Shown piece after piece: positions 1-64,000 of a stretch of 64,000 nucleotides of DNA. Within the stretch, counting starts at the first letter, position 1; each line of letters opens with the position of its first letter. The DNA lies in assembly GCA_038087875.1 (NCBI GenBank), contig JAXLNO010005102.1, positions 124,001 to 188,000 on the forward strand, in the 5' to 3' direction. Under the pieces are notes generated by a model that worked only from the letters and a program-made list of their open reading frames with translations, searched no databases and was not told the DNA's origin. The DNA comes from Malacoraja senta. Lineage: Eukaryota. The position numbers were made by a program, and so were the translations under genes.

Positions 1-306
1 ATGCAGGGTCTTGAGTTGAAACAGCAACCATTCCTATCGCCGCACAGATGCGGCTTGACATGTTGAATTCCTTTAGCAAATTGTTTATAAAGACATAAAA
101 TGGTAGACGCACTCATTGATCAGGCAGCATCAGTGGAAAGTCATAACCAGCATCCTGTCCTTTGAGAGTCTCCATTTTTCTCCCTCTCCCTCTCAGATTT
201 ACTGTGTTTGGGTTTTCAATGTAATCAAGACTCCACACAAGGTTATTGTGTCACCACAATACCACAGTGATAAGGGAGGAGGCGAGGGGGTGGGGTTAGT
301 GGAGCT

Positions 307-620
307 GGGTGGCACCGTGACGCAGCAGTAGAGTTGCTGTCAGCACCAGATGCTCACAGCACCAGAGACCCAGGTTTGATCCTGGCCATGGGTGCTTGTC
401 TGTACGGAGTTTGTATGTTCTCCCTGTGAACTGCGTGTGTTTTCTCCAAGGACCGGTTCCCTTCCACACTCCAAAGATGTACAGGTTTGTAGGAAGTATT
501 GGCTTGGTATAAATGTAAAAAAATTGGCCCTAATGTAAGATAGTGTTAATGTGTGGGGATTGCGGGTCGCTGTGGATTTGGTGGGACAAAGGGCCTGTTT
601 CTGCAGTGTAACTCTAAAAA
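307..620 (+). mobile_element. HE1-like tRNA-derived SINE
   Basis: tRNA-like head (A/B-box-like gcagcagtagag ... ggtttgatcc), central tgtctgtacggagtttgtatgttctccc domain, CR1-like tail gggcctgtttc...tgtaactctaaa. Similar to three other copies in the window. Confidence 0.85.
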
Positions 621-1244
621 CAATATTCGGCCATCCACCCTGTCAAAACTATTACATTCTCTGCCAATCTGCACTTACTGAGCTGGGTGTAGCAGGCTGA
701 CTGAGCTGACCAGCGAACTGGACCACGGTCCGCATTCAACTGAGGCCGTGCTCCTTAGTGCTCTTCCAGCCATTCACACGAAGTATGTCTGAGAATCAAC
801 CTCACTTCCTGACAGCATTTATGTGAGTCTTAAATGTTCCTTATACTTGGGGAAACATATTTAAAAAAATTTACTGCAAATAATTTTATAAAGATGATTG
901 AATAAGAAATACAATTAATAACAGCATATCAAAAGAATGATTAGAGGGCACAGGTTTAAGGTGAGAAGGAAAAATGTGGAGATCGGAGAGTATTTTTTTC
1001 ACACAGACTGTGGTAATTATCTGAATTGAGTTGTCAAAAGAAGGCAGAGTCACAATTAGTTACAATGTTTAAAATATATTTGACACACATAAAGAGAAAT
1101 ACCAGTTGCAATATAGCTGCAATAGGATATAGGGCCAAAAGGCATAGATTTCTAACTCTGTGTAAGAACAAATCCCAGTAAAGGAGACCACAGGAAGTAT
1201 TGGTAAAGTGGTTATGAGAATATTCTTAAAGTTGTTATACTTTA

Positions 1245-1532
1245 CTTTGGAGATACAGTGTGGAAACAGGCCCTTCAGTCTACCGAGTCTGCTCCTGCCC
1301 ACCCGTACACTCGTTCTATCCTACACACACTAGGGACAATTTACAGAAACCAATTAAACTACAAACATGCAAGTCTTTGTGATGTGGGAAGAAACCGGAG
1401 CTCCCAGAGAAAACCAATACAGTCACAGGGAGAACCTACAAACTCCATACAGACAGCACCCTTAGTCAGGATCGAACCTGGGTCTCTGGCACTGTAAAAC
1501 AGAAACTCTACCGCTGCCCCACTGTTGTGCCC
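1245..1532 (-). mobile_element. HE1-like SINE
   Basis: Reverse-complement match to the SINEs at 307 and 23881. Confidence 0.85.
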
Positions 1533-1765
1533 TTCCTAATTCTTTGATAACCCTCCTAAGTCCCAACCTGAGTCTGGGACTCAGTTCCAGTGTTCAGCTC
1601 AGCCAGAAATATCTCACCACTAGGCAATCTGTTTGCATCAAAGATATTCTCAGCAGAGCCTGAATCACCACCATTAGAGGATACCCACCAACCTTCAAGA
1701 TGGTAGATTAAGCTCTACTGAAATCAGAGACTGTTTAATGCAAAGATTTTGCACAGTATTGATAA

Positions 1766-1891
<126 letters not shown>

Positions 1892-2304
1892 TGAGTACAG
1901 TATTTGGTTTGTAATTGTTCTGCACAGCAAAATATTTCTTAGGGAAATGTTAAATCAAATGGGCTTTATCAAAAAAGTTCCGATCATTTCTTCTTGATAT
2001 AATTTCCTGGTTATATCAACCACCAGTTGATGAAGTAATATTGGCCACTTGAATGAAACTTAATGTCACTAACCAGGTCTGTTATCTTGAAATTGGACCT
2101 GTTTGCCTATTTGCAATTTGCCTATAGAAGCCATTTTGTGCATGATTCAGTCTGCATTCATTTTTAGGTCTATTCGCAATAATTTGGGCATGAGGGACAA
2201 TTGCAAGGGTGACATTTCCCCAGACTACTTCCCCAGTACACATATAACCATAACAGCACGGAAACAGGCCATCTCGGCCCTTCAAGTCCGTGCCGAACAT
2301 TTAA

Positions 2305-2335
<31 letters not shown>

Positions 2336-2354
2336 AAAAATAAAATACTTCCCC

Positions 2355-5300
2355 CTAGTCCCATCTACCTGCACTCAGACCATAACCCTCCATTCCTTTC
2401 CCGTCCATATACCCATCCAATCTATTTTTAAAGGATAACATCGAACCTGCCTCCACCACTTCCACTGGAAGCTCATTCCACACAGCTACCACTCTCTGAG
2501 TAAAGAAGTTCCCCCTAATGTTCCCCCTAAACTTCTGTCCCTTAATTCTCAAGTCATGTCCCCTTGTTTGAATCTTCCCTACTCTCAATGGGAAAAGCTT
2601 ATCCACGTCCACTCTGTCTAACCCGCTCATAATTTTAAAGACCTCTATCAAGTCCCCTCTTAACCTTCTGCGCTCCAAAGAATAAAGACCTAACTTGTTC
2701 AACCTTTCTCTGTAACTTAGTTGCTGAAACCCAGGCAACATTCTAGTAAATCTCCTCTGTACTCTCTCTATTTTGTTGACATCCTTCCTATAATTAGGCG
2801 ACCAAAATTGTACTCCATACTCCAGAATTGGCCTCACCAATGCCTTGTACAATTTTAACATTACATCCCAACTTCTATATTCAATGCTCTGATTTATAAA
2901 GGCCAGCACACCAAAAGCTTTCTTTACCACCCTATCTACATGAGATTCCACCTTCAGGGAACTATGCACAGTTATTCCTAGATCCCTCTGTTCAACTGCA
3001 TTCCTCAATTCGCTACCATTTACCGTGTACGTCCTATTTTGATTTGTCCTGCCGAGATGTAGCACCTCACATTTGTCAGCATTAAACTCCATCTGCCATC
3101 TTTCAGCCCACTCTTCCAAATGGCCTAAATCTCTCTGTAGACTTTGAAAATCTACTTCATTATCCACAACACCACCTATCTTAGTATCATCTGCATACTT
3201 ACTAATCCAATTTTCCACACCTTCATCCAGATCATTGATGTACATGACAAACAACAGTGGACCCAACACAGACCCCTGAGGCACCCCACTAGTCACCGGC
3301 CTCCAACCTGACAAACAGCCATCCACCATTACTCTCTGGCATCTCCCATTCAGCCACTGTTGAATCCATCTTGCTACTCCACCATTAATACCCAACAATT
3401 GAATCTTCTTAACCAACCTTCCATGAGGAACCTTGTCAAAGGCCTTACTGAAGTCCATATAGACAACATCCACTGCTTTACCCTCATCAATTTCCCTAGT
3501 AACCTCTTCGAAAAATTCAAGAAGATTAGTCAAGCATGACCTTCCAGGCACAAATCCATGTTGACTGTTCCTAATCAGACCCTGCTTATCCAGATGCTTA
3601 TATATATTATCTTTAAGTATCCTTTCCATTAATTTGCCCACCACTGACGTCAAACTAACAGGTCTATAATTGCTAGGTTTACTCTTCGAACCCTTTTTAA
3701 ACAACGGAACAACATGCGCAGTACGCCAATCCTCCGGCACTATTCCCGTTTCTAATGACATTTGAAATATTTCTGTCATAGCCCCTGCTATTTCTACACT
3801 AACTTCCCTCAATGTCCTAGGGAATATCCTGTCAGGACCTGGAGACTTATCCGTTTTCATATTTTTCAAAAGTGTCCGCACCTCCTCTTCTTTGAATCTC
3901 ACAGTTTCCATTGCTACTCTGCTCGTTTCCCTTACCTCACATAATTCCATATCCTTCTCCTTCGTGAATACCGAAGAAAAGAAATTGTTCAATATCTCCC
4001 CCATCTCTTTTGGCTCTGCAGATAGCTGTCCACTCTGACGCTCTAATGGACCGATTTTATTCCTTGTTATCCTTTTGCTATTAATATAGCTGTAGAAACC
4101 CTTTGGATTTACTTTCACCTTACTTGCCAAAGCAACCTCATATCTTCTTTTAGCTTTTCTAATTTCTTTCTTAATATTCTTTTTACATTCTTTATACTCC
4201 TCAAGCACCTCATTTACTCCATGCTGCCTATAATTATTGTAGATCTCTCTCTTTTTCCGAACCAAGTGTCCAATTTCCCTTGAAAACCATGGCTCTTTCC
4301 ATTTTTTACTATTTCCTTTCAACCGAACAGGGACATAAAGATTCTGTACTCTTAAAATTTCACCCTTAAATGTCCTCCATTTTTCTTCTACATCCTTCCC
4401 ATAAAACAACATGTCCCAATTCACTCCTTTTAAATCCTTTCGCATCTCCTCAAAGTTAGCCTTTCTCCAAACAAAAATCTCAACCCTAGGTCCAGTTCTG
4501 ACCCTCTCCATAATTATATTGAAACTAATGGTATTGTGATCACTGGACCCGAAGTGCTCCCCGACGCATACCCCCGCCACTTGCCCTGTCTCATTTCCTA
4601 ACAGGAGGTCCAGCACTGCCCCTTCTCTAGTAGGTACCTCTATGTATTGCTGCAAAAAACTATCTTGCACACATTTTACAAACTCCAAACCATCCAGCCC
4701 TTTTACAGAATGTGTTTCCCAGTCTATGTGTGGAAAATTGAAATCTCCCACAATCACTACCTTGTGCTTACTACTAATATCTGCTATCTCCTTACATATT
4801 TGCTCTTCCAATTCTCGCTCCCCATTTGGCGGTCTATAATACACCCCTATAAGTGTTGCTACACCTTTCCCATTTCTCAGTTCCACCCAAATAGCCTCCC
4901 TAGACGAGCCCTCTAATCTATCCTGCCAAAGCACTGCTGTAATATCTTCCTTGACAAGCAATGCAACACCCCCACCTCTTGCCCCTCCAATTCTATCACC
5001 CCTGAAGCAACGAAATCCTGGAATATTTATTTGCCAATCACAGCCCTCCTGCAACCATGTTTCACTGATCGCCACAACATCATACTTCCAGGTGTCAATC
5101 CAGGCTCTAAGCTCATCCACCTTTCTTACAATGCTCCTAGCATTAAAATATACACATTTAAGAAACCCACCACCACTTATTCTCTGTTTATTATCTTTTT
5201 CTTCTTTCTCCCCTACATTTTGGGTCCGAGTGCTTCCCTTCTCTGCCTCCTGCCTCCCACATTTTCCACTAGCTTTCTCTATTTGAGTCCCTCCCCCCAA
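2355..5300 (-). CDS. CR1 ORF2 (APE endonuclease + reverse transcriptase), intact 981 codons, no AUG before the endonuclease domain
   Basis: NARS/ISETW/YRPP/GDFN/SDH endonuclease motifs; GVPQGSVLGP and YADD RT motifs; LERRRLRGDLI and FFTQRVV..WN CR1 C-terminus. Confidence 0.95.
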   Translation of the reverse strand: MGGGTQIEKASGKCGRQEAEKGSTRTQNVGEKEEKDNKQRISGGGFLKCVYFNARSIVRKVDELRAWIDTWKYDVVAISETWLQEGCDWQINIPGFRCFRGDRIGGARGGGVALLVKEDITAVLWQDRLEGSSREAIWVELRNGKGVATLIGVYYRPPNGERELEEQICKEIADISSKHKVVIVGDFNFPHIDWETHSVKGLDGLEFVKCVQDSFLQQYIEVPTREGAVLDLLLGNETGQVAGVCVGEHFGSSDHNTISFNIIMERVRTGPRVEIFVWRKANFEEMRKDLKGVNWDMLFYGKDVEEKWRTFKGEILRVQNLYVPVRLKGNSKKWKEPWFSREIGHLVRKKREIYNNYRQHGVNEVLEEYKECKKNIKKEIRKAKRRYEVALASKVKVNPKGFYSYINSKRITRNKIGPLERQSGQLSAEPKEMGEILNNFFSSVFTKEKDMELCEVRETSRVAMETVRFKEEEVRTLLKNMKTDKSPGPDRIFPRTLREVSVEIAGAMTEIFQMSLETGIVPEDWRTAHVVPLFKKGSKSKPSNYRPVSLTSVVGKLMERILKDNIYKHLDKQGLIRNSQHGFVPGRSCLTNLLEFFEEVTREIDEGKAVDVVYMDFSKAFDKVPHGRLVKKIQLLGINGGVARWIQQWLNGRCQRVMVDGCLSGWRPVTSGVPQGSVLGPLLFVMYINDLDEGVENWISKYADDTKIGGVVDNEVDFQSLQRDLGHLEEWAERWQMEFNADKCEVLHLGRTNQNRTYTVNGSELRNAVEQRDLGITVHSSLKVESHVDRVVKKAFGVLAFINQSIEYRSWDVMLKLYKALVRPILEYGVQFWSPNYRKDVNKIERVQRRFTRMLPGFQQLSYRERLNKLGLYSLERRRLRGDLIEVFKIMSGLDRVDVDKLFPLRVGKIQTRGHDLRIKGQKFRGNIRGNFFTQRVVAVWNELPVEVVEAGSMLSFKNRLDGYMDGKGMEGYGLSAGRWD

Positions 5301-5305
5301 CCGTT

Positions 5306-5845
5306 CTAGTTTAAAGTCTCCCCAGTAGCCTTTGCAAATCTCCCTGCCAGGATATTGGTGCCCCTCGGGTTCAAGTGCAACCCGTCCTTTCTGTACAGGT
5401 CACTCCTTCCCCAAAAGAAATCCCAATGATCCAGAAATTTGAATCCCTGCCCGCTGCACCAGTTCCTCAGCCACGCATTTATCCTCCACCTCACTCCATT
5501 CCTACTCTCACCGTCACGTGGCACAGGTAGTAATCCTGAGATTGTTACCTTTGTAGACCTTCTCCTTAACTCTCCTCCCAACTCCCTAAATTCTCCTTTC
5601 AAGACCTCTTCTCTTTTTCTACCTATGTCATTGGTACCTATATGTACCACAACCTCAGGCTCCTCTCCCTCCGATTTCAGGATATCTTGGACGCGTTCAG
5701 ACACATCCCTGACCCTGGCACCAGGGAGGCAAACTACCATCCGGGTCTCCTGACTGCGTCCACAGAATCGCCTATCCGACCCCCTAACCATAGAGTCCCC
5801 TATTACTATTGCCCTCCTCTTCTTTTCTCTACCCTTCTGAGCAAT
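5306..5845 (-). CDS. CR1 ORF1 C-terminal part (SGNH/GDSL esterase domain), 5'-truncated
   Basis: GDS, CLPGA, VHIGTND and DGLHL esterase motifs typical of CR1 ORF1. Confidence 0.9.
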   Translation of the reverse strand: MAQKGREKKRRAIVIGDSMVRGSDRRFCGRSQETRMVVCLPGARVRDVSERVQDILKSEGEEPEVVVHIGTNDIGRKREEVLKGEFRELGGELRRRSTKVTISGLLPVPRDGESRNGVRWRINAWLRNWCSGQGFKFLDHWDFFWGRSDLYRKDGLHLNPRGTNILAGRFAKATGETLN

Positions 5846-6625
5846 ATTATATGGTTATACGGTTATATGGTTATATAGTCCATGTTGCTCCATGTTCTGC
5901 ACAAGCATCATTGCAGCATTTATGTAAGATGTCGCACAGTGCAAGATACCATGAACATTCGCCCCTAGATCAGTCCAAAGTGGCTGGGAGGTGGATTGGT
6001 GACGTGCTGGTAAAGCTTCTGCACATGATTCATTTAGAACACCACCCTGTTAGTTGTTTTTATTTGATTGTCCATTGAGTTTCTTATTGTTTTGGGGGAT
6101 CCATTTTTTGAATAATAATCCTAAACATTATCTTTTTAGAGCACCAAGAAAGGGTGAACTATGATTTCCATCTTTGATTTGTCTATATGCCTATCTAAAA
6201 GCCTCTTAAGCCCACTGTGCTCCAGACACACAGCACCCTCTACTCAGAAAACCTGCCCCACGCATCTCCTTTGACTTCTACCCCCTCTCGCCTCTAAACC
6301 TAAAAAAAGAAAGGGTCAATAACTATGAAGGAAAGGGAGTGAAGGAAAAATACTATTGTTTAATTAGTTTAATTTGCATGAGGGTACATGTTAACACATT
6401 GGTTGCCAGGGTTGTGTGTTGAGATAGATGAGTAACAATGTTCTCAGGTGCTGCAGGAGTGTGAGACACAATGGCTTTTGTGCCATTCACCTCCAACTTA
6501 AGCTCTTGTGTGTTCTTATCTATTAAAGTATGATACAATATACTTCTATTTCCTTCATTCTGAAATGATGATACTGAACCCTTCATCTTTATGTTAATGG
6601 ATGTGATGCGTGCAGTTAAAACTGA

Positions 6626-6745
<120 letters not shown>

Positions 6746-6795
6746 TAAACTGAAAGCTTGAACGTTAAACTACAGGGAACTAACTTCCCTCCAAA

Positions 6796-7497
6796 AGGGC
6801 CTGTCCCACTGACGCGACTTTACAGCGAGTGCCTTCGAACTTCAAGCTCGAGGGCACACGCCTGGAAAACCTCGAGCTGGATCGACCGTCAGCGATGAAA
6901 CCGCGAGATGGATCGACCGCACGCACGCACACATGAACACACACACTGCAACGGCGGGGGCCAGGGAAAGCGGGGGAGCGCTGTCTGAAACTCACACCCG
7001 CGATGAAGAAGAAGGTAAAAGACGGCTGCACAGTGTACAGTAAGTCCTTTAGAGAGTGCGGGGGGGGGGTGGGGGTGGAGAGAAGGGGAGAAAAGGAGTG
7101 GAGACATTTTTAAGACGCCAATAATGTTTAGTGGGCATTTAACCTACAGGTCGGTTTTCCTTGGTCCTGAAAACTCCAATGAGCTAATTAAAATGCCCGG
7201 TCAGCGAAGGAGATTGCCTACAGATGCCCTCGACTGCCTGTAACTACATAACGACCCACTCCACTGCACTAAGTTCAAAAGTACCATGCCGACCAAATTA
7301 TACTCGTAGAAAAGTTTTCAACATGCTGAAAAATTTTCCGCGACCTAGCTGAGGCAGGAACTTCCCTCGAGCATGAAGGAGAGTTCCAGAGACCTCATAG
7401 GACCTCCCAGGACCACGTGTCGACCATGCTGCGAGTTTGAGTCGAGGGCAAACTCTTCTAAACTCGCAGATTAGGTCACCACAGTGGGACAGCCCCT
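6796..7497. mobile_element. PIF/Harbinger-type MITE, copy 1
   Basis: TIRs AGGGCCTGTCCCACTG ... CAGTGGGACAGCCCCT followed by TTA. Interior highly similar to the host element at 39207-41427. Confidence 0.8.
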
Positions 7498-7507
7498 TTA
7501 GATGGCC

Positions 7508-8260
7508 AAAGTAAAGTTCAAGTGAGTTTATTGTCATGTGTCCCTGATGGGACAATGACATTCTTGCTTTGCTTCAGCACAACAGAACATAGTAGGCATT
7601 GACTACAAAACAGATCAGTGTGTCCATATACCACTTATATAAATATATACACACATGAATAAATAAACTGATAAAGTGTAAATAACAGATAATGGGCTAT
7701 TAATGTTCAGAGTTTTGTCCGAGCCAAGTTTAATAGCCTGATGGCTGTGGGGAAGTAGCTATACCTGAACCTGGTCGTTGCAGTCTTCAGGCTCCTGTAC
7801 CTTCTACCTGAAGGTAGCGGGGAGATGAGTGTGTGGCCAGGATGGTGTGGGTGCTTGATGATACTGCCAGCCTTTTTGAGGCAGCGACTGCGATAAATCC
7901 TCTCGATGGAAGGGAGGTCAGAGACGATGATGGACTGGGCAGTGTTTACTACTTTTTGTAGTCTTTTCCTCTCCAGGGCACTCAAGTTGCCGAACCAAGC
8001 CACAGCATGCTCTCTGCTGTGCACCTGTAGAAGTTAGAGAGAGTCCTCCTTGACAAACCGATTCTCCGTAATCTTCTCAGGAAGTAGAGGCGCTGATGTG
8101 CTTTCTTAATAATTGCATCAGTGTTCTCGGACCAGGAAAGATCTTCAGAGATGTGCACGCACGAAGTTGAAGCTCTTGACCCTTTCAACCATCGACCCAT
8201 TGATATAAACGGGACTGTGGGTCCCCAGCCTACACCTTCCAAAGTCCCCATCCTACTCCT
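7508..8260 (-). mobile_element. Rex1/Babar-like LINE 3' fragment (frameshifted)
   Basis: HISEDLSW...[13 protein letters not shown] and LPSGRRYRS...SYFPTAIRLLN motifs; 3' tail with tgacaataaa. Confidence 0.85.
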
Positions 8261-8739
8261 TCCAAAGTACAGCCACATCTGTGTAGAGAATTGACATTGG
8301 GGAACAGCAGGTTCAATCCTGCTTAGACATTTGCAATCTTTGGACCATATTATTAAATGTAGTAATCTCAGGTGAACATACCTCTCATGCTTTTGTTCTC
8401 CCTCTCCCTCTATTTTTATCATCATTCTTTAAATGCTGATTATCACGTTACTTACCGTGACAACTTTGGTCTGTACCTTAACCTGTTCTCTCCACTGCCC
8501 CCACCCCAACACCTATTCTGATGAGTGATCTTGGTCCTCTACCAAGTGATGCTGCCTGTGCTGCTGAGTGCTTCTAATACTTTAGTTTTTCTTTGGGATT
8601 TCCAGCATCTGCTGTTCACTACTCTAAAAGATTTGTGATGTTCAGTTAAACAACATATTATCCTGTTCTAAAGACAAGGTGTACATTTCCTTAATTCTTA
8701 AATGGCTTACCAGTTAATTGACTTCTTCATTTTGTGCAG

Positions 8740-8835
8740 CTGTTTGCTCCCCCACGTGTCTCAATGGTGGCGTCTGTGTTCGGCAGAATGTTTGTATCTG
8801 TCCTCATGGTTTCTATGGACTGCAGTGTCAGAATG
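8740..8835 (+). CDS. VWDE: VWDE EGF-like exon ([32 protein letters not shown])
   Basis: 96 bp, tgtgcag| ... |gtaagt, phase 1/1, six cysteines. Confidence 0.92.
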
Positions 8836-9554
8836 GTAAGTTCCGTCCCTATTAATTATTTAATGATTAATACATTATTACCTATTATTTATCTGTGATC
8901 TGGAAGCTCAGGTTTGTTGTAAATGATCTTGTCAAGAGTTGCACAAAAGTGGTATTTTATTCAAACAACATGGTGATCAGAAATCCCTTTTTGAGGGTGT
9001 TAGTTTTAATATTAGCATATTAGACATGAAAATCATCCACGTCAATTCTCTCCATGTCAGAAAATGCACAAAAATTATTCAATGGTAACGATATTGCCAC
9101 TGTATTTGAATGTATGGCATCAAAAAGCATCAAAAGAGTGATGAAAGAACATTTACAATAAGTGGAGAGAGAGAAGAAAATAGCTCTGCCATTTGTAGGA
9201 TCAAACATATGTACATTTAACGGACTTGTGAGTTTATTATATTATGGGAACTCGCTCGTATGTACGGGTATCCTTAAGTCAGATGCTTGTAACCCAGACA
9301 GCCTGTAATGAAACATACATGAAAGCTCTCTGCAAAAAAATAGCCTTTTTTCATTCAACGGCAGTATTTTAGAATTGCAAAGCCAACCCATTGAACACAT
9401 CAAGCATCAAAACTAGAAATGAAACCTTAATGCAGTTCTGAATCAGTGAACTAATACATCCACTTGCAATAAAAAAACAAATAAAGGTTTAAATAATGAT
9501 TTATAATGATATATCTTGGTAGAACTTAATATAGCAAAGAAAGAATTTGAATGA

Positions 9555-9707
<153 letters not shown>

Positions 9708-10028
9708 TGACTTATGTCAAATATTTTCAACTGATCAGTTTATATGACAAATAATTTAACTCTTACTAAGAAAATCCCACATGTTTGCAACATAGACAAA
9801 GATCACCCTGACAAAAAAGCTAATCAAAACAAGTGCATGTAATTACTTGCCCATTTCTTTATAACACTGGTTTGATTACCCTTATGTTTACAGTTTTTAA
9901 CATTTTTATAAACGCCAGTTTAACAGATAAACATCTAGTTCCACATGGTGGTGGGAGGGATCTTAAAGGACCAACAATATCAGATTTGCAATGCAAAGAC
10001 AATTGTCTTTTAATATTTGTAGTATTAG

Positions 10029-10163
<135 letters not shown>

Positions 10164-10638
10164 TGAGTAGGAACAGACTCATTGACTAATCATAAGAACA
10201 AGTTGCTGAACCAAAATAATATGTCAATGTGTATTAATGCATGAACTATTTAATGTTATCTGACCAAACTATTCAAACATTTAATATGTATTATCCTTGC
10301 CCTTTAAAATAATTGATAAGAACTTCAGCAACTGCTTTGTGTTATTCCAAATCTAAACCATTTTCAGCATAATGAAATGTCATCTGATTTTCATTTTAAT
10401 TCCTTCGGTGATTTTTAATTTATTTTCTTCTCACTGTGGTTTTGACAAATATTGTGTTGTGTAATTTATTGTAACCTTGAAGAACTTTTATTGTTACTGA
10501 TTTATTATCTCAGTCATAATGGGACAAAACTCAGCTTCTCAATAATTCCTCCAGACATTTTTTAACTTCACATTTGATCTAATGTAATGCTACCTAATCC
10601 AAACGCAGTTCAGATTTGTTTTCATTGGCATTGAATAG

Positions 10639-10767
<129 letters not shown>

Positions 10768-11099
10768 TAGCTGATGCCAGTCCGCAATCAATATAATCAC
10801 ATTTTGTGTCACTTTAACTGCCCATTTTTCATCCTCTAGCCCTTTAACTTATGGGCTTTAATCTGTTGGTGATGTGAAAAAATTGATCTTTAGCCTCGAG
10901 AAAACTGCCTGTCTGACCCTTGTGCTTCCCTGTATTTAATGTGGATTAGATAGTACCGAAACTCATCAGTCTTTGCAGCTTTTGCGAACGCTAATCCATC
11001 CCATTGAATCATATATATCATCACAACAACAAAAAAAGGGAGGGTACCCTATTATATCTGTGAGTTTATCCAAACAATGCTTCTCTCTCCCTCGGGTGA

Positions 11100-11390
11100 C
11101 CACAGGAACAGGCCCTTTGATCCACAATATCTGTGCTGAATGTCAGGTTCAACTAATCCCTTCTGTTTGCACCCGATCTATATCCCTCGCTTTCCTGCAT
11201 ATCTGCCACCACCCCAGGCAATGTGTTCAAGGCACCCATCACTGTCTGTGTAAAAAAAACTTGTTCCCCCACCCCTCCTTTAAACTTTGATGTTCTCGCC
11301 TTACAGCAATGCCCCCTAGTCTTTAACATTTCCACCCTAAGAAAATGGTTTTGACTGTCAACCTTATCTATGCTTCTCATAGTTTTATTC
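11100..11390 (-). mobile_element. Degraded CR1 3' fragment
   Basis: KTRGH / FFTQ remnants and CR1 3' UTR. Confidence 0.7.
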
Positions 11391-11990
11391 TTTCCCATAT
11401 TCAAATATTGATTCAGATTCAGATCAGTTCACTGTCATATACATCAGTGTGCAATGGCATTTCTTGTTCATGTAAAGCTCACACAGTAAACAGTATATGC
11501 ACAGTTATGACAAAACATTAACAACATTGGAGTGAGATTGTTTATAATTCTCAGATTCCAAGTGATAATTTTAACCAATAATCTCCCCATTAATAGCTCG
11601 ACAATCTATTCCTATTAACCCATTCATCTTGCTTTAATTGGAACAATCTTTAGTCATTTTTTGTCATGTCCACAATGCTAGAAACACTGTTTCAATTATC
11701 TCAAGACGGTGAAAATTAACCTTTTCCTGCAGTGCCTTTCTCTTCTAGATGTGATGGAATATGTTAACAGGGAGAAATGTATAATCTAGAAGCTAGCATA
11801 GCAGAACTGGCTTGACTAAAGGTAAAAAATAGTTATTCCAAACTGAAACTCTATTTGGACTATTATTGTTTCTCCATTGAGATAGAGGAACTGGACCTAG
11901 AAACCAGACATATAGTTTCAAAATGTGCAGATCACAGCGTTGATAGAGCTGAAAAGCAGAGGTGCTGCATAGAACTTGTACGAAATCTTA

Positions 11991-12762
11991 TGCCCCTGTC
12001 CCACTTAGGAAACCTAAACGGAAACCTCTGGTGACCTTGCGCCCCACCCAAGGTTTCTGTGAGCTTCCCGGAGGTTCCGGTCACTCTCCCTAATGGTCGA
12101 AAGTGGTTTCCGCGTAGTCGAGGCTTCTTCTATGTTCCTGCGATTATTTCAACAAAATCAAAACCGGCCTCGACTAAAAATAGGTTGCCATTTGGTCGTA
12201 GCCAGTGGAGTGGGGTTGCTATTTACTTACAGGCAGTCGAAGGCAATCTCCTTCACTGACCGGCCATTTTGATTGGCTCATTGGAGTTTTCAACAAAGAT
12301 CCTGTAGGATCTTTGGTTTTCAGGACCTAGAAGATCCGCTGGTAGGTAAAATGCCCGCTAACTTTATTAAACTTCTTAAAACTGTCTCCACTCCTTCTCC
12401 CCCCTTCTTCCCCCCCCCCCCCCTTCTCTCTCCCCTTCTCTCTCCCCTTCTCTATCCTTCTCTCCCCTTCTCTCTAAAGGACCTACCGTGCTCTGTGGCA
12501 GCCGTTTACCTTCCTCTTCATCACACAGACAGCGCTCCTCCGCTGTACGTGGCCCCCACCTTCGCGATGTGTTTGTGTGTGCATGGGTGTGTGCGGTCGG
12601 TAGCAAAGATCCTGTAGGATCTTTGGTCAGTAGATGCAGCTCACGCTTCGGTCGAGTCTTTCCAGGCGAGTGACCAAAACCTCTGGCGACTCATGGAAAC
12701 TTTGGGTGGGGCGCAAGGTCACCAGAGGTTTCCGTTCAGGTTTCCTAAGTGGGACACGGCCA
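11991..12762. mobile_element. PIF/Harbinger-type MITE with about 65-bp TIRs and TTA TSD
   Basis: TTA|TGCCCCTGTCCCACTTAGGAAACC ... GGTTTCCTAAGTGGGACACGGCCA|TTA. Interior related, in inverted orientation, to the MITEs at 6796 and 39207. Confidence 0.85.
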
Positions 12763-12944
12763 TTAGTTACAGCATACTTCAAATTATGTGAACATTCCAT
12801 GTCTTCATTTGTAACATTGATCAAGCCCTGGAAAAAAATACAAAGAGGATTTATTGGAATGAAACCAAAACTGCGAGATTATGCCTATCGGCAACTAATG
12901 AGGCGAGATCTTTTTCTCTCTAGGTAAGACTGATGGTTAACCAA

Positions 12945-14010
12945 TCAATCCCCGTCTACTGTTACTCTCCTCTGCCTAGCGGAGCTGGTCCTTACCCGTA
13001 ACAAATTTTCATTTGACTACTCCCATTTCCTCCAAATACAAGACGTTGCTATGGGTACGCTCATTGGGCCCTAGCTATGCCTGCCTCTTTGTAGGGTACG
13101 TCGAACAATCTTTGCTCGAGGCGTACCAGGGCCCTATCCCCAAACTCTACCTCCGCTACATCGATGATTGCATTGGTGCCACCTCCTGCACACACACACA
13201 CACAACTCACTGACTTCATCCTTTTCACCACTAACTTCCATCCGGCACTCAAATCCACCTGGACCACTTCCGACATTTCCCTACGATTTCCAGACCTCAC
13301 TATCTCCATCGCAGGTGATAGACTACTGACCGACATCCGCTATAAACCCACTGACTCCCATGGCTATCTGGACTACACTTCTTCCCACCCTGCTTCCTGT
13401 AAGGACTCCATCCCCTACTCCCAATTCCTCCGTCTATGCCGCATCTGCACCCAGGATGAGGTGTTCCACACCAGGGCATCGGAGATGTCCTCATTCTTCA
13501 GGGAACGGGGGTTCCCCTCTTCTATTATAGATGAGGCTCTCACCAGGATCTCTTCTATACCCTGTAACTCTGCTCTCACTTCCCATCCCCCCACTCGTAA
13601 CAAGGGCAGAGTCCCCCTTGTCCTCACCTTCCACCCTACCAGCCGTCACATACAACAAATAATCCTCCAACATTTTTGCCACCTCCAACGGGATCCCACC
13701 ACCGGCCACATCTTCCCATCTCCTCCCCTGTCTGCTTTCCGCAGAGACCGCTCCCTCCGTAACTCCCTGGTCAATTCGTCCCTTCCCACCCAAACCACCC
13801 CCTCTCCTGGCACTTTCCCTTGCAACCGCAGGAAATGCTACACTTGTCGCTTTACCTTCCCCCTTGACTCCATTCAAGGACCCAAGCAGTCTTTCCAGGT
13901 GAGGCAGAGGTTCACCTGCACATCCTCCAACCTCATCTATTGCATCTGCTGCTCTAGGTGTCAGCTGCTCTACATCGGTGAGACCAAGCGTAGGCTTGGC
14001 GATCGCTTGG
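12945..14010 (+). mobile_element. Penelope-like element fragment (RT C-terminal half and start of GIY-YIG endonuclease)
   Basis: AMG..GPSYACLF, LRYIDD, YKPTDSHGYL, SIPYSQFLRL, CNRRKCYTC and NLIYCI.C..C.LLYIGETKR motifs; frameshifted. Confidence 0.9.
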
Positions 14011-14129
14011 GCTTGGAAAAAAGAAATATTACTGTACCTAGGTACACGTGACAATAAAGTACATTAACTGAAATCAACAGTTTAAAGCCATGTGAATTAG
14101 TGTGCATAAGTTTCCAGTTAGAATTATAG

Positions 14130-17100
14130 TTTCATGCAGCATGGAAACAGGCCCATCGGCTCAACTGGTCCATGCCGACCAAGATGACCCATCTAAGCTA
14201 GTCCCACTTGCCCAATTTTAGCCCATATCCCTCTAAACCTTCCTAACCATGTACCTATCCATTCTCTTCTAAATGGTATTGTACTTGGCTCAACTAACTT
14301 CCCTTGCAACTCATTCCATATATCTGCTACCCTCCGTGAAAAAGCTTTCCGCGCATTCCGACTAAATCTTTCCCCTCTCACCTTAAAACAAAGCCTTCTA
14401 ATTCTTGATTCCCCGACCCTATCTATTCTATATCTCAGGGACCTTAGCATTAGGGGGGGAATTCAGACAGCATTCTCTGCTCTGATTTTTGAACCTTCAT
14501 AATTGCAATACATGCATATTATGGATTGGACTCGGTTGTGATCTTGCTCACAGTTAATTATACATTAAAACTTATTTTCCCTCAAATAATAGAAGCACAA
14601 AAGAGGCTGTGATAAAAATGGCTTCTGGATATCCATATTTCACTTTGAAAATAGAATATCGAATAATAAAACAACACGGGAGCAGGCCCAACAGCGCTCG
14701 ACATCTTTGCTGATTATGATGTCAAATTGAACTAATCCCTTCTGGCTGTACATGATCCATATCCTTCAATTATCTACGTATTCATGAGCATATCTAAAAG
14801 CCTCTTAAATGCCACCATTGTATTTGTTTCCACTTCATTTCAGGTATCTGCCACTCGGTAAAAAAAATAATAACCCCGCCCAAAATTTCTCCATTAATAT
14901 TTGATGTTTCCACCCTTGGGGAAATGATTTTGTCTATCAACTCTAATAATGCTTTTCAGAAATTGTGTTAACTTCTATTAGTCTCACATCAGCCTCTGAT
15001 GGTCCAAAGAAAACAATCCAAGATTATCCAACCTCCGCTTTTAGATAATACCCTTTAGTTTAGGCTGTGTTCCACTAAAACTATACTGCACTCTCTCCAA
15101 TGCTTCCACATCCTTCCTGTAAAAGGGTGACCAGAACTGCGCTTACTCCATATGCAGCTGAACCAAAGTTTTATAAAGATTTAAACTCTGTGCCCCAACC
15201 AATGAAGGCAAGCATACCACATGCCTTCTTTACCACTATATTCCTGAGATACCACTTTCAGGGAGCAATGGACTTGGACCTCTGTAAATCAATGCATCAG
15301 ACTGTCAATAACTGATATTTTCTCCGTGTATATGACCGCCAACAATGCAACACACTTCCCAGGAATAAACTCCATCTGACATTTCTCCAACCATATCTGT
15401 AATTGATCTTTATCCTGCTGTATGCATTGATAGCTTTCTTCCCTGTCCACAAATCAACCAATTTTTGAGTCCTCTACATTTTCATTCAAGTCGTATCTTG
15501 TCAAATACCTTATTTAAAGTCCATATAACATACATATTTCATAAATCACCAATGTCACCTCGTCATAAAACGTACTCATTTGTAAGACATATATTGCCCT
15601 GCGCAAAACAATACTGACTATCCCTAATTTGGACAATACACTTCCAAAATATAGGTAAATCCTATCTGTACGAATCCTCTGAACTGACTGGCATGTAATT
15701 TCCTGCATTATCCCTATTTACCTCAAACTAAGAACAACATTGGCTCCACCTGTGGCTAATGAGGATACAAATCTATTTATGAGAGCTCCAGCAATTCTCT
15801 CTCCTGCCTATCCCAATAATTAGTGATGGATTTGACCAGGCCCTTGGGACTAATCCACCTTTATGCTCTTCACCACATTTTAAATCTTGAATCACTCTTA
15901 CTGTACTATAACCACACTCCACACTGATTTCTCCCTCCTCCATATCTCCTCCTTAGTGCAAATTATTTCCTCTGACTTCAAACATAAATTCCCTCCTTTA
16001 TTCGGGAGTTATACTTGTGCTTAATGCATGTATAAAATGATGGGATTCTCTTTAATTTGACTTGCCAATGACATTTCACATGCCCTTCTGGCCCTCCTAA
16101 TTTCATGCTTGAGTTCTTTCCTGCTTTATATTCCTCAAGGGCCCTGTCTGATTTTTATATTCCTAAACCTTTCTTATGCTTTGTTTTTCTTTTTGAACAA
16201 ATGTTATCCATGTAAATAACTCATTCTAAGCTTACCCCCAGTCTAGTTTCAGTCAAGAAAATACTGAGTCAAGCACTTGCACATCTAACCTTTATTTTGG
16301 AAAAACACAATCACAGTTCCCCTCTACTGTACCCAACCACCGTGGGTTCGATCCTTGTATCTGCTTGGCCAAGCCCGTCTAGCCTCGTGCAAGCAGAGAC
16401 ACTCCAAAAGGTCATGCAGTCCTAAGCATTCTCCCAGAAGATCGACACAGGACCTTATGGGAGCTACCTTTTATAGGTCCCCAAACCTTGAGGGGCCGAA
16501 CCACCTGGTGGTGGTCTCCATACAGTCCAATAACAGATATCGATTAACACAGTACATGATAGACATTTCCCTAACCCAATAATACAGTAACTAATACAAT
16601 GTATCTGACAATGTTTCTAGATGCAAGTTAACAGAGATGAATTATGCAACATGTGCCTAGATGATCAAGAAACCCAGGCAAGGCTCAACACTTAACCCAA
16701 TCAACATCTAGCAAAGTAAAGCTTTGCAACAATATTTACAATGTGTAATTTGCATTTACCCAATCTGTTTCATGCAATTTACACCTAATTGTAAGAATCT
16801 GCAGATGTCCCATTCTTTCCCTGCAACTCTTATCTAGTCTCCAGACAAGCTGGCACCATTATGCAGCTTGTCCAATTTCTGCAGAAGGCACATTTAAATT
16901 GACCAAATGGCCTAACAGCACAGAAGCCTTTACTCAATTTTAGTGTCCTGGCATCTCCAATTTGGCCAGAATTAACATTCATGTTTCCCATACCTTGCCG
17001 TCATTGTTCCTCCTTCTTGTTGGAACATTGCCTCCTGGCCTCTGATCAGCTCATCTTTAAACAACTCCCATGTGTCAGATTTGGACTTACTCAATAACAA

Positions 17101-17130
17101 TTGCTCCCAATTTGCTCTCCTTAGCTCTTG
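14130..17130 (-). mobile_element. Old degraded CR1 fragments, interrupted by a solo LTR
   Basis: Scattered CR1 3' UTR and ORF2 similarity (KVRGERF, WNEL, aactccatct, gaccaggccc); no long ORF. Confidence 0.65.
16211..16977 (-). mobile_element. Solo LTR (ERV1- or Gypsy-type), about 767 bp
   Basis: TGTAAAT...ATTAACA termini and near-perfect 4-bp TSD (TCCA/TTCA). On the minus strand a TATAAAA (about 16470) lies upstream of AATAAA (about 16293). Partial second copy at about 37443-37647. Confidence 0.7.
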
Positions 17131-17136
17131 CCTACT

Positions 17137-17452
17137 TTAGGTTAGTTTAGTTTGGAGTTACAGTGCGGAAACAGGCCCTTCGGCCCACCGACTCCGCAAC
17201 GACCAGTGATCCCTGCACATTAACACTCTCCTACACCAACTAGGGACAATTTTTACATTTACCAAGCCAATTAACCTACAAACTTGTACCTCTTTGGAGT
17301 GTGGGAGGAAACCAAAGATCTCTGAGAAAACTCACGCAGGTCACGAGGAGAACGTACAAACTCCGTACAGACAGCACCCGTAGTCGGGATGGAACCCGGG
17401 TCTCCGGCGCTGCGTTCGCTGTAAGGCAGCAACTCTACCACTGCGCCACCGT
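17137..17452 (-). mobile_element. HE1-like SINE
   Basis: Well-preserved reverse copy with (AAACT)n tail. Confidence 0.9.
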
Positions 17453-17750
17453 GTTGTAATGTTGTAATTTGTCCTCCTCTAATATAGTACTTTCCCCCAA
17501 GGTCCAGACTGATTCATAACGATCTTAAAACTTGAGGATTTACATTATCATTTGAAGAGGAGGCGGGAACAAGCATGAGATTACCGAATATGTAATTGAT
17601 ACACAGGAACCTAATCACTAACATTTCTGGACCATGACAGTCAAGGCTGAAGATTGAGGCACTTATTAAACCAAAACAAACCAGATCAAGTTTAAATATC
17701 AATAGATTAAACACAGAAGTGTTAACCAAATTAAATAACAATTTATATCT

Positions 17751-18563
17751 GGATGGGAGGGTGGCGCCTAACGGCAGCGGCTCGACTACAGTCGTCTGTC
17801 TTTTTTTATTTTTGTCTTGTTAAGTGTATGTCTTGAGCTAGTTTTTATTATTTATTTCTTTAGCTGTGTATATGTGGGGGGTGGGGGGGGGGCTGTGGGG
17901 AGGAACCGTTTAATCTCTTCCCTGTACGGGGACCCGACTTTTTCCCTGTCGGGTCTCCGATGTCGTTGGGCCTAACATCGAGGAGCCGGCGGTGGCCTCC
18001 GGGCTGAGGGCTCCAGTCGCGGAGCCTGCGGAACTGACATTGCGGAGCTGGCCGTCTTCGGAGCGGGAAGAGCAGTGGTGGCGCACGGCTGCGACCCGAC
18101 TTCGGAGCTTCGGAGACTCCGGCCGCAGGCCCGGTGGACAGGAACATCGTGAGCTCGCAGTTCCCGGGTGGGAGACCGCTTTTCCGAGCTCCGCAACGGC
18201 AACTTCTCCCGCTGGAATCGCGGGGTTTAAAGGACACGGAGCCGGGGCCCAACATCGCCCGGCGTGGCTTAAATGGCCACAGGACTTACCATGGTCCGCC
18301 GGGGGCTTAACATCGGAGCCCCAGTTTGCCTCGACGCTGCAGTTGGACTGCTGGACCGCAGGAGAAGAACAAAGGGAAGAGATAAGACTTTGCCTTCCAT
18401 CACAGTGAGGAGGTGTTGGAGACTCACTGTGATGGATGTTTATGTAAACTGTGTTAAGTGTGGGTCTTGGTTTTTTTTGTAATGTAAAAACTGTAGAAAA
18501 TGCAATTTCGTTCAAACCAAGTTGTTTGATTGACAATAAAAGGCATTATATTCTATTCTATTC
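17751..18563 (+). mobile_element. GC-rich non-coding retroposon with Rex1/L2-like 3' tail, copy A
   Basis: GGCGCC head, T-tract, G-tract, GC-rich body, hairpin, AATAAA and (ATTCT)n tail; flanked by a TATATCT duplication. Confidence 0.7.
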
Positions 18564-18740
18564 TATATCTAATTCTGAAATTGAATCCCATTAGTAGGTT
18601 TTGGTGATAATGGTCTAGATGTGTTTGAATTATTTCTTGAATAATGAATACTGTTGATCTATGACATGATCTTACTCTGTGAATAATCGTCCCCTACATG
18701 CAAGTTTGACTTTATATATTTGTGCCTAATATGTTTCCAG

Positions 18741-18838
18741 CTATCTGTGAGCAGAAATGTTTGTTTGGAAGTAAATGCATCAGGCCGAACGTGTGTGCCT
18801 GCAGGAGAGGATACATAGGATTAGCCTGTGCAAGAAAG
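18741..18838 (+). CDS. VWDE: VWDE last EGF-like exon ([33 protein letters not shown])
   Basis: 98 bp, tttccag| ... |gtaaag, ends in phase 0, consistent with the penultimate VWDE exon. Confidence 0.9.
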
Positions 18839-20524
18839 GTAAAGCCCAAAATCATATAATTAACAATTGTTTTAGATACGATTATGTTTGGAATATCTGT
18901 AATATTGATCTGTTAACATTTTGGGGATCTCCTAAATTCAAAAATACATTCATTTATAGAAATGTTTAATAGTCTAATTTACTATTATCGAACTTTTCAA
19001 AGACTTTATATGTATATTAAGGGAAAAGGGGTAACCCAAAGAATGGGACCCCTCAGAAACCAAAGTGGTCATCAATGTGTGGAGCCGCAGAAGAAGACCA
19101 AAGTCCTCAATGAGTATTTATTTTTCTGTTTTTACCATGGAGAAAATCATGAAGCCTAAGGAACTTTGGAATGTTAATGGAAATATCTTGAAGACAATGT
19201 ATTACAGTTGAGGTGTGGGCATCCTACGATATATGAATTGTTAGACAATTCTCCCAGGCCTGTCCAGATATATTCAAGGACACTGTGCGGAGCTAGAGAA
19301 GAAACTGCAGGAGTCCTGGCTGAGATATAAATAAATCATTGTTGACCATGGATGACGTGGTGGAAGACTGGAGGATGGCTAATGTTGTGCCTCTATTTAA
19401 GAAGCCCTGCAAATTCTGGGAACTATTAACCAGTAAGTCTATCATCCATGGTGGGAAGGTTACTGGGATGAGGTATGCATGAATTTGGAAAGAAAGGAGT
19501 TGATTATGGATAGTTTGCTTGGATTTATGTGTAGGTCTGTAGTAGCCTATAGGGACTTCAGCAAGGCCTTAGATAAGGTTCCGCATAATAGGCTGTTCTG
19601 GAAGATTAGATCCAGGAGGAGCTAGCTAACTGGATATAGAATTGGCTTTGTGTAAGAAATAGAGGGTGGTAGGAGAAGGTTATTGAACACAGATCTCTAA
19701 ATAGTGATGTGTGTCAGGGATCAGTACCAGGCCCATTACTGTTTTTCATCTATATCAACGATTTGGATGAGAATGTGAAAGGTAAAACTAGTTAGTTTGC
19801 AGATGACACTAAAATAGGTGATATCGTAGACAGTGAATACATTTATCAAAAATTACAGCGGGATTTTGATTAGCTGGGAAAGTGGTCCAAGGAATGGATA
19901 ATGGAGATTAATTCAGATAGGTGTGAGGTATTGCATTTTGGGAGGTCAAACTAGGGCAGGGCATTGACAGTGAATGGTAGGGCCCTGGGGAGTATTGCAG
20001 AGTGGAGTAGATAGGGTAGTGAGGAAGGCCTTTAGACTGCTGGCTTTCATCAGTCATGGAATTAAAATACAGAAGTTAGGGCATTATTTTACAGTTGTAC
20101 AAGATGTTACTGAAGCTGCACTTGGAGTATTGTGTTCAGGTTTGGACATGCTGCTAAAGGAAAGATGCCAAAGCAGAAAAATGCATGGAAGATTTACGAG
20201 GATATTGCTAGGACTTGATGGCTTGAGCTACAGGGAAAGGGTGGGCAGGCTAGTACTGGGAGCACAGGTGACTGAAAGGTGATGTTATAGAGGTATATAA
20301 AGTCACAGGGACAATAGAAAGGGTGAATGCATATTGTTTTTCCCAGAGTAGGAGAATCATTAATTAGAGGACATAATTTGAAGGTGAGAGGGGAAAGATT
20401 TAAAAAATTGTCCCAAAGGACAACATTGTCCCAAAGGGTTGTGGGTATATGGAACAACCTGGCAGATGATGTAGTTGAGGCCGGTACAATAACAGCATTT
20501 AAAAGACATTTGGACAAGTACATA

Positions 20525-22141
20525 CAGTGGCTTGCAAAAGTATTCATACCGCTTGAACTTTTCCACATTTTGTCACATTAGAACCACAAACGTAAATGTA
20601 TTTTATTGGGATTTTATGTGATAGACCAACACAAAGTGGCGCATAATTGTGAAGTGGAAGGAATATGATACATGGTTTTCAAATTTTTTTACAAATAAAA
20701 AACTGAAAAGTGTCACGTGCAAAAGTATTCAGCCCCCTTTACTCTGATACCCCTAAATAAAGTCCAGTGCAACCAATTGCCTTCAGAAGTCACCTAATTA
20801 GTAAATAGAGTCCACTTGTGTGTAATCTAATCTCAGTATAAATACAGCTGTTCTGTGAAGGCCTCAGAGGTTTGTTAGAGAACATTAGTGAACAAACAGC
20901 ATCATGAAGCCCAAGGAACACACCAGACAGGTCAGGGACAAAGTTGTGGAAAAGTTTAAAGCAGGGTTAGGTTATAAACAAATATCCCAAGCTTTGAACA
21001 TCTCACGGAGCACTGTTCAATCCATCATCCGAAAATGGAAAGAGTATGGCACAACTGCAAACCTACCAAGACATGGCCGTCCACCTAAACTGACAGGCCG
21101 GGCAAGGAGAGCATTGATCAGAGAAGCAGCCAAGAGGCCCATGGTAACTCTGGAGGAGCTGCAGAGATCCACAGCTCAGGTGGGAGAATCTGTCCACAGG
21201 CCAACTATTAGTCGTGCACTCCACAAATCGGGCCTTTATGGAAGAGTGGCAAGAAGAAAGCCATTGTTGAAAAAAAGCCATAAGAAGTCCCGTTTGCAGT
21301 TTGCCACAAGCCATGTGGGGGACACAGCAAACATGTGGAGGAAGGTGCTCTGGTCAGATGAGACCAAAATTGAAGTTTTTGGCCTAAATGCAAAACGCTA
21401 TGTGTGGCGGAAACCTAACACTGCACATCACCCTGAACACACCATCCCCACTGTGAAACATGGTGGTGGCAGCATCATGTTGTGGGGATGCTTTTCTTCA
21501 GCAGGGACAGGGAAGCTAGTCAGAGTTGATGGGAAGATGGATGGAGCCAAATACAGGGCAATCTTGGAAGAAAACCTGTTAGAGTCTGCAAAAGACTTGA
21601 GAATGGGGCAGAGGTTCACCTTCCAGCAGGTCAACGACCCTAAACATACAGCCAGAGCTACAATGGAATGGTTTAGATCATAGCATATTCATGTGTTAGA
21701 ATGGCCCAGTCAAAGTCCAGACCTAAATCCAGTTGATAATCTCTGGCAAGACTTGAAAATTGCTGTTCACAGACACTCTCCATCCAATCTGACTGAGCTT
21801 GAGCTATTTTGCAAAGAAGAATGGGCAAACATTTCAGTCTCTAGATGTGCTAAGCTGGTAGAGACATACCGCAAAAGATTTGCAGCTGTAATTGCAGCGA
21901 AAGGTGGTTCTACAAAGTATTGACTCAGGGGTGCTGAATACTTTCGCACGCGACACTTTTCAGTTTTTTATTTGTAAAAAAATTTGAAAACCATGTATCA
22001 TTTTCCTTCCACTTCACAATTATGCACCACTTTGTGTTGGTCTATCACATAAAATCCCAATAAAATACATTTACGTTTGTGGTTGTAACGTGACAAAATG
22101 TGGAAAAGTTCAAGGGGTATGAAAACTTTTGCAAGCCACTG
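20525..22141 (+). mobile_element. Tc1/mariner DD34E transposon (Passport-like), copy 1
   Basis: TA|CAGTGGCTTGCAAAAG ... CTTTTGCAAGCCACTG|TA with about 210-bp TIRs; 1617 bp. Confidence 0.95.
20904..21923 (+). pseudogene. Tc1 transposase, inactivated
   Basis: HTH + GRPPK, WSDETK and WPSQSPDLNP motifs. Premature TAG at 21681-21683; catalytic D changed to V (QQVND) and E to D (PVDNLW). Confidence 0.93.
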
Positions 22142-22289
22142 TAGATGGGCAATATGGACCAAATTTGGGGAAATGGGAGTGGTTTGGATGGGGCATCTTG
22201 ATCAGCATGGACGCGTTGGGCATAAGGGCCTATTTTCCTGCTGGATGACTATATGACAGTCCTCTAGACTGGTCCATGCTACACAACAT

Positions 22290-22870
22290 TCATTGAATGT
22301 TGTCATCCCAAGCAGAATATAAGGTGCTGTTCCTCCTGTTTTCATATTCACTCTGGCAATGGAGGAGGCCCAGAACAGAAAGATCAGTATGGGAAGAGGA
22401 GTTAAAGTTGTTAGCGACCAGGAGATTCAGTAGGTCTTCGCTGACCGAGCGCACGTGTTCAGCGAATCGGTCACAAAGTCTATCCTTGGTTTCGCACATG
22501 TATAGGAGGCCACATTGGGAACATAGGATGCAATAGATGAGGTCAGAGGAGGTGCACGTGAACCTCTGTCTCACCTGGTAGCTGGGGCCCTTGGATCGAG
22601 TTGAGGGCAGAGGTATAGGGACAAGTGTTACATCTCTTATGGTTGCAGGGGTAAGTACCTGGGGAAGCAGTGGTTTGGGTGGGAAGGGATGAGTGAACTA
22701 AGGAGTTGTGGAAGGAGCGGTCTCTGCTGAAGGCGGAAATGGGTGGAGTGGAGATGCGAAGATACGACTTGAGGTGGGATCACGTTGGACATGATCATGT
22801 CGGAGTATGGTGTTGGTTGCGGAGGCTGGGTTTCTAGGGTTACTGCCTGACCCGCATCTGCAATTCTTTG
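22290..22870 (-). mobile_element. Penelope-like fragment (GIY-YIG region)
   Basis: RQRFTCTSSDLIYCILCSQCGLLYMCETK.RL.DRFAEH, homologous to the 13900 region. Confidence 0.85.
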
Positions 22871-23880
22871 TTTCCGTATTATTGGGAGATTACATCCAGA
22901 TTAGAATGTGTGCTTTTAAAGTTCTTAAGAATTTATGTTGCTTTTGCTTCTATTGTGTGCCATATTTTATCTCCGTAATTAAGAAATAAATTTCATTTCC
23001 TTGAATACTGCATGGTTAATATTTAGTTAATCTTTAGTTGTTTAATCACAAAAGAGCTCTAACTGTTAATGTCCTACCAGCAGAGATGTGTCGGCAGGAT
23101 AGCAACTAATATGTGAGCTGTTCAATTTAAATTCTTTGGCTAGAAATTAGTAGGCAGCTCTATCATTGAAAAGTTATTTAACCCTGCATAGAACAATTTT
23201 ACTCCTGCTTCAGAGTCCTTTTGCACCTGCAGGGAAATTTATCCCTACCATTTTTCAGCAGGATTTCTTTGTTCCACTTAGCAATTTTTCATGACATAAT
23301 GTCCCTCAACGGATATTCCTCACAAAACAGAACACAGGTTGTTTTCTAACCTCTGTCACCCAAATGTATTATTTAAAGCGACGGTGCTTTGACCTCCATG
23401 AGGTTTCTGCTCTCTTATAGCCTGAAGCACAATCTCTCATTCTCCACAACAGGAGAAAGGAAGACTTAATTTATATTTCCTTCAGTTCACAGGAGCAGAT
23501 GGAGTAGGAGATTTCCCGGTACAGCAAGCTTTCACAAAATGCCAGTTTTCATAAAATGCATTCAATACCTTTATAAGGATCCTCTTTAAAAAGTTATACC
23601 AAAGCACTCGGCTGTAGTACAGATGGTCTATCTGCAGTGGAATTAACTCCTGCCGCATCTTGCTAAGCCGGGCTGTCCGGTCTTGATGATCTCCTGGGTC
23701 ATACATGCATGTCCCCCCAATAATTGTATTCCACTCATTCAGTAGCTACGGTGCCCGATATTGAAAGTGCGGTTATGTTATGGTATAAAATTGTAAAATT
23801 CTGGAAACAATCTGTAAATCAGGGAGTATCTGTGGAAGGAGAAACAGAGTTAACATTTCAGGCCAGTGATTCTCACAACT

Positions 23881-24206
23881 GGGCGGTCACGGTGGCTCAG
23901 CAGTAGAGTTGCTGCCTTACAGCGAATGCAGCGCCGGAGACCGGGGTTCGATCCCGACTATGGGTTCTGTCTGTACGGAGTTTGTACGTTCTCCCCATGA
24001 CCTGCGTGGGTTTTCTCTGAGATATTCGGTTTACTCCCACCCTCCAAATACGTACAGGTTTTTAGGTTAATTGGCTTGGTAAATATAAAAATTGTACCTA
24101 GTGGGCGTAGGATGGTGTTAATATGCGAGGATCGCTGGTCGGCGCGGACCCAGTGGGCCGAAGGGGCTGTTTCCGCGCTGTATCTCTAAACTAAACTAAA
24201 CTAAAC
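23881..24206 (+). mobile_element. HE1-like SINE, well preserved
   Basis: A box tggctcagcagtagag, B box ggttcgatccc, (AAACT)n tail. Confidence 0.92.
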
Positions 24207-24789
24207 AGGGGAAGAGATAAAACAAATTCATTGCAAGTTACACAGAAGGTGTCCTGGAACACAATTAACATTCCCATTCTGACAAATGGTGTTTGATATC
24301 AGATTCTTAGCATTTGCAGATGTTTGCTCTAGTTTACTGTTATATAATGGTAACGCCTTTTAAGAGCCATGTGGAAAGTTAACACCTTCTGTGCTACATT
24401 GTAAAAGTTGTCAAAATAGGGACATTTCATGGGGAACACCTGGCTAAACGTTAGGCCACTTTCAATGGTACACAGGGAAAATCAGCAATGCCGCTCTGTG
24501 AAATTCACAAAGTTGTCTTTGTCCCTACAACTTTCACAAACAGCTTAAGGGAACAGGAAACAATATTTTAAAGTACAGAGCAATTTCCAAGCTAATCTGT
24601 GATTGTTGCTGCTTTCAAATAGTGAGCAGCATCGACTCAAGAAGAAATTGGCAAGGCTGAGCACGACGTACAGCCTGGAATTTGGAAACCGTTATCCACA
24701 AACCTAACACCTGATGGCTGTTTTGTCCATTGCAGCAAGTTTGAATGTAGAAATTGGTTTTAATCTTCTTGGGCAACATTTTCGCTCAG

Positions 24790-25150
24790 AAGATAGAAAC
24801 AGAAAATAGGTGCAAGAGTAGGCCATTCGGCTCTTCGAGCCAGCACCGCCATTCAATATGATCATGGCTGATCATCCAGAATCAGTACCCCGTTCCTGCT
24901 TTCTCCCTATATCCCTTGATACCATTAGCCCCAATGTTAAGATAGTCTATATCTAAAAAGATCTGCTAGAGGAAGTTATAAAAGAGGATAAAGTTACGAC
25001 TTTCAAAAAACATTTGGACAGATATATGGATTGGAGGGGTGTAGAAAGCTATAGGCCAAATGCAGGCAAGTGGGACTCACCCCATATCCCACCTTGGCTG
25101 GTATGGACAAGGTCAGCTGACAGGCCTGTTTTTGTGCTGCATTGCTCTTG
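24790..25150. mobile_element. Two short CR1 3'-end fragments in opposite orientations
   Basis: 24790-24935 matches the 36090 and 44800 family tail (minus); 24960-25150 is a plus-strand CR1 3' UTR. Confidence 0.7.
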
Positions 25151-25549
25151 GGCTCTATAAAACCATTGTGAATCAGCACCAAATGCGGGCACCTGATAAT
25201 CTGCTGATCCAGATTAAATTGAAAAGAAAGCATCAAATACTCATGGGAGATGTTTATAACTAAGCACGTTGTTTAATCCAGTTTAATAATGTACAAGTTA
25301 ATATATACTATCCCGTGCTGTCCCTCCAACTCTGTGGGAAACATCTGAGGGAAATGTATACCACTATGCCCAAATAATAGTTTAGTTTAGTTTATTTTTG
25401 CCACATGCACTGAGGTACAGTGAAAAGCTTTTTGTTCTGTGCTCTCCAGTCTACGAAAAGACTATACATGATTACAATCACCGTCCACAGTGTACTGATA
25501 CAGAATATAGGGTATAACATTTAGGGCAAGATAAAGTTCATTAAAGATA

Positions 25550-25732
25550 TACACAAAACCGCTAGAGTAACTCAGCGGGTCAGGCAGCATCTCTGGAGAA
25601 AAAGGATAGGTCCCGACCAGAGACGTCACCAATCCTTTTTCTCCAGAGATGCTGCCTGACCCGCTGAGTTACTCCAGCACTCTGTGTCTTCTCTTTGGTA
25701 TAAAACAGCAACCGCAGTTCTTTGTTTCTCCA
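25550..25732. mobile_element. Penelope-derived mini-element forming an inverted repeat with about 60-bp arms
   Basis: gagtaactcagcgggtcaggcagcatctctggagaaaaagga ... tcctttttctccagagatgctgcctgacccgctgagttactc; ttaaagata occurs on both sides. Confidence 0.75.
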
Positions 25733-27738
25733 TTTAAAGATAGTTCAAATGTCTCCATTGAGGTTGATGGGAGGTAAGGAAAGCATTCCATCAATAGGAA
25801 AAAAATAAGTCGAACTAATAAAAGTATGAATTAGGATTCACTTCACTGAACTCTGTCTATTTAGCACCCAAATTGATTTTACAGTCTGTAAGTTTACCAT
25901 GCCAGTTATTAAAACTGAGTCCCTTTTAATAGCACTCAAGCCTGTTCTCAAAGGGTTGTTCAGAGTTGTTACCATGCCAACATAAACATGTAACATCCTG
26001 CTTTGATATAATGCAAAATCTAGTTTGATTCATACCACTGTATTTTCCATCCATTGCAGCTTCCAGTTGGACGGGGATGATAAGGTGAAAGTGTTACAAC
26101 TGGTTCTTCTGACCTGTGAGCAGTTATCACAGTGGATCACGCATTCACAGAGCTGCATGGTGAAATGATGTGAGGAATGCGTCACGGCCTGTATATATTC
26201 ACAACAATACATCTTAAAGAAGTGATTTTAACCTTCCCCGAAAAATTATATTGCCATATAACTGAAATGTTAATTGCAGGAAACAAAGATGTTGCTGTAA
26301 GTTATTGCATAATTTATATATAATCAATTAAATATAATTTTGAAGTCATTTTACAGGATGGTAGACTGTACCTTTTTGGTCCCAGTGTTCCCCTGTAGTT
26401 TGACTACCTCATAGACATGAAATCTTGTTTTCTCATGGGACCTACGCTCTCTGCTAAGACAGTTAAAGTCCACACTGCAGTGTTTGCAAGCTGAATCTCA
26501 CAGCATATGACCCTTGACTACAGTTATGTATTGCAATATCACGTTATTCTCTGCTTTTATTTCAATGATGCTAATATTTTGGAACCCCTTGCCGATGTTT
26601 ATTCCAATTGGAAAAAAAACAATATTGTGGTAAAAGTCCATGTTTTGTCATTCTCATTGCGTGTATTGCTAATGAAAAATCTAGAGATTGTTAATCCTCA
26701 TCACACAACTCTATAATTTGGCCACAATTGACAATTAGAGATAGAAAGATGATTAAACGGGCAAATTGGAATGTCTGAATTAATAAGAGTGATGAATATA
26801 AGATTAACCTATTGTTGCACAGTTTTGCATCTTCCCCATGTCTCAGTTTGTCCAGGACTGCGCAGTGCTACAGTGCAAAATGTTCCTCTCCCTACTACTG
26901 ACATCCCTCAGTTTAATGTGGCAAAAAAATGTTCATGAAAACTAAGTCCCTGTACTCGCTGATTGCAGTTCATTCTTTGAAGAAAGCAATTGTATATGAC
27001 AAGTGAGGATAAAGAAATTTTCATTGGAGCCTTGGAATCCTTTTGAGATGTAAGTAAGATTAAATATTTGTGTCAGACTAAAATCAATTTCTAACAAATG
27101 TAAACACAATAATGCATATAATATAAATCACAATATAAATCAAAACAGCTTTTTTTGAATTATTCCTCTTCAAATATCATAACCATTTTACAGCCATATA
27201 TTTGATAGAAAAGGAGCAGGAAAAATACTGCAGTTGGAACAATTAAGTAAATTTTTTGAAGAGCCAACACAGGCACAATAAACTAAAATAAACACTGTGA
27301 TTGTAATATTCAATCAATTGGTAATCTCAAACCAAATATTATGCACGGTTTCATACAGGGCCTAGTTATTTCTAGTCCTGAATTAAAGGAACATATAAGA
27401 GCTTACATTGGGACTCATAATAGCAATGCAGGTCACAGCCAGACATCAGAGTGAATGTAGGATGATGTTAATTCTCCATCCCTCAGGTCACAGACCCGCC
27501 TGTCTGTGACCTGTATTGTTATAACAAGTCCTAATGTAAGCTTGAAGAACAGCAGCACATCTAGCACTGCGCTTTGTTGGAGCATTCTAGACTCAATGTC
27601 AAATTCAACAATTACAAATACCTTTTCATATCAGAACAGTCCAGTTCAATTGTGGGTTACCCATCTCTGAAACATACTTAGACACAAAATGCTGGAGTAA
27701 CTCAGCGGGACAGGCAGCATCTCTGGAAAGAAGGAATG

Positions 27739-27772
27739 GGCGACGTTTCGGGTCGAGACCCTTCTTCAGACT
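27739..27772 (-). ncRNA. Minimal type-I hammerhead ribozyme-like motif in a Penelope terminal repeat
   Basis: Minus strand reads AGU CUGAAGA A GGGU-CUCG-ACCC GAAA CG UC GCC. Confidence 0.65.
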
Positions 27773-27994
27773 GATACTTACCTGTTCTTTCTGCACCTGC
27801 ATTGACTTGATATACAGGCCATTTCCTACAGCTCTGGCCTTCATTTCACAGGTTTTACAATCAACCAGATTGTTTCAGGAACAATTTATTACCCCAGCAC
27901 ACCTGGCGATCAAAAATATTTCCTGTGGCTTCATCCTCTCTGTAATTAAAATGGACTTTCCTACTCCTCCTCTAGACCTCCTTGCCTGTGAATA

Positions 27995-29328
27995 TGAATG
28001 AATGAATATAACTTTAATTGTCATTCAGGTATACACATAGACACAGTGCACATTGAACAAAATTCCGTTGCATTGACTCTTCAAAGTAACAGCGATCAGT
28101 AAAAGTGTCCATAAAAAGTGCTTCATGTGCATAGTTAAAAAAGGAAAGTTTTTAAAAGTGGCAATGTATAAGAAAGTTTTTTGCATTGGTTTGACTGTGA
28201 GTTCAATAATCTTATGGCCTGGGGGATGAAGCTGTTGCAGAACCTGGTTGTCCGGCCCTTCATGCTGCGGTACCTCCTCCCAGAGTTCAGCAGTGTAAAC
28301 AGTCCATATTGTGGGTGTGTGGGGGCTCTGGTAATGCCCTTAGCTCTTGACAGACAGCGTTTGTAACCAATGTCCATGATGGAGGGAAGAGAAGTCCCAA
28401 TGATTTTTTCCGCTGTCCTCACCACTCTCTGAAGGCACTTCCAGTCCGCAGCTGTACAGCCGCCACACCACATAGAGATGCAGCTGGTCATGACTGATTC
28501 AATGGTGCTTCTGTAGAATGTGGTGAGGATGGGAGGGTGGAGGTGTGATCTTCTCATCCTGCGGAGGAAGTACAAACGCTGCTGTGCCCGTTTTACCAGA
28601 GATGTGATGTTTGTAGTCCAAGTTAAGGTATCCGTAATATGCACACCCAGGAACTTGATGCTTTTCACCTGCTCCACTGCTAAGTTGTTGATGCACAGCG
28701 GAGTGTGACTGGGATGATTTTTCTTTCTGAAGTCGACGACCATCTCCTTGGTTTTGTCCACATTTAGGAGAAGGTTGTTCCTGCTGCACCAGCTCACCGG
28801 CTGCTCCACCTCCTCTCTGTATGCCTGGTCGTCGTTGTTCCGGATGAGGCCCACTACTGTTGTGTCATCCGCGTATTTGATGATATGGTTAGTAGTGGAC
28901 TTGGCGACACAGTCATGTGTCATCAATGTGAAGAGCAGCGGACTCAGGACACAGCCCTGAGGGGAGCCGGTGCTCAGTGTGATGACCGAGGAGGTGTTCT
29001 TCCCCACCCGCACAGACTGGGGTCTTTCAGAAAGGAAATCCAGGATCCAGTTGCATAGTGTGGTATTGAATCCTAGGGGTGCCAGTTTGCTCACCAAATG
29101 CTGGGGGATTATCGTATTGAATGCTGAGCTGAAGTCAACAAACAGCATCCGCACGTTGGTGTTCTTCTCCTCCAGGTGTTGTAGGCTCAGGTGGACTGCA
29201 GAGGCGATAGCATCCTCTGTGGAGTGGTTCGGGCGATAAGCAAACTGGAACGGGTCAAAGCTGGGGGGTAGCTTAGAGACCATGTGCTGCTTAATAAGCC
29301 TCTCAAAGCACTTCATTATTATTGGTGT
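27995..29328 (-). mobile_element. Rex1/Babar-like LINE, 5'-truncated, with uninterrupted 393-aa RT C-terminus (28135-29316)
   Basis: [41 protein letters not shown] and AQQRLYFLR motifs; (ATTC)n tail. Confidence 0.92.
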
Positions 29329-29682
29329 GTGGATCTATTATCTGCCAGGCTTTGTCCTGTTCCTCCTCTCTTCCAGCTTTCTTTGCCCCCCCCCCAAATT
29401 ACAATCAGTCTTAAGAAGGGTCCCAACCTGAAAGTCAGCGGGACAGGCAGCCTGTGTTTTCCTGAGATGTTGCCTACTCCAGCACACTGTCTTCTTTTGT
29501 AAACCAGCTTTGCAGTTCCTTGTTTCTTATTTGCTTTCTTTATTTCCTAATTGTAAACCAGGGTCTTTGATCTAAGAACGTTAACTCTTTCCACAGATGC
29601 TGCTTGACCCGCTGAATCTTTCCAACATTTTCTGTTTTTATTTCGGATTTCTAACAACTGCAATCTTTTGATTTTCATTCAG

Positions 29683-29697
29683 CTGCACAAAGTTTAA
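29683..29697 (+). CDS. VWDE: Candidate terminal VWDE coding exon (LHKV*) followed by AT-rich putative 3' UTR
   Basis: Pyrimidine tract ttttgattttcattcag| then CTG CAC AAA GTT TAA; about 700 bp of repeat-poor AT-rich sequence with AATAAA near 29936 follows. Alternative acceptors exist near 23486-23492. Confidence 0.3.
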   Translation: MHKV

Positions 29698-30439
29698 TTT
29701 TAAAATTTCGCCTTTCACTTTTGATTCTGAAAAAAAAACACGTTTTTATTCCATTAATTAACGCAAATGTAAAGTATGGGTGCTTACAAATCTGTTACTG
29801 GCCACAAGTCTGAGACACTGAATTAAAGGAATATTGGCAACTCCTTATAAAGTAACATGACATAAAGTGTAAGTTAAGAAAAAATTCTTAATAGGGTAGA
29901 TAGAGCAATAGCATTGCTATACTGAGTTTTTCCCCAATAAAAAAAAATGCTATTTTTAAACCTTTACATTGAAATTGTCTACATAGTTTGTTACACGAGG
30001 AGAATTGGAACCAAGCTCTAATTGTATCCTAGTGTTCAGCTTACATTTATTCAGAGCAGAAAATTGCACAATCTTATACATTTAATGGTCAATCCATCAA
30101 TATTCAGCAGCAACTGTGGAGACAAACAATGCATGGACATTTTTTTCCCATAAATTCCACTCTTTTATAACAAACTAACTTATTGGTTTAATGAAAATAT
30201 TCATTTTATGAAAATGTTTTTGTACAATTTGCTGATGTACAGTATATAAAACAAGAAATTGAGTATATCCATAATCATAATGTTTAAAACCAAATTTGTA
30301 ATATTTCTAGTTAATTTGTGAAAACTAATATTGTGATGTATATAGACAGTGCTCAAATGGATTTACCATACATGTAATTATATAAAATGTTCATAAAAAC
30401 AACCTAAAGTATTATTTTGGTCTTTTTGTGCCATCAAAA

Positions 30440-30965
30440 AGTATTGGTTATGCTGGTACACCACGTTTGGAGTTCTGGTTGCTGCATTACTGGAAGAACG
30501 TGGAAGCTTTGGAGAGGGTTCAAAAGAAGGTTTATCATGACGCTGCATGGATTAGAGGGTATTAGTTATCAGGAGATTATGTCCTAGCTTGCATTGTTTT
30601 CTCTAGAGCATAGGGAAATCCTACAGATGTTCATGCACAGACCTGGCAGGCTGTCAGAATCCTTTTCCCACAATGAGAACATCGCTCTGAGATGTGAGGG
30701 GGATGTTTAAAGGACATACAGTATGCGGGGCAATTTTTTTACATGCAGTCGTAGGTTCCAGGAACGTGTTGCTAGGGACGCTGGTGGAAATAGATACGAT
30801 AGTAACTTCTACAGGGCTTTCAGATAGGCACATAAATCTGTGAGTAATGGAAGGATATGGATTATTTGCAAGCGGAAGGTATTAATTCAATTTGGCATTA
30901 TGTTCAACACAGACATTTGTAGACTCAAGGATCCATTCTTGTGCAGTACTGTTCTGTGTTCTATC
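30440..30965 (+). mobile_element. Old CR1 3' fragment
   Basis: Degenerate LVRP.LE, LERVQ and 3' UTR similarity. Confidence 0.6.
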
Positions 30966-32184
30966 TGAATAGAGAGGTTCCTCTGAGGCAATGAAGCAAG
31001 ACTCCAGGAGATGACAATAGCCCATTCCTCATAATTGCATCAGTGGCCAACAATTTAGCTTGGTATAATTGGAAATGCCCTGCTCACTCAGGAGCTTGTT
31101 AAAGTACTGCAGCAAATCTATTTCCACCACTATGCAATATTCTATTCCAGCAGCAATAACCACTTCAATACTCTCCCAATTACAATTTGAGGAGAAAATT
31201 GGACATGAATGACGAGCAGATATACTGTATTGTGCCCTTGAAGATAGAACTGCTAACTGCATCAATTTGCTTTCCAGAAGGCAGGGTAAAGTTTATGTTT
31301 TACCAAGACTGCAGCCTTCAGTTCCAAAATATTTAAATATCAATGGAAATATAGTTATAAATTAATTGATAAATTAAAGGAGAAGGATATAACATTATGT
31401 ACATAATTTGCACTGAGCTATAATTCGGACAGATTGTCACTTTCTGACAGTCTATACATGCTGTAATTACCGTGGGGAAGAGGTGAAGATAAAAGCTGAG
31501 CTAGGCTGAAAATAGAGCTTATGTACTAAATTATTGCGTTGGGTGCTGGCTGGTGCTTACTGAACTATGGCAGAATTCTCTGCTTCACAAGAAAAACAAC
31601 CACAAAGAGCTGAGTCCAAATTTTCCATAATACTGACTTTGCAATTTGCAATTGTAATGGTTTGCTTTGGAGTTTGTGATGAATGGGCTAAGGAAAATAG
31701 GAGTGGACATGAAAACGAACTGAGGTTAGCTTGGTCAGCATTCAGGGCAACATCACATTACTGTTTTCCACTTTACCATTAGATTCAAATATTGAAGAGT
31801 GCGAAAAAGAGTTTTGACTGTTTCCCAATACTTCACATCAGTAGACAATAGTCTTAAGTCGGTAACACTGTTGGCAGCAGATCCTGAATTTTTCTCTGGC
31901 ATTAATTGTAGCCTATGGGCTTCAAAGAAACGCTGAAAAATCATGTCTTCGGAGTTCAGTGCAGCAAATATCAATAAACAAATTTCAGCCTGAGGAAAGA
32001 AAACATCAGGCAGACACTCCAGTGCATGATAGAGAACATGAGGTTGAGATTTCAATGTTTTCATCGCTCCCTCCTTTCCCAATTCAAAACTGAATATTCA
32101 GTTTATTTGTTAGCAGGACTATTCTCACAAATGATACCGATAGAATTGGCTCAATAGTGGCATCTAAGATGCTTTTAAATAGCC

Positions 32185-32670
32185 ACATGTATAAAATTAT
32201 GAGAGGAATAGATCGGGTAGATGCACAGAGTTTCTTGCCCAGAATAGGTGAATCGAGGACCAGAGGACATAGGTTTAAGGTGAAGGGGAAAAGGTTTAAT
32301 AGGAATCTGAGGGGTAACTTTTTCACACAAAGGGTGGTGGGTGTATGGAACAAGTTGCCAATAGGTAGTTGAGGCTTGGACAAGAAACAGTTAGACAGGT
32401 ACATGGATAGGACAGGTTTGGAGGGATATGAACCAAATGCGGGCAGGTGGGATTGGTGTAGCTGGGTCATGTTGGCTAGTGTGGGCAAGTTGGGCTGAAA
32501 GCCCTGTTTCCACACTGTATCACTCTATGATTCTATGGATATGCAGGGAATGGAAGGATTTAGATCACATGCAGGCAGAGGAAATTAATTTAAGTTGGCA
32601 TCATGTTTGGCACTGACATTATGAGCCAAAGAACCTGTTCCAATGTGGTACAGTTCTATGTTCACTATGT
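32185..32670 (+). mobile_element. CR1 3' fragments
   Basis: YKIMRGIDRVD...RTRGH.FKV.G.RF...FFTQRVV.WN plus 3' UTR. Confidence 0.85.
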
Positions 32671-33210
32671 AATCATTGTTTGAAAAGTGCATGGCAAGTC
32701 ACCCTCTGCTTGCTGGGCCATTTGGGAAGACAGATATCAATTAACCACATTACTGTAGTGTTTCAGTCATGGATCCCGGCAGGTCTTAATTAAAGCCAAT
32801 GGGTTTTCATGCAGAAGTTGCATGGTTTTATTTTAAAATAATTTTAGATTAATTAAATGAATATGAAGTCCCCTGCTTTCTGGATTTTAAATCAGATGAT
32901 TAGACTAAACTTTTGGATTACAAATCAAATAATGTAATCCCACATAACAAATTACAATTGAATCCACTCAGTCAAAGTACCTCATAAAAGAGAAGAATCG
33001 AACAACTATAAGAAAGGATGCAGAATCACGATGAATAATAGATGCAGCAGAATTTCCCCATCACTGCGGCAGATAGGTAGCCAGTTTCTGTCTTGTTTGA
33101 TTATAGCCCTTCAAGATAATGGATCCCAAACACTTAACATGTTTTTGTTAAAATAATGACATTGTATAATAATTGTACATGATGAAAGACATGTGTTTGA
33201 TTTGGGAATA

Positions 33211-34826
33211 CAGTGGCTTGCAAAAGTATTCATACCCCTTGAACTTTTCCACATTTTGTCACATTATAACCACAAACGTAAATGTATTTTATTGGGATTT
33301 TATGTGATAGACCAACACAAAGTGGCGCATAATGGTGAAGTGGAAGGAAAATGATACATGGTTTTCAAATTTTTTTACAAATAAAAAACTGAAAAGTGTC
33401 GCGTGCAAAAGTATTCTGCCCCCTTTACTCTGATACCCCTAAATAAAATCCAGTGCAACCAATTGCCTTCAGAAGTCACCTAATTAGTAAATAGAGTCCA
33501 CTTGTGTGTAATCTAATCTCAGTATAAATACAGCTGTTCTGTGAAGGCCTCAGAGGTTTGTTAGAGAACATTAGTGAACAAACAGCATCATGAAGCCCAA
33601 GGAACACACCAGACAGGTCAGGGATAAAGTTGTGGAGAAGTTTAAAGCAGGGTTTGGTTATAAACAAATATCCCAAGCTTTGACATCTCACGGAGCAATG
33701 TTCAATCTATCATCCGAAAATGGAAAGAGTATGGCACAACTGCAAACCTACCAAGACATGGCCGTCCACCTAAACTGACAGGCCGGGCAAGGAGAGTATT
33801 GATCAGAGAAGCAGCCAAGAGGCCCATAGTAACTCTGGAGGAGCTGCAGATATCCACAGCTCAGGTGGGAGAATCTGTCCACAGGACAACTATTAGTCGT
33901 GCACTCCACAAATCGGGCCTTTAAGGAAGAGTGGCAAGAAGAAAGCCATTGTTGAAAAAAAGCCATAAGAAGTCCCGTTTGAAGTTTGCCACAAGCCATG
34001 TGGGGGACACAGCAAACATGTGGAGGAAGGTGCTCTGGTCAGATGAGACCAAAATTGAAGTTTTTGGCCTAAATGCAAAACGCTATGTGTGGCAGAAACC
34101 TAACACTGCACATCACCCTGAACACACCATCCCCACTGTGAAACATGGTGGTGGCAGCATCATGCTGTGGGGATGCTTTTCTTCAGCAGGGACAGGGAAG
34201 CTGGTCAGAGTTGATGGGAAGATGGATGGAGCCAAATACAGGGCAATCTTGGAAGAAAACCTGTTAGAGTCTGCAAAAGACTTGAGACTGGGGCGGAGGT
34301 TCACCTTCCAGCAGGACAACGACCCTAAACATACAGCCAGAGCTACAATGGAATGGTTTAGATCAAAGCATATTCATGTGTTAGAATGGCCCAGTCAAAG
34401 TCCAGATCTAAATCCAATTGAGAATCTCTGGCAAGACTTGAAAATTGCTGTTCACAGACGCTCTCCATCCAATCTGACTGAGCTTGAGCTATTTTGCAAA
34501 GAAGAATGGGCAAAAATTTCAGTCTCTAGATGTGCAAAGCTGGTAGAGACATACCCCAAAAGACTTGCAGCTGTAATTGCAGCGAAAGGTGGTTCTGCAA
34601 AGTATTGACTCAGGGGGGCTGAATACTTTTGCACACGACACTTTTCAGTTTTTTATTTGTAAACAAATTTGAAAACCATGTATCATTTTCCTTCCACTTC
34701 ACAATTATGCACCACTTTGTGTTGGTCTATCACATAAAATCCCAATAAAATACATTTACGTTTGTGGTTGTAACGTGACAAAATGTGGAAAAGTTGAAGG
34801 GGTATGAAAACTTTTGCAAGCCACTG
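33211..34826 (+). mobile_element. Tc1/mariner DD34E transposon (Passport-like), copy 2
   Basis: TA-flanked, same TIRs as copy 1, 1616 bp, near-identical to copy 1. Confidence 0.95.
33590..34608 (+). pseudogene. Tc1 transposase, inactivated in the N-terminal part
   Basis: 1-bp deletion near 33682 and TAA at 33922-33924. DD34E catalytic domain intact (WSDETK, QQDND, PIENLW). Confidence 0.93.
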
Positions 34827-36089
34827 TATATTATAACTTGCACAGGTTGAACACCAATTTTCCAGTAAATGATGGTCCACCCACCCCTATAATCCGGACA
34901 AAATTTATGGGAGCTCAGTTGAAATTCCCTGAGCGGCCACAGGTGGCATAGCGAGTGGCGAGCGCTCTTTCCGGTCGTGTCCCTTGCTGGTGAAAGAATT
35001 ATTTGTTTACATCAAAACATTGAAAACCCTCCTTGGCCTTGTCTATTTCTATTTCTATCTCTGTTGGCTCAACTGTGCTCTCAATCTTCTCTCCTAACTG
35101 TTTTACAAAGACAATACAGGAAAACCTAATTTTAATGGCCCCCTTGTGGATTTTGGATATAGCGGACAGATCTGCCGACCCATTCCCGGCTCCCACCATC
35201 TCTCTGTAAATGGGCCACTGTAAAATGACCTGCCCACCCATCCCTGCCTCCCACCATCACCCCGGCCGTTTACAGCCCCACCTTCCGAGCCCACACCCTA
35301 CTCGCAAGGTGCACCAACAAGCTCTTCTTCATCCACTGCATGGTCCTGAGGAACAGCTGTTGCTGCGGCTCACGTTGTACCCCTGGGGACAGCGCTTTCT
35401 TTGGGCCCCCACCACCGACAGAATGCGCTCGGTCACTGCAGGGCTGCCCCCCCCCCCCCTCCAGCTGCTGTTCCTTGCTGTCGGCAGTGGCTTTATCCGC
35501 AACCGGTTCCACCGCTACCTTTTCCTATCGTTCTTTCCAGTCGGCCTCTTCCCCCTTCTCCTCCTCCCGCTGTGGTCCATTTCAAGTAAACCCTTGTTAT
35601 AACGGACCATAGTAGATGGAGTGGTGTCCGTTATTGCCGATGATGGTTAATAGCACAAAAGGACACAAAATGCTAAAGTAATTCAGCAGGTTAGGACCTC
35701 TGGAGAAAATGGATAGGTGACATCAGGCCCCTTCCTCGGACTGGTTCAGTTAGCTAAGTTACTCCAGCACTTTAACACTCGGCACCGATGCCACTGGTCT
35801 GTGCCTAGTTCACACGGGTATTGTTGAGACTCGTGTTGTAGCCCCTGGGGACAGCAATTTATTCAGGCCTCTGCTAATGACAGGATGCGCTCAGTCACCA
35901 TGGGGCTCACTCCCCACTCACCTGCTGTCACCTCCAAGGTACTTCTTCAGCAACTTTAAAGAAGTAGGAGGCAGCTGCGGTGGGGGAGGCAAGAGGCCGA
36001 CAGGACAGAGCAACAGGAGAAGCAGGCAGCGGAGGTGGCGTGGGGAGCAGCCAAAGCCACTGTTGGCAGCCAAAAACAGCAACAGGTGA

Positions 36090-37440
36090 GAAACATAGAA
36101 ACATAGAAAATAGGTGCAGAAGTAGGCCATTCGGCCCTTCGAGCCTGCACCGCCATTCAATATGATCATGGCTAATCATCCAACTCAGTATCCTGTACCT
36201 GCTTTCTCTCCATACCCTCTGATCCCTTTAGCCACAAGGGCCACATCTAACTCCCTCTTAAATATAGCCAATGAACTGGCCTCAACTACATTCTGTGGCA
36301 GAGAATTCCAGAGATTCACCACTCTCTGTGTAAAAAATGTTTTTCTCATCTCAGTCCTAAAAGATTTCCCCTTTATCCTTAAACTGTGACCCCTTGTTCT
36401 GGACTTCCCCAACATCGGGAACAATCTTCCTGCATCTAGCCTGTCCAACCCCTTAAGAATTTTGTAAGTTTCTATAAGATCCCCCCTCAATCCTCTAAAT
36501 TCTAGCGAGTACAAGCCGAGTCTACCCAGTCTTTCTTCATATGAAAGTCCTGACATCCCAGGAATCAGTCTGGTGAACCTTCTCTGTACTCCCTCTATGG
36601 CAAGAATGTTCTTCCTCAGATTAGGAGACCAAAACTGTACGCAATACTCCAGGTGTGGTCTCACTAAGACCCTGTACAACTGCAGTAGAACCTCCCTGCT
36701 CCTATACTCAAATCCTTTTGCTATGAATGCTAACAGGCCATTCGCTTTCTTCACTGCCTGCTGCACCTGCATGCCTACTTTCAATGACTGGTATATAATG
36801 ACACCCAGGTCTCGTTGCATCTCCCCTTTTCCTAATCGGTCACCATTCAGGTAATAGTCTACTTTCCTGTTTTTGCCACCAAAGTGGATAACCTCACATT
36901 TATCCACATTATACTGCATCTGCCAAACATTTGCCCACTCACCCAGCCTATCCAAGTCACCTTGCAGTCTCCTAGCATCCTTCTCACAGCTAACACTGCC
37001 CCCCAGCTTAGTGTCATCCGCAAACTTGGAGATGTTGCCTTCAATTCCCTCATCCAGTTCATTAATATAAATTGTAAATAGCTGGGGTCCCAGCACTGAG
37101 CCTTGCGGTACCCCACTAGTCACTGCCTGCCATTGTGAAAAGGACCCGTTTACTCCTACTCTTTGCTTCCTGTTTGCCAGCCAGTTCTCTATCCACATCA
37201 ATACTGAACCCCCAATACCGTGTGCTTTAACTTTGTATACTAATCTCTTATGTGGGACCTTGTCGAAAGCCTTCTGAAAGTCCAGATACAACACATCCAC
37301 TGGTTCTGCCCTATCCACTCTACTAGTTACATCCTCGAAAAATTCTATAAGATTCGTCAGACATGATTTACCTTTCGTAAATCCATGCTGACTTTGTCCA
37401 ATGATTTCACCACTTTCCAAATGTGCTGCTATCCCATCTG
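36090..37440 (-). mobile_element. Young 5'-truncated CR1 (HER1-like) with open RT reading frame
   Basis: SQHGF, DFQKAFDKV, GVPQGS and FADD motifs in ORF 36185-37456; (TTTCTATG)n tail. Confidence 0.93.
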
Positions 37441-37442
37441 TC

Positions 37443-37647
37443 TGGCATTCACCCAATCCGTTTCATGCAATTTACACCTAATTGTCAGAATCTGCAGTTG
37501 TTCCATTCTCTTCCTGCAACTCTTACAAGCTGCAGCTTGTCCCATTTCTGCAGGAGACACATTTAAATTGACCAAATGGCCTAGCAGCCCAGAATTCTTT
37601 ACTCCATTTTAGTGTCCTGGCCTCTCCAATTTGGCCAGAATTAATAG
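37443..37647 (-). mobile_element. Partial LTR, same family as 16211-16977
   Basis: Aligns by eye with 16750-16977. Confidence 0.75.
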
Positions 37648-37909
37648 TACAACTTGCGAGTCAGGAGTAGGGTTGGAAGACGGGGGTGTAAATGGCCAGG
37701 GAGACCGTAGGTGGCAGGGATGTGTTGGCAGATCATTCCATTCACATTCAGTTTATGATTATGGCACTTTGGGGATAAGAGAGGGGTGGCTTTAACATGC
37801 CAGTGGTGTATTGCTGTTTCATTATCACATGGCCTCTGTTGGTACGGAAAAATGGATAATCCAGTAAGGCTTGGGAACCGAGGGTGCTGGAAAATGGGTG
37901 TTTAACCTG

Positions 37910-38470
37910 CACAAGACATTGGTGAGGCTACATTTTGGGCTATTTTATTCAATTTTGATCACCCTGTTACAGGAAGGATGTTGTTAAGATGGGAAGGATG
38001 TAGAGAAGGTTTACAAGGATGGTGCCAGGACTTGAGGGCCTGAGCTATAGGTTGAGCAGGCTAGGACTTTATTCCTTGGAGCTCAGGAGGATGAGGGGTG
38101 ATCTTATAGAGGTGAATAAGATCTTGAGAGACATAGATAGGGTAAATACACAGTCTTTTACCCAGAGCAGGGGAATGCAGAATGAACGGACATAGGTTTA
38201 AGGTGAGGGAGGAAAGATTTAATAGGAACCTGAGGGGCAACTTTTTTAAACAAAGGGTGGTTGGTATATGGAACAAGCTGCAAGAGGAGGTAGTTGAGGC
38301 AGGTATTGTCGCAATGTTTAAAAAACATTCGGACTGGTATATGGATAGGATAGGTTTAAAAGGTTATGGGCCAATTGCAGGCAGGTGGGACTAATGTAGC
38401 TGGGCCATGTTGGTTGGCATGGGCAAGTTGGGCCAAAGGGCCTGTTTCCATGCTGTATGACTCTATGACT
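37910..38470 (+). mobile_element. CR1 3' fragment
   Basis: KTLVR, RMRGDLIEV and WNKL motifs plus 3' UTR ending tatgactctatgact. Confidence 0.85.
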
Positions 38471-39897
38471 GTACATCACTAACATTGTCCATGGAAAGAT
38501 TCAGCGAGGGATCAGTGGTAATTGTGTTTACTCAGTCGGTATTGCAATGGATAATAAGAGGTTGCCAACTCACCATAATGTTTTTAAAATTTGTAAGTTT
38601 CATAGGCAACCATGGAAAATCTTCACAGCTTCAATTTTTTTTATTGTTGAAGGTTGGCTTTGCTGACAAATTTTGAACTTGTATTAGTCAATAGCCTCAA
38701 GAATAGCAGATATTTTGGGGGAGGTAGCCTTACATGTACTGTCTCATGCCACTGTACATGTTTCAAAACGGTTTACAAGAGATATGGATGTTACGCAGGC
38801 AGATAGGAATAATTCAGATAGACAACTTGGTCAACATGGATGAGTTGGATGAGTTAGGCTGACTGGCCTGTTCCCATGCTTTATAAACCTATTACTGTGA
38901 CTCCATCCAGGATGCCCTCATTTAGCAAATGAAGGCATTATCAAACATGTAAGTTATCAACTTGTTACAAATTGCCTTTGGCACTTTAAGGCAAATGCAA
39001 GTGTCTTTCCCCTCTTATGGGATGAAAAGAGATGAACTGATTTATTTAATCTCAGTCCTGATTTTTATGTTCTTTCACGGCAAGTTGACTGGCATCCTTC
39101 TTAATAACAATTTAGTTCTGCGATTTTTATGAAACATCACCGCTGAGTATAATTAAGATTTGTTAGCCAATTTGCAATAAAAAATGTCATGACTCAGCAA
39201 AATTTAAGGGGCTGTCCCACTGCGGCGACCTAATCCGCGAGTTCAGAAGAGTGTCTTCGACCTTCTAGCTCGAGGGCACTCGCCTGGAAAACCTCGAGCT
39301 GGATCGACCGTCAGCGATGAAACCGCAAGCTGGATCGACTGAGCGCACACACACACAAACACATCGCAAAGGCAGGGGCCAGGGAAAGCGGGGGAGCGCT
39401 GTCTGAAATTCACACCCGCGATGAAGAGGAAGGTAAAAGGTGGCTGCACAGTGTACGGTAAGTCCTTTAGAGAGCACGGAGGAGAGGGGGGTGAGAAGGG
39501 GAGAGAAGGGGGGGGGGAGAGGATGGGGGGAGAGGAGAGGGGGGAGAGAGAAGTGGGGGAGAGAGAAGTGGGGGAGAGAGAGAAGGGGGGGAGAGATAAG
39601 GAGGGGGAGAGAAAGGGGGGGAGAGAAGGGGGGGAGATAGGCTGTGGGCCAAGCATCAAAAATGTGTCTAGAAATCCATTTCCGTGACCCACGTAACGGA
39701 ACTACATGAAATTTTCCACAGATTTAGATGAAATATAATTGAGAAGGAAGTCATAACTCACGGTGCCAAAAGTTGCACATTAATTAATTAAACTAATTAG
39801 AAAATGAGAACGGGAAAGTAAGCGCCATCTAGTGTTCAATGCCCATATTACACCATGGGGGGCCTATTTCCGTGTTGCAGTCCATTTAAACTATATA

Positions 39898-39898
<1 letters not shown>

Positions 39899-39931
<33 letters not shown>
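39899..39931. repeat. (TA)n microsatellite
   Basis: Direct observation. Confidence 0.95.
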
Positions 39932-39934
<3 letters not shown>

Positions 39935-40303
39935 CGTAAATATGACTGTAATCATATATAATTAAGTATAATTATATTATATAAAAATAATATAATGAAT
40001 ATAATTGTGAGTGTTTTTTGAATGAGACTGCTGCAGAGGTCCTGCTCCTGAACCAGCCTAATTAATGGGTGAGTGCAGTTCTTGTGGGTTCCTCCCTTTA
40101 CTGAACCCTACTGACTGCCAGTGTGCAGAGTGGGGGTCACGGCCATAGTGGGACTGGGGCAGTGCCAGGCTGGGTGACAGACCTGTAAGAGACCTGTCTT
40201 ATTTCTAATGTAAATGTCACATCCTGACCAAGAATCGAATGCTCTGATGTTTACTCGATGAGTATTCATTTTAAGCTACAATGAGCCTATATTTATGTTA
40301 GAT

Positions 40304-40337
40304 GGTCTGAAGAAGGGTTTCGGCCCGAAACGTTGCC
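40304..40337 (+). ncRNA. Minimal type-I hammerhead ribozyme-like motif at the head of a Penelope-derived mini-element (40303-40436)
   Basis: GGU CUGAAGA A GGGU-UUCG-GCCC GAAA CG UU GCC; 3-bp stem I GGU/GCC. Confidence 0.7.
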
Positions 40338-41539
40338 TATTTCCTTCGCTCCATAGATGCTGCTGCACCCGCTGAGTTTCTCCAGCATTTTTGTGTACCT
40401 TTGATTTTCCAGCATCTGCAGTTCCTTCTTTAACACGATTCACAAAGTTTGACTGGTTTCACGACTTGGCTGTCCTCTTTGTGTTGCAGCACCTCAGCAG
40501 CGACTTTGCTTTCAAGGCTTTGTTCTACCTATCCACTTAGCTGCACATTCTTCAGACTTCTTAATGCTTTTCTCACTAAATTCAATTACCCTGCTGCAAG
40601 TTTCCACGACATGTATTCCACAGAACAACAAAGAACCTTCATCGGAATCTCCAGTAAAACAGGCATCAGTAGAAGCACACTCAGCCATCATATGTGCTCC
40701 CTGCCTAGCTAGCCTTAAACAAAGCACGTGGTTGGCCAAGTGGCGTCCGACTCAATGTTAAACGTGCTTTGATTGGACTAAAAATACCCCAAACATTTCC
40801 GTTTTTTCTCTAATTTAATTTTTTAAATGTGCAAGTTTTGTTCTTGACAAGTTTCAGGGGTGACTTATATAATATTTTTACACAATATGTGAACATTTCA
40901 TGTAGTTCCGTGAGTTGGGTCACAAAACTGCACAAAAAAGCTCCTCAGCCCACAGCCTAAGAGAAGGGGGGGGGAGAGAAGGGGCGGGGGGGGGATAAAG
41001 GGTGGAGACACTTTAAAGAAGTCAGACAACGTTTAATAAAGTTTAGCGGGCATTTAACCGACCGGTAGGTATTCCTTGGTCCTGAAAACTCCAATGAGCC
41101 AATTAAAATGCCCGGTCAGCGAAGGAGATTGCCTACGGCTGCCCTCGACTGCCTATAACTACATAGTGACCCCACTGCACTGCACTACAAGTTCAAAAGA
41201 ACCATGCCGACCAATTTTATATTCGCGGAAAAATTTTCAACATGCTGAAAAATTTTCCGCGACCTAGCTGAGGCCGCGAGTATGCGGGAACTTCCCTCGA
41301 GCATGAAGGAGAGTTCCAGTGACCTCATAGAAACTCCTAGGACCACGTGTCAACCATGCTGCGAGTTTGAGTCGAGGGCAAACTCTTCTAAACTCACAGA
41401 TTAAGTTGCCGCAGTGGGACAGCCCCTTTACTGTCAAGAGATATAAACAAATTACAGTTATATTCTGTTCCACATACATCAGGTCTATTATGTACGCTAT
41501 CCTAGCAATGTTTTTGCACAGTTGAATGCTTTGATAATA

Positions 41540-41750
41540 TTTTTGGGTGGGATTTGCCAGACCAACATGAGAGCCTCTTGTTTCTCTTTAAATGCTGACA
41601 TCAATTTACCATTCTAATAGATGGCAGCTGCAGCATTAGAGTATCACCTCAGTGATACACTGGAGCTTCAGCCAAGATTAAGTGCACACGTTCTTGGGTA
41701 GGGCTTGAACAAACAATCTTCTGCCTCAGGGACAACTGCATAATCAATCA
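41540..41750 (-). mobile_element. Ancient degraded SINE (Deu-domain/SacSINE-like)
   Basis: Degenerate gatggca..tgcagca..cctcagt..acactgg..cagcc..gggcttgaac pattern recalled from shark DeuSINEs. Confidence 0.4.
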
Positions 41751-43756
41751 ACCCCAGATAAGCTTAAGGTTTTATGTGGTTTATCTCTATTAAAGGTGAA
41801 CTTACTATTTAATCAGATCATGTGGCAATTAGATCCACAACATTAAATGTTATGGCCAGGCTTTGATCCCAAGTTATAGCTTGAGATGTTGTTAGTGCTC
41901 AGCAAACTGCTGGCTCACTTTATTTGGGCAGTGGTGTATAATGTAATTCACTGCCTGCTTTCCACAACCATGGTTATGTAAATAGATTAATTTGAAGTGC
42001 CTGTGAAGGTAGACCTTTCTGCTAAGAGTGGTCTATTACCATACTGCATTTCGTTGTACTGTACTTGTACTATGTGCAATGACAATAAAGTTGAATCTAA
42101 TCTAATCTAATCTAATATTCTCCACAGCAGATCTGTGCTTGGTGGTACTTTCACAGATGGCTGTTGAACTATCCCAGCATTGCTTCCAATTGGCCTCACT
42201 TAAATGTTACGTTATCAATGGTGTTGACAAATCCCATTGTGGATCTAAGGTTTTGCTTTGCACAAATGCAATCCATTGTTCTCACTGTTTGTATATCTTT
42301 GTGGATCGAAGTGCAATGCCACACAGTTTCAGTTCACAACCATCAGATAGTTTCCATTGCAGCATAAAATGGGGAAGTTTAACATCGTCACAAGAATGCT
42401 CCCTGCCTGCTGGGATTCCGTGTTCAACCATCAGCAGGACTGGGTGTCTGGGCTGCCTGACATTTAAAAAATTATGGCATTTGAACAATTACCCATGAAA
42501 AAATGTTTCAATATTTCATGTTAATTTGAGCATTAACATTAAGAAGTAATCCCTCCACAACCACTTTGATAAAGCAGCAATTAAGCACGTCAGGGAGATG
42601 ACAAGATGAAATTTGAAAACCTATTTGACAAAAAACATAATATATTGTTCCTATTGCCTTGTCTTGAAATACACACTGGAGATCTACAAAGTATGAAAGA
42701 TGGAATAGATTGTCACAGTAAATTGCAATTCACCACATTTAGTTTATATCTGATGTTGATTATTCTATTGCTTGTTTTAGTAGTTTAGTTTCATCTTGTC
42801 CATGATCTGTCATGAGCCGCCATTATTGCCACCAACTCTTAAAGTTCATATAGCTGCCCCGCTCAATTGAGTCCACTTGGAACTGTGCACCTCAGGTTAT
42901 TAACTTAACCCAAATCTTCGGGTGAATGAGTTATCCTCAGTACATTTCTCTCTTGATTAGCCCACTAGTAATAGGCACCACTCCAACAGTAAAAAATAAA
43001 AGTGGGATTAATGTTTTGGCAACAACCAACCAAGGCTGTCAGTGACTAAAATGTTATCACTTGGCTTTAAGTATATTATGTATTAAATGTTAAGCATAAT
43101 GGAAACATAGTTAAAACAATCTACCCTTGAATGGTCAGGATGATCTAGCACCACCTATTCTCCTACTCCTTCAGTTCAGTTGTTTAGTTTATTGTCACTT
43201 GTGCTGAGGTACAGTGAAAAACGTTTGTTGCGTGCTATCCAGTCAGCAAAAAGACAAAACATGATTATAATCGAGCCATTTAGTGTATAGATACATGATA
43301 AGGGAATAACGTTTATTGCCAGGTAAAGACAGCAAAGTCCGATCAAGGATAGTCTGTGGGTCACCAATGAGGAAGATAGTAGATTTATTTGGCATTCCCT
43401 CATGCTTCCACTCTGGTTTGGGGGTTTGTGAGGTGGCTGATGAATTCAACGTAGGAGCCGCACTCTTTCACAAAAGAGGCGGCAGGAAGTGGATGACGGG
43501 AAAGGCAGATAAATGGATTTTAGGGTGAAACATTCCTAGAGCCTCAGTGTGTTTCCCCAGTGCATGGACTCATTGTCCTCACATCCATTTCAAATGCTCT
43601 TTCTCCACCTGAGTAGCAATGAGCCAGAGATTCCCCCAAAATAATTTCTTTTCAAGGAAGTTTTGAGCACATCGTTCAATCTCGTTACTCTATTTGCCTA
43701 CAATTTCCTTGCAATTTGTAGAGTGATGATTCAGAGATCTAACATTGGACATGTGA

Positions 43757-44500
43757 ATCGCAATCACAATCAGAATAAACTTTATTAGCCAAGTATGTTT
43801 TGCAACATACGAGGACTTTAATTTGCCAAGTCAGTCGTACAAATAAAAAGCACGGAACACACAAAACACATTTTAATATAAACATCCATCACAGAAACTC
43901 CTCCACATTCCTCTCTGTGATGGAAGGCGAAAAAAAAGTTCAATCTCTTCCCTTTTCTTTCCCGCAGTCGGAGGCCTCGAACCCTCCATTGACGGGATTA
44001 TCTTGACTTTTGTAGCCGGCGGCGGCCCTCCGCGTTGAGACGATCAGCTCCGGAACCGGGTGGACGTCAGCTCCCCCGCGCTGGACAATCGAACCTCGCA
44101 TCGGGGCTGGTCGAACCTTCCGCAACGTTGGAGCTCCCGACATCGACGGCCTCCCCCGAAACTGCGAGCTCCCGATGAAAAGTCGACAGGCCACGGTTGG
44201 AGCGATCCCAGGCAAGGCTCGCGGTGGGGCCCAAGGTCAGTCCAAGGAGGCCTCCAGCTCCATCGATGGTTGGCCACAGAACGACCAGAGAATGCGATCC
44301 GAAAATTAACTGCATCTCCGGCAAGATAAGAAACTGAAAAAAAAGTTTCCCCGGACTCCTCCCCCTCCCCCTCCCCCCAAATAAACCAAACCAGAGAGCA
44401 TTTACACAAACTTTTAACACACACTAAAAATGAGAAAAAAAAGACGAAAAACAAACAGACTATTGGCAGGGCTGCCAATCGTGTGGCGCCCCTGGTGGTC
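43757..44500 (-). mobile_element. GC-rich non-coding retroposon, copy B
   Basis: Same architecture as 17751-18563; hairpin gccttccatcacag...ctgtgatgga; (GATTGT)n tail. Confidence 0.7.
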
Positions 44501-44799
44501 ATTTAATGTGGCCTGCTCAACAAAGGCAACTGAGACTAAGTGCTGGTGCTGTTGTCGTGGGAGTAGATGTTGATTTTAGTTCCTTTATTCTTCAGTTGAA
44601 TTTGGAAGACTATACAAAGATAGTTTTGGTGAGGGTTTTCAAAATCATTGTGATTGCCTGATTTAAGTATAGTCTTTCTACTGACTACGTGAAAAGCTTT
44701 TCAATGCACCTCTGTGCATGTGCCAATAAACAAAACTTGTAGATTGGCTATTGCGTGCGAGCCAATTAGAGTGTTTGTTAGTAGTAGCCCCGCCTAGTA

Positions 44800-45252
44800 C
44801 ATAGAAACATAGAAACATAGAAATTAGGTGCAGGAGTAGGCCATTCGGCCCTTCGAGCCTGCACCGCCATTCAATATGATCATGGCTGATTATCCAACTC
44901 AGTATCCCGTACCTGCCTTCTCTCCATACCCTCTGATCCCTTTAGCCACAAGGGCCACATCTAACTCCCTCTTAAATATAGCCAATGAACTGGCCTCGAC
45001 TACCCTCTGTGGCAGAGTTCCAGAGATTCACCACTCTCTGTGTGAAAAAAGTTCTTCTCATCTCGGTTTTAAAGGATTTCCCACTTATCCTTAAGCTGTG
45101 ACCCCTTGTCCTGGACTTCCCCAACATCGGGAGCAATCTTCCTGCATCTAGCCTGTCCAACCCCTTAAGAATTTTGTAAGTTTCTATAAGATCCCCTCTC
45201 AATCTCCTAAATTCTAGAGAGTATAAACCAAGTCTATCCAGTCTTTCTTCAT
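44800..45252 (-). mobile_element. CR1 (HER1-like) 3' fragment
   Basis: Highly similar to 36090-36545; agtacat is present at both flanks. Confidence 0.9.
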
Positions 45253-46214
45253 CCAGTACATGCTTTATAATATTAGGAACTCGCCTACATCAGGCAGTAG
45301 ATGTAGTAGCTTGGACACCTAATGTACTGCATATCCAAGACTTTAAGTAGATTAATAAAGATGTTGTATCTTTAAATGTGTACGGGTAAACTAAACAAAA
45401 TAAAGTAGGCCTGGACTACTTTACAGGAGTACAGAGATCACCTCCGTCCAGAGGACCATGAGTTGTGTATCAGTTCAAAGGTTTTAAACTTCATATACCT
45501 ATTTCCTTGACCAACCAAAGACTCTGCCAATGCATGAAAGTGGTGGTATGTTGCATCATTATTATCTGCTTTTGTTGAGCATTGACTCCAAAGATATGAT
45601 AAGAGGTCCACGTTTCCCAGGTCTTGCCATGAACCTTTATTGCCAAGGGGCAGTGGGGTGTTACAGGGGACAGTTTGGTAGAGGACCTAGTCTTGTAGAT
45701 GTTGGGTGAAAGGGATATCTTTTTAAATGCAGGTACAAGGAACCCCTGACAGCACTAACCCTTGTCAACCAAATGAATCCTTTTAAAGCAAAATACTGTC
45801 AAACTACGCCTGAAGGATAAGAACAATTAATTTTATTTGTTTCAGAAGAAACATGCCACTAATTTAAATTCAATATTTTGGAATATTTGTTCAAACATTG
45901 TGTAAATGTCATTTGTGTCAAATTTAATTAAGGTAAAGAAAGTACAACTAATTACTAATGTAAGAATTAATTAAACTCGGATGCCAGATTTTCTGCTCTC
46001 AATGATCAACATCTGTTAGATGCGCAAGACGTACATTCCATATTCAGTTATTGCAATCATTGCTTCTAAAGTATATACACATCTTTTAAGAATTTTGCTT
46101 TACCTGGCCAGAGCCTGTGGCCAAAAGAGAAACACTGGAAAATCAGCACAATCAGCAGACAGTTGGTAGGAGAGATCAGAATGAAACCACATGCAAATTG
46201 GAGGAACAGCACTT

Positions 46215-46548
46215 CATATTTCATAAGTGTTAGAAGCAGAAATAGACCATTTGACCCATGGTCTACTCTGCCATTCAATCACAGCTGATCTATCTTTCCC
46301 TCTCAACCCCATTCTCCTGCCTTTGACCCATAAATCCCAACACCCTTCCTAATCAAGAATCTGTCAATCTCCAACTTAAAAATATCCGTTGACTTGGCCT
46401 CTACAGCCGTCTGTGGCAATGAATTCCACAATTTCACCACCCTGTGACTAAAGAAATTCCTTCTCATGTCCTTACTAAACGTATGTCCTTTTATTCTGTG
46501 GTTATGGCCTCTGGTCCAAGACTCCCCCACAAGTGGAAACATTCTCTC
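46215..46548 (-). mobile_element. CR1 3' fragment inserted into a Penelope remnant
   Basis: MFPLVGES.TRGH..FFS.RVV.LWNSLP; the flanks read as Penelope KLEEQHFIF / RLGSLQ. Confidence 0.8.
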
Positions 46549-46964
46549 TTCATTTCGCTTGGGCAGTTTACAATCCAGCGGTATGAATTTTAATTTCTCT
46601 AATTTCAAGTAGCCCCTTGTCTATTCATCTTCTGCTGTATCTGTTTGCTAATTTATTGCTTATCTTCTAAAGAATAGATACTTCAATCATTATATTCACT
46701 ATAGCCCGCTGTGACAGAACAGAAAAAAGAAATGTTCATGCTTAAGCCCATATGTAAGGAGCTACAAGAGATTTTAATGAGGTTTTGCAATCAAGATACA
46801 GTATGAGCAATGAATTTGTAGAGGCCAGAGTTTGTAACATCATGGAATATATTTAACTTAACATTAAATATTCTTTAGAAGATAAGTAATGAAAGAGCAA
46901 ACAGATAAAGCAGGAGATAAATAGACAGGGGGTGGCATTAGAGGGATGAATGAAAAATGATGTG

Positions 46965-47525
46965 TAAGAAGGAAGTATGTGCAGATGCTGGTTTAAACCA
47001 AAGATAGTAAAAAAAAAAGCTGGAGTAACTCAGTGGGAAAGGCAGCATCTCTGGAGAGAAGGAAAGGGTGACTTTTCGGGTCAAGACCCTTCTTCAGACT
47101 GGTTAGGGATAAGGGAACCGAGAGATATAGACTGTGATGTGGAGAGATAAAGAACAATGAATGAAAGATGCAAAAAAGTAACGATGATAAAGGAAACAGG
47201 CCATTGTTAGCTGTTTGTGGGGTGAAAATGAGAAGCTAGTGCAACTTGGGTGGGGGAGGGATCGAGAGAGAGAGAGAGAGAGGGAATGCTGGGGCTCCCT
47301 GAAGTGAGAGAAATCAATTTAATACCACTGGGCTGTAAGCTGCCCAAGTAAAATATGAGATGCTGTTCCTCCAATTTGCATTTAGCCTCACTCTGACACT
47401 GGAGGAGACCGAGGACAGAAAGGTCTGTGTAGGAATGGGAAGGAGAATTAAAGTGTCCAGCAACCGGGAGATCAGGCTGGTTCAGGCAGGCTGAGCGAAG
47501 GTGTTCTGTGAAATGATCCCCCAGT
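46965..47525 (-). mobile_element. Penelope 3' fragment with terminal repeat carrying a degenerate hammerhead motif (47067-47100)
   Basis: KLEEQHLIF.LGSLQP.G C-terminal remnant followed by CUGAAGA AGGGUCUUGACCC GAAAAGUC. Confidence 0.8.
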
Positions 47526-48387
47526 CATGAAAAAAGATGTACTTCTATCAAAGTATAATTAAACACACACACACACACAAAGTGTAATGTAAATGAAGAC
47601 AACAAAGCATCAAATATAGACAAAACAAATCTCCCATTCTGCTGTACCCTTGAATTCTGCTGCTTTTACTTAAAGGCTGTTTTTTTCTAAAAACCATTGT
47701 GAATGATGGGTAAAGATGCCACATACAACACATTAATTTACTCTGCGATTTACACAGCATTATAGTCCCTGGATAGCATATCTGCTGGTGGTATTGTTAT
47801 TCAGCTATTTATGGTTGAAAAACAATGCAGAACCTGAACATGACAAGATTTAAATCTTTTCAGCACAGCTCTGAATTCAAGAACTGAAGGATCTTTCAAA
47901 ACAAATGATGTTTTCTTTGCTCTAATTTCTTTATTAAGCTAATTAACAGTGATACATAGTTTAAAAATAAGCAAAGGAAATGTGAAAACAAAATTATTTC
48001 AATTACAAAAATCAACTTGATTTATTTGTATTCATTTCCATGATCTGGGTGTCATTGGCACTGCCAGCATTGATTGCATGTCTATAATTGTTCTTTCAAA
48101 GGTAATGGTGCCAACTTCTTGAACCAACAGTCCTTGGTGACAGTACTCCCGTTGTGCTCTTGGACAGGATGATTTAGACCCAGATATAATGAATAGCTGG
48201 TGATATATTTTCAAGTCTGGAAGATACATGACTTGGCAGGGAACCTGCAGACAGTGGTGTTTCCATGCACCTGCTGCCCTCTTGTGAGTAGAGTTCCTGG
48301 GTGTGGGGAGGTGCTGTCAGAGTATCCTGAGTAACAAATAGCAGTGTATTTGTAGATGCTCCACACTGGAGCCATGATGTGCCACTG

Positions 48388-48909
48388 CGTGTGCGGACGT
48401 GGCGTCGAAGGACAAGAAGCCGAAGCAAAGAAGTGGAAGCCAAATAACCGAATGGAAACGCGGCCGAAACGCCAAATAACCAAAAGCGTACGAAGCTTAC
48501 AACTTGGTGCTCGGGCTCAGAGTGCCCAGACACCTATGGCTTCTGTGGGAAAATGACCCCAACCCTCCCGTCTCCACCGACCAGTGATGTGATGGACGCG
48601 GGGTCTGGACCAATCACTGACAAGTCCTGCCCCCCCCCCCCCCCCCAGTGATGTCATGTCCGTTATTTGACTTTTCGGCAGAGCGACCTTGTGGGCTTGT
48701 GGGCGACGCAGCCTTTCAGTGAGTTGGCGTTTCGGCAGAGCGGCCTTTCGGTTAGTTTGCTTTTAGGCGTTCCACCCTTTGGCATTTAGTTGGCTTTTCG
48801 GCTTCGTACGCTTTCGTTTTTTTGGCGTTTCGGCTTTGTTTCCGTTCGGTTATTTGGCTTCCTCTTCTTTGCTTCAGCTTCTCGTCCTTCGACGCCACGT
48901 CCGGGTACT
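48388..48909. mobile_element. MULE/MuDR-like MITE with about 110-bp TIRs and 9-bp TSD
   Basis: GTGCCACTG| ... |ATGCCACTG duplication; long inverted arms cggacgtggcgtcgaagg / ccttcgacgccacgtccg; inserted in an old LINE remnant (48040-49500). Confidence 0.7.
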
Positions 48910-51359
48910 ATGCCACTGGTGAAGGGGATATATGTTTAGAGGAGTTACCCTCAGTGTTTTCAAGCTTCTTGAGAGCTGTTGCCACTGAATTGATTGAGGG
49001 AAAGTGGAGAGCATTCCATTTTACTCTTGATGTGTGCCTTGTTGATGATGGGAAGGTCGTGGGATGTCAGGAGGTGAGACGACCTCTGACAGTTGCATGT
49101 TGCCATAGTACTTATGTAACTGGGTTCATTTGAGTTTCTTGCCAACGATAATCTCCAAGATATTAATAGAATCTTTGGAGTTGGTAACACTGTCAAGGCT
49201 AGGTTGTTAGATTATCTTTTTGTTGGAGATGGCCATTTCATGGACCTTATATCTCACAAAGGTTATTTGCCAGTTATCCCCCATACATAATGTTATCTTT
49301 ATATGCCACATCTAAATGCAAATAAGGTGCAAATGGAATTGCACATGGTGTAATCATCAGTAACATTCCCACTTGTTACCTTAAGATAGAGTGAAGGTCA
49401 TTGATGGCACTGCTGAATGTGATTGTGCCTTGGACACTGTTCTCAAGAACTCGTGAACTGATGCCCGAGGATTGTGATCCTACAACAATCACAACAATCT
49501 CTTTTTGCGTGAGGAATCCCTTTTGACTCAATGTGTACTTTGTTGGTGGGGTGGGGGCTAAGAGGGGAGAATGGGCTTCATCAGACAAGATGGCTTACGT
49601 AGTTCTATTTTGCCCTATACACTTTTATTAAGATCCTTCACTTAACATTAATTGCTGTGGTTCATGTTCACCTATGTATAAATATATATGGAGGATTACA
49701 ACTGTTCCAATTTTCCATCAATGAAATATATTGGGTGAATTTTCTATTTTAAGTTCATTTTAAGAAACATTACATATTTAAGTAGATGCTCCTGACAAAA
49801 TTTATTACCAATCATCCAGGAACTCAAGGAACCTTTAAGCAATAATAGCATGGCAATCTAGAAAAAAATTACTCTTCACTCCCATTAATCAGATGAGCAA
49901 TTTTGCAGGCAAATAATGAGCTTTTGGATTTCATGACACATCTTGCTCAGTAATCCAGGAGTGGCGTTAGTATGAAAACATTGAAGTTCCATTCTCTGCT
50001 TAAGGAAGCATGTTCCATTGCTCAGAAGGTATTGTTCGAGAAGGTAGTAACCTTTGCATTCCCTCGTGATTGAATTGGCTTCCTCCAGGTGTTTTCACAG
50101 CCCAGAAACGTGCAGGTTAGTAAGCTAATTCATCAATGTAAATTGCTCCTCAAGTCCAAGTGAGTGGTAGAATCTTGGAGGGATGCAGGGTGGTGAGTTG
50201 ATGAGAATGAGGGGAGTATTCAAAATATCGGATGAATGTAGGATTTGTGTAAATGGCTGATTGATGAGCAGCATGAAGGGCCTGTTTGTATGATGTATCT
50301 CACTGTGAAATGAAATTCCTTCAAGGCACGTTACCCAGGAGATTTTAAACAGTATCTGTACATAGTGGTGAACCAAAGAATTATAGAAGAAACGTCAGAA
50401 TGAGGCTGTAAAAAGTGAAGAAGAAATGAATTCTGAAAAAAAAAATCAAGATTATTCTGAAGCATGGAGCCAAGAAAGGTAAAGATAGTTTCTCTGATGG
50501 TGGAGCAGGGTGGAAGGAGATGTGAATATACAAGAATCTTGATATTGAAACATGTGGTTTGGGACATATTGCTGAAGATTATGATGAAGATGATTATAGG
50601 TAGGAGTCCCAGTAATGCGGTCCAATCCCAGTTGTTTGAGGATACTGTTAAGAGTCAACCACATACAGATCAGACTGAATAAGGAGAGCTGATTTTGTTT
50701 CCTGTAAGTTATTAGCAACAATGCAGGAGTGTCTTATTAGCCTCTCCTGATACCCACTTATTAAAAAAACAAGTTTTATTTAATTAATTCATTTTTGTAC
50801 AACGGGATTCAAATTCATGTCTCCGAATCAATGGTTTGGGTTTCGGGATGTTAGCCCAAACACTAATCACTGCAATGCTAAAAGTGCCGAATGCTGCAAT
50901 CAACCTACATGGTTCTAAATAGCTGATAGTTAAACATTTCCAAATAATTGGGCAACTCAAAAGATGCTCCTCAATTGATGTTGGGGTGGGTGTGGAGGAT
51001 GTGAGTTAATCTGTAGTCATGGAGACTTTATTAGGTGGCCTTTTACCTCTGATCACCCACTTTAATCTCGACATTCCTGAATCAATATTTTCAGAAATAA
51101 TGAACAAAAGTGCTCAAAGCAGATGCAAATTAATCCTCTTTTAATGAATTTACGATTCGTCCTCTGGATTGTACACAGCTGCATCCAATATTTCCAGATC
51201 TTTAATTACTGTGTTAATATGGGCTAAAATAGAGATATATAAAATGGAGGATCAGTACATCTGCAAAACCTGTTTGGTCAATTTCTGTGCAAAGCTGAGA
51301 GCTACAAATTGGTGCCAGGAAGTCTTGGTCATAGATTGAACTATCAGATAAGGTGAGTT

Positions 51360-51590
51360 TGTAGCAGCACCTGCTGCTGCTCGCAAGTATTGAACCCTGC
51401 GGTCGGAAGCCGCGCGCATGTGAATCTGGGAGGGGTTGTGTTTTCGCGCGGTTTCTGGGCTCTGCCCTTCAGTCATTGTGAGACCACCGTTGTGGTCAGT
51501 TGTGTTTCAATGACAGAGTGTTTGATCGGTGAATCTAATTCTGAATAAATTTGATTCGAACCTACCGACTATTGTCTTTGATCCACTAAA
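51360..51590 (+). mobile_element. Short solo LTR (Gypsy-like)
   Basis: TGTAG ... CCACTAAA (probably a mutated CTACA), internal AATAAA at about 51544, CpG-rich, flanks AGTT/AGGT. Confidence 0.5.
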
Positions 51591-52769
51591 AGGTCCAGAT
51601 GTCCTCACAATTGTTAAAATGTATGAGTACTTTGCAGAGAAACCCAAAGGTGTTGGACTGCATTAGCAAGATAGGCTGGCTGCAGAAGGATTGTAAATAC
51701 TGTTGATAATATTGCAAGGTGTTTATGTGACTATTTGACGATTGGCTGAAGTGTGAAGCCTTGTTTGAATTGTTTATACTCCCCAGGAGAATGTTGCATT
51801 ATTTGATTGATTGACTTCCTACCAGAAGCTTCTGTAGAAACATCGTAATGGGATGCTTTGTAATTGGGTTGGGGGACTGTCAATAACACTTTAATGTAAT
51901 CGACATCTGTGATTGGTTTGTATGGGTACCACCCCCATGTAGATCTGCCCCACAGTGTTCGATGATCTATATAAAAGGTAACCCTCACGAGGTTCGTTAT
52001 CGATCTTCTGGAGGTGCGATTGGGACTGCATAACCTTTTGGAAGTATCTGCTTGCACGAGGCTGAAGGATCGATCCCGCGGTGTGGTCTAGAGATCATAT
52101 AGGGAATTCATTATTGTGTCATAAAATAAAAGTTTAGTGGTCCAGTGCTTCAGTAGAGAGCCATTAGCTATATTTTCGAGAACCAGCTGCAGTGTGCAAA
52201 TCAGTACCTTCTGGAATTCTACATCAGACCTTTCACTCCATCCCTCACTGATCATTGAAACCAGAACGTTTTTGTAACTTACTAAGCCAGAAGGTTTGGT
52301 CCACTTCGTATCTGATCTCTCTTCATCTGGGGCTGCCCCTTTCTTTAGTGGGGTTGCTGACCATTAATAAGATCAGTACCTGTTATTTTACTGTTTCTCT
52401 GTATTTCAGTGGATAATGAATGAATGAATAAATACATTATAGTCACATGTGACAAATTACAGTGATATTCTTTGTTTTGCAGAACCAAGGTATGCAATTT
52501 TAACAATTTAATTAATGATTGCAAATGATTTATCATTTCTTTAATTATTTTGGGGACATTTTAATTATTTAATTCAGCTTCCATATTTTTATATGTCTTC
52601 AACCATCATCTCTATGCAAAGGCTTGGGCCACAGTTTGAAACACCTGGGGAAGCCAGGTTGTCGCTCCAAGCCCAATCCACCTACAGCTCCATAACTGTG
52701 TTCTCACGATGGCTGAGAACCTTGGAAATGCAAATGTTTTCTTACATATTAGCCCCTATGTATGTGGCA

Positions 52770-53225
52770 ACAATGGCGGGACTGACATATGATGAAAGAA
52801 TGGGTCGACTGGTCTTGTATTCACTAGAGTTTAGAAGGATGAGAGAGGATCTTATAGAAACATATAAAATTCTTAAGGGATTGAACAAACTAGATGCAGG
52901 AAAAATGTTCCCGATGTTGGGGGAGTCCAGAACCAGGGGTGTCAGTTTAAGAATAAGGGGTGATCCATTTAGGACTGAGATGAGGAAAAACGTTTTCACC
53001 CAGAGAGTTGTGAATCTGTGGAATTCTCTGCCACAGAAGGCAGTGGAGGCCATTTCACTTGACATATTTAAGAGAGTTAGATATAGCTCTTAGGGCTAAC
53101 AGAATCAAGGGATATGGGGAGAAAGCAGGAACAGGATACTGATTTTGGATGATCAGCCATGATCCTATTGAATGGTGGTGCAGGCTCAAAGGGCTGAACA
53201 GCCTATGTTTATGTTTTCTATGTTT
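52770..53225 (+). mobile_element. CR1 3' fragment
   Basis: YSLEFRRMREDLIETYKIL...FTQRVVNLWNSLP plus tail. Confidence 0.88.
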
Positions 53226-53435
53226 TACAATAGATCCCTTTAAAATTGATGTTCTTGAATTAATTTCATTGATGATAACCTCGAATGTGAATGCGGTTTC
53301 GCCAAAGGGAGATTGCTGGAATCCCACAGAAGTGATGTAAATCACTAAAAGTGCCCAGGTTCTCTAGTGCATCCATTGTTCTCATGTCAAAGCTATGGCA
53401 AGAAATTAGGATATTCCCAGTGTAGAACTTCAAAA

Positions 53436-54307
53436 CTTCAAAGGTCCAAAGGTTCTTTATTTGTCACATACACCTTTGGTGTAGTGAAATGCAGATTGCC
53501 ATTGCAGCACATAAAAAAGAATACAACAACAATAATAAAGAAATTTAAACATAAAAATATCCCCCCACAATGGTTCCCACTGTGAGGGAAGGCACAAAGT
53601 CCAGTTCCCATCCCCATGTCCACCCATAGTCGGGCCTATTGAGGCCTCCACAGTAGCTGCTATGGGGCCCGATGTTTCAGGCCCTTCTCGCCGGGTGATG
53701 GTGCTGCGGCGTCGGGAGAATCCTCTCAGCGGCTTGGGATGCCTGGAACGGCCACATCCTTACCGGAGACCGTGGCTTCCGAAGCCAACAAGCCGCGCTG
53801 GTCGGAGCTCCACCACTGGCGATCTCAGCGAGAGATCCCAGGCTCCACGATGTTTAAAGTCAGCACCGCTGCCCGCGGCTGGCCGCTCCACAGTCCCGCA
53901 GCTCCACGATGTTCCAATCGGCGGTCCCAGCATTCCTCAGGTTGCACTAGAGAACCTGAGTTCCAGCGCGGTGACCCTGGCAAGGCATCGCCCGCTCTGC
54001 GATAGCGCTCCAGCGCTGTGCCGCCGCCAAAGCCGAGGTTCTGGCCGGTCCCCTCAGGAAACGCCGCTCCAGGCCCCGATGGTAGGCCGCGAGGACGGGT
54101 CGAAGGTGCTGCTCGGTGAAAAGCTGGCTCTCCGACCAGGTAGGGACTAGGAAAAGCGGTTTCCACCTCCCCCCTCACCCCTCACCCCCCCATATAAAAA
54201 AGACTAAACCTCCAAAAACTAAACTCACTAAAAATAAAAAAAGAGGTGAAAAAATGGACAGTTGCAGGCTGGGCAGCCATACCCATATAGGATGGCGCCC
54301 ACCCCTT
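53436..54307 (-). mobile_element. GC-rich non-coding retroposon, copy C
   Basis: GGCGCC head, T- and G-tracts, hairpin gccttccctcacagtgg/ccattgtggggg, tail aataaagaacctttggacctttg. Confidence 0.68.
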
Positions 54308-55877
54308 TCAACGTTTCTAAGTATTTAATGCGCATTGATTTTGAATGCAACCACAAATTATTGTACATACTGCATGTGCTGAATGGAAACTAAATTATCA
54401 GGCAGCAACTGCACAATTCAAGATTCTAAAACACTTCTGAAATTGAATCTGCCATCTTATAAAAAACAATTTAAAAAGTGTGTAGACTGTACAGGACTGA
54501 TAAGAGTATCAGGATAGTTTAAAGTAGCACTAGGGTTGTAATTTTAATAGGAAGTTAATTATTCCCATCATGTATTTTTTAATAAATCTTGCTATTAAAT
54601 AATTAAAATTAAACGGAAGATATTGAAATTGTGAAATGAAGTTTAATCATGAAGTAAACTTTGGCATCTTTGAATGAGGAAGATTTCTTGTCTGTCAGAA
54701 CCTACTCAAGATAAAACTGGTGGTAAATTGTACAAATCTTCACAATTATGCCAGTCGCCTTATCTGTCACTGCAGTGACTCAAGTTCCAGAAACCTTAAT
54801 TGCATATCTGGAATCTAGTTGCAGTTGCAGGTTAATTTACTTAAACGCCTTCCATGAGATCTTGACTCACTTCACTGAATAATTGCGAAGCACACAAGGA
54901 TAGTTTATTAAACCATTTAAATGATTCAACAACAACAAAAAATTATCTCTGTGAAACAACTTGAAAACAAACTTTTAAAGTAACAAATAATCCATTAATC
55001 ATTCAAACTTTTGCAATTTGTTTTGCATTCTGAAAATATTCGTATGTTTAGAGTGCTATGTATCTATTGTTAAATACATAAGAACCATTTTTAAACTGAG
55101 GTATTATGTCATCTATAATTGATGCAATGGTTGTATGATTTAAAATGAACAGTTAAATGGTGGAAAAGTTGCTTTCACCTTTGTTCAATCCCTTGAAGTT
55201 ATTTACATCAGAATTTAACAGACAGAGTCCAAATTCACTTGTGGGTTTATTTTTGAGCAATATTTGAGGCAATTATCAACTAGAAATGACTAACTTCGCA
55301 CCTCAGCAAAAGTTGTTTCATATATTTTTTAATTCCCAACCACTCCTGTCAATGAATCAAAGGTGTTGATTCACTTTGGCATGTTTCCATGGTAGACACT
55401 CCTTTCAAGTGGGCTTTCTGAGAAGTGATCGTAAAACATTGAGTACTGCAGCCATAAAGGCCCAACTGAGATTCCACCTCAGCCTGATAGCTATGCTTGT
55501 GCAATGTCCAGTAAAGGTCAGGAATCTTTGCACAATATTCCCGTCCCCAGTTAAATCGAGGCTTAATTTCCGAACACCAATGGTAATATTCACATTGCTT
55601 TTTTTTCCAGCAGAAAAGCAAGCTCATTGCAATTTTTGATGTTTAATCCCAAATTAGTTGGAATGACAGGAATCTTTCTCATTGTTCTTTTCATTATTAG
55701 TCTGTACTTTATTCAAGTGCTGTAAAATTAGTTATGAATCTAATACCATTGTGATATTTGCAGAAAGCAAGTTAATATTGTATGCACATGCCAATATTTG
55801 TTTTATATATACATGATGATGAGGAAATTTGGGTTTAGTACAGCTGGATAGAATTTGACACTTAGCAATATTTTAAA

Positions 55878-57614
55878 CTAGACTAAGTGGGACCCGTTGG
55901 GTCCCATGTTCACACAGGAGGGCTGGCCCCCCAACGCAATATTCCACCTCTGCACCAATTCCAATATTGGCGGCCAGTGGGAGGGAGAGGGGGGGGCTTT
56001 CTGGAGCACTAGTATGGGTATTGTGGGCTGAAGGGTCTGGTTTCCAGGGCTAGTATGGACATTGTGGGACAAATGGACTCTTGGCGTGGCAGGTCAGTCA
56101 CTCAAGCCTGATGTGCTGGCAGCTCACTCATGGCTGGTGGGCTGGCAGTTGACTCACGGCTATTCCTTGAAATTCCATTTCAAGCAGGGTGCAAGGCCAC
56201 CAAATTCAAATGCAGTTTCCTACCACTTCAAGCAGGGTGCAAGGCCACCGAATTCAAGTGCAGTTTCCGACCACTTCAAGCAGGGTGCAAGGGCACCGAA
56301 TTCAAGTGCAGTTTCAAACCACTTCAAGCAGGGTGCAAGGCCAACGAATTCAAGTGTAGTTTCATACCACCTCAAGCAGGGTACAAGGCCACCAAATTCA
56401 AGTGCTGTTTCATACCACTTAAAGCAGGGTGCAAGGCCACCAAATTCAAGTGCAGTTTCATAACACTTCAAGCACGGTGCAATGCCACCAAATTCAAGTG
56501 CAGTTTCATACCACTTCAAGCAGGGTCCAAGTCCACCAAACTCAAGTGCAGTTTCATACCACTTCAAGCAGCGTGCAAGGCCACCAAAGTCAAGTGAAAT
56601 TCCCTATCACTTCAAGCAGGGTGTAAGGCCACCAAACCCAAGTGCAGTTTCATGCCACTTCAAGCAGGGTGCAAGGCCACCAAACTCAAGTGCAGTTTCA
56701 TGCCACTACAAGCAGAGTGCAAGGCCACCAAATTCAAGTGCAGTTTCATGCCACTTCAAGCAGGGTGCAAGGCCACCAAATCAAGTGATGTTTCATGCTA
56801 TTTCAAGCAGGGTGCAAGGCCACCAAATTCATGTGCAGTTTCATGCCACTTCAAGCAGGGTGCAAGGCCACCAAATTCAAGTGCAGTTTCATGCCACTTC
56901 TAGCAGGGTGCAAGGCCACCAAATCCAAGTGCAGTTTCATGCCACTTCAAGCAGGGTGCAAGGCCACCAAATGCTAGTGCTGTTTCATGCCATTTCAAGC
57001 AGGGTGCAAGGCCACCAAATTCAAGTGCAGTTTCATGCCACTTCAAGCACGGTGCAAGGCCACCAAATCCAAGTGCAGTTTCATGCCACTTCAAGCAGGG
57101 TGCAAGACCACCAAATGCTAGTGCTGTTTCATGCCATTTCAAGCAGGGTGCAAGGCCACCAAATTCAAGTGCAGTTTCATGCCACTTCTAGCAGGGTGCA
57201 AGGCCACCAAATCCAAGTGCAGTTTCATGCCACTTCAAGCAGGGTGCAAGGCCACCAAATGCTAGTGCTGTTTCATGCCATTTCAAGCAGGGTGCAAGGC
57301 CACCAAATTCAAGTGCAGTTTCATGCCACTTCAAGCACGGTGCAAGGCCACCAAATCCAAGTGCAGTTTCATGCCACTTCAAGCAGGGTGCAAGACCACC
57401 AAATGCTAGTGCTGTTTCATGCCATTTCAAGCAGGGTGCAAGGCCACCAAATTCAAGTGCAGTTTCATGCCACTTCAAGCAGGGTGCAAGGCCACCAAAT
57501 CAAGTGCAGTTTCATGCCATTTCACAAATCACAGCTGTAAATCGCAGCATTTTTTCTAAAATCAATATACAGAACAACAGGAAGTGGTCAAGATCAGACT
57601 TTTAGTAATATAGA
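55878..57614 (-). mobile_element. Non-autonomous Helitron (canonical ends) carrying a tandem array
   Basis: Minus strand A|TCTATATTACTAAAAG ... GGGACCC-AAC-GGGTCCC ACTTAGT CTAG|T: 5' TC, 3' hairpin plus CTAG, A|T target, no TSD. Confidence 0.9.
56175..57522. repeat. 48-bp tandem repeat, about 28 units
   Basis: Unit CACTTCAAGCAGGGTGCAAGGCCACCAAATTCAAGTGCAGTTTCATGC. Confidence 0.97.
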
Positions 57615-57927
57615 TGAGTGATGGCGTGACAATAGTGCTTTCTTTTTTTTTTGTTAATAATATTTTTATTAGAGGCAAGTACATATCATGTTGAAAACAT
57701 TTCATGTATTTCATTTCTACATTAGTAATATTATCAAACTTTATTCGTGTTGCCTCCAATAGTTTTTTTTTATATGGATAGAAAATAAGAAAATAGCAGA
57801 AAAAGGGAAAAGAAGAAAAAAAAAGGGGATAATAAAGAAGAATGGAATAACTTACTAAAAGTACATCATTGGAGATATATTCGTACATTTCAAAGTATAA
57901 CTTTTCATCTAATCCTTGGCTCGAGTT

Positions 57928-60900
57928 TTAGTCAGGTTCTCGTGTCGAACCAGTCTGGCCCTTCAAGTAGTCAATAAATGGAGACCATGTTCTGATAAAT
58001 AATTCTTGTTTGTCCATTAGGACAAGTCTAATTCTTTCCAAATGTAAGGTCTCCGACATTTCTATAATCCACATTTAAATTGTGGGGGTTATAGGACCTT
58101 TCCAAAATTTTAATATTAATTTTTTTCCAGTTATTATACTATAATCAATAAAGTTTCTTTGAGTTGTTGTAAATGTTTGATTTTGTTCTAATATTCCTAG
58201 TATTATTAATTTTGAATCAGGATCCAATTGAGTGTTGACAACTATAGATATTATTCTAAAAATGTCCGCCTAATTTTTTTTAATTTTTATACAATTCGCA
58301 AATGTATGAGTTAGGTTAGCATCTAAATGTTGACATTTATCACAAATAGAGGAGATGTGTGGGAAGATTCTATTCAGTTTTGTTTTAGAATAATGTAATC
58401 TATGTAGTACTTTGAATTGTATTAGAGTGTCTGGCATTTAATGAACATTGATGTATATGTTGTAAACTTTCTTCCCAAGTATCTTTCGTTATTGTTTGGT
58501 TTAGTTCCTTTTCCCATGTTTGCCTATATAAATCCGTCGATGGTATCTCACTATCTAATAAGGTGTTATATATATGAGATATTAATGTTTCTGTATTAGG
58601 ATGCTTATTCAAACAGTCATCAAGGATTTCTGGATCTCTAGTTCTAAAGTTTTGAGTATTTGCTTTAACATAATCTCTAAGTTGTAGATATCTGAAAAAA
58701 TCATTTAAGTGGAGTCCATAAGTCTGTTGTAGCTCCTGAAATGAAAGAAATGTGCCTTTCTTATAAAGTTGTCCCATCATTTTAATTCCATAATTTTTCC
58801 ATTGTATGAAACCTTTATCTAACCTAGAAGGTTTAAATAAAGGGTTATTCACAATGGGAAGAAAGAGTGATAAATTATCCAATTTTAAGGTCTTTTTTAA
58901 TTGTTTCCAAATTCGCATACCACTGTGTATTATAGAATTTTCCCTATAAATTTTTTTATTCAATTTCGAGGTAGCAAACAGTATCGAACCAATTTCAAAG
59001 GGTAAACAGTCTTCCTTTTCCATTTTTCACCAATCCAGTTGCTGATCTATTTCTTCCAACCAAACGTTCATATTTTTAATGTTAACTGCCCAAAAATAAA
59101 ACAAAGAATTTGGTAAAACTAAACCTCCATTTATTTTTGATTTGCACAGATGTTTTTTGCTTGTCCTATGATTCTTATAATCCCAGATAAAATCAGTGAT
59201 AATGGAATCCAACTTTTTGAAGACTTTTTTGGCAAATATATCGGAATTGTTTGAAAAAGGTATAATATTTGCGGTAAAAAAAATCATTTTTATGGCATTA
59301 ATTTTACCAACCATTGAAATAGGAAGTGTTTTCCAGTACTGAATATTCTTATGTAGTTTATTCAGTAGAGGGGGGAAATTTAATTTAAATAATGATGCAT
59401 ATGTCTTAGTGACATAAATTCCTAGATATTTACATTTTTCATTAACTATTTAAAACGGGAATTGTTGTAATATATGTGTATTATGTTCCGTTATTGGCAT
59501 AATTTCACTTTTATTCCAATTAATTCTGTATCCAGAGAGTAAACCAAATCGAGTTATTAAATTTAATAAATTTGGAATACTAATTTCTGGTTTTGTGATG
59601 TAAATTAATACATCATCTGCGTATAAAGAAATTTTATTCACTGTGTCTTTAGTATTATACCCGTATATTTCCGGGTGGGTCCTAACTCTTTCAGCAAGTG
59701 GCTCAATAGCAAGTGCAAATAATAACGGAGATAACGGGCATCCTTGTCTACAACCTCTAGATAAATTAAATTTAGATGATAACCTTTGATTTGTTAATAT
59801 TCTAGCTGTTGGGTTAGTATATAAAAGTTTTACCCATGTACAGAACTTCTCACCCAATTGCAATTTTTCCATCACCGAAGATAAATAGGGCCATTCAACC
59901 TGATCAAATGCTTTCTCAGCATCAAGTGAGATTATTGCTAGGTCTTCGTTAGTGATTCTCTTTGAATATATTATATTAAATAATCGTCTCAAATTATAAT
60001 ATGAATACCGTTTCTGGATAAAGCCTGTTTGGTCAGGGTGTATTAATTTATTCATCACTGTACTTAATCTGTGTGCTAGAATTTTATTAATATTTTCTGA
60101 TCTGTATTTAAAAGAGCAATTGCTCTGTATGATCCTGGATCTTCTGGATCCTTATCAGCCTTTGGTATAAGTGTTATTATAGATTTGTTTAAAGTTTCTG
60201 GCAATTTCTGTTGAATATAAGTATACTCATACAGTGTTTGTAAACGTGGGGAGACCAAATCGTAATTTTTTAAATAAAATTCAGAACCTAAACCATCTGG
60301 GCCTGCTGCTTTACCGTTTTTTAAAGATCTAATAGACTCTTCAATATCTTTTACCGTGACTTCAGCTTCTAGTAATTCTCTGTCTTTTGAGCCTAAACCT
60401 TTTAGATTGCATTTTTGTAAGAATTCTACTATTCCTTCCGGCTGTTCTATAGTTTTAGTTGAATAAAGATTTTGATAATATTGGAGAAATCTCTCATTTA
60501 TATCCTTGGGCAGTATTAATAATTCTCCCATATCTGATCTAATTTTGTGGATTGTTTTTTCCCCCTCCAGTTTTCGAAGCTGACGTGCAAAGAGTTTTTG
60601 TGGGTTGTCTCCGAATTCAAAATGTAATTGTTTAGTGTGTTGGTAGAGTTTTATTACTTGTTCTGAGTACATTTTATTTAATTTGTATTTCAATACAGCA
60701 ATTTTATTATGTTTTATCATAGAAGGCATAGCCGCTTTTCAATATCTAGTTGCTTTATTTCCCTTTCCAGTGTCCAAACGCTTTAAATGTTTCCCAAATA
60801 AGAGAAGCAGATGTTCCAGGGTTATCATTAGTCTAAAAAAATGTATGAATCTGTTTAGTAAGATATTCCTGACATGATCTTTCCTTTAAAATTTGGGGAT

Positions 60901-61678
60901 TAAGTCTCCAATATGTTTGTTTCTCGGCCATTCCATTTAATTTAATCATAAATGTTAAAGGTGCATGGTCTGAGATTATAATATTATGATATTTTGTATT
61001 GTAAGTAAATGGGATGAGCATAGAGTCTACTAAAAAATAGTCTATTCTTGAGTAGGTTTTATGTACCGGTGAATAAAATGAATATTCCCGTCCGGTTGGA
61101 TTTTCGATTCTCCAGACATCCTTAATATTAGTGGTATTAATAAATGAGTTTAGAAATTCACTTGATTGAGATTTTACTATTTAATGCCTTGATGATCTGT
61201 CTAAATAAGGGTCTAGTGTACAATTTAAATCTCCTCCAATTATTAATTTATATTGTGTGAATTCTGGGATTGTATTAAATGTTTTCTTAAAAAACATTGG
61301 ACTATCAAAATTAGGTCCATAAACATTAAGAAGAATCACTTTTTTTGCGTTTAACTCTCCAACTAATACAATATATCTACCGTCAATATCCGCTATAGTT
61401 GATGTATGTTTAAAAGGTATCCCTTTACGGATTAATATTGCAACTCCTCTGGATTTGTGTGAAAAAGAGGAATGATACGCTTCAGCAATCCATTTTGCTT
61501 TCAGTCTATGTTGTGATTCGTTTTTAAGGTGGGTTTCTTGAAGGAATATTATGTCTGTCTTAAGTGATTTTAAATGTGCTAAAACTTTACCTCTCTTAAT
61601 TGGTTCATTAATTCCCTTAACATTCCAACTACAAAAAGTTATTCCTTCACTCCCTATTGTCATATTACCGTCTTGCAT
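57928..61678 (-). pseudogene. L1 ORF2 (endonuclease-RT-Cys-rich), broken by several frameshifts
   Basis: SWNVKG/LQETH/GGDLN, YRAIALLN, LDAEKAFD, GCRQGCPLSP and LYADD motifs spread over several ORF fragments. Confidence 0.92.
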
Positions 61679-62697
61679 ATTATTTCTAGGGTGGTCTGTA
61701 GAAGAGCAGATGGTACAACACACAAAACCTGACCTTACACCCGAACATCAGATGGATGAATTTTAAATCTCGTACATCGCTCTTCCGAGTATATCTCCTT
61801 AAATTAAACTTATGATTCCATTCAAACTTAAAATTATAATAATATTTAAAATGAGAAAAGTAATATAGTAGATTAGTGAAGTGTGAAAGAAAGAAAACTA
61901 CATCTACAGTTAGTGTAGTTAGTGTTAGCCACACTAGCGTGGCTAGCATTCTAAAAACTTCCATAGCCTTTGTAAAAAAAAAATCCTAGCTCCGTGCTTT
62001 CCATTAAAAAAAAAACTTTTTAACAATAAGACAATTTCTTGGGGAGTAATTAAACATTTTTAAACCAAAGAATTTCATAATTCATTAATAAGAAACATTA
62101 TTATTCTCAAAATACCGTATTAATATTGTTTTTAAGTATATATTTTTAATCGAAAAATAAAGAGGAAAAACGCCAACCCTTATTAATAAATGGGCTCAAT
62201 TAAATCTTACTTATAATCATATAACATATAATCCTAAGGTCATATTTAAACTATTTCTACGTTAACCAAATAATGTTAGTTATTAATCGTTGTTGGTAGT
62301 CATTCGTAATAATGAATGTTTATAAATGGTATAAATGTTAATAATAATAGTGATATTTAGTAATTATTAGTAATTAACTATAATATTAGAATGTAAATGT
62401 AATAATTAGTAATAATAATTAGTAACAATTAACAATAACACTAGGGTATAATTGTTCTATATTAGTTTTACTAGAAAAAAAAAGAGAAAACATTTTTGCT
62501 CCACTGTCCTTATCTATTTTCAATAGTCCTTAATTATAACACTTTAAAGTTCTTTAAAGTTCCTTTTAGACCTCGACGAGGTCTCGCTGCTCGTTGACAC
62601 CTGGAGAGTGATGTACATTGTTCAGTCTCTGGTCACGTTCCCAATATTCTTGGCGAATTCAAGTGCTTTTTAATGGTCTGTGAAGAGTTGCTCCGTC

Positions 62698-63768
62698 TCA
62701 TTGTAGGTGACTTAGTGTTGCGGGATAAATCAAGCCATATCTCAAATCAGGTATGTTCCTCAGTATTCTTTTTGTCTCTGTAAACAGCGCTCTCTTCTTA
62801 AAGACCTCCGCTGGATAGTCTCGATAGATGCTGATCCTCTCTCCTTCAAAAGTGAGCTCTCTGTTACGGACAATTTTCTTCATCATATCATCCAATTCGT
62901 GATTGTCTTGTACCTTTATTATCAGTTGTCTTGGGTGAGCATCATCTCGTGGACAACGCCCCTGCGCTCTATGTGCTCGACCTAGTAAAGGCTTTTGATC
63001 CAACTTTAAGGCTTTTTGTAATAAGTCTGCCGCAAAATCCCGAGGGTCACGACCCTTCTCTCTTCCTTCTTTGACACCTACAATTCTTAAGTTCTGGCGT
63101 CTCTGACGCCCCTCCAAATCAGTACACTTTTCATTTAACTTACTCAGCATTTCTGAAAGGCGCTGATTCTCGATAAGGAGTCGTTTTGTAGTTTCCGCAC
63201 TTGTCGCAGCGCATTTCTCTAGCTCGGTTATTGCTGCATTTTGTTGATCCAATATCTGATTGATGGTGTCCGACTTATCATTAAGGCTCGTTTCCATCGA
63301 ATTGAGCTTAACGTTCACCTCTTCCATCTGATCATTGAGACTTTCTTCCATAGTCTGCTTCCAAGCATCCAGTATGTAATGAACAGTGTTAATCATTTCT
63401 TCTGTAAATTCTTCCTTAAAAGAGTTGAATTCCTCTTTAAAGTTCAATCTTTCATTGAAAGCCTTCAGCTGCTCTTGTAAATTTTTAATTTCTAGGGAGA
63501 GAAAACTTCGAAGTTCTTCCACTTCCGATTTTTTTTGCTTTGGCTTCTTCGATATGTCTTCCTGGGACATCGTTGTAACTGAGGCCGAAGCCTCAGTTGG
63601 GCCTACCTCTTCCGCCGGTTGCCTGGTCCTACCGGACCTTTTTGTCCTGGGGGGGGGTATGTTGCATCGACATACCGCTAAAGTCGCGCGCCTGATGACG
63701 TCACTCGCTCGTTGCAGGCAGCCGTTCAAGTCGCAATCGCCACAGGTAAGTCCCGATTTTTCTCCCAT
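62698..63768 (-). pseudogene. L1 ORF1 (coiled coil + RRM/CTD), frameshifted near the C-terminus
   Basis: DLEGRQRRQNLRIVGVKE, RAHR, IYRDY and GLIYPA motifs; the true start codon is uncertain. Confidence 0.88.
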
Positions 63769-64000
63769 TTTAGGAAATACAGCACGGAGCTAGCTGACGC
63801 TGGGCTTTATGCCTCCACAGCGCCACCGGAAGATCACAATAGTGCTTTCTGATAATGGGTCTTTGATCTAAAATTTTCACTACATTTTTCTCTCCATATG
63901 TGCTGTCTGACCAGATCTTACTGTTTCAGCCCATTTTATCTCTTTGGATTAATTTTGGGAATAACATGGTTTAAAAAAAGAACAAGGCTGTTGCCTTACT

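What the first reader, a model, noticed from the sequence alone, without database searches (positions are those of the whole stretch)
12286..12633. Two identical 22-bp hairpins, each with its own 8-bp duplication: candidate P-element-type excision footprints or minimal transposons
Seen: CAAAGATCCT-GT-AGGATCTTTG occurs at 12294-12315 and 12604-12625 inside one Harbinger MITE. Each copy is flanked by a different near-perfect 8-bp direct repeat (GTTTTCAA/GTTTTCAG and GTCGGTAG/GTCAGTAG). The related MITEs at 6796 and 39207 carry the empty site (for example ggagttttcaggacc on the opposite strand), so these are real insertions. Known: P-superfamily elements have CA-starting TIRs and 8-bp TSDs, and the Drosophila P transposase makes staggered cuts that leave terminal TIR nucleotides at the donor site, so repaired sites keep both TSDs plus TIR stubs. 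Inference: these are stereotyped scars of a once-active P-like (or hAT-like) element in a cartilaginous fish, or a 22-bp mobile unit near the minimum possible size. The identical junction in both copies suggests microhomology-guided repair.
Basis: partly seen in the sequence, partly recalled or inferred. Interest (0 to 1): 0.78.

Follow-up and report, generated by a model that had tools for sequence, protein, structure and literature searches.

The report
Twin transposon excision scars in skate
Two identical 22-base palindromes, each between two copies of an 8-base target duplication, are most likely the scars left when one cut-and-paste jumping gene landed twice in the same small repeat of a skate genome and cut itself out again; the scar shape fits the fruit-fly P element's long staggered cut, but the parent element was not found.

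Summary
CAAAGATCCT-GT-AGGATCTTTG occurs exactly twice in the window (12294-12315 and 12604-12625; 0 expected). Each copy is flanked by a 7/8 direct repeat of 8 bp. Both lie in one Harbinger-like MITE. Two sister MITE copies carry the clean empty site for insert 1. At site 2 they lack the 22-mer and hold one copy of the target, though the alignment there is less clean.

Best reading: two excision scars of one unidentified cut-and-paste element with an 8-bp TSD. Intact TSDs with only TIR-tip sequence between them match a P-type long staggered cut followed by end joining. They do not match hAT scars, which derive from hairpins on the flanking DNA. The identity of the two scars needs no mobile 22-bp unit. 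Two identical TIR tails can pair only at a self-complementary motif, and CCTGTAGG gives exactly 22 bp.

An unrelated animal-like host in public metagenomes carries tiny inserts with the same 10-bp tips. Four of them have perfect 8-bp TSDs. Inserts of 22, 30 and 36 bp there match the lengths that model predicts.

The window holds no parent element and no P or hAT transposase, so P membership is unproven. Abortive gap repair of a hAT or other element, or in-situ collapse, remain open. This scan had already flagged similar P-type scars elsewhere in this genome. It is a new member of a known kind, of moderate interest.

The parts
11987..12766 (+). Host Harbinger-like MITE: 77-nt inverted arms, TTA on both flanks, and an internal CT-rich microsatellite
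   Evidence: arms 11987-12063 / 12690-12766, 91% complementary; TTA flanks; related copies
12286..12293 (+). Left copy of target duplication 1 (GTTTTCAA). The last base differs from the empty-site sequence.
12294..12315 (+). Scar 1: the 22-bp near-palindrome CAAAGATCCT-GT-AGGATCTTTG
12316..12323 (+). Right copy of target duplication 1 (GTTTTCAG), identical to the empty site in the sister MITEs
12596..12603 (+). Left copy of target duplication 2 (GTCGGTAG)
12604..12625 (+). Scar 2: the identical 22-bp near-palindrome in the same orientation
12626..12633 (+). Right copy of target duplication 2 (GTCAGTAG). It differs from the left copy by CG to CA.
7163..7177 (-). Empty site 1 (GGAGTTTTCAGGACC) in sister MITE copy A (6801-7492)
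41078..41092 (-). Empty site 1 in sister MITE copy B (39212-41422)
6909..6918 (-). Stretch of copy A homologous to target 2: a single copy with no 22-mer. It is the first unit of a 31-bp tandem duplication.
39331..39340 (-). Stretch of copy B homologous to target 2: a single copy with no 22-mer

Best explanation
A cut-and-paste DNA transposon that makes 8-bp target duplications, with inverted-repeat tips starting CAAAGATCCT, inserted into this MITE at two points 310 bp apart. The second insertion was most likely a local re-insertion of the same element. It was then excised from both sites. The transposase cut one strand at the element boundary and the other strand well inside the inverted repeat, as the Drosophila P transposase does 17 nt inside its repeat. 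Each flank therefore kept its full 8-bp duplication plus a single-stranded tail of tip sequence. The two tails have the same sequence, so they can pair only where that sequence is self-complementary. CCTGTAGG (tip positions 8-15) pairs with itself as six Watson-Crick pairs and two central G.T pairs. Trimming and fill-in then give one fixed 22-bp product (15 + 15 - 8). This explains why the two independent scars are identical. Shown here: the two inserts, their duplications, and the empty sites. Inferred: excision, the long staggered cut, the pairing register, and local hopping.
For: There are two identical inserts with different 8-bp flanking repeats, and the sister MITEs carry the empty sites. 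The structure never arose in simulated sequence. Both duplications are complete and only palindromic, non-flank sequence lies between them. [quoted passage not shown] It requires an overhang of 10-15 nt, and only P elements are known to make one that long (17 nt; PMC7776569). The best self-dimer of the 15-nt inferred tail is the CCTGTAGG register, which gives 22 bp. In an animal-like host in public metagenomes, the TIR read from longer inserts is CAAAGATCCTATAGGCCGCG. Its self-complementary registers predict products of 22, 30 and 36 bp. L060 is the 22-bp product exactly. L032 and L080 are the 30- and 36-bp products with one substitution each. Four inserts of that family have perfect 8/8 duplications. 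Vertebrate P-like elements with 8-bp TSDs and CA tips exist and their transposase is active (zebrafish Pdre2, PMC10983969). Unchecked notes of this scan report THAP-bearing P-like elements and other such scars in this same genome.
Against: The window holds no longer element with these tips and no P-type (THAP / Tnp_P_element) ORF, so the superfamily is not shown. The tail sequence beyond position 10-12 is read from the product itself, so the pairing model is partly circular for the skate. In the metagenome family some stubs exceed 17 nt: the 36-bp product needs 20 nt or more, the 49-bp palindromes have 24-nt arms, and L006 and L087 carry about 33 nt from one end. A strict 17-nt stagger cannot explain those. 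CAAAG also fits the hAT tip motif, and the GT....A. target fits hAT as well as P (PMC2577343; PMC3878927).
Confidence: 0.55

Rival explanations
1. These are remnants of a hAT element, or of another family with 8-bp TSDs (Zisupton, Merlin, MULE), made by aborted gap repair. After excision, each broken end copied only 10-15 nt of the element from the sister chromatid. The two short new strands then annealed at the same self-complementary motif.
For: The tip CAAAG fits the hAT Y-A-R-N-G tip motif (own knowledge). The targets GTTTTCAG and GTCGGTAG fit NTNNNNAN (PMC3878927). hAT elements are abundant in this genome according to unchecked scan notes. Stubs longer than 17 nt in the metagenome look-alikes are easier to explain by synthesis of variable length than by a fixed stagger. 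The self-annealing register model works equally well for newly synthesised strands.
Against: hAT, MULE and Transib cut through hairpins on the flanking DNA. Their usual scars are altered duplications with no element sequence (PMC5499845, PMC3878927). Tol2 scars are precise or small indels and never kept both intact 8-bp copies (PMC3553969). Aborted repair leaving fewer than 20 nt at both ends is, to my knowledge, rare. Here it would have had to happen twice.
Confidence: 0.2
2. This was in-situ collapse with no excision. Two copies of a short fold-back or long-TIR element inserted here and later lost their interiors by replication slippage between short direct repeats (for example CCT ... CCT). 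That left the same minimal palindrome at both sites.
For: Long palindromes are unstable (own knowledge). If the TIR reads CAAAGATCCTACAGG, a 3-bp direct repeat (CCT) brackets exactly the deleted interior. Fold-back repeats carrying this hairpin at their centre exist in the metagenome host.
Against: It needs the same 3-bp slippage twice. No intermediate-length copy exists in the window. Slippage would be expected to give heterogeneous end points.
Confidence: 0.1
3. The 22-mer is itself a mobile unit, a minimal non-autonomous transposon moved in trans, and one copy hopped 310 bp.
For: Identical sequence with two different target duplications is the classic signature of transposition. In the metagenome host two 49-bp palindromes at unrelated loci are near-identical.
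Against: P elements need internal THAP-binding sites beyond the 31-bp repeat (PMC7776569). hAT elements need subterminal repeats (own knowledge). A rigid 22-bp duplex cannot bring its two ends into one synaptic complex (inference). The identity of the two copies is explained without mobility. Apart from two contigs covering the same locus, no two of the metagenome inserts examined were identical; the two 49-mers are the closest pair.
Confidence: 0.05
4. This is not a transposon trace: chance, an assembly or adapter artefact, or filler DNA captured at breaks.
For: Only two copies could be examined. The parent is unknown.
Against: None expected by chance. One flanking repeat has decayed by a CpG transition. 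Clean empty sites exist. The exact 22-mer is in none of the 138 fetched public loci. Bacterial genomes show only 8 chance-like hits to the tip pattern, none with a duplication.
Confidence: 0.03

Closest known systems
Drosophila P-element excision footprints (end joining of 17-nt 3' tails left by P transposase)
   Same: Both copies of an 8-bp target duplication are kept. Only inverted-repeat tip sequence lies between them. Each stub is no longer than 17 nt. The tip starts with CA. The pair is clustered, as expected from local hopping.
   Different: The host is a cartilaginous fish. The tip sequence is unrelated to Drosophila P or zebrafish Pdre2 (CATACCTGTCAAC). The parent element and its transposase are unknown. 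The two scars are identical, which I attribute to a self-complementary motif in the tip.
hAT excision footprints (Ac/Ds, hobo, Hermes, Tol2)
   Same: An 8-bp duplication, an NTNNNNAN-like target, and a tip that fits the hAT motif.
   Different: hAT scars come from hairpins on the flanking DNA. They show damaged duplications and flank-derived palindromic bases, not 10-15 nt of element tip between intact duplications.
Internally deleted non-autonomous elements made by aborted gap repair (KP-type P elements, Ds from Ac)
   Same: Both ends and the duplications are retained and the interior is lost, with the junction at a microhomology.
   Different: Known examples are hundreds of bases long and still mobile. 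These are 22 bp and very probably immobile.
Tiny palindromic inserts with identical tips in an animal-like host of public metagenomes (samples Ga0209365, Ga0209452, Ga0056123)
   Same: The same 10-bp tips CAAAGATCCT. Perfect 8-bp duplications in L022, L032, L051 and L112. A 22-bp form (L060) that differs from the skate 22-mer at one central base.
   Different: A different organism, with no other similarity to the window. Lengths run from 22 to 49 bp. Some stubs are longer than 17 nt. Part of the set sits inside a ~300-bp repeat, so those copies are not independent insertions.

Membership tests
P-type excision footprint | Both copies of the 8-bp (7-8 bp) target duplication are retained at the scar | tested here: met
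   GTTTTCAA/GTTTTCAG and GTCGGTAG/GTCAGTAG, 7/8 each
P-type excision footprint | Only terminal inverted-repeat nucleotides lie between the duplications, at most about 17 from each end | tested here: inconclusive
   The 22 bp can be read as 10+12, 11+11, or 15+15 overlapping by 8, all within 17 per side. The parent TIR is unknown, so identity with a real TIR could not be checked.
P superfamily element | A parent element with the same tips that encodes a THAP domain and a P-type transposase | not testable with these tools
   No further tip match, TIR/TSD pair, or P/THAP Pfam hit among 20 long ORFs of the window. The rest of the genome was not searchable. Unchecked scan notes say that P-like elements exist in this genome.
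P superfamily element | Tips starting with CA and a GT....AC-like palindromic target | tested here: met
   The tip is CAAAG. The targets are GTTTTCAG and GTCGGTAG, against P GTCCGGAC. This does not discriminate, because Hermes GTGNNCAC and hobo GTTTAAAC share the pattern (PMC2577343).
hAT excision footprint | A scar made from opened flank hairpins: altered duplications, flank-derived palindromic bases, and no element sequence | tested here: not met
   The insert is not the reverse complement of either flank, and the duplications are complete. Mechanism from PMC5499845, PMC3878927 and PMC3553969.
hAT superfamily element | 8-bp TSD, NTNNNNAN target, Y-A-R-N-G tip | tested here: met
   All three fit (PMC3878927 for the target; tip motif from own knowledge). 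They fit P as well.
MITE / mobile non-autonomous element | Several copies with different TSDs, plus TIRs and subterminal transposase-binding sequence | tested here: inconclusive
   Two copies with different TSDs. However, 22 bp leaves no room for the internal binding sites described for P (PMC7776569). The genome copy number could not be measured.
PIF/Harbinger MITE (the host element) | 3-bp TWA duplication and long TIRs | tested here: met
   TTA on both flanks and 77-nt arms. No transposase link was tested.

The most novel reading that the evidence does not exclude
The 22-bp palindrome is a working mobile unit, by far the smallest known eukaryotic cut-and-paste element, moved in trans by a P-like or hAT-like transposase that needs only about 10 bp of tip. 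The near-identical tips in a skate and in an unrelated marine-animal-like host would then mark a horizontally spreading family.
Probability: 0.05. Interest if true: 0.85.

Novelty: new member of a known kind. Interest (0 to 1): 0.4.

Why it matters
If the P-type reading is right, these scars are fossil evidence that a transposase making long staggered cuts was active in the germ line of cartilaginous fishes. To my knowledge such cuts have been shown biochemically only for the Drosophila P element. The scars also preserve the product of the repair step. The self-annealing rule proposed here (identical TIR tails can join only at self-complementary motifs, so scar length is set by the tip sequence) gives a simple, testable way to predict scar sequences and to recognise them genome-wide. 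It could be used to date and map past P-like activity in vertebrates. On its own, however, this locus is a neutral trace inside a dead repeat with no sign of function, and this scan has already flagged similar scars elsewhere in the genome.

Tried and rejected
Parent element and transposase:
- I searched the window for a parent element using tip matches with up to 2 mismatches paired with 8-bp repeats, and a generic TIR/TSD scan. Nothing convincing turned up. One pair at 53439-58102 (tips CAAAGGTCC / GAAAGGTCC, repeat 7/8) has only a 9-nt inverted match and no transposase ORF, so I treat it as chance.
- A Pfam scan of 20 long ORFs in the window found only LINE reverse transcriptase/endonuclease and Tc1 fragments, with no P or hAT domains.
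- Fetching more skate DNA through an exact-protein look-up of a Tc1 ORF returned nothing on record.
- I had no tool-provided P transposase sequence to seed a protein search, and I did not type one from memory.

Public collections:
- Prokaryotic genome contigs gave 0 hits for the metagenome-type TIR and 8 chance-like hits without duplications for the short pattern.
- Viral contigs gave 10 hits, none with a matching flanking duplication (at most 3 of 8).
- A full-text search for the 10-mer found only unrelated papers.

Ideas dropped:
- My first idea, that the T2/A7 target pattern points to hAT, was dropped after PMC2577343 showed the same pattern for P.
- I considered reading the site-2 flanking repeats as the MITE family's own 31-bp tandem duplication. 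I rejected this because the focal copy holds a third copy of the unit start (CGGTCGAG, 12649-12656), and because both repeats share the derived GTAG that the sister copies lack.

Full report
**Observation**

The 22-mer CAAAGATCCT-GT-AGGATCTTTG is at 12294-12315 and 12604-12625. It occurs nowhere else in the window, and none was expected in 100 shuffles. The first copy lies between GTTTTCAA and GTTTTCAG. The second lies between GTCGGTAG and GTCAGTAG.

I ran a blind scan of the window for any insert of 12-70 bp with palindromic arms of 7 nt or more between 8-bp repeats with at most 1 mismatch. Outside a TA microsatellite and one AT-rich chance hit, it returned only these two. Twenty simulated windows gave 0.2 hits per window at arms of 7 or more, and none at arms of 10 or more.

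Both copies sit in one MITE. It has 77-nt inverted arms at 11987-12063 / 12690-12766 and TTA on both flanks, which fits PIF/Harbinger.

**Are they insertions?**

The window holds two sister MITE copies on the minus strand, at 6801-7492 and 39212-41422. At site 1 both read GGAGTTTTCAGGACC without interruption (7163-7177 and 41078-41092). The focal copy therefore carries exactly the 22-mer plus a second copy of the 8-bp target. The left repeat differs from the empty-site sequence at the base touching the insert.

Site 2 is less clean. This part of the MITE family holds its own 31-bp tandem duplication (units starting GGTCGATCCA, at 6909-6918 / 6878-6887 and 39331-39340 / 39300-39309), and the target carries a 3-bp indel. 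Neither sister copy has the 22-mer. Removing the 22-mer and one repeat from the focal copy raises the alignment score (54 vs 48 against copy A, 61 vs 55 against copy B). The focal copy still has the second unit start downstream (CGGTCGAG, 12649-12656). Its two repeats also share a derived GTAG that the sisters lack, so they form a new duplication rather than the family's own.

The two repeats at site 2 differ by CG to CA, a CpG decay. This speaks for age and against an artefact.

**What made them**

Two different 8-bp duplications around the same sequence mean a transposase-type staggered target cut. The window holds no longer element with these tips. Among 20 long ORFs there is no P or hAT transposase domain, only LINE reverse transcriptase/endonuclease and Tc1 fragments. 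The parent could therefore not be identified here.

The shape of the remnant is informative. Both duplications are complete, and between them lies only a short palindrome that is not the complement of either flank.
- hAT, MULE and Transib elements excise through hairpins on the flanking DNA (PMC5499845, PMC3878927). They leave damaged duplications. Tol2 scars were precise or small indels and never kept both 8-bp copies (PMC3553969).
- The only known transposase that leaves overhangs of 10 nt or more is the P transposase, which cuts 17 nt inside its 31-bp repeat (PMC7776569).
- P-like elements with 8-bp duplications, CA tips and an active transposase exist in a vertebrate (zebrafish Pdre2, PMC10983969).

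This makes a P-type scar the best fit.

Two features I first took as pointing to hAT do not discriminate. The tip CAAAG starts with CA, as P tips do. The target pattern GT....A. is shared by P (GTCCGGAC), Hermes (GTGNNCAC) and hobo (GTTTAAAC) (PMC2577343).

**Why the two scars are identical**

After a P-type cut, the two flanks carry 3' tails of the same sequence, because the repeats are inverted. Two identical strands can pair only at a self-complementary motif.

If the tip reads CAAAGATCCTGTAGG, enumeration finds two such registers. GATC would give a 12-bp product. CCTGTAGG, with six Watson-Crick and two G.T pairs, gives 22 bp. The predicted best self-dimer is the second. The product is then fixed by the tip sequence, so independent excisions give the same scar and no mobile 22-bp unit is needed. 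For the skate this is partly circular, because positions 11-15 are read from the product itself.

**Independent support from another organism**

Nineteen loci come from samples Ga0209365, Ga0209452 and Ga0056123. Their contigs have about 40% G+C, few ORFs, and a LINE-type reverse transcriptase, so they are animal-like host DNA. They have no other similarity to the window.

Five of these inserts share the longer repeat CAAAGATCCTATAGGCCGCG. Four of the five have perfect 8/8 duplications (L032, L022, L112, L051).

That repeat has self-complementary registers CCTATAGG, GGCC and CGCG, which predict products of 22, 30 and 36 bp. L060 is the 22-bp product exactly. L032 and L080 are the 30- and 36-bp products with one substitution each.

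Limits of this support:
- L060 has no clear duplication.
- A second group (L007, L074, L033, L104, and L004/L068) carries the hairpin inside a ~300-bp repeat, so those copies are not independent insertions.
- Some stubs exceed 17 nt: 24-nt arms in the 49-mers, and about 33 nt on one side in L006 and L087. In that family either the stagger is longer, or repair synthesis is involved.

**Controls**

The exact skate 22-mer is in none of the 138 fetched loci. Prokaryotic genomes gave 8 hits to the short pattern, none with a duplication, and no hit to the longer repeat. This argues against a synthetic adapter.

**Clustering**

Two scars 310 bp apart, with no others in 64 kb, suggest local re-insertion or a hotspot. 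Both P and hAT elements are known for local re-insertion (own knowledge). This step is inference.

**Rivals**

- Aborted gap repair of a hAT or other 8-bp-TSD element would give the same product through the same pairing rule. It explains long stubs better, but it would have to stop within 15 nt at both ends, twice.
- In-situ collapse of a fold-back element by slippage between CCT repeats is possible, but it needs the same event twice.
- A mobile 22-bp unit is unlikely because it has no room for the internal binding sites P elements need (PMC7776569).
- Chance or artefact is excluded by the statistics, the empty sites and the CpG decay.

**Earlier notes of this scan**

These are unchecked. They report, on other DNA of this same skate genome:
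- several palindromic inserts of 12-46 bp with 8-bp duplications, read as P-type scars with the parent not found (s1-187576, s1-177984, s1-140271, s1-200032);
- THAP-bearing P-like elements (s1-191409, s1-213394, s1-140616);
- many hAT elements.

They agree with my reading, but I could not test them.

**Verdict**

This is a real feature and most likely a pair of transposon excision scars of P type. It is a new member of a known kind. Interest is moderate, because the parent family is still unknown and the locus shows no sign of function.

Noticed in passing
L032:791-820, L022:390-422, L112:171-219, L051:668-716, L080:1163-1198, L060:102-123: An animal-like host in metagenome samples Ga0209365, Ga0209452 and Ga0056123 carries tiny palindromic inserts (22-49 bp) with the same CAAAGATCCT tips. 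Four have perfect 8-bp duplications. The two 49-mers are each perfect palindromes yet differ from each other at a symmetric pair of positions.
   Followed up: partly
L007:1010-1256, L074:1251-1506, L033:1573-1795, L104:372-422: In the same host, a ~300-bp repeat family with inverted outer segments carries a 30-bp CAAAGATCCT...AGGATCTTTG hairpin at its centre. The apparent 7-bp duplications in this group may not be true target duplications.
   Followed up: partly
L049:1450-1499, L117:3957-3988, L106:1219-1256: Contigs from samples Ga0209781 and Ga0209364 show longer inverted arms (about 18 nt, including the same 10-mer) that enclose telomere-like CCCTAA/TTAGGG repeats.
   Followed up: no
window 6878-6918 and 39300-39340: The sister MITE copies carry a 31-bp tandem duplication (units starting GGTCGATCCA). 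It complicates the alignment at scar 2. The focal copy has a shortened version.
   Followed up: yes
window 12395-12470 and 39350-39640: A CT-rich microsatellite inside the MITE family, expanded to different lengths in different copies.
   Followed up: no
window 13164-14051 (+): A 295-aa ORF with no Pfam hit. Its C-terminus looks like the GIY-YIG nuclease motif of Penelope-like elements (LLYIGETKRRL).
   Followed up: no
window 62698-63768 (-): A 356-aa ORF with a coiled-coil and a basic tail resembling LINE-1 ORF1, next to reverse transcriptase and endonuclease ORFs at 59450-61723. It has no Pfam hit.
   Followed up: no
window 53439-58102: A pair of tips CAAAGGTCC / GAAAGGTCC (one or two mismatches to the scar tip) with a 7/8 flanking 8-bp repeat. 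The inverted match is only 9 nt and there is no transposase ORF, so it is probably chance.
   Followed up: partly
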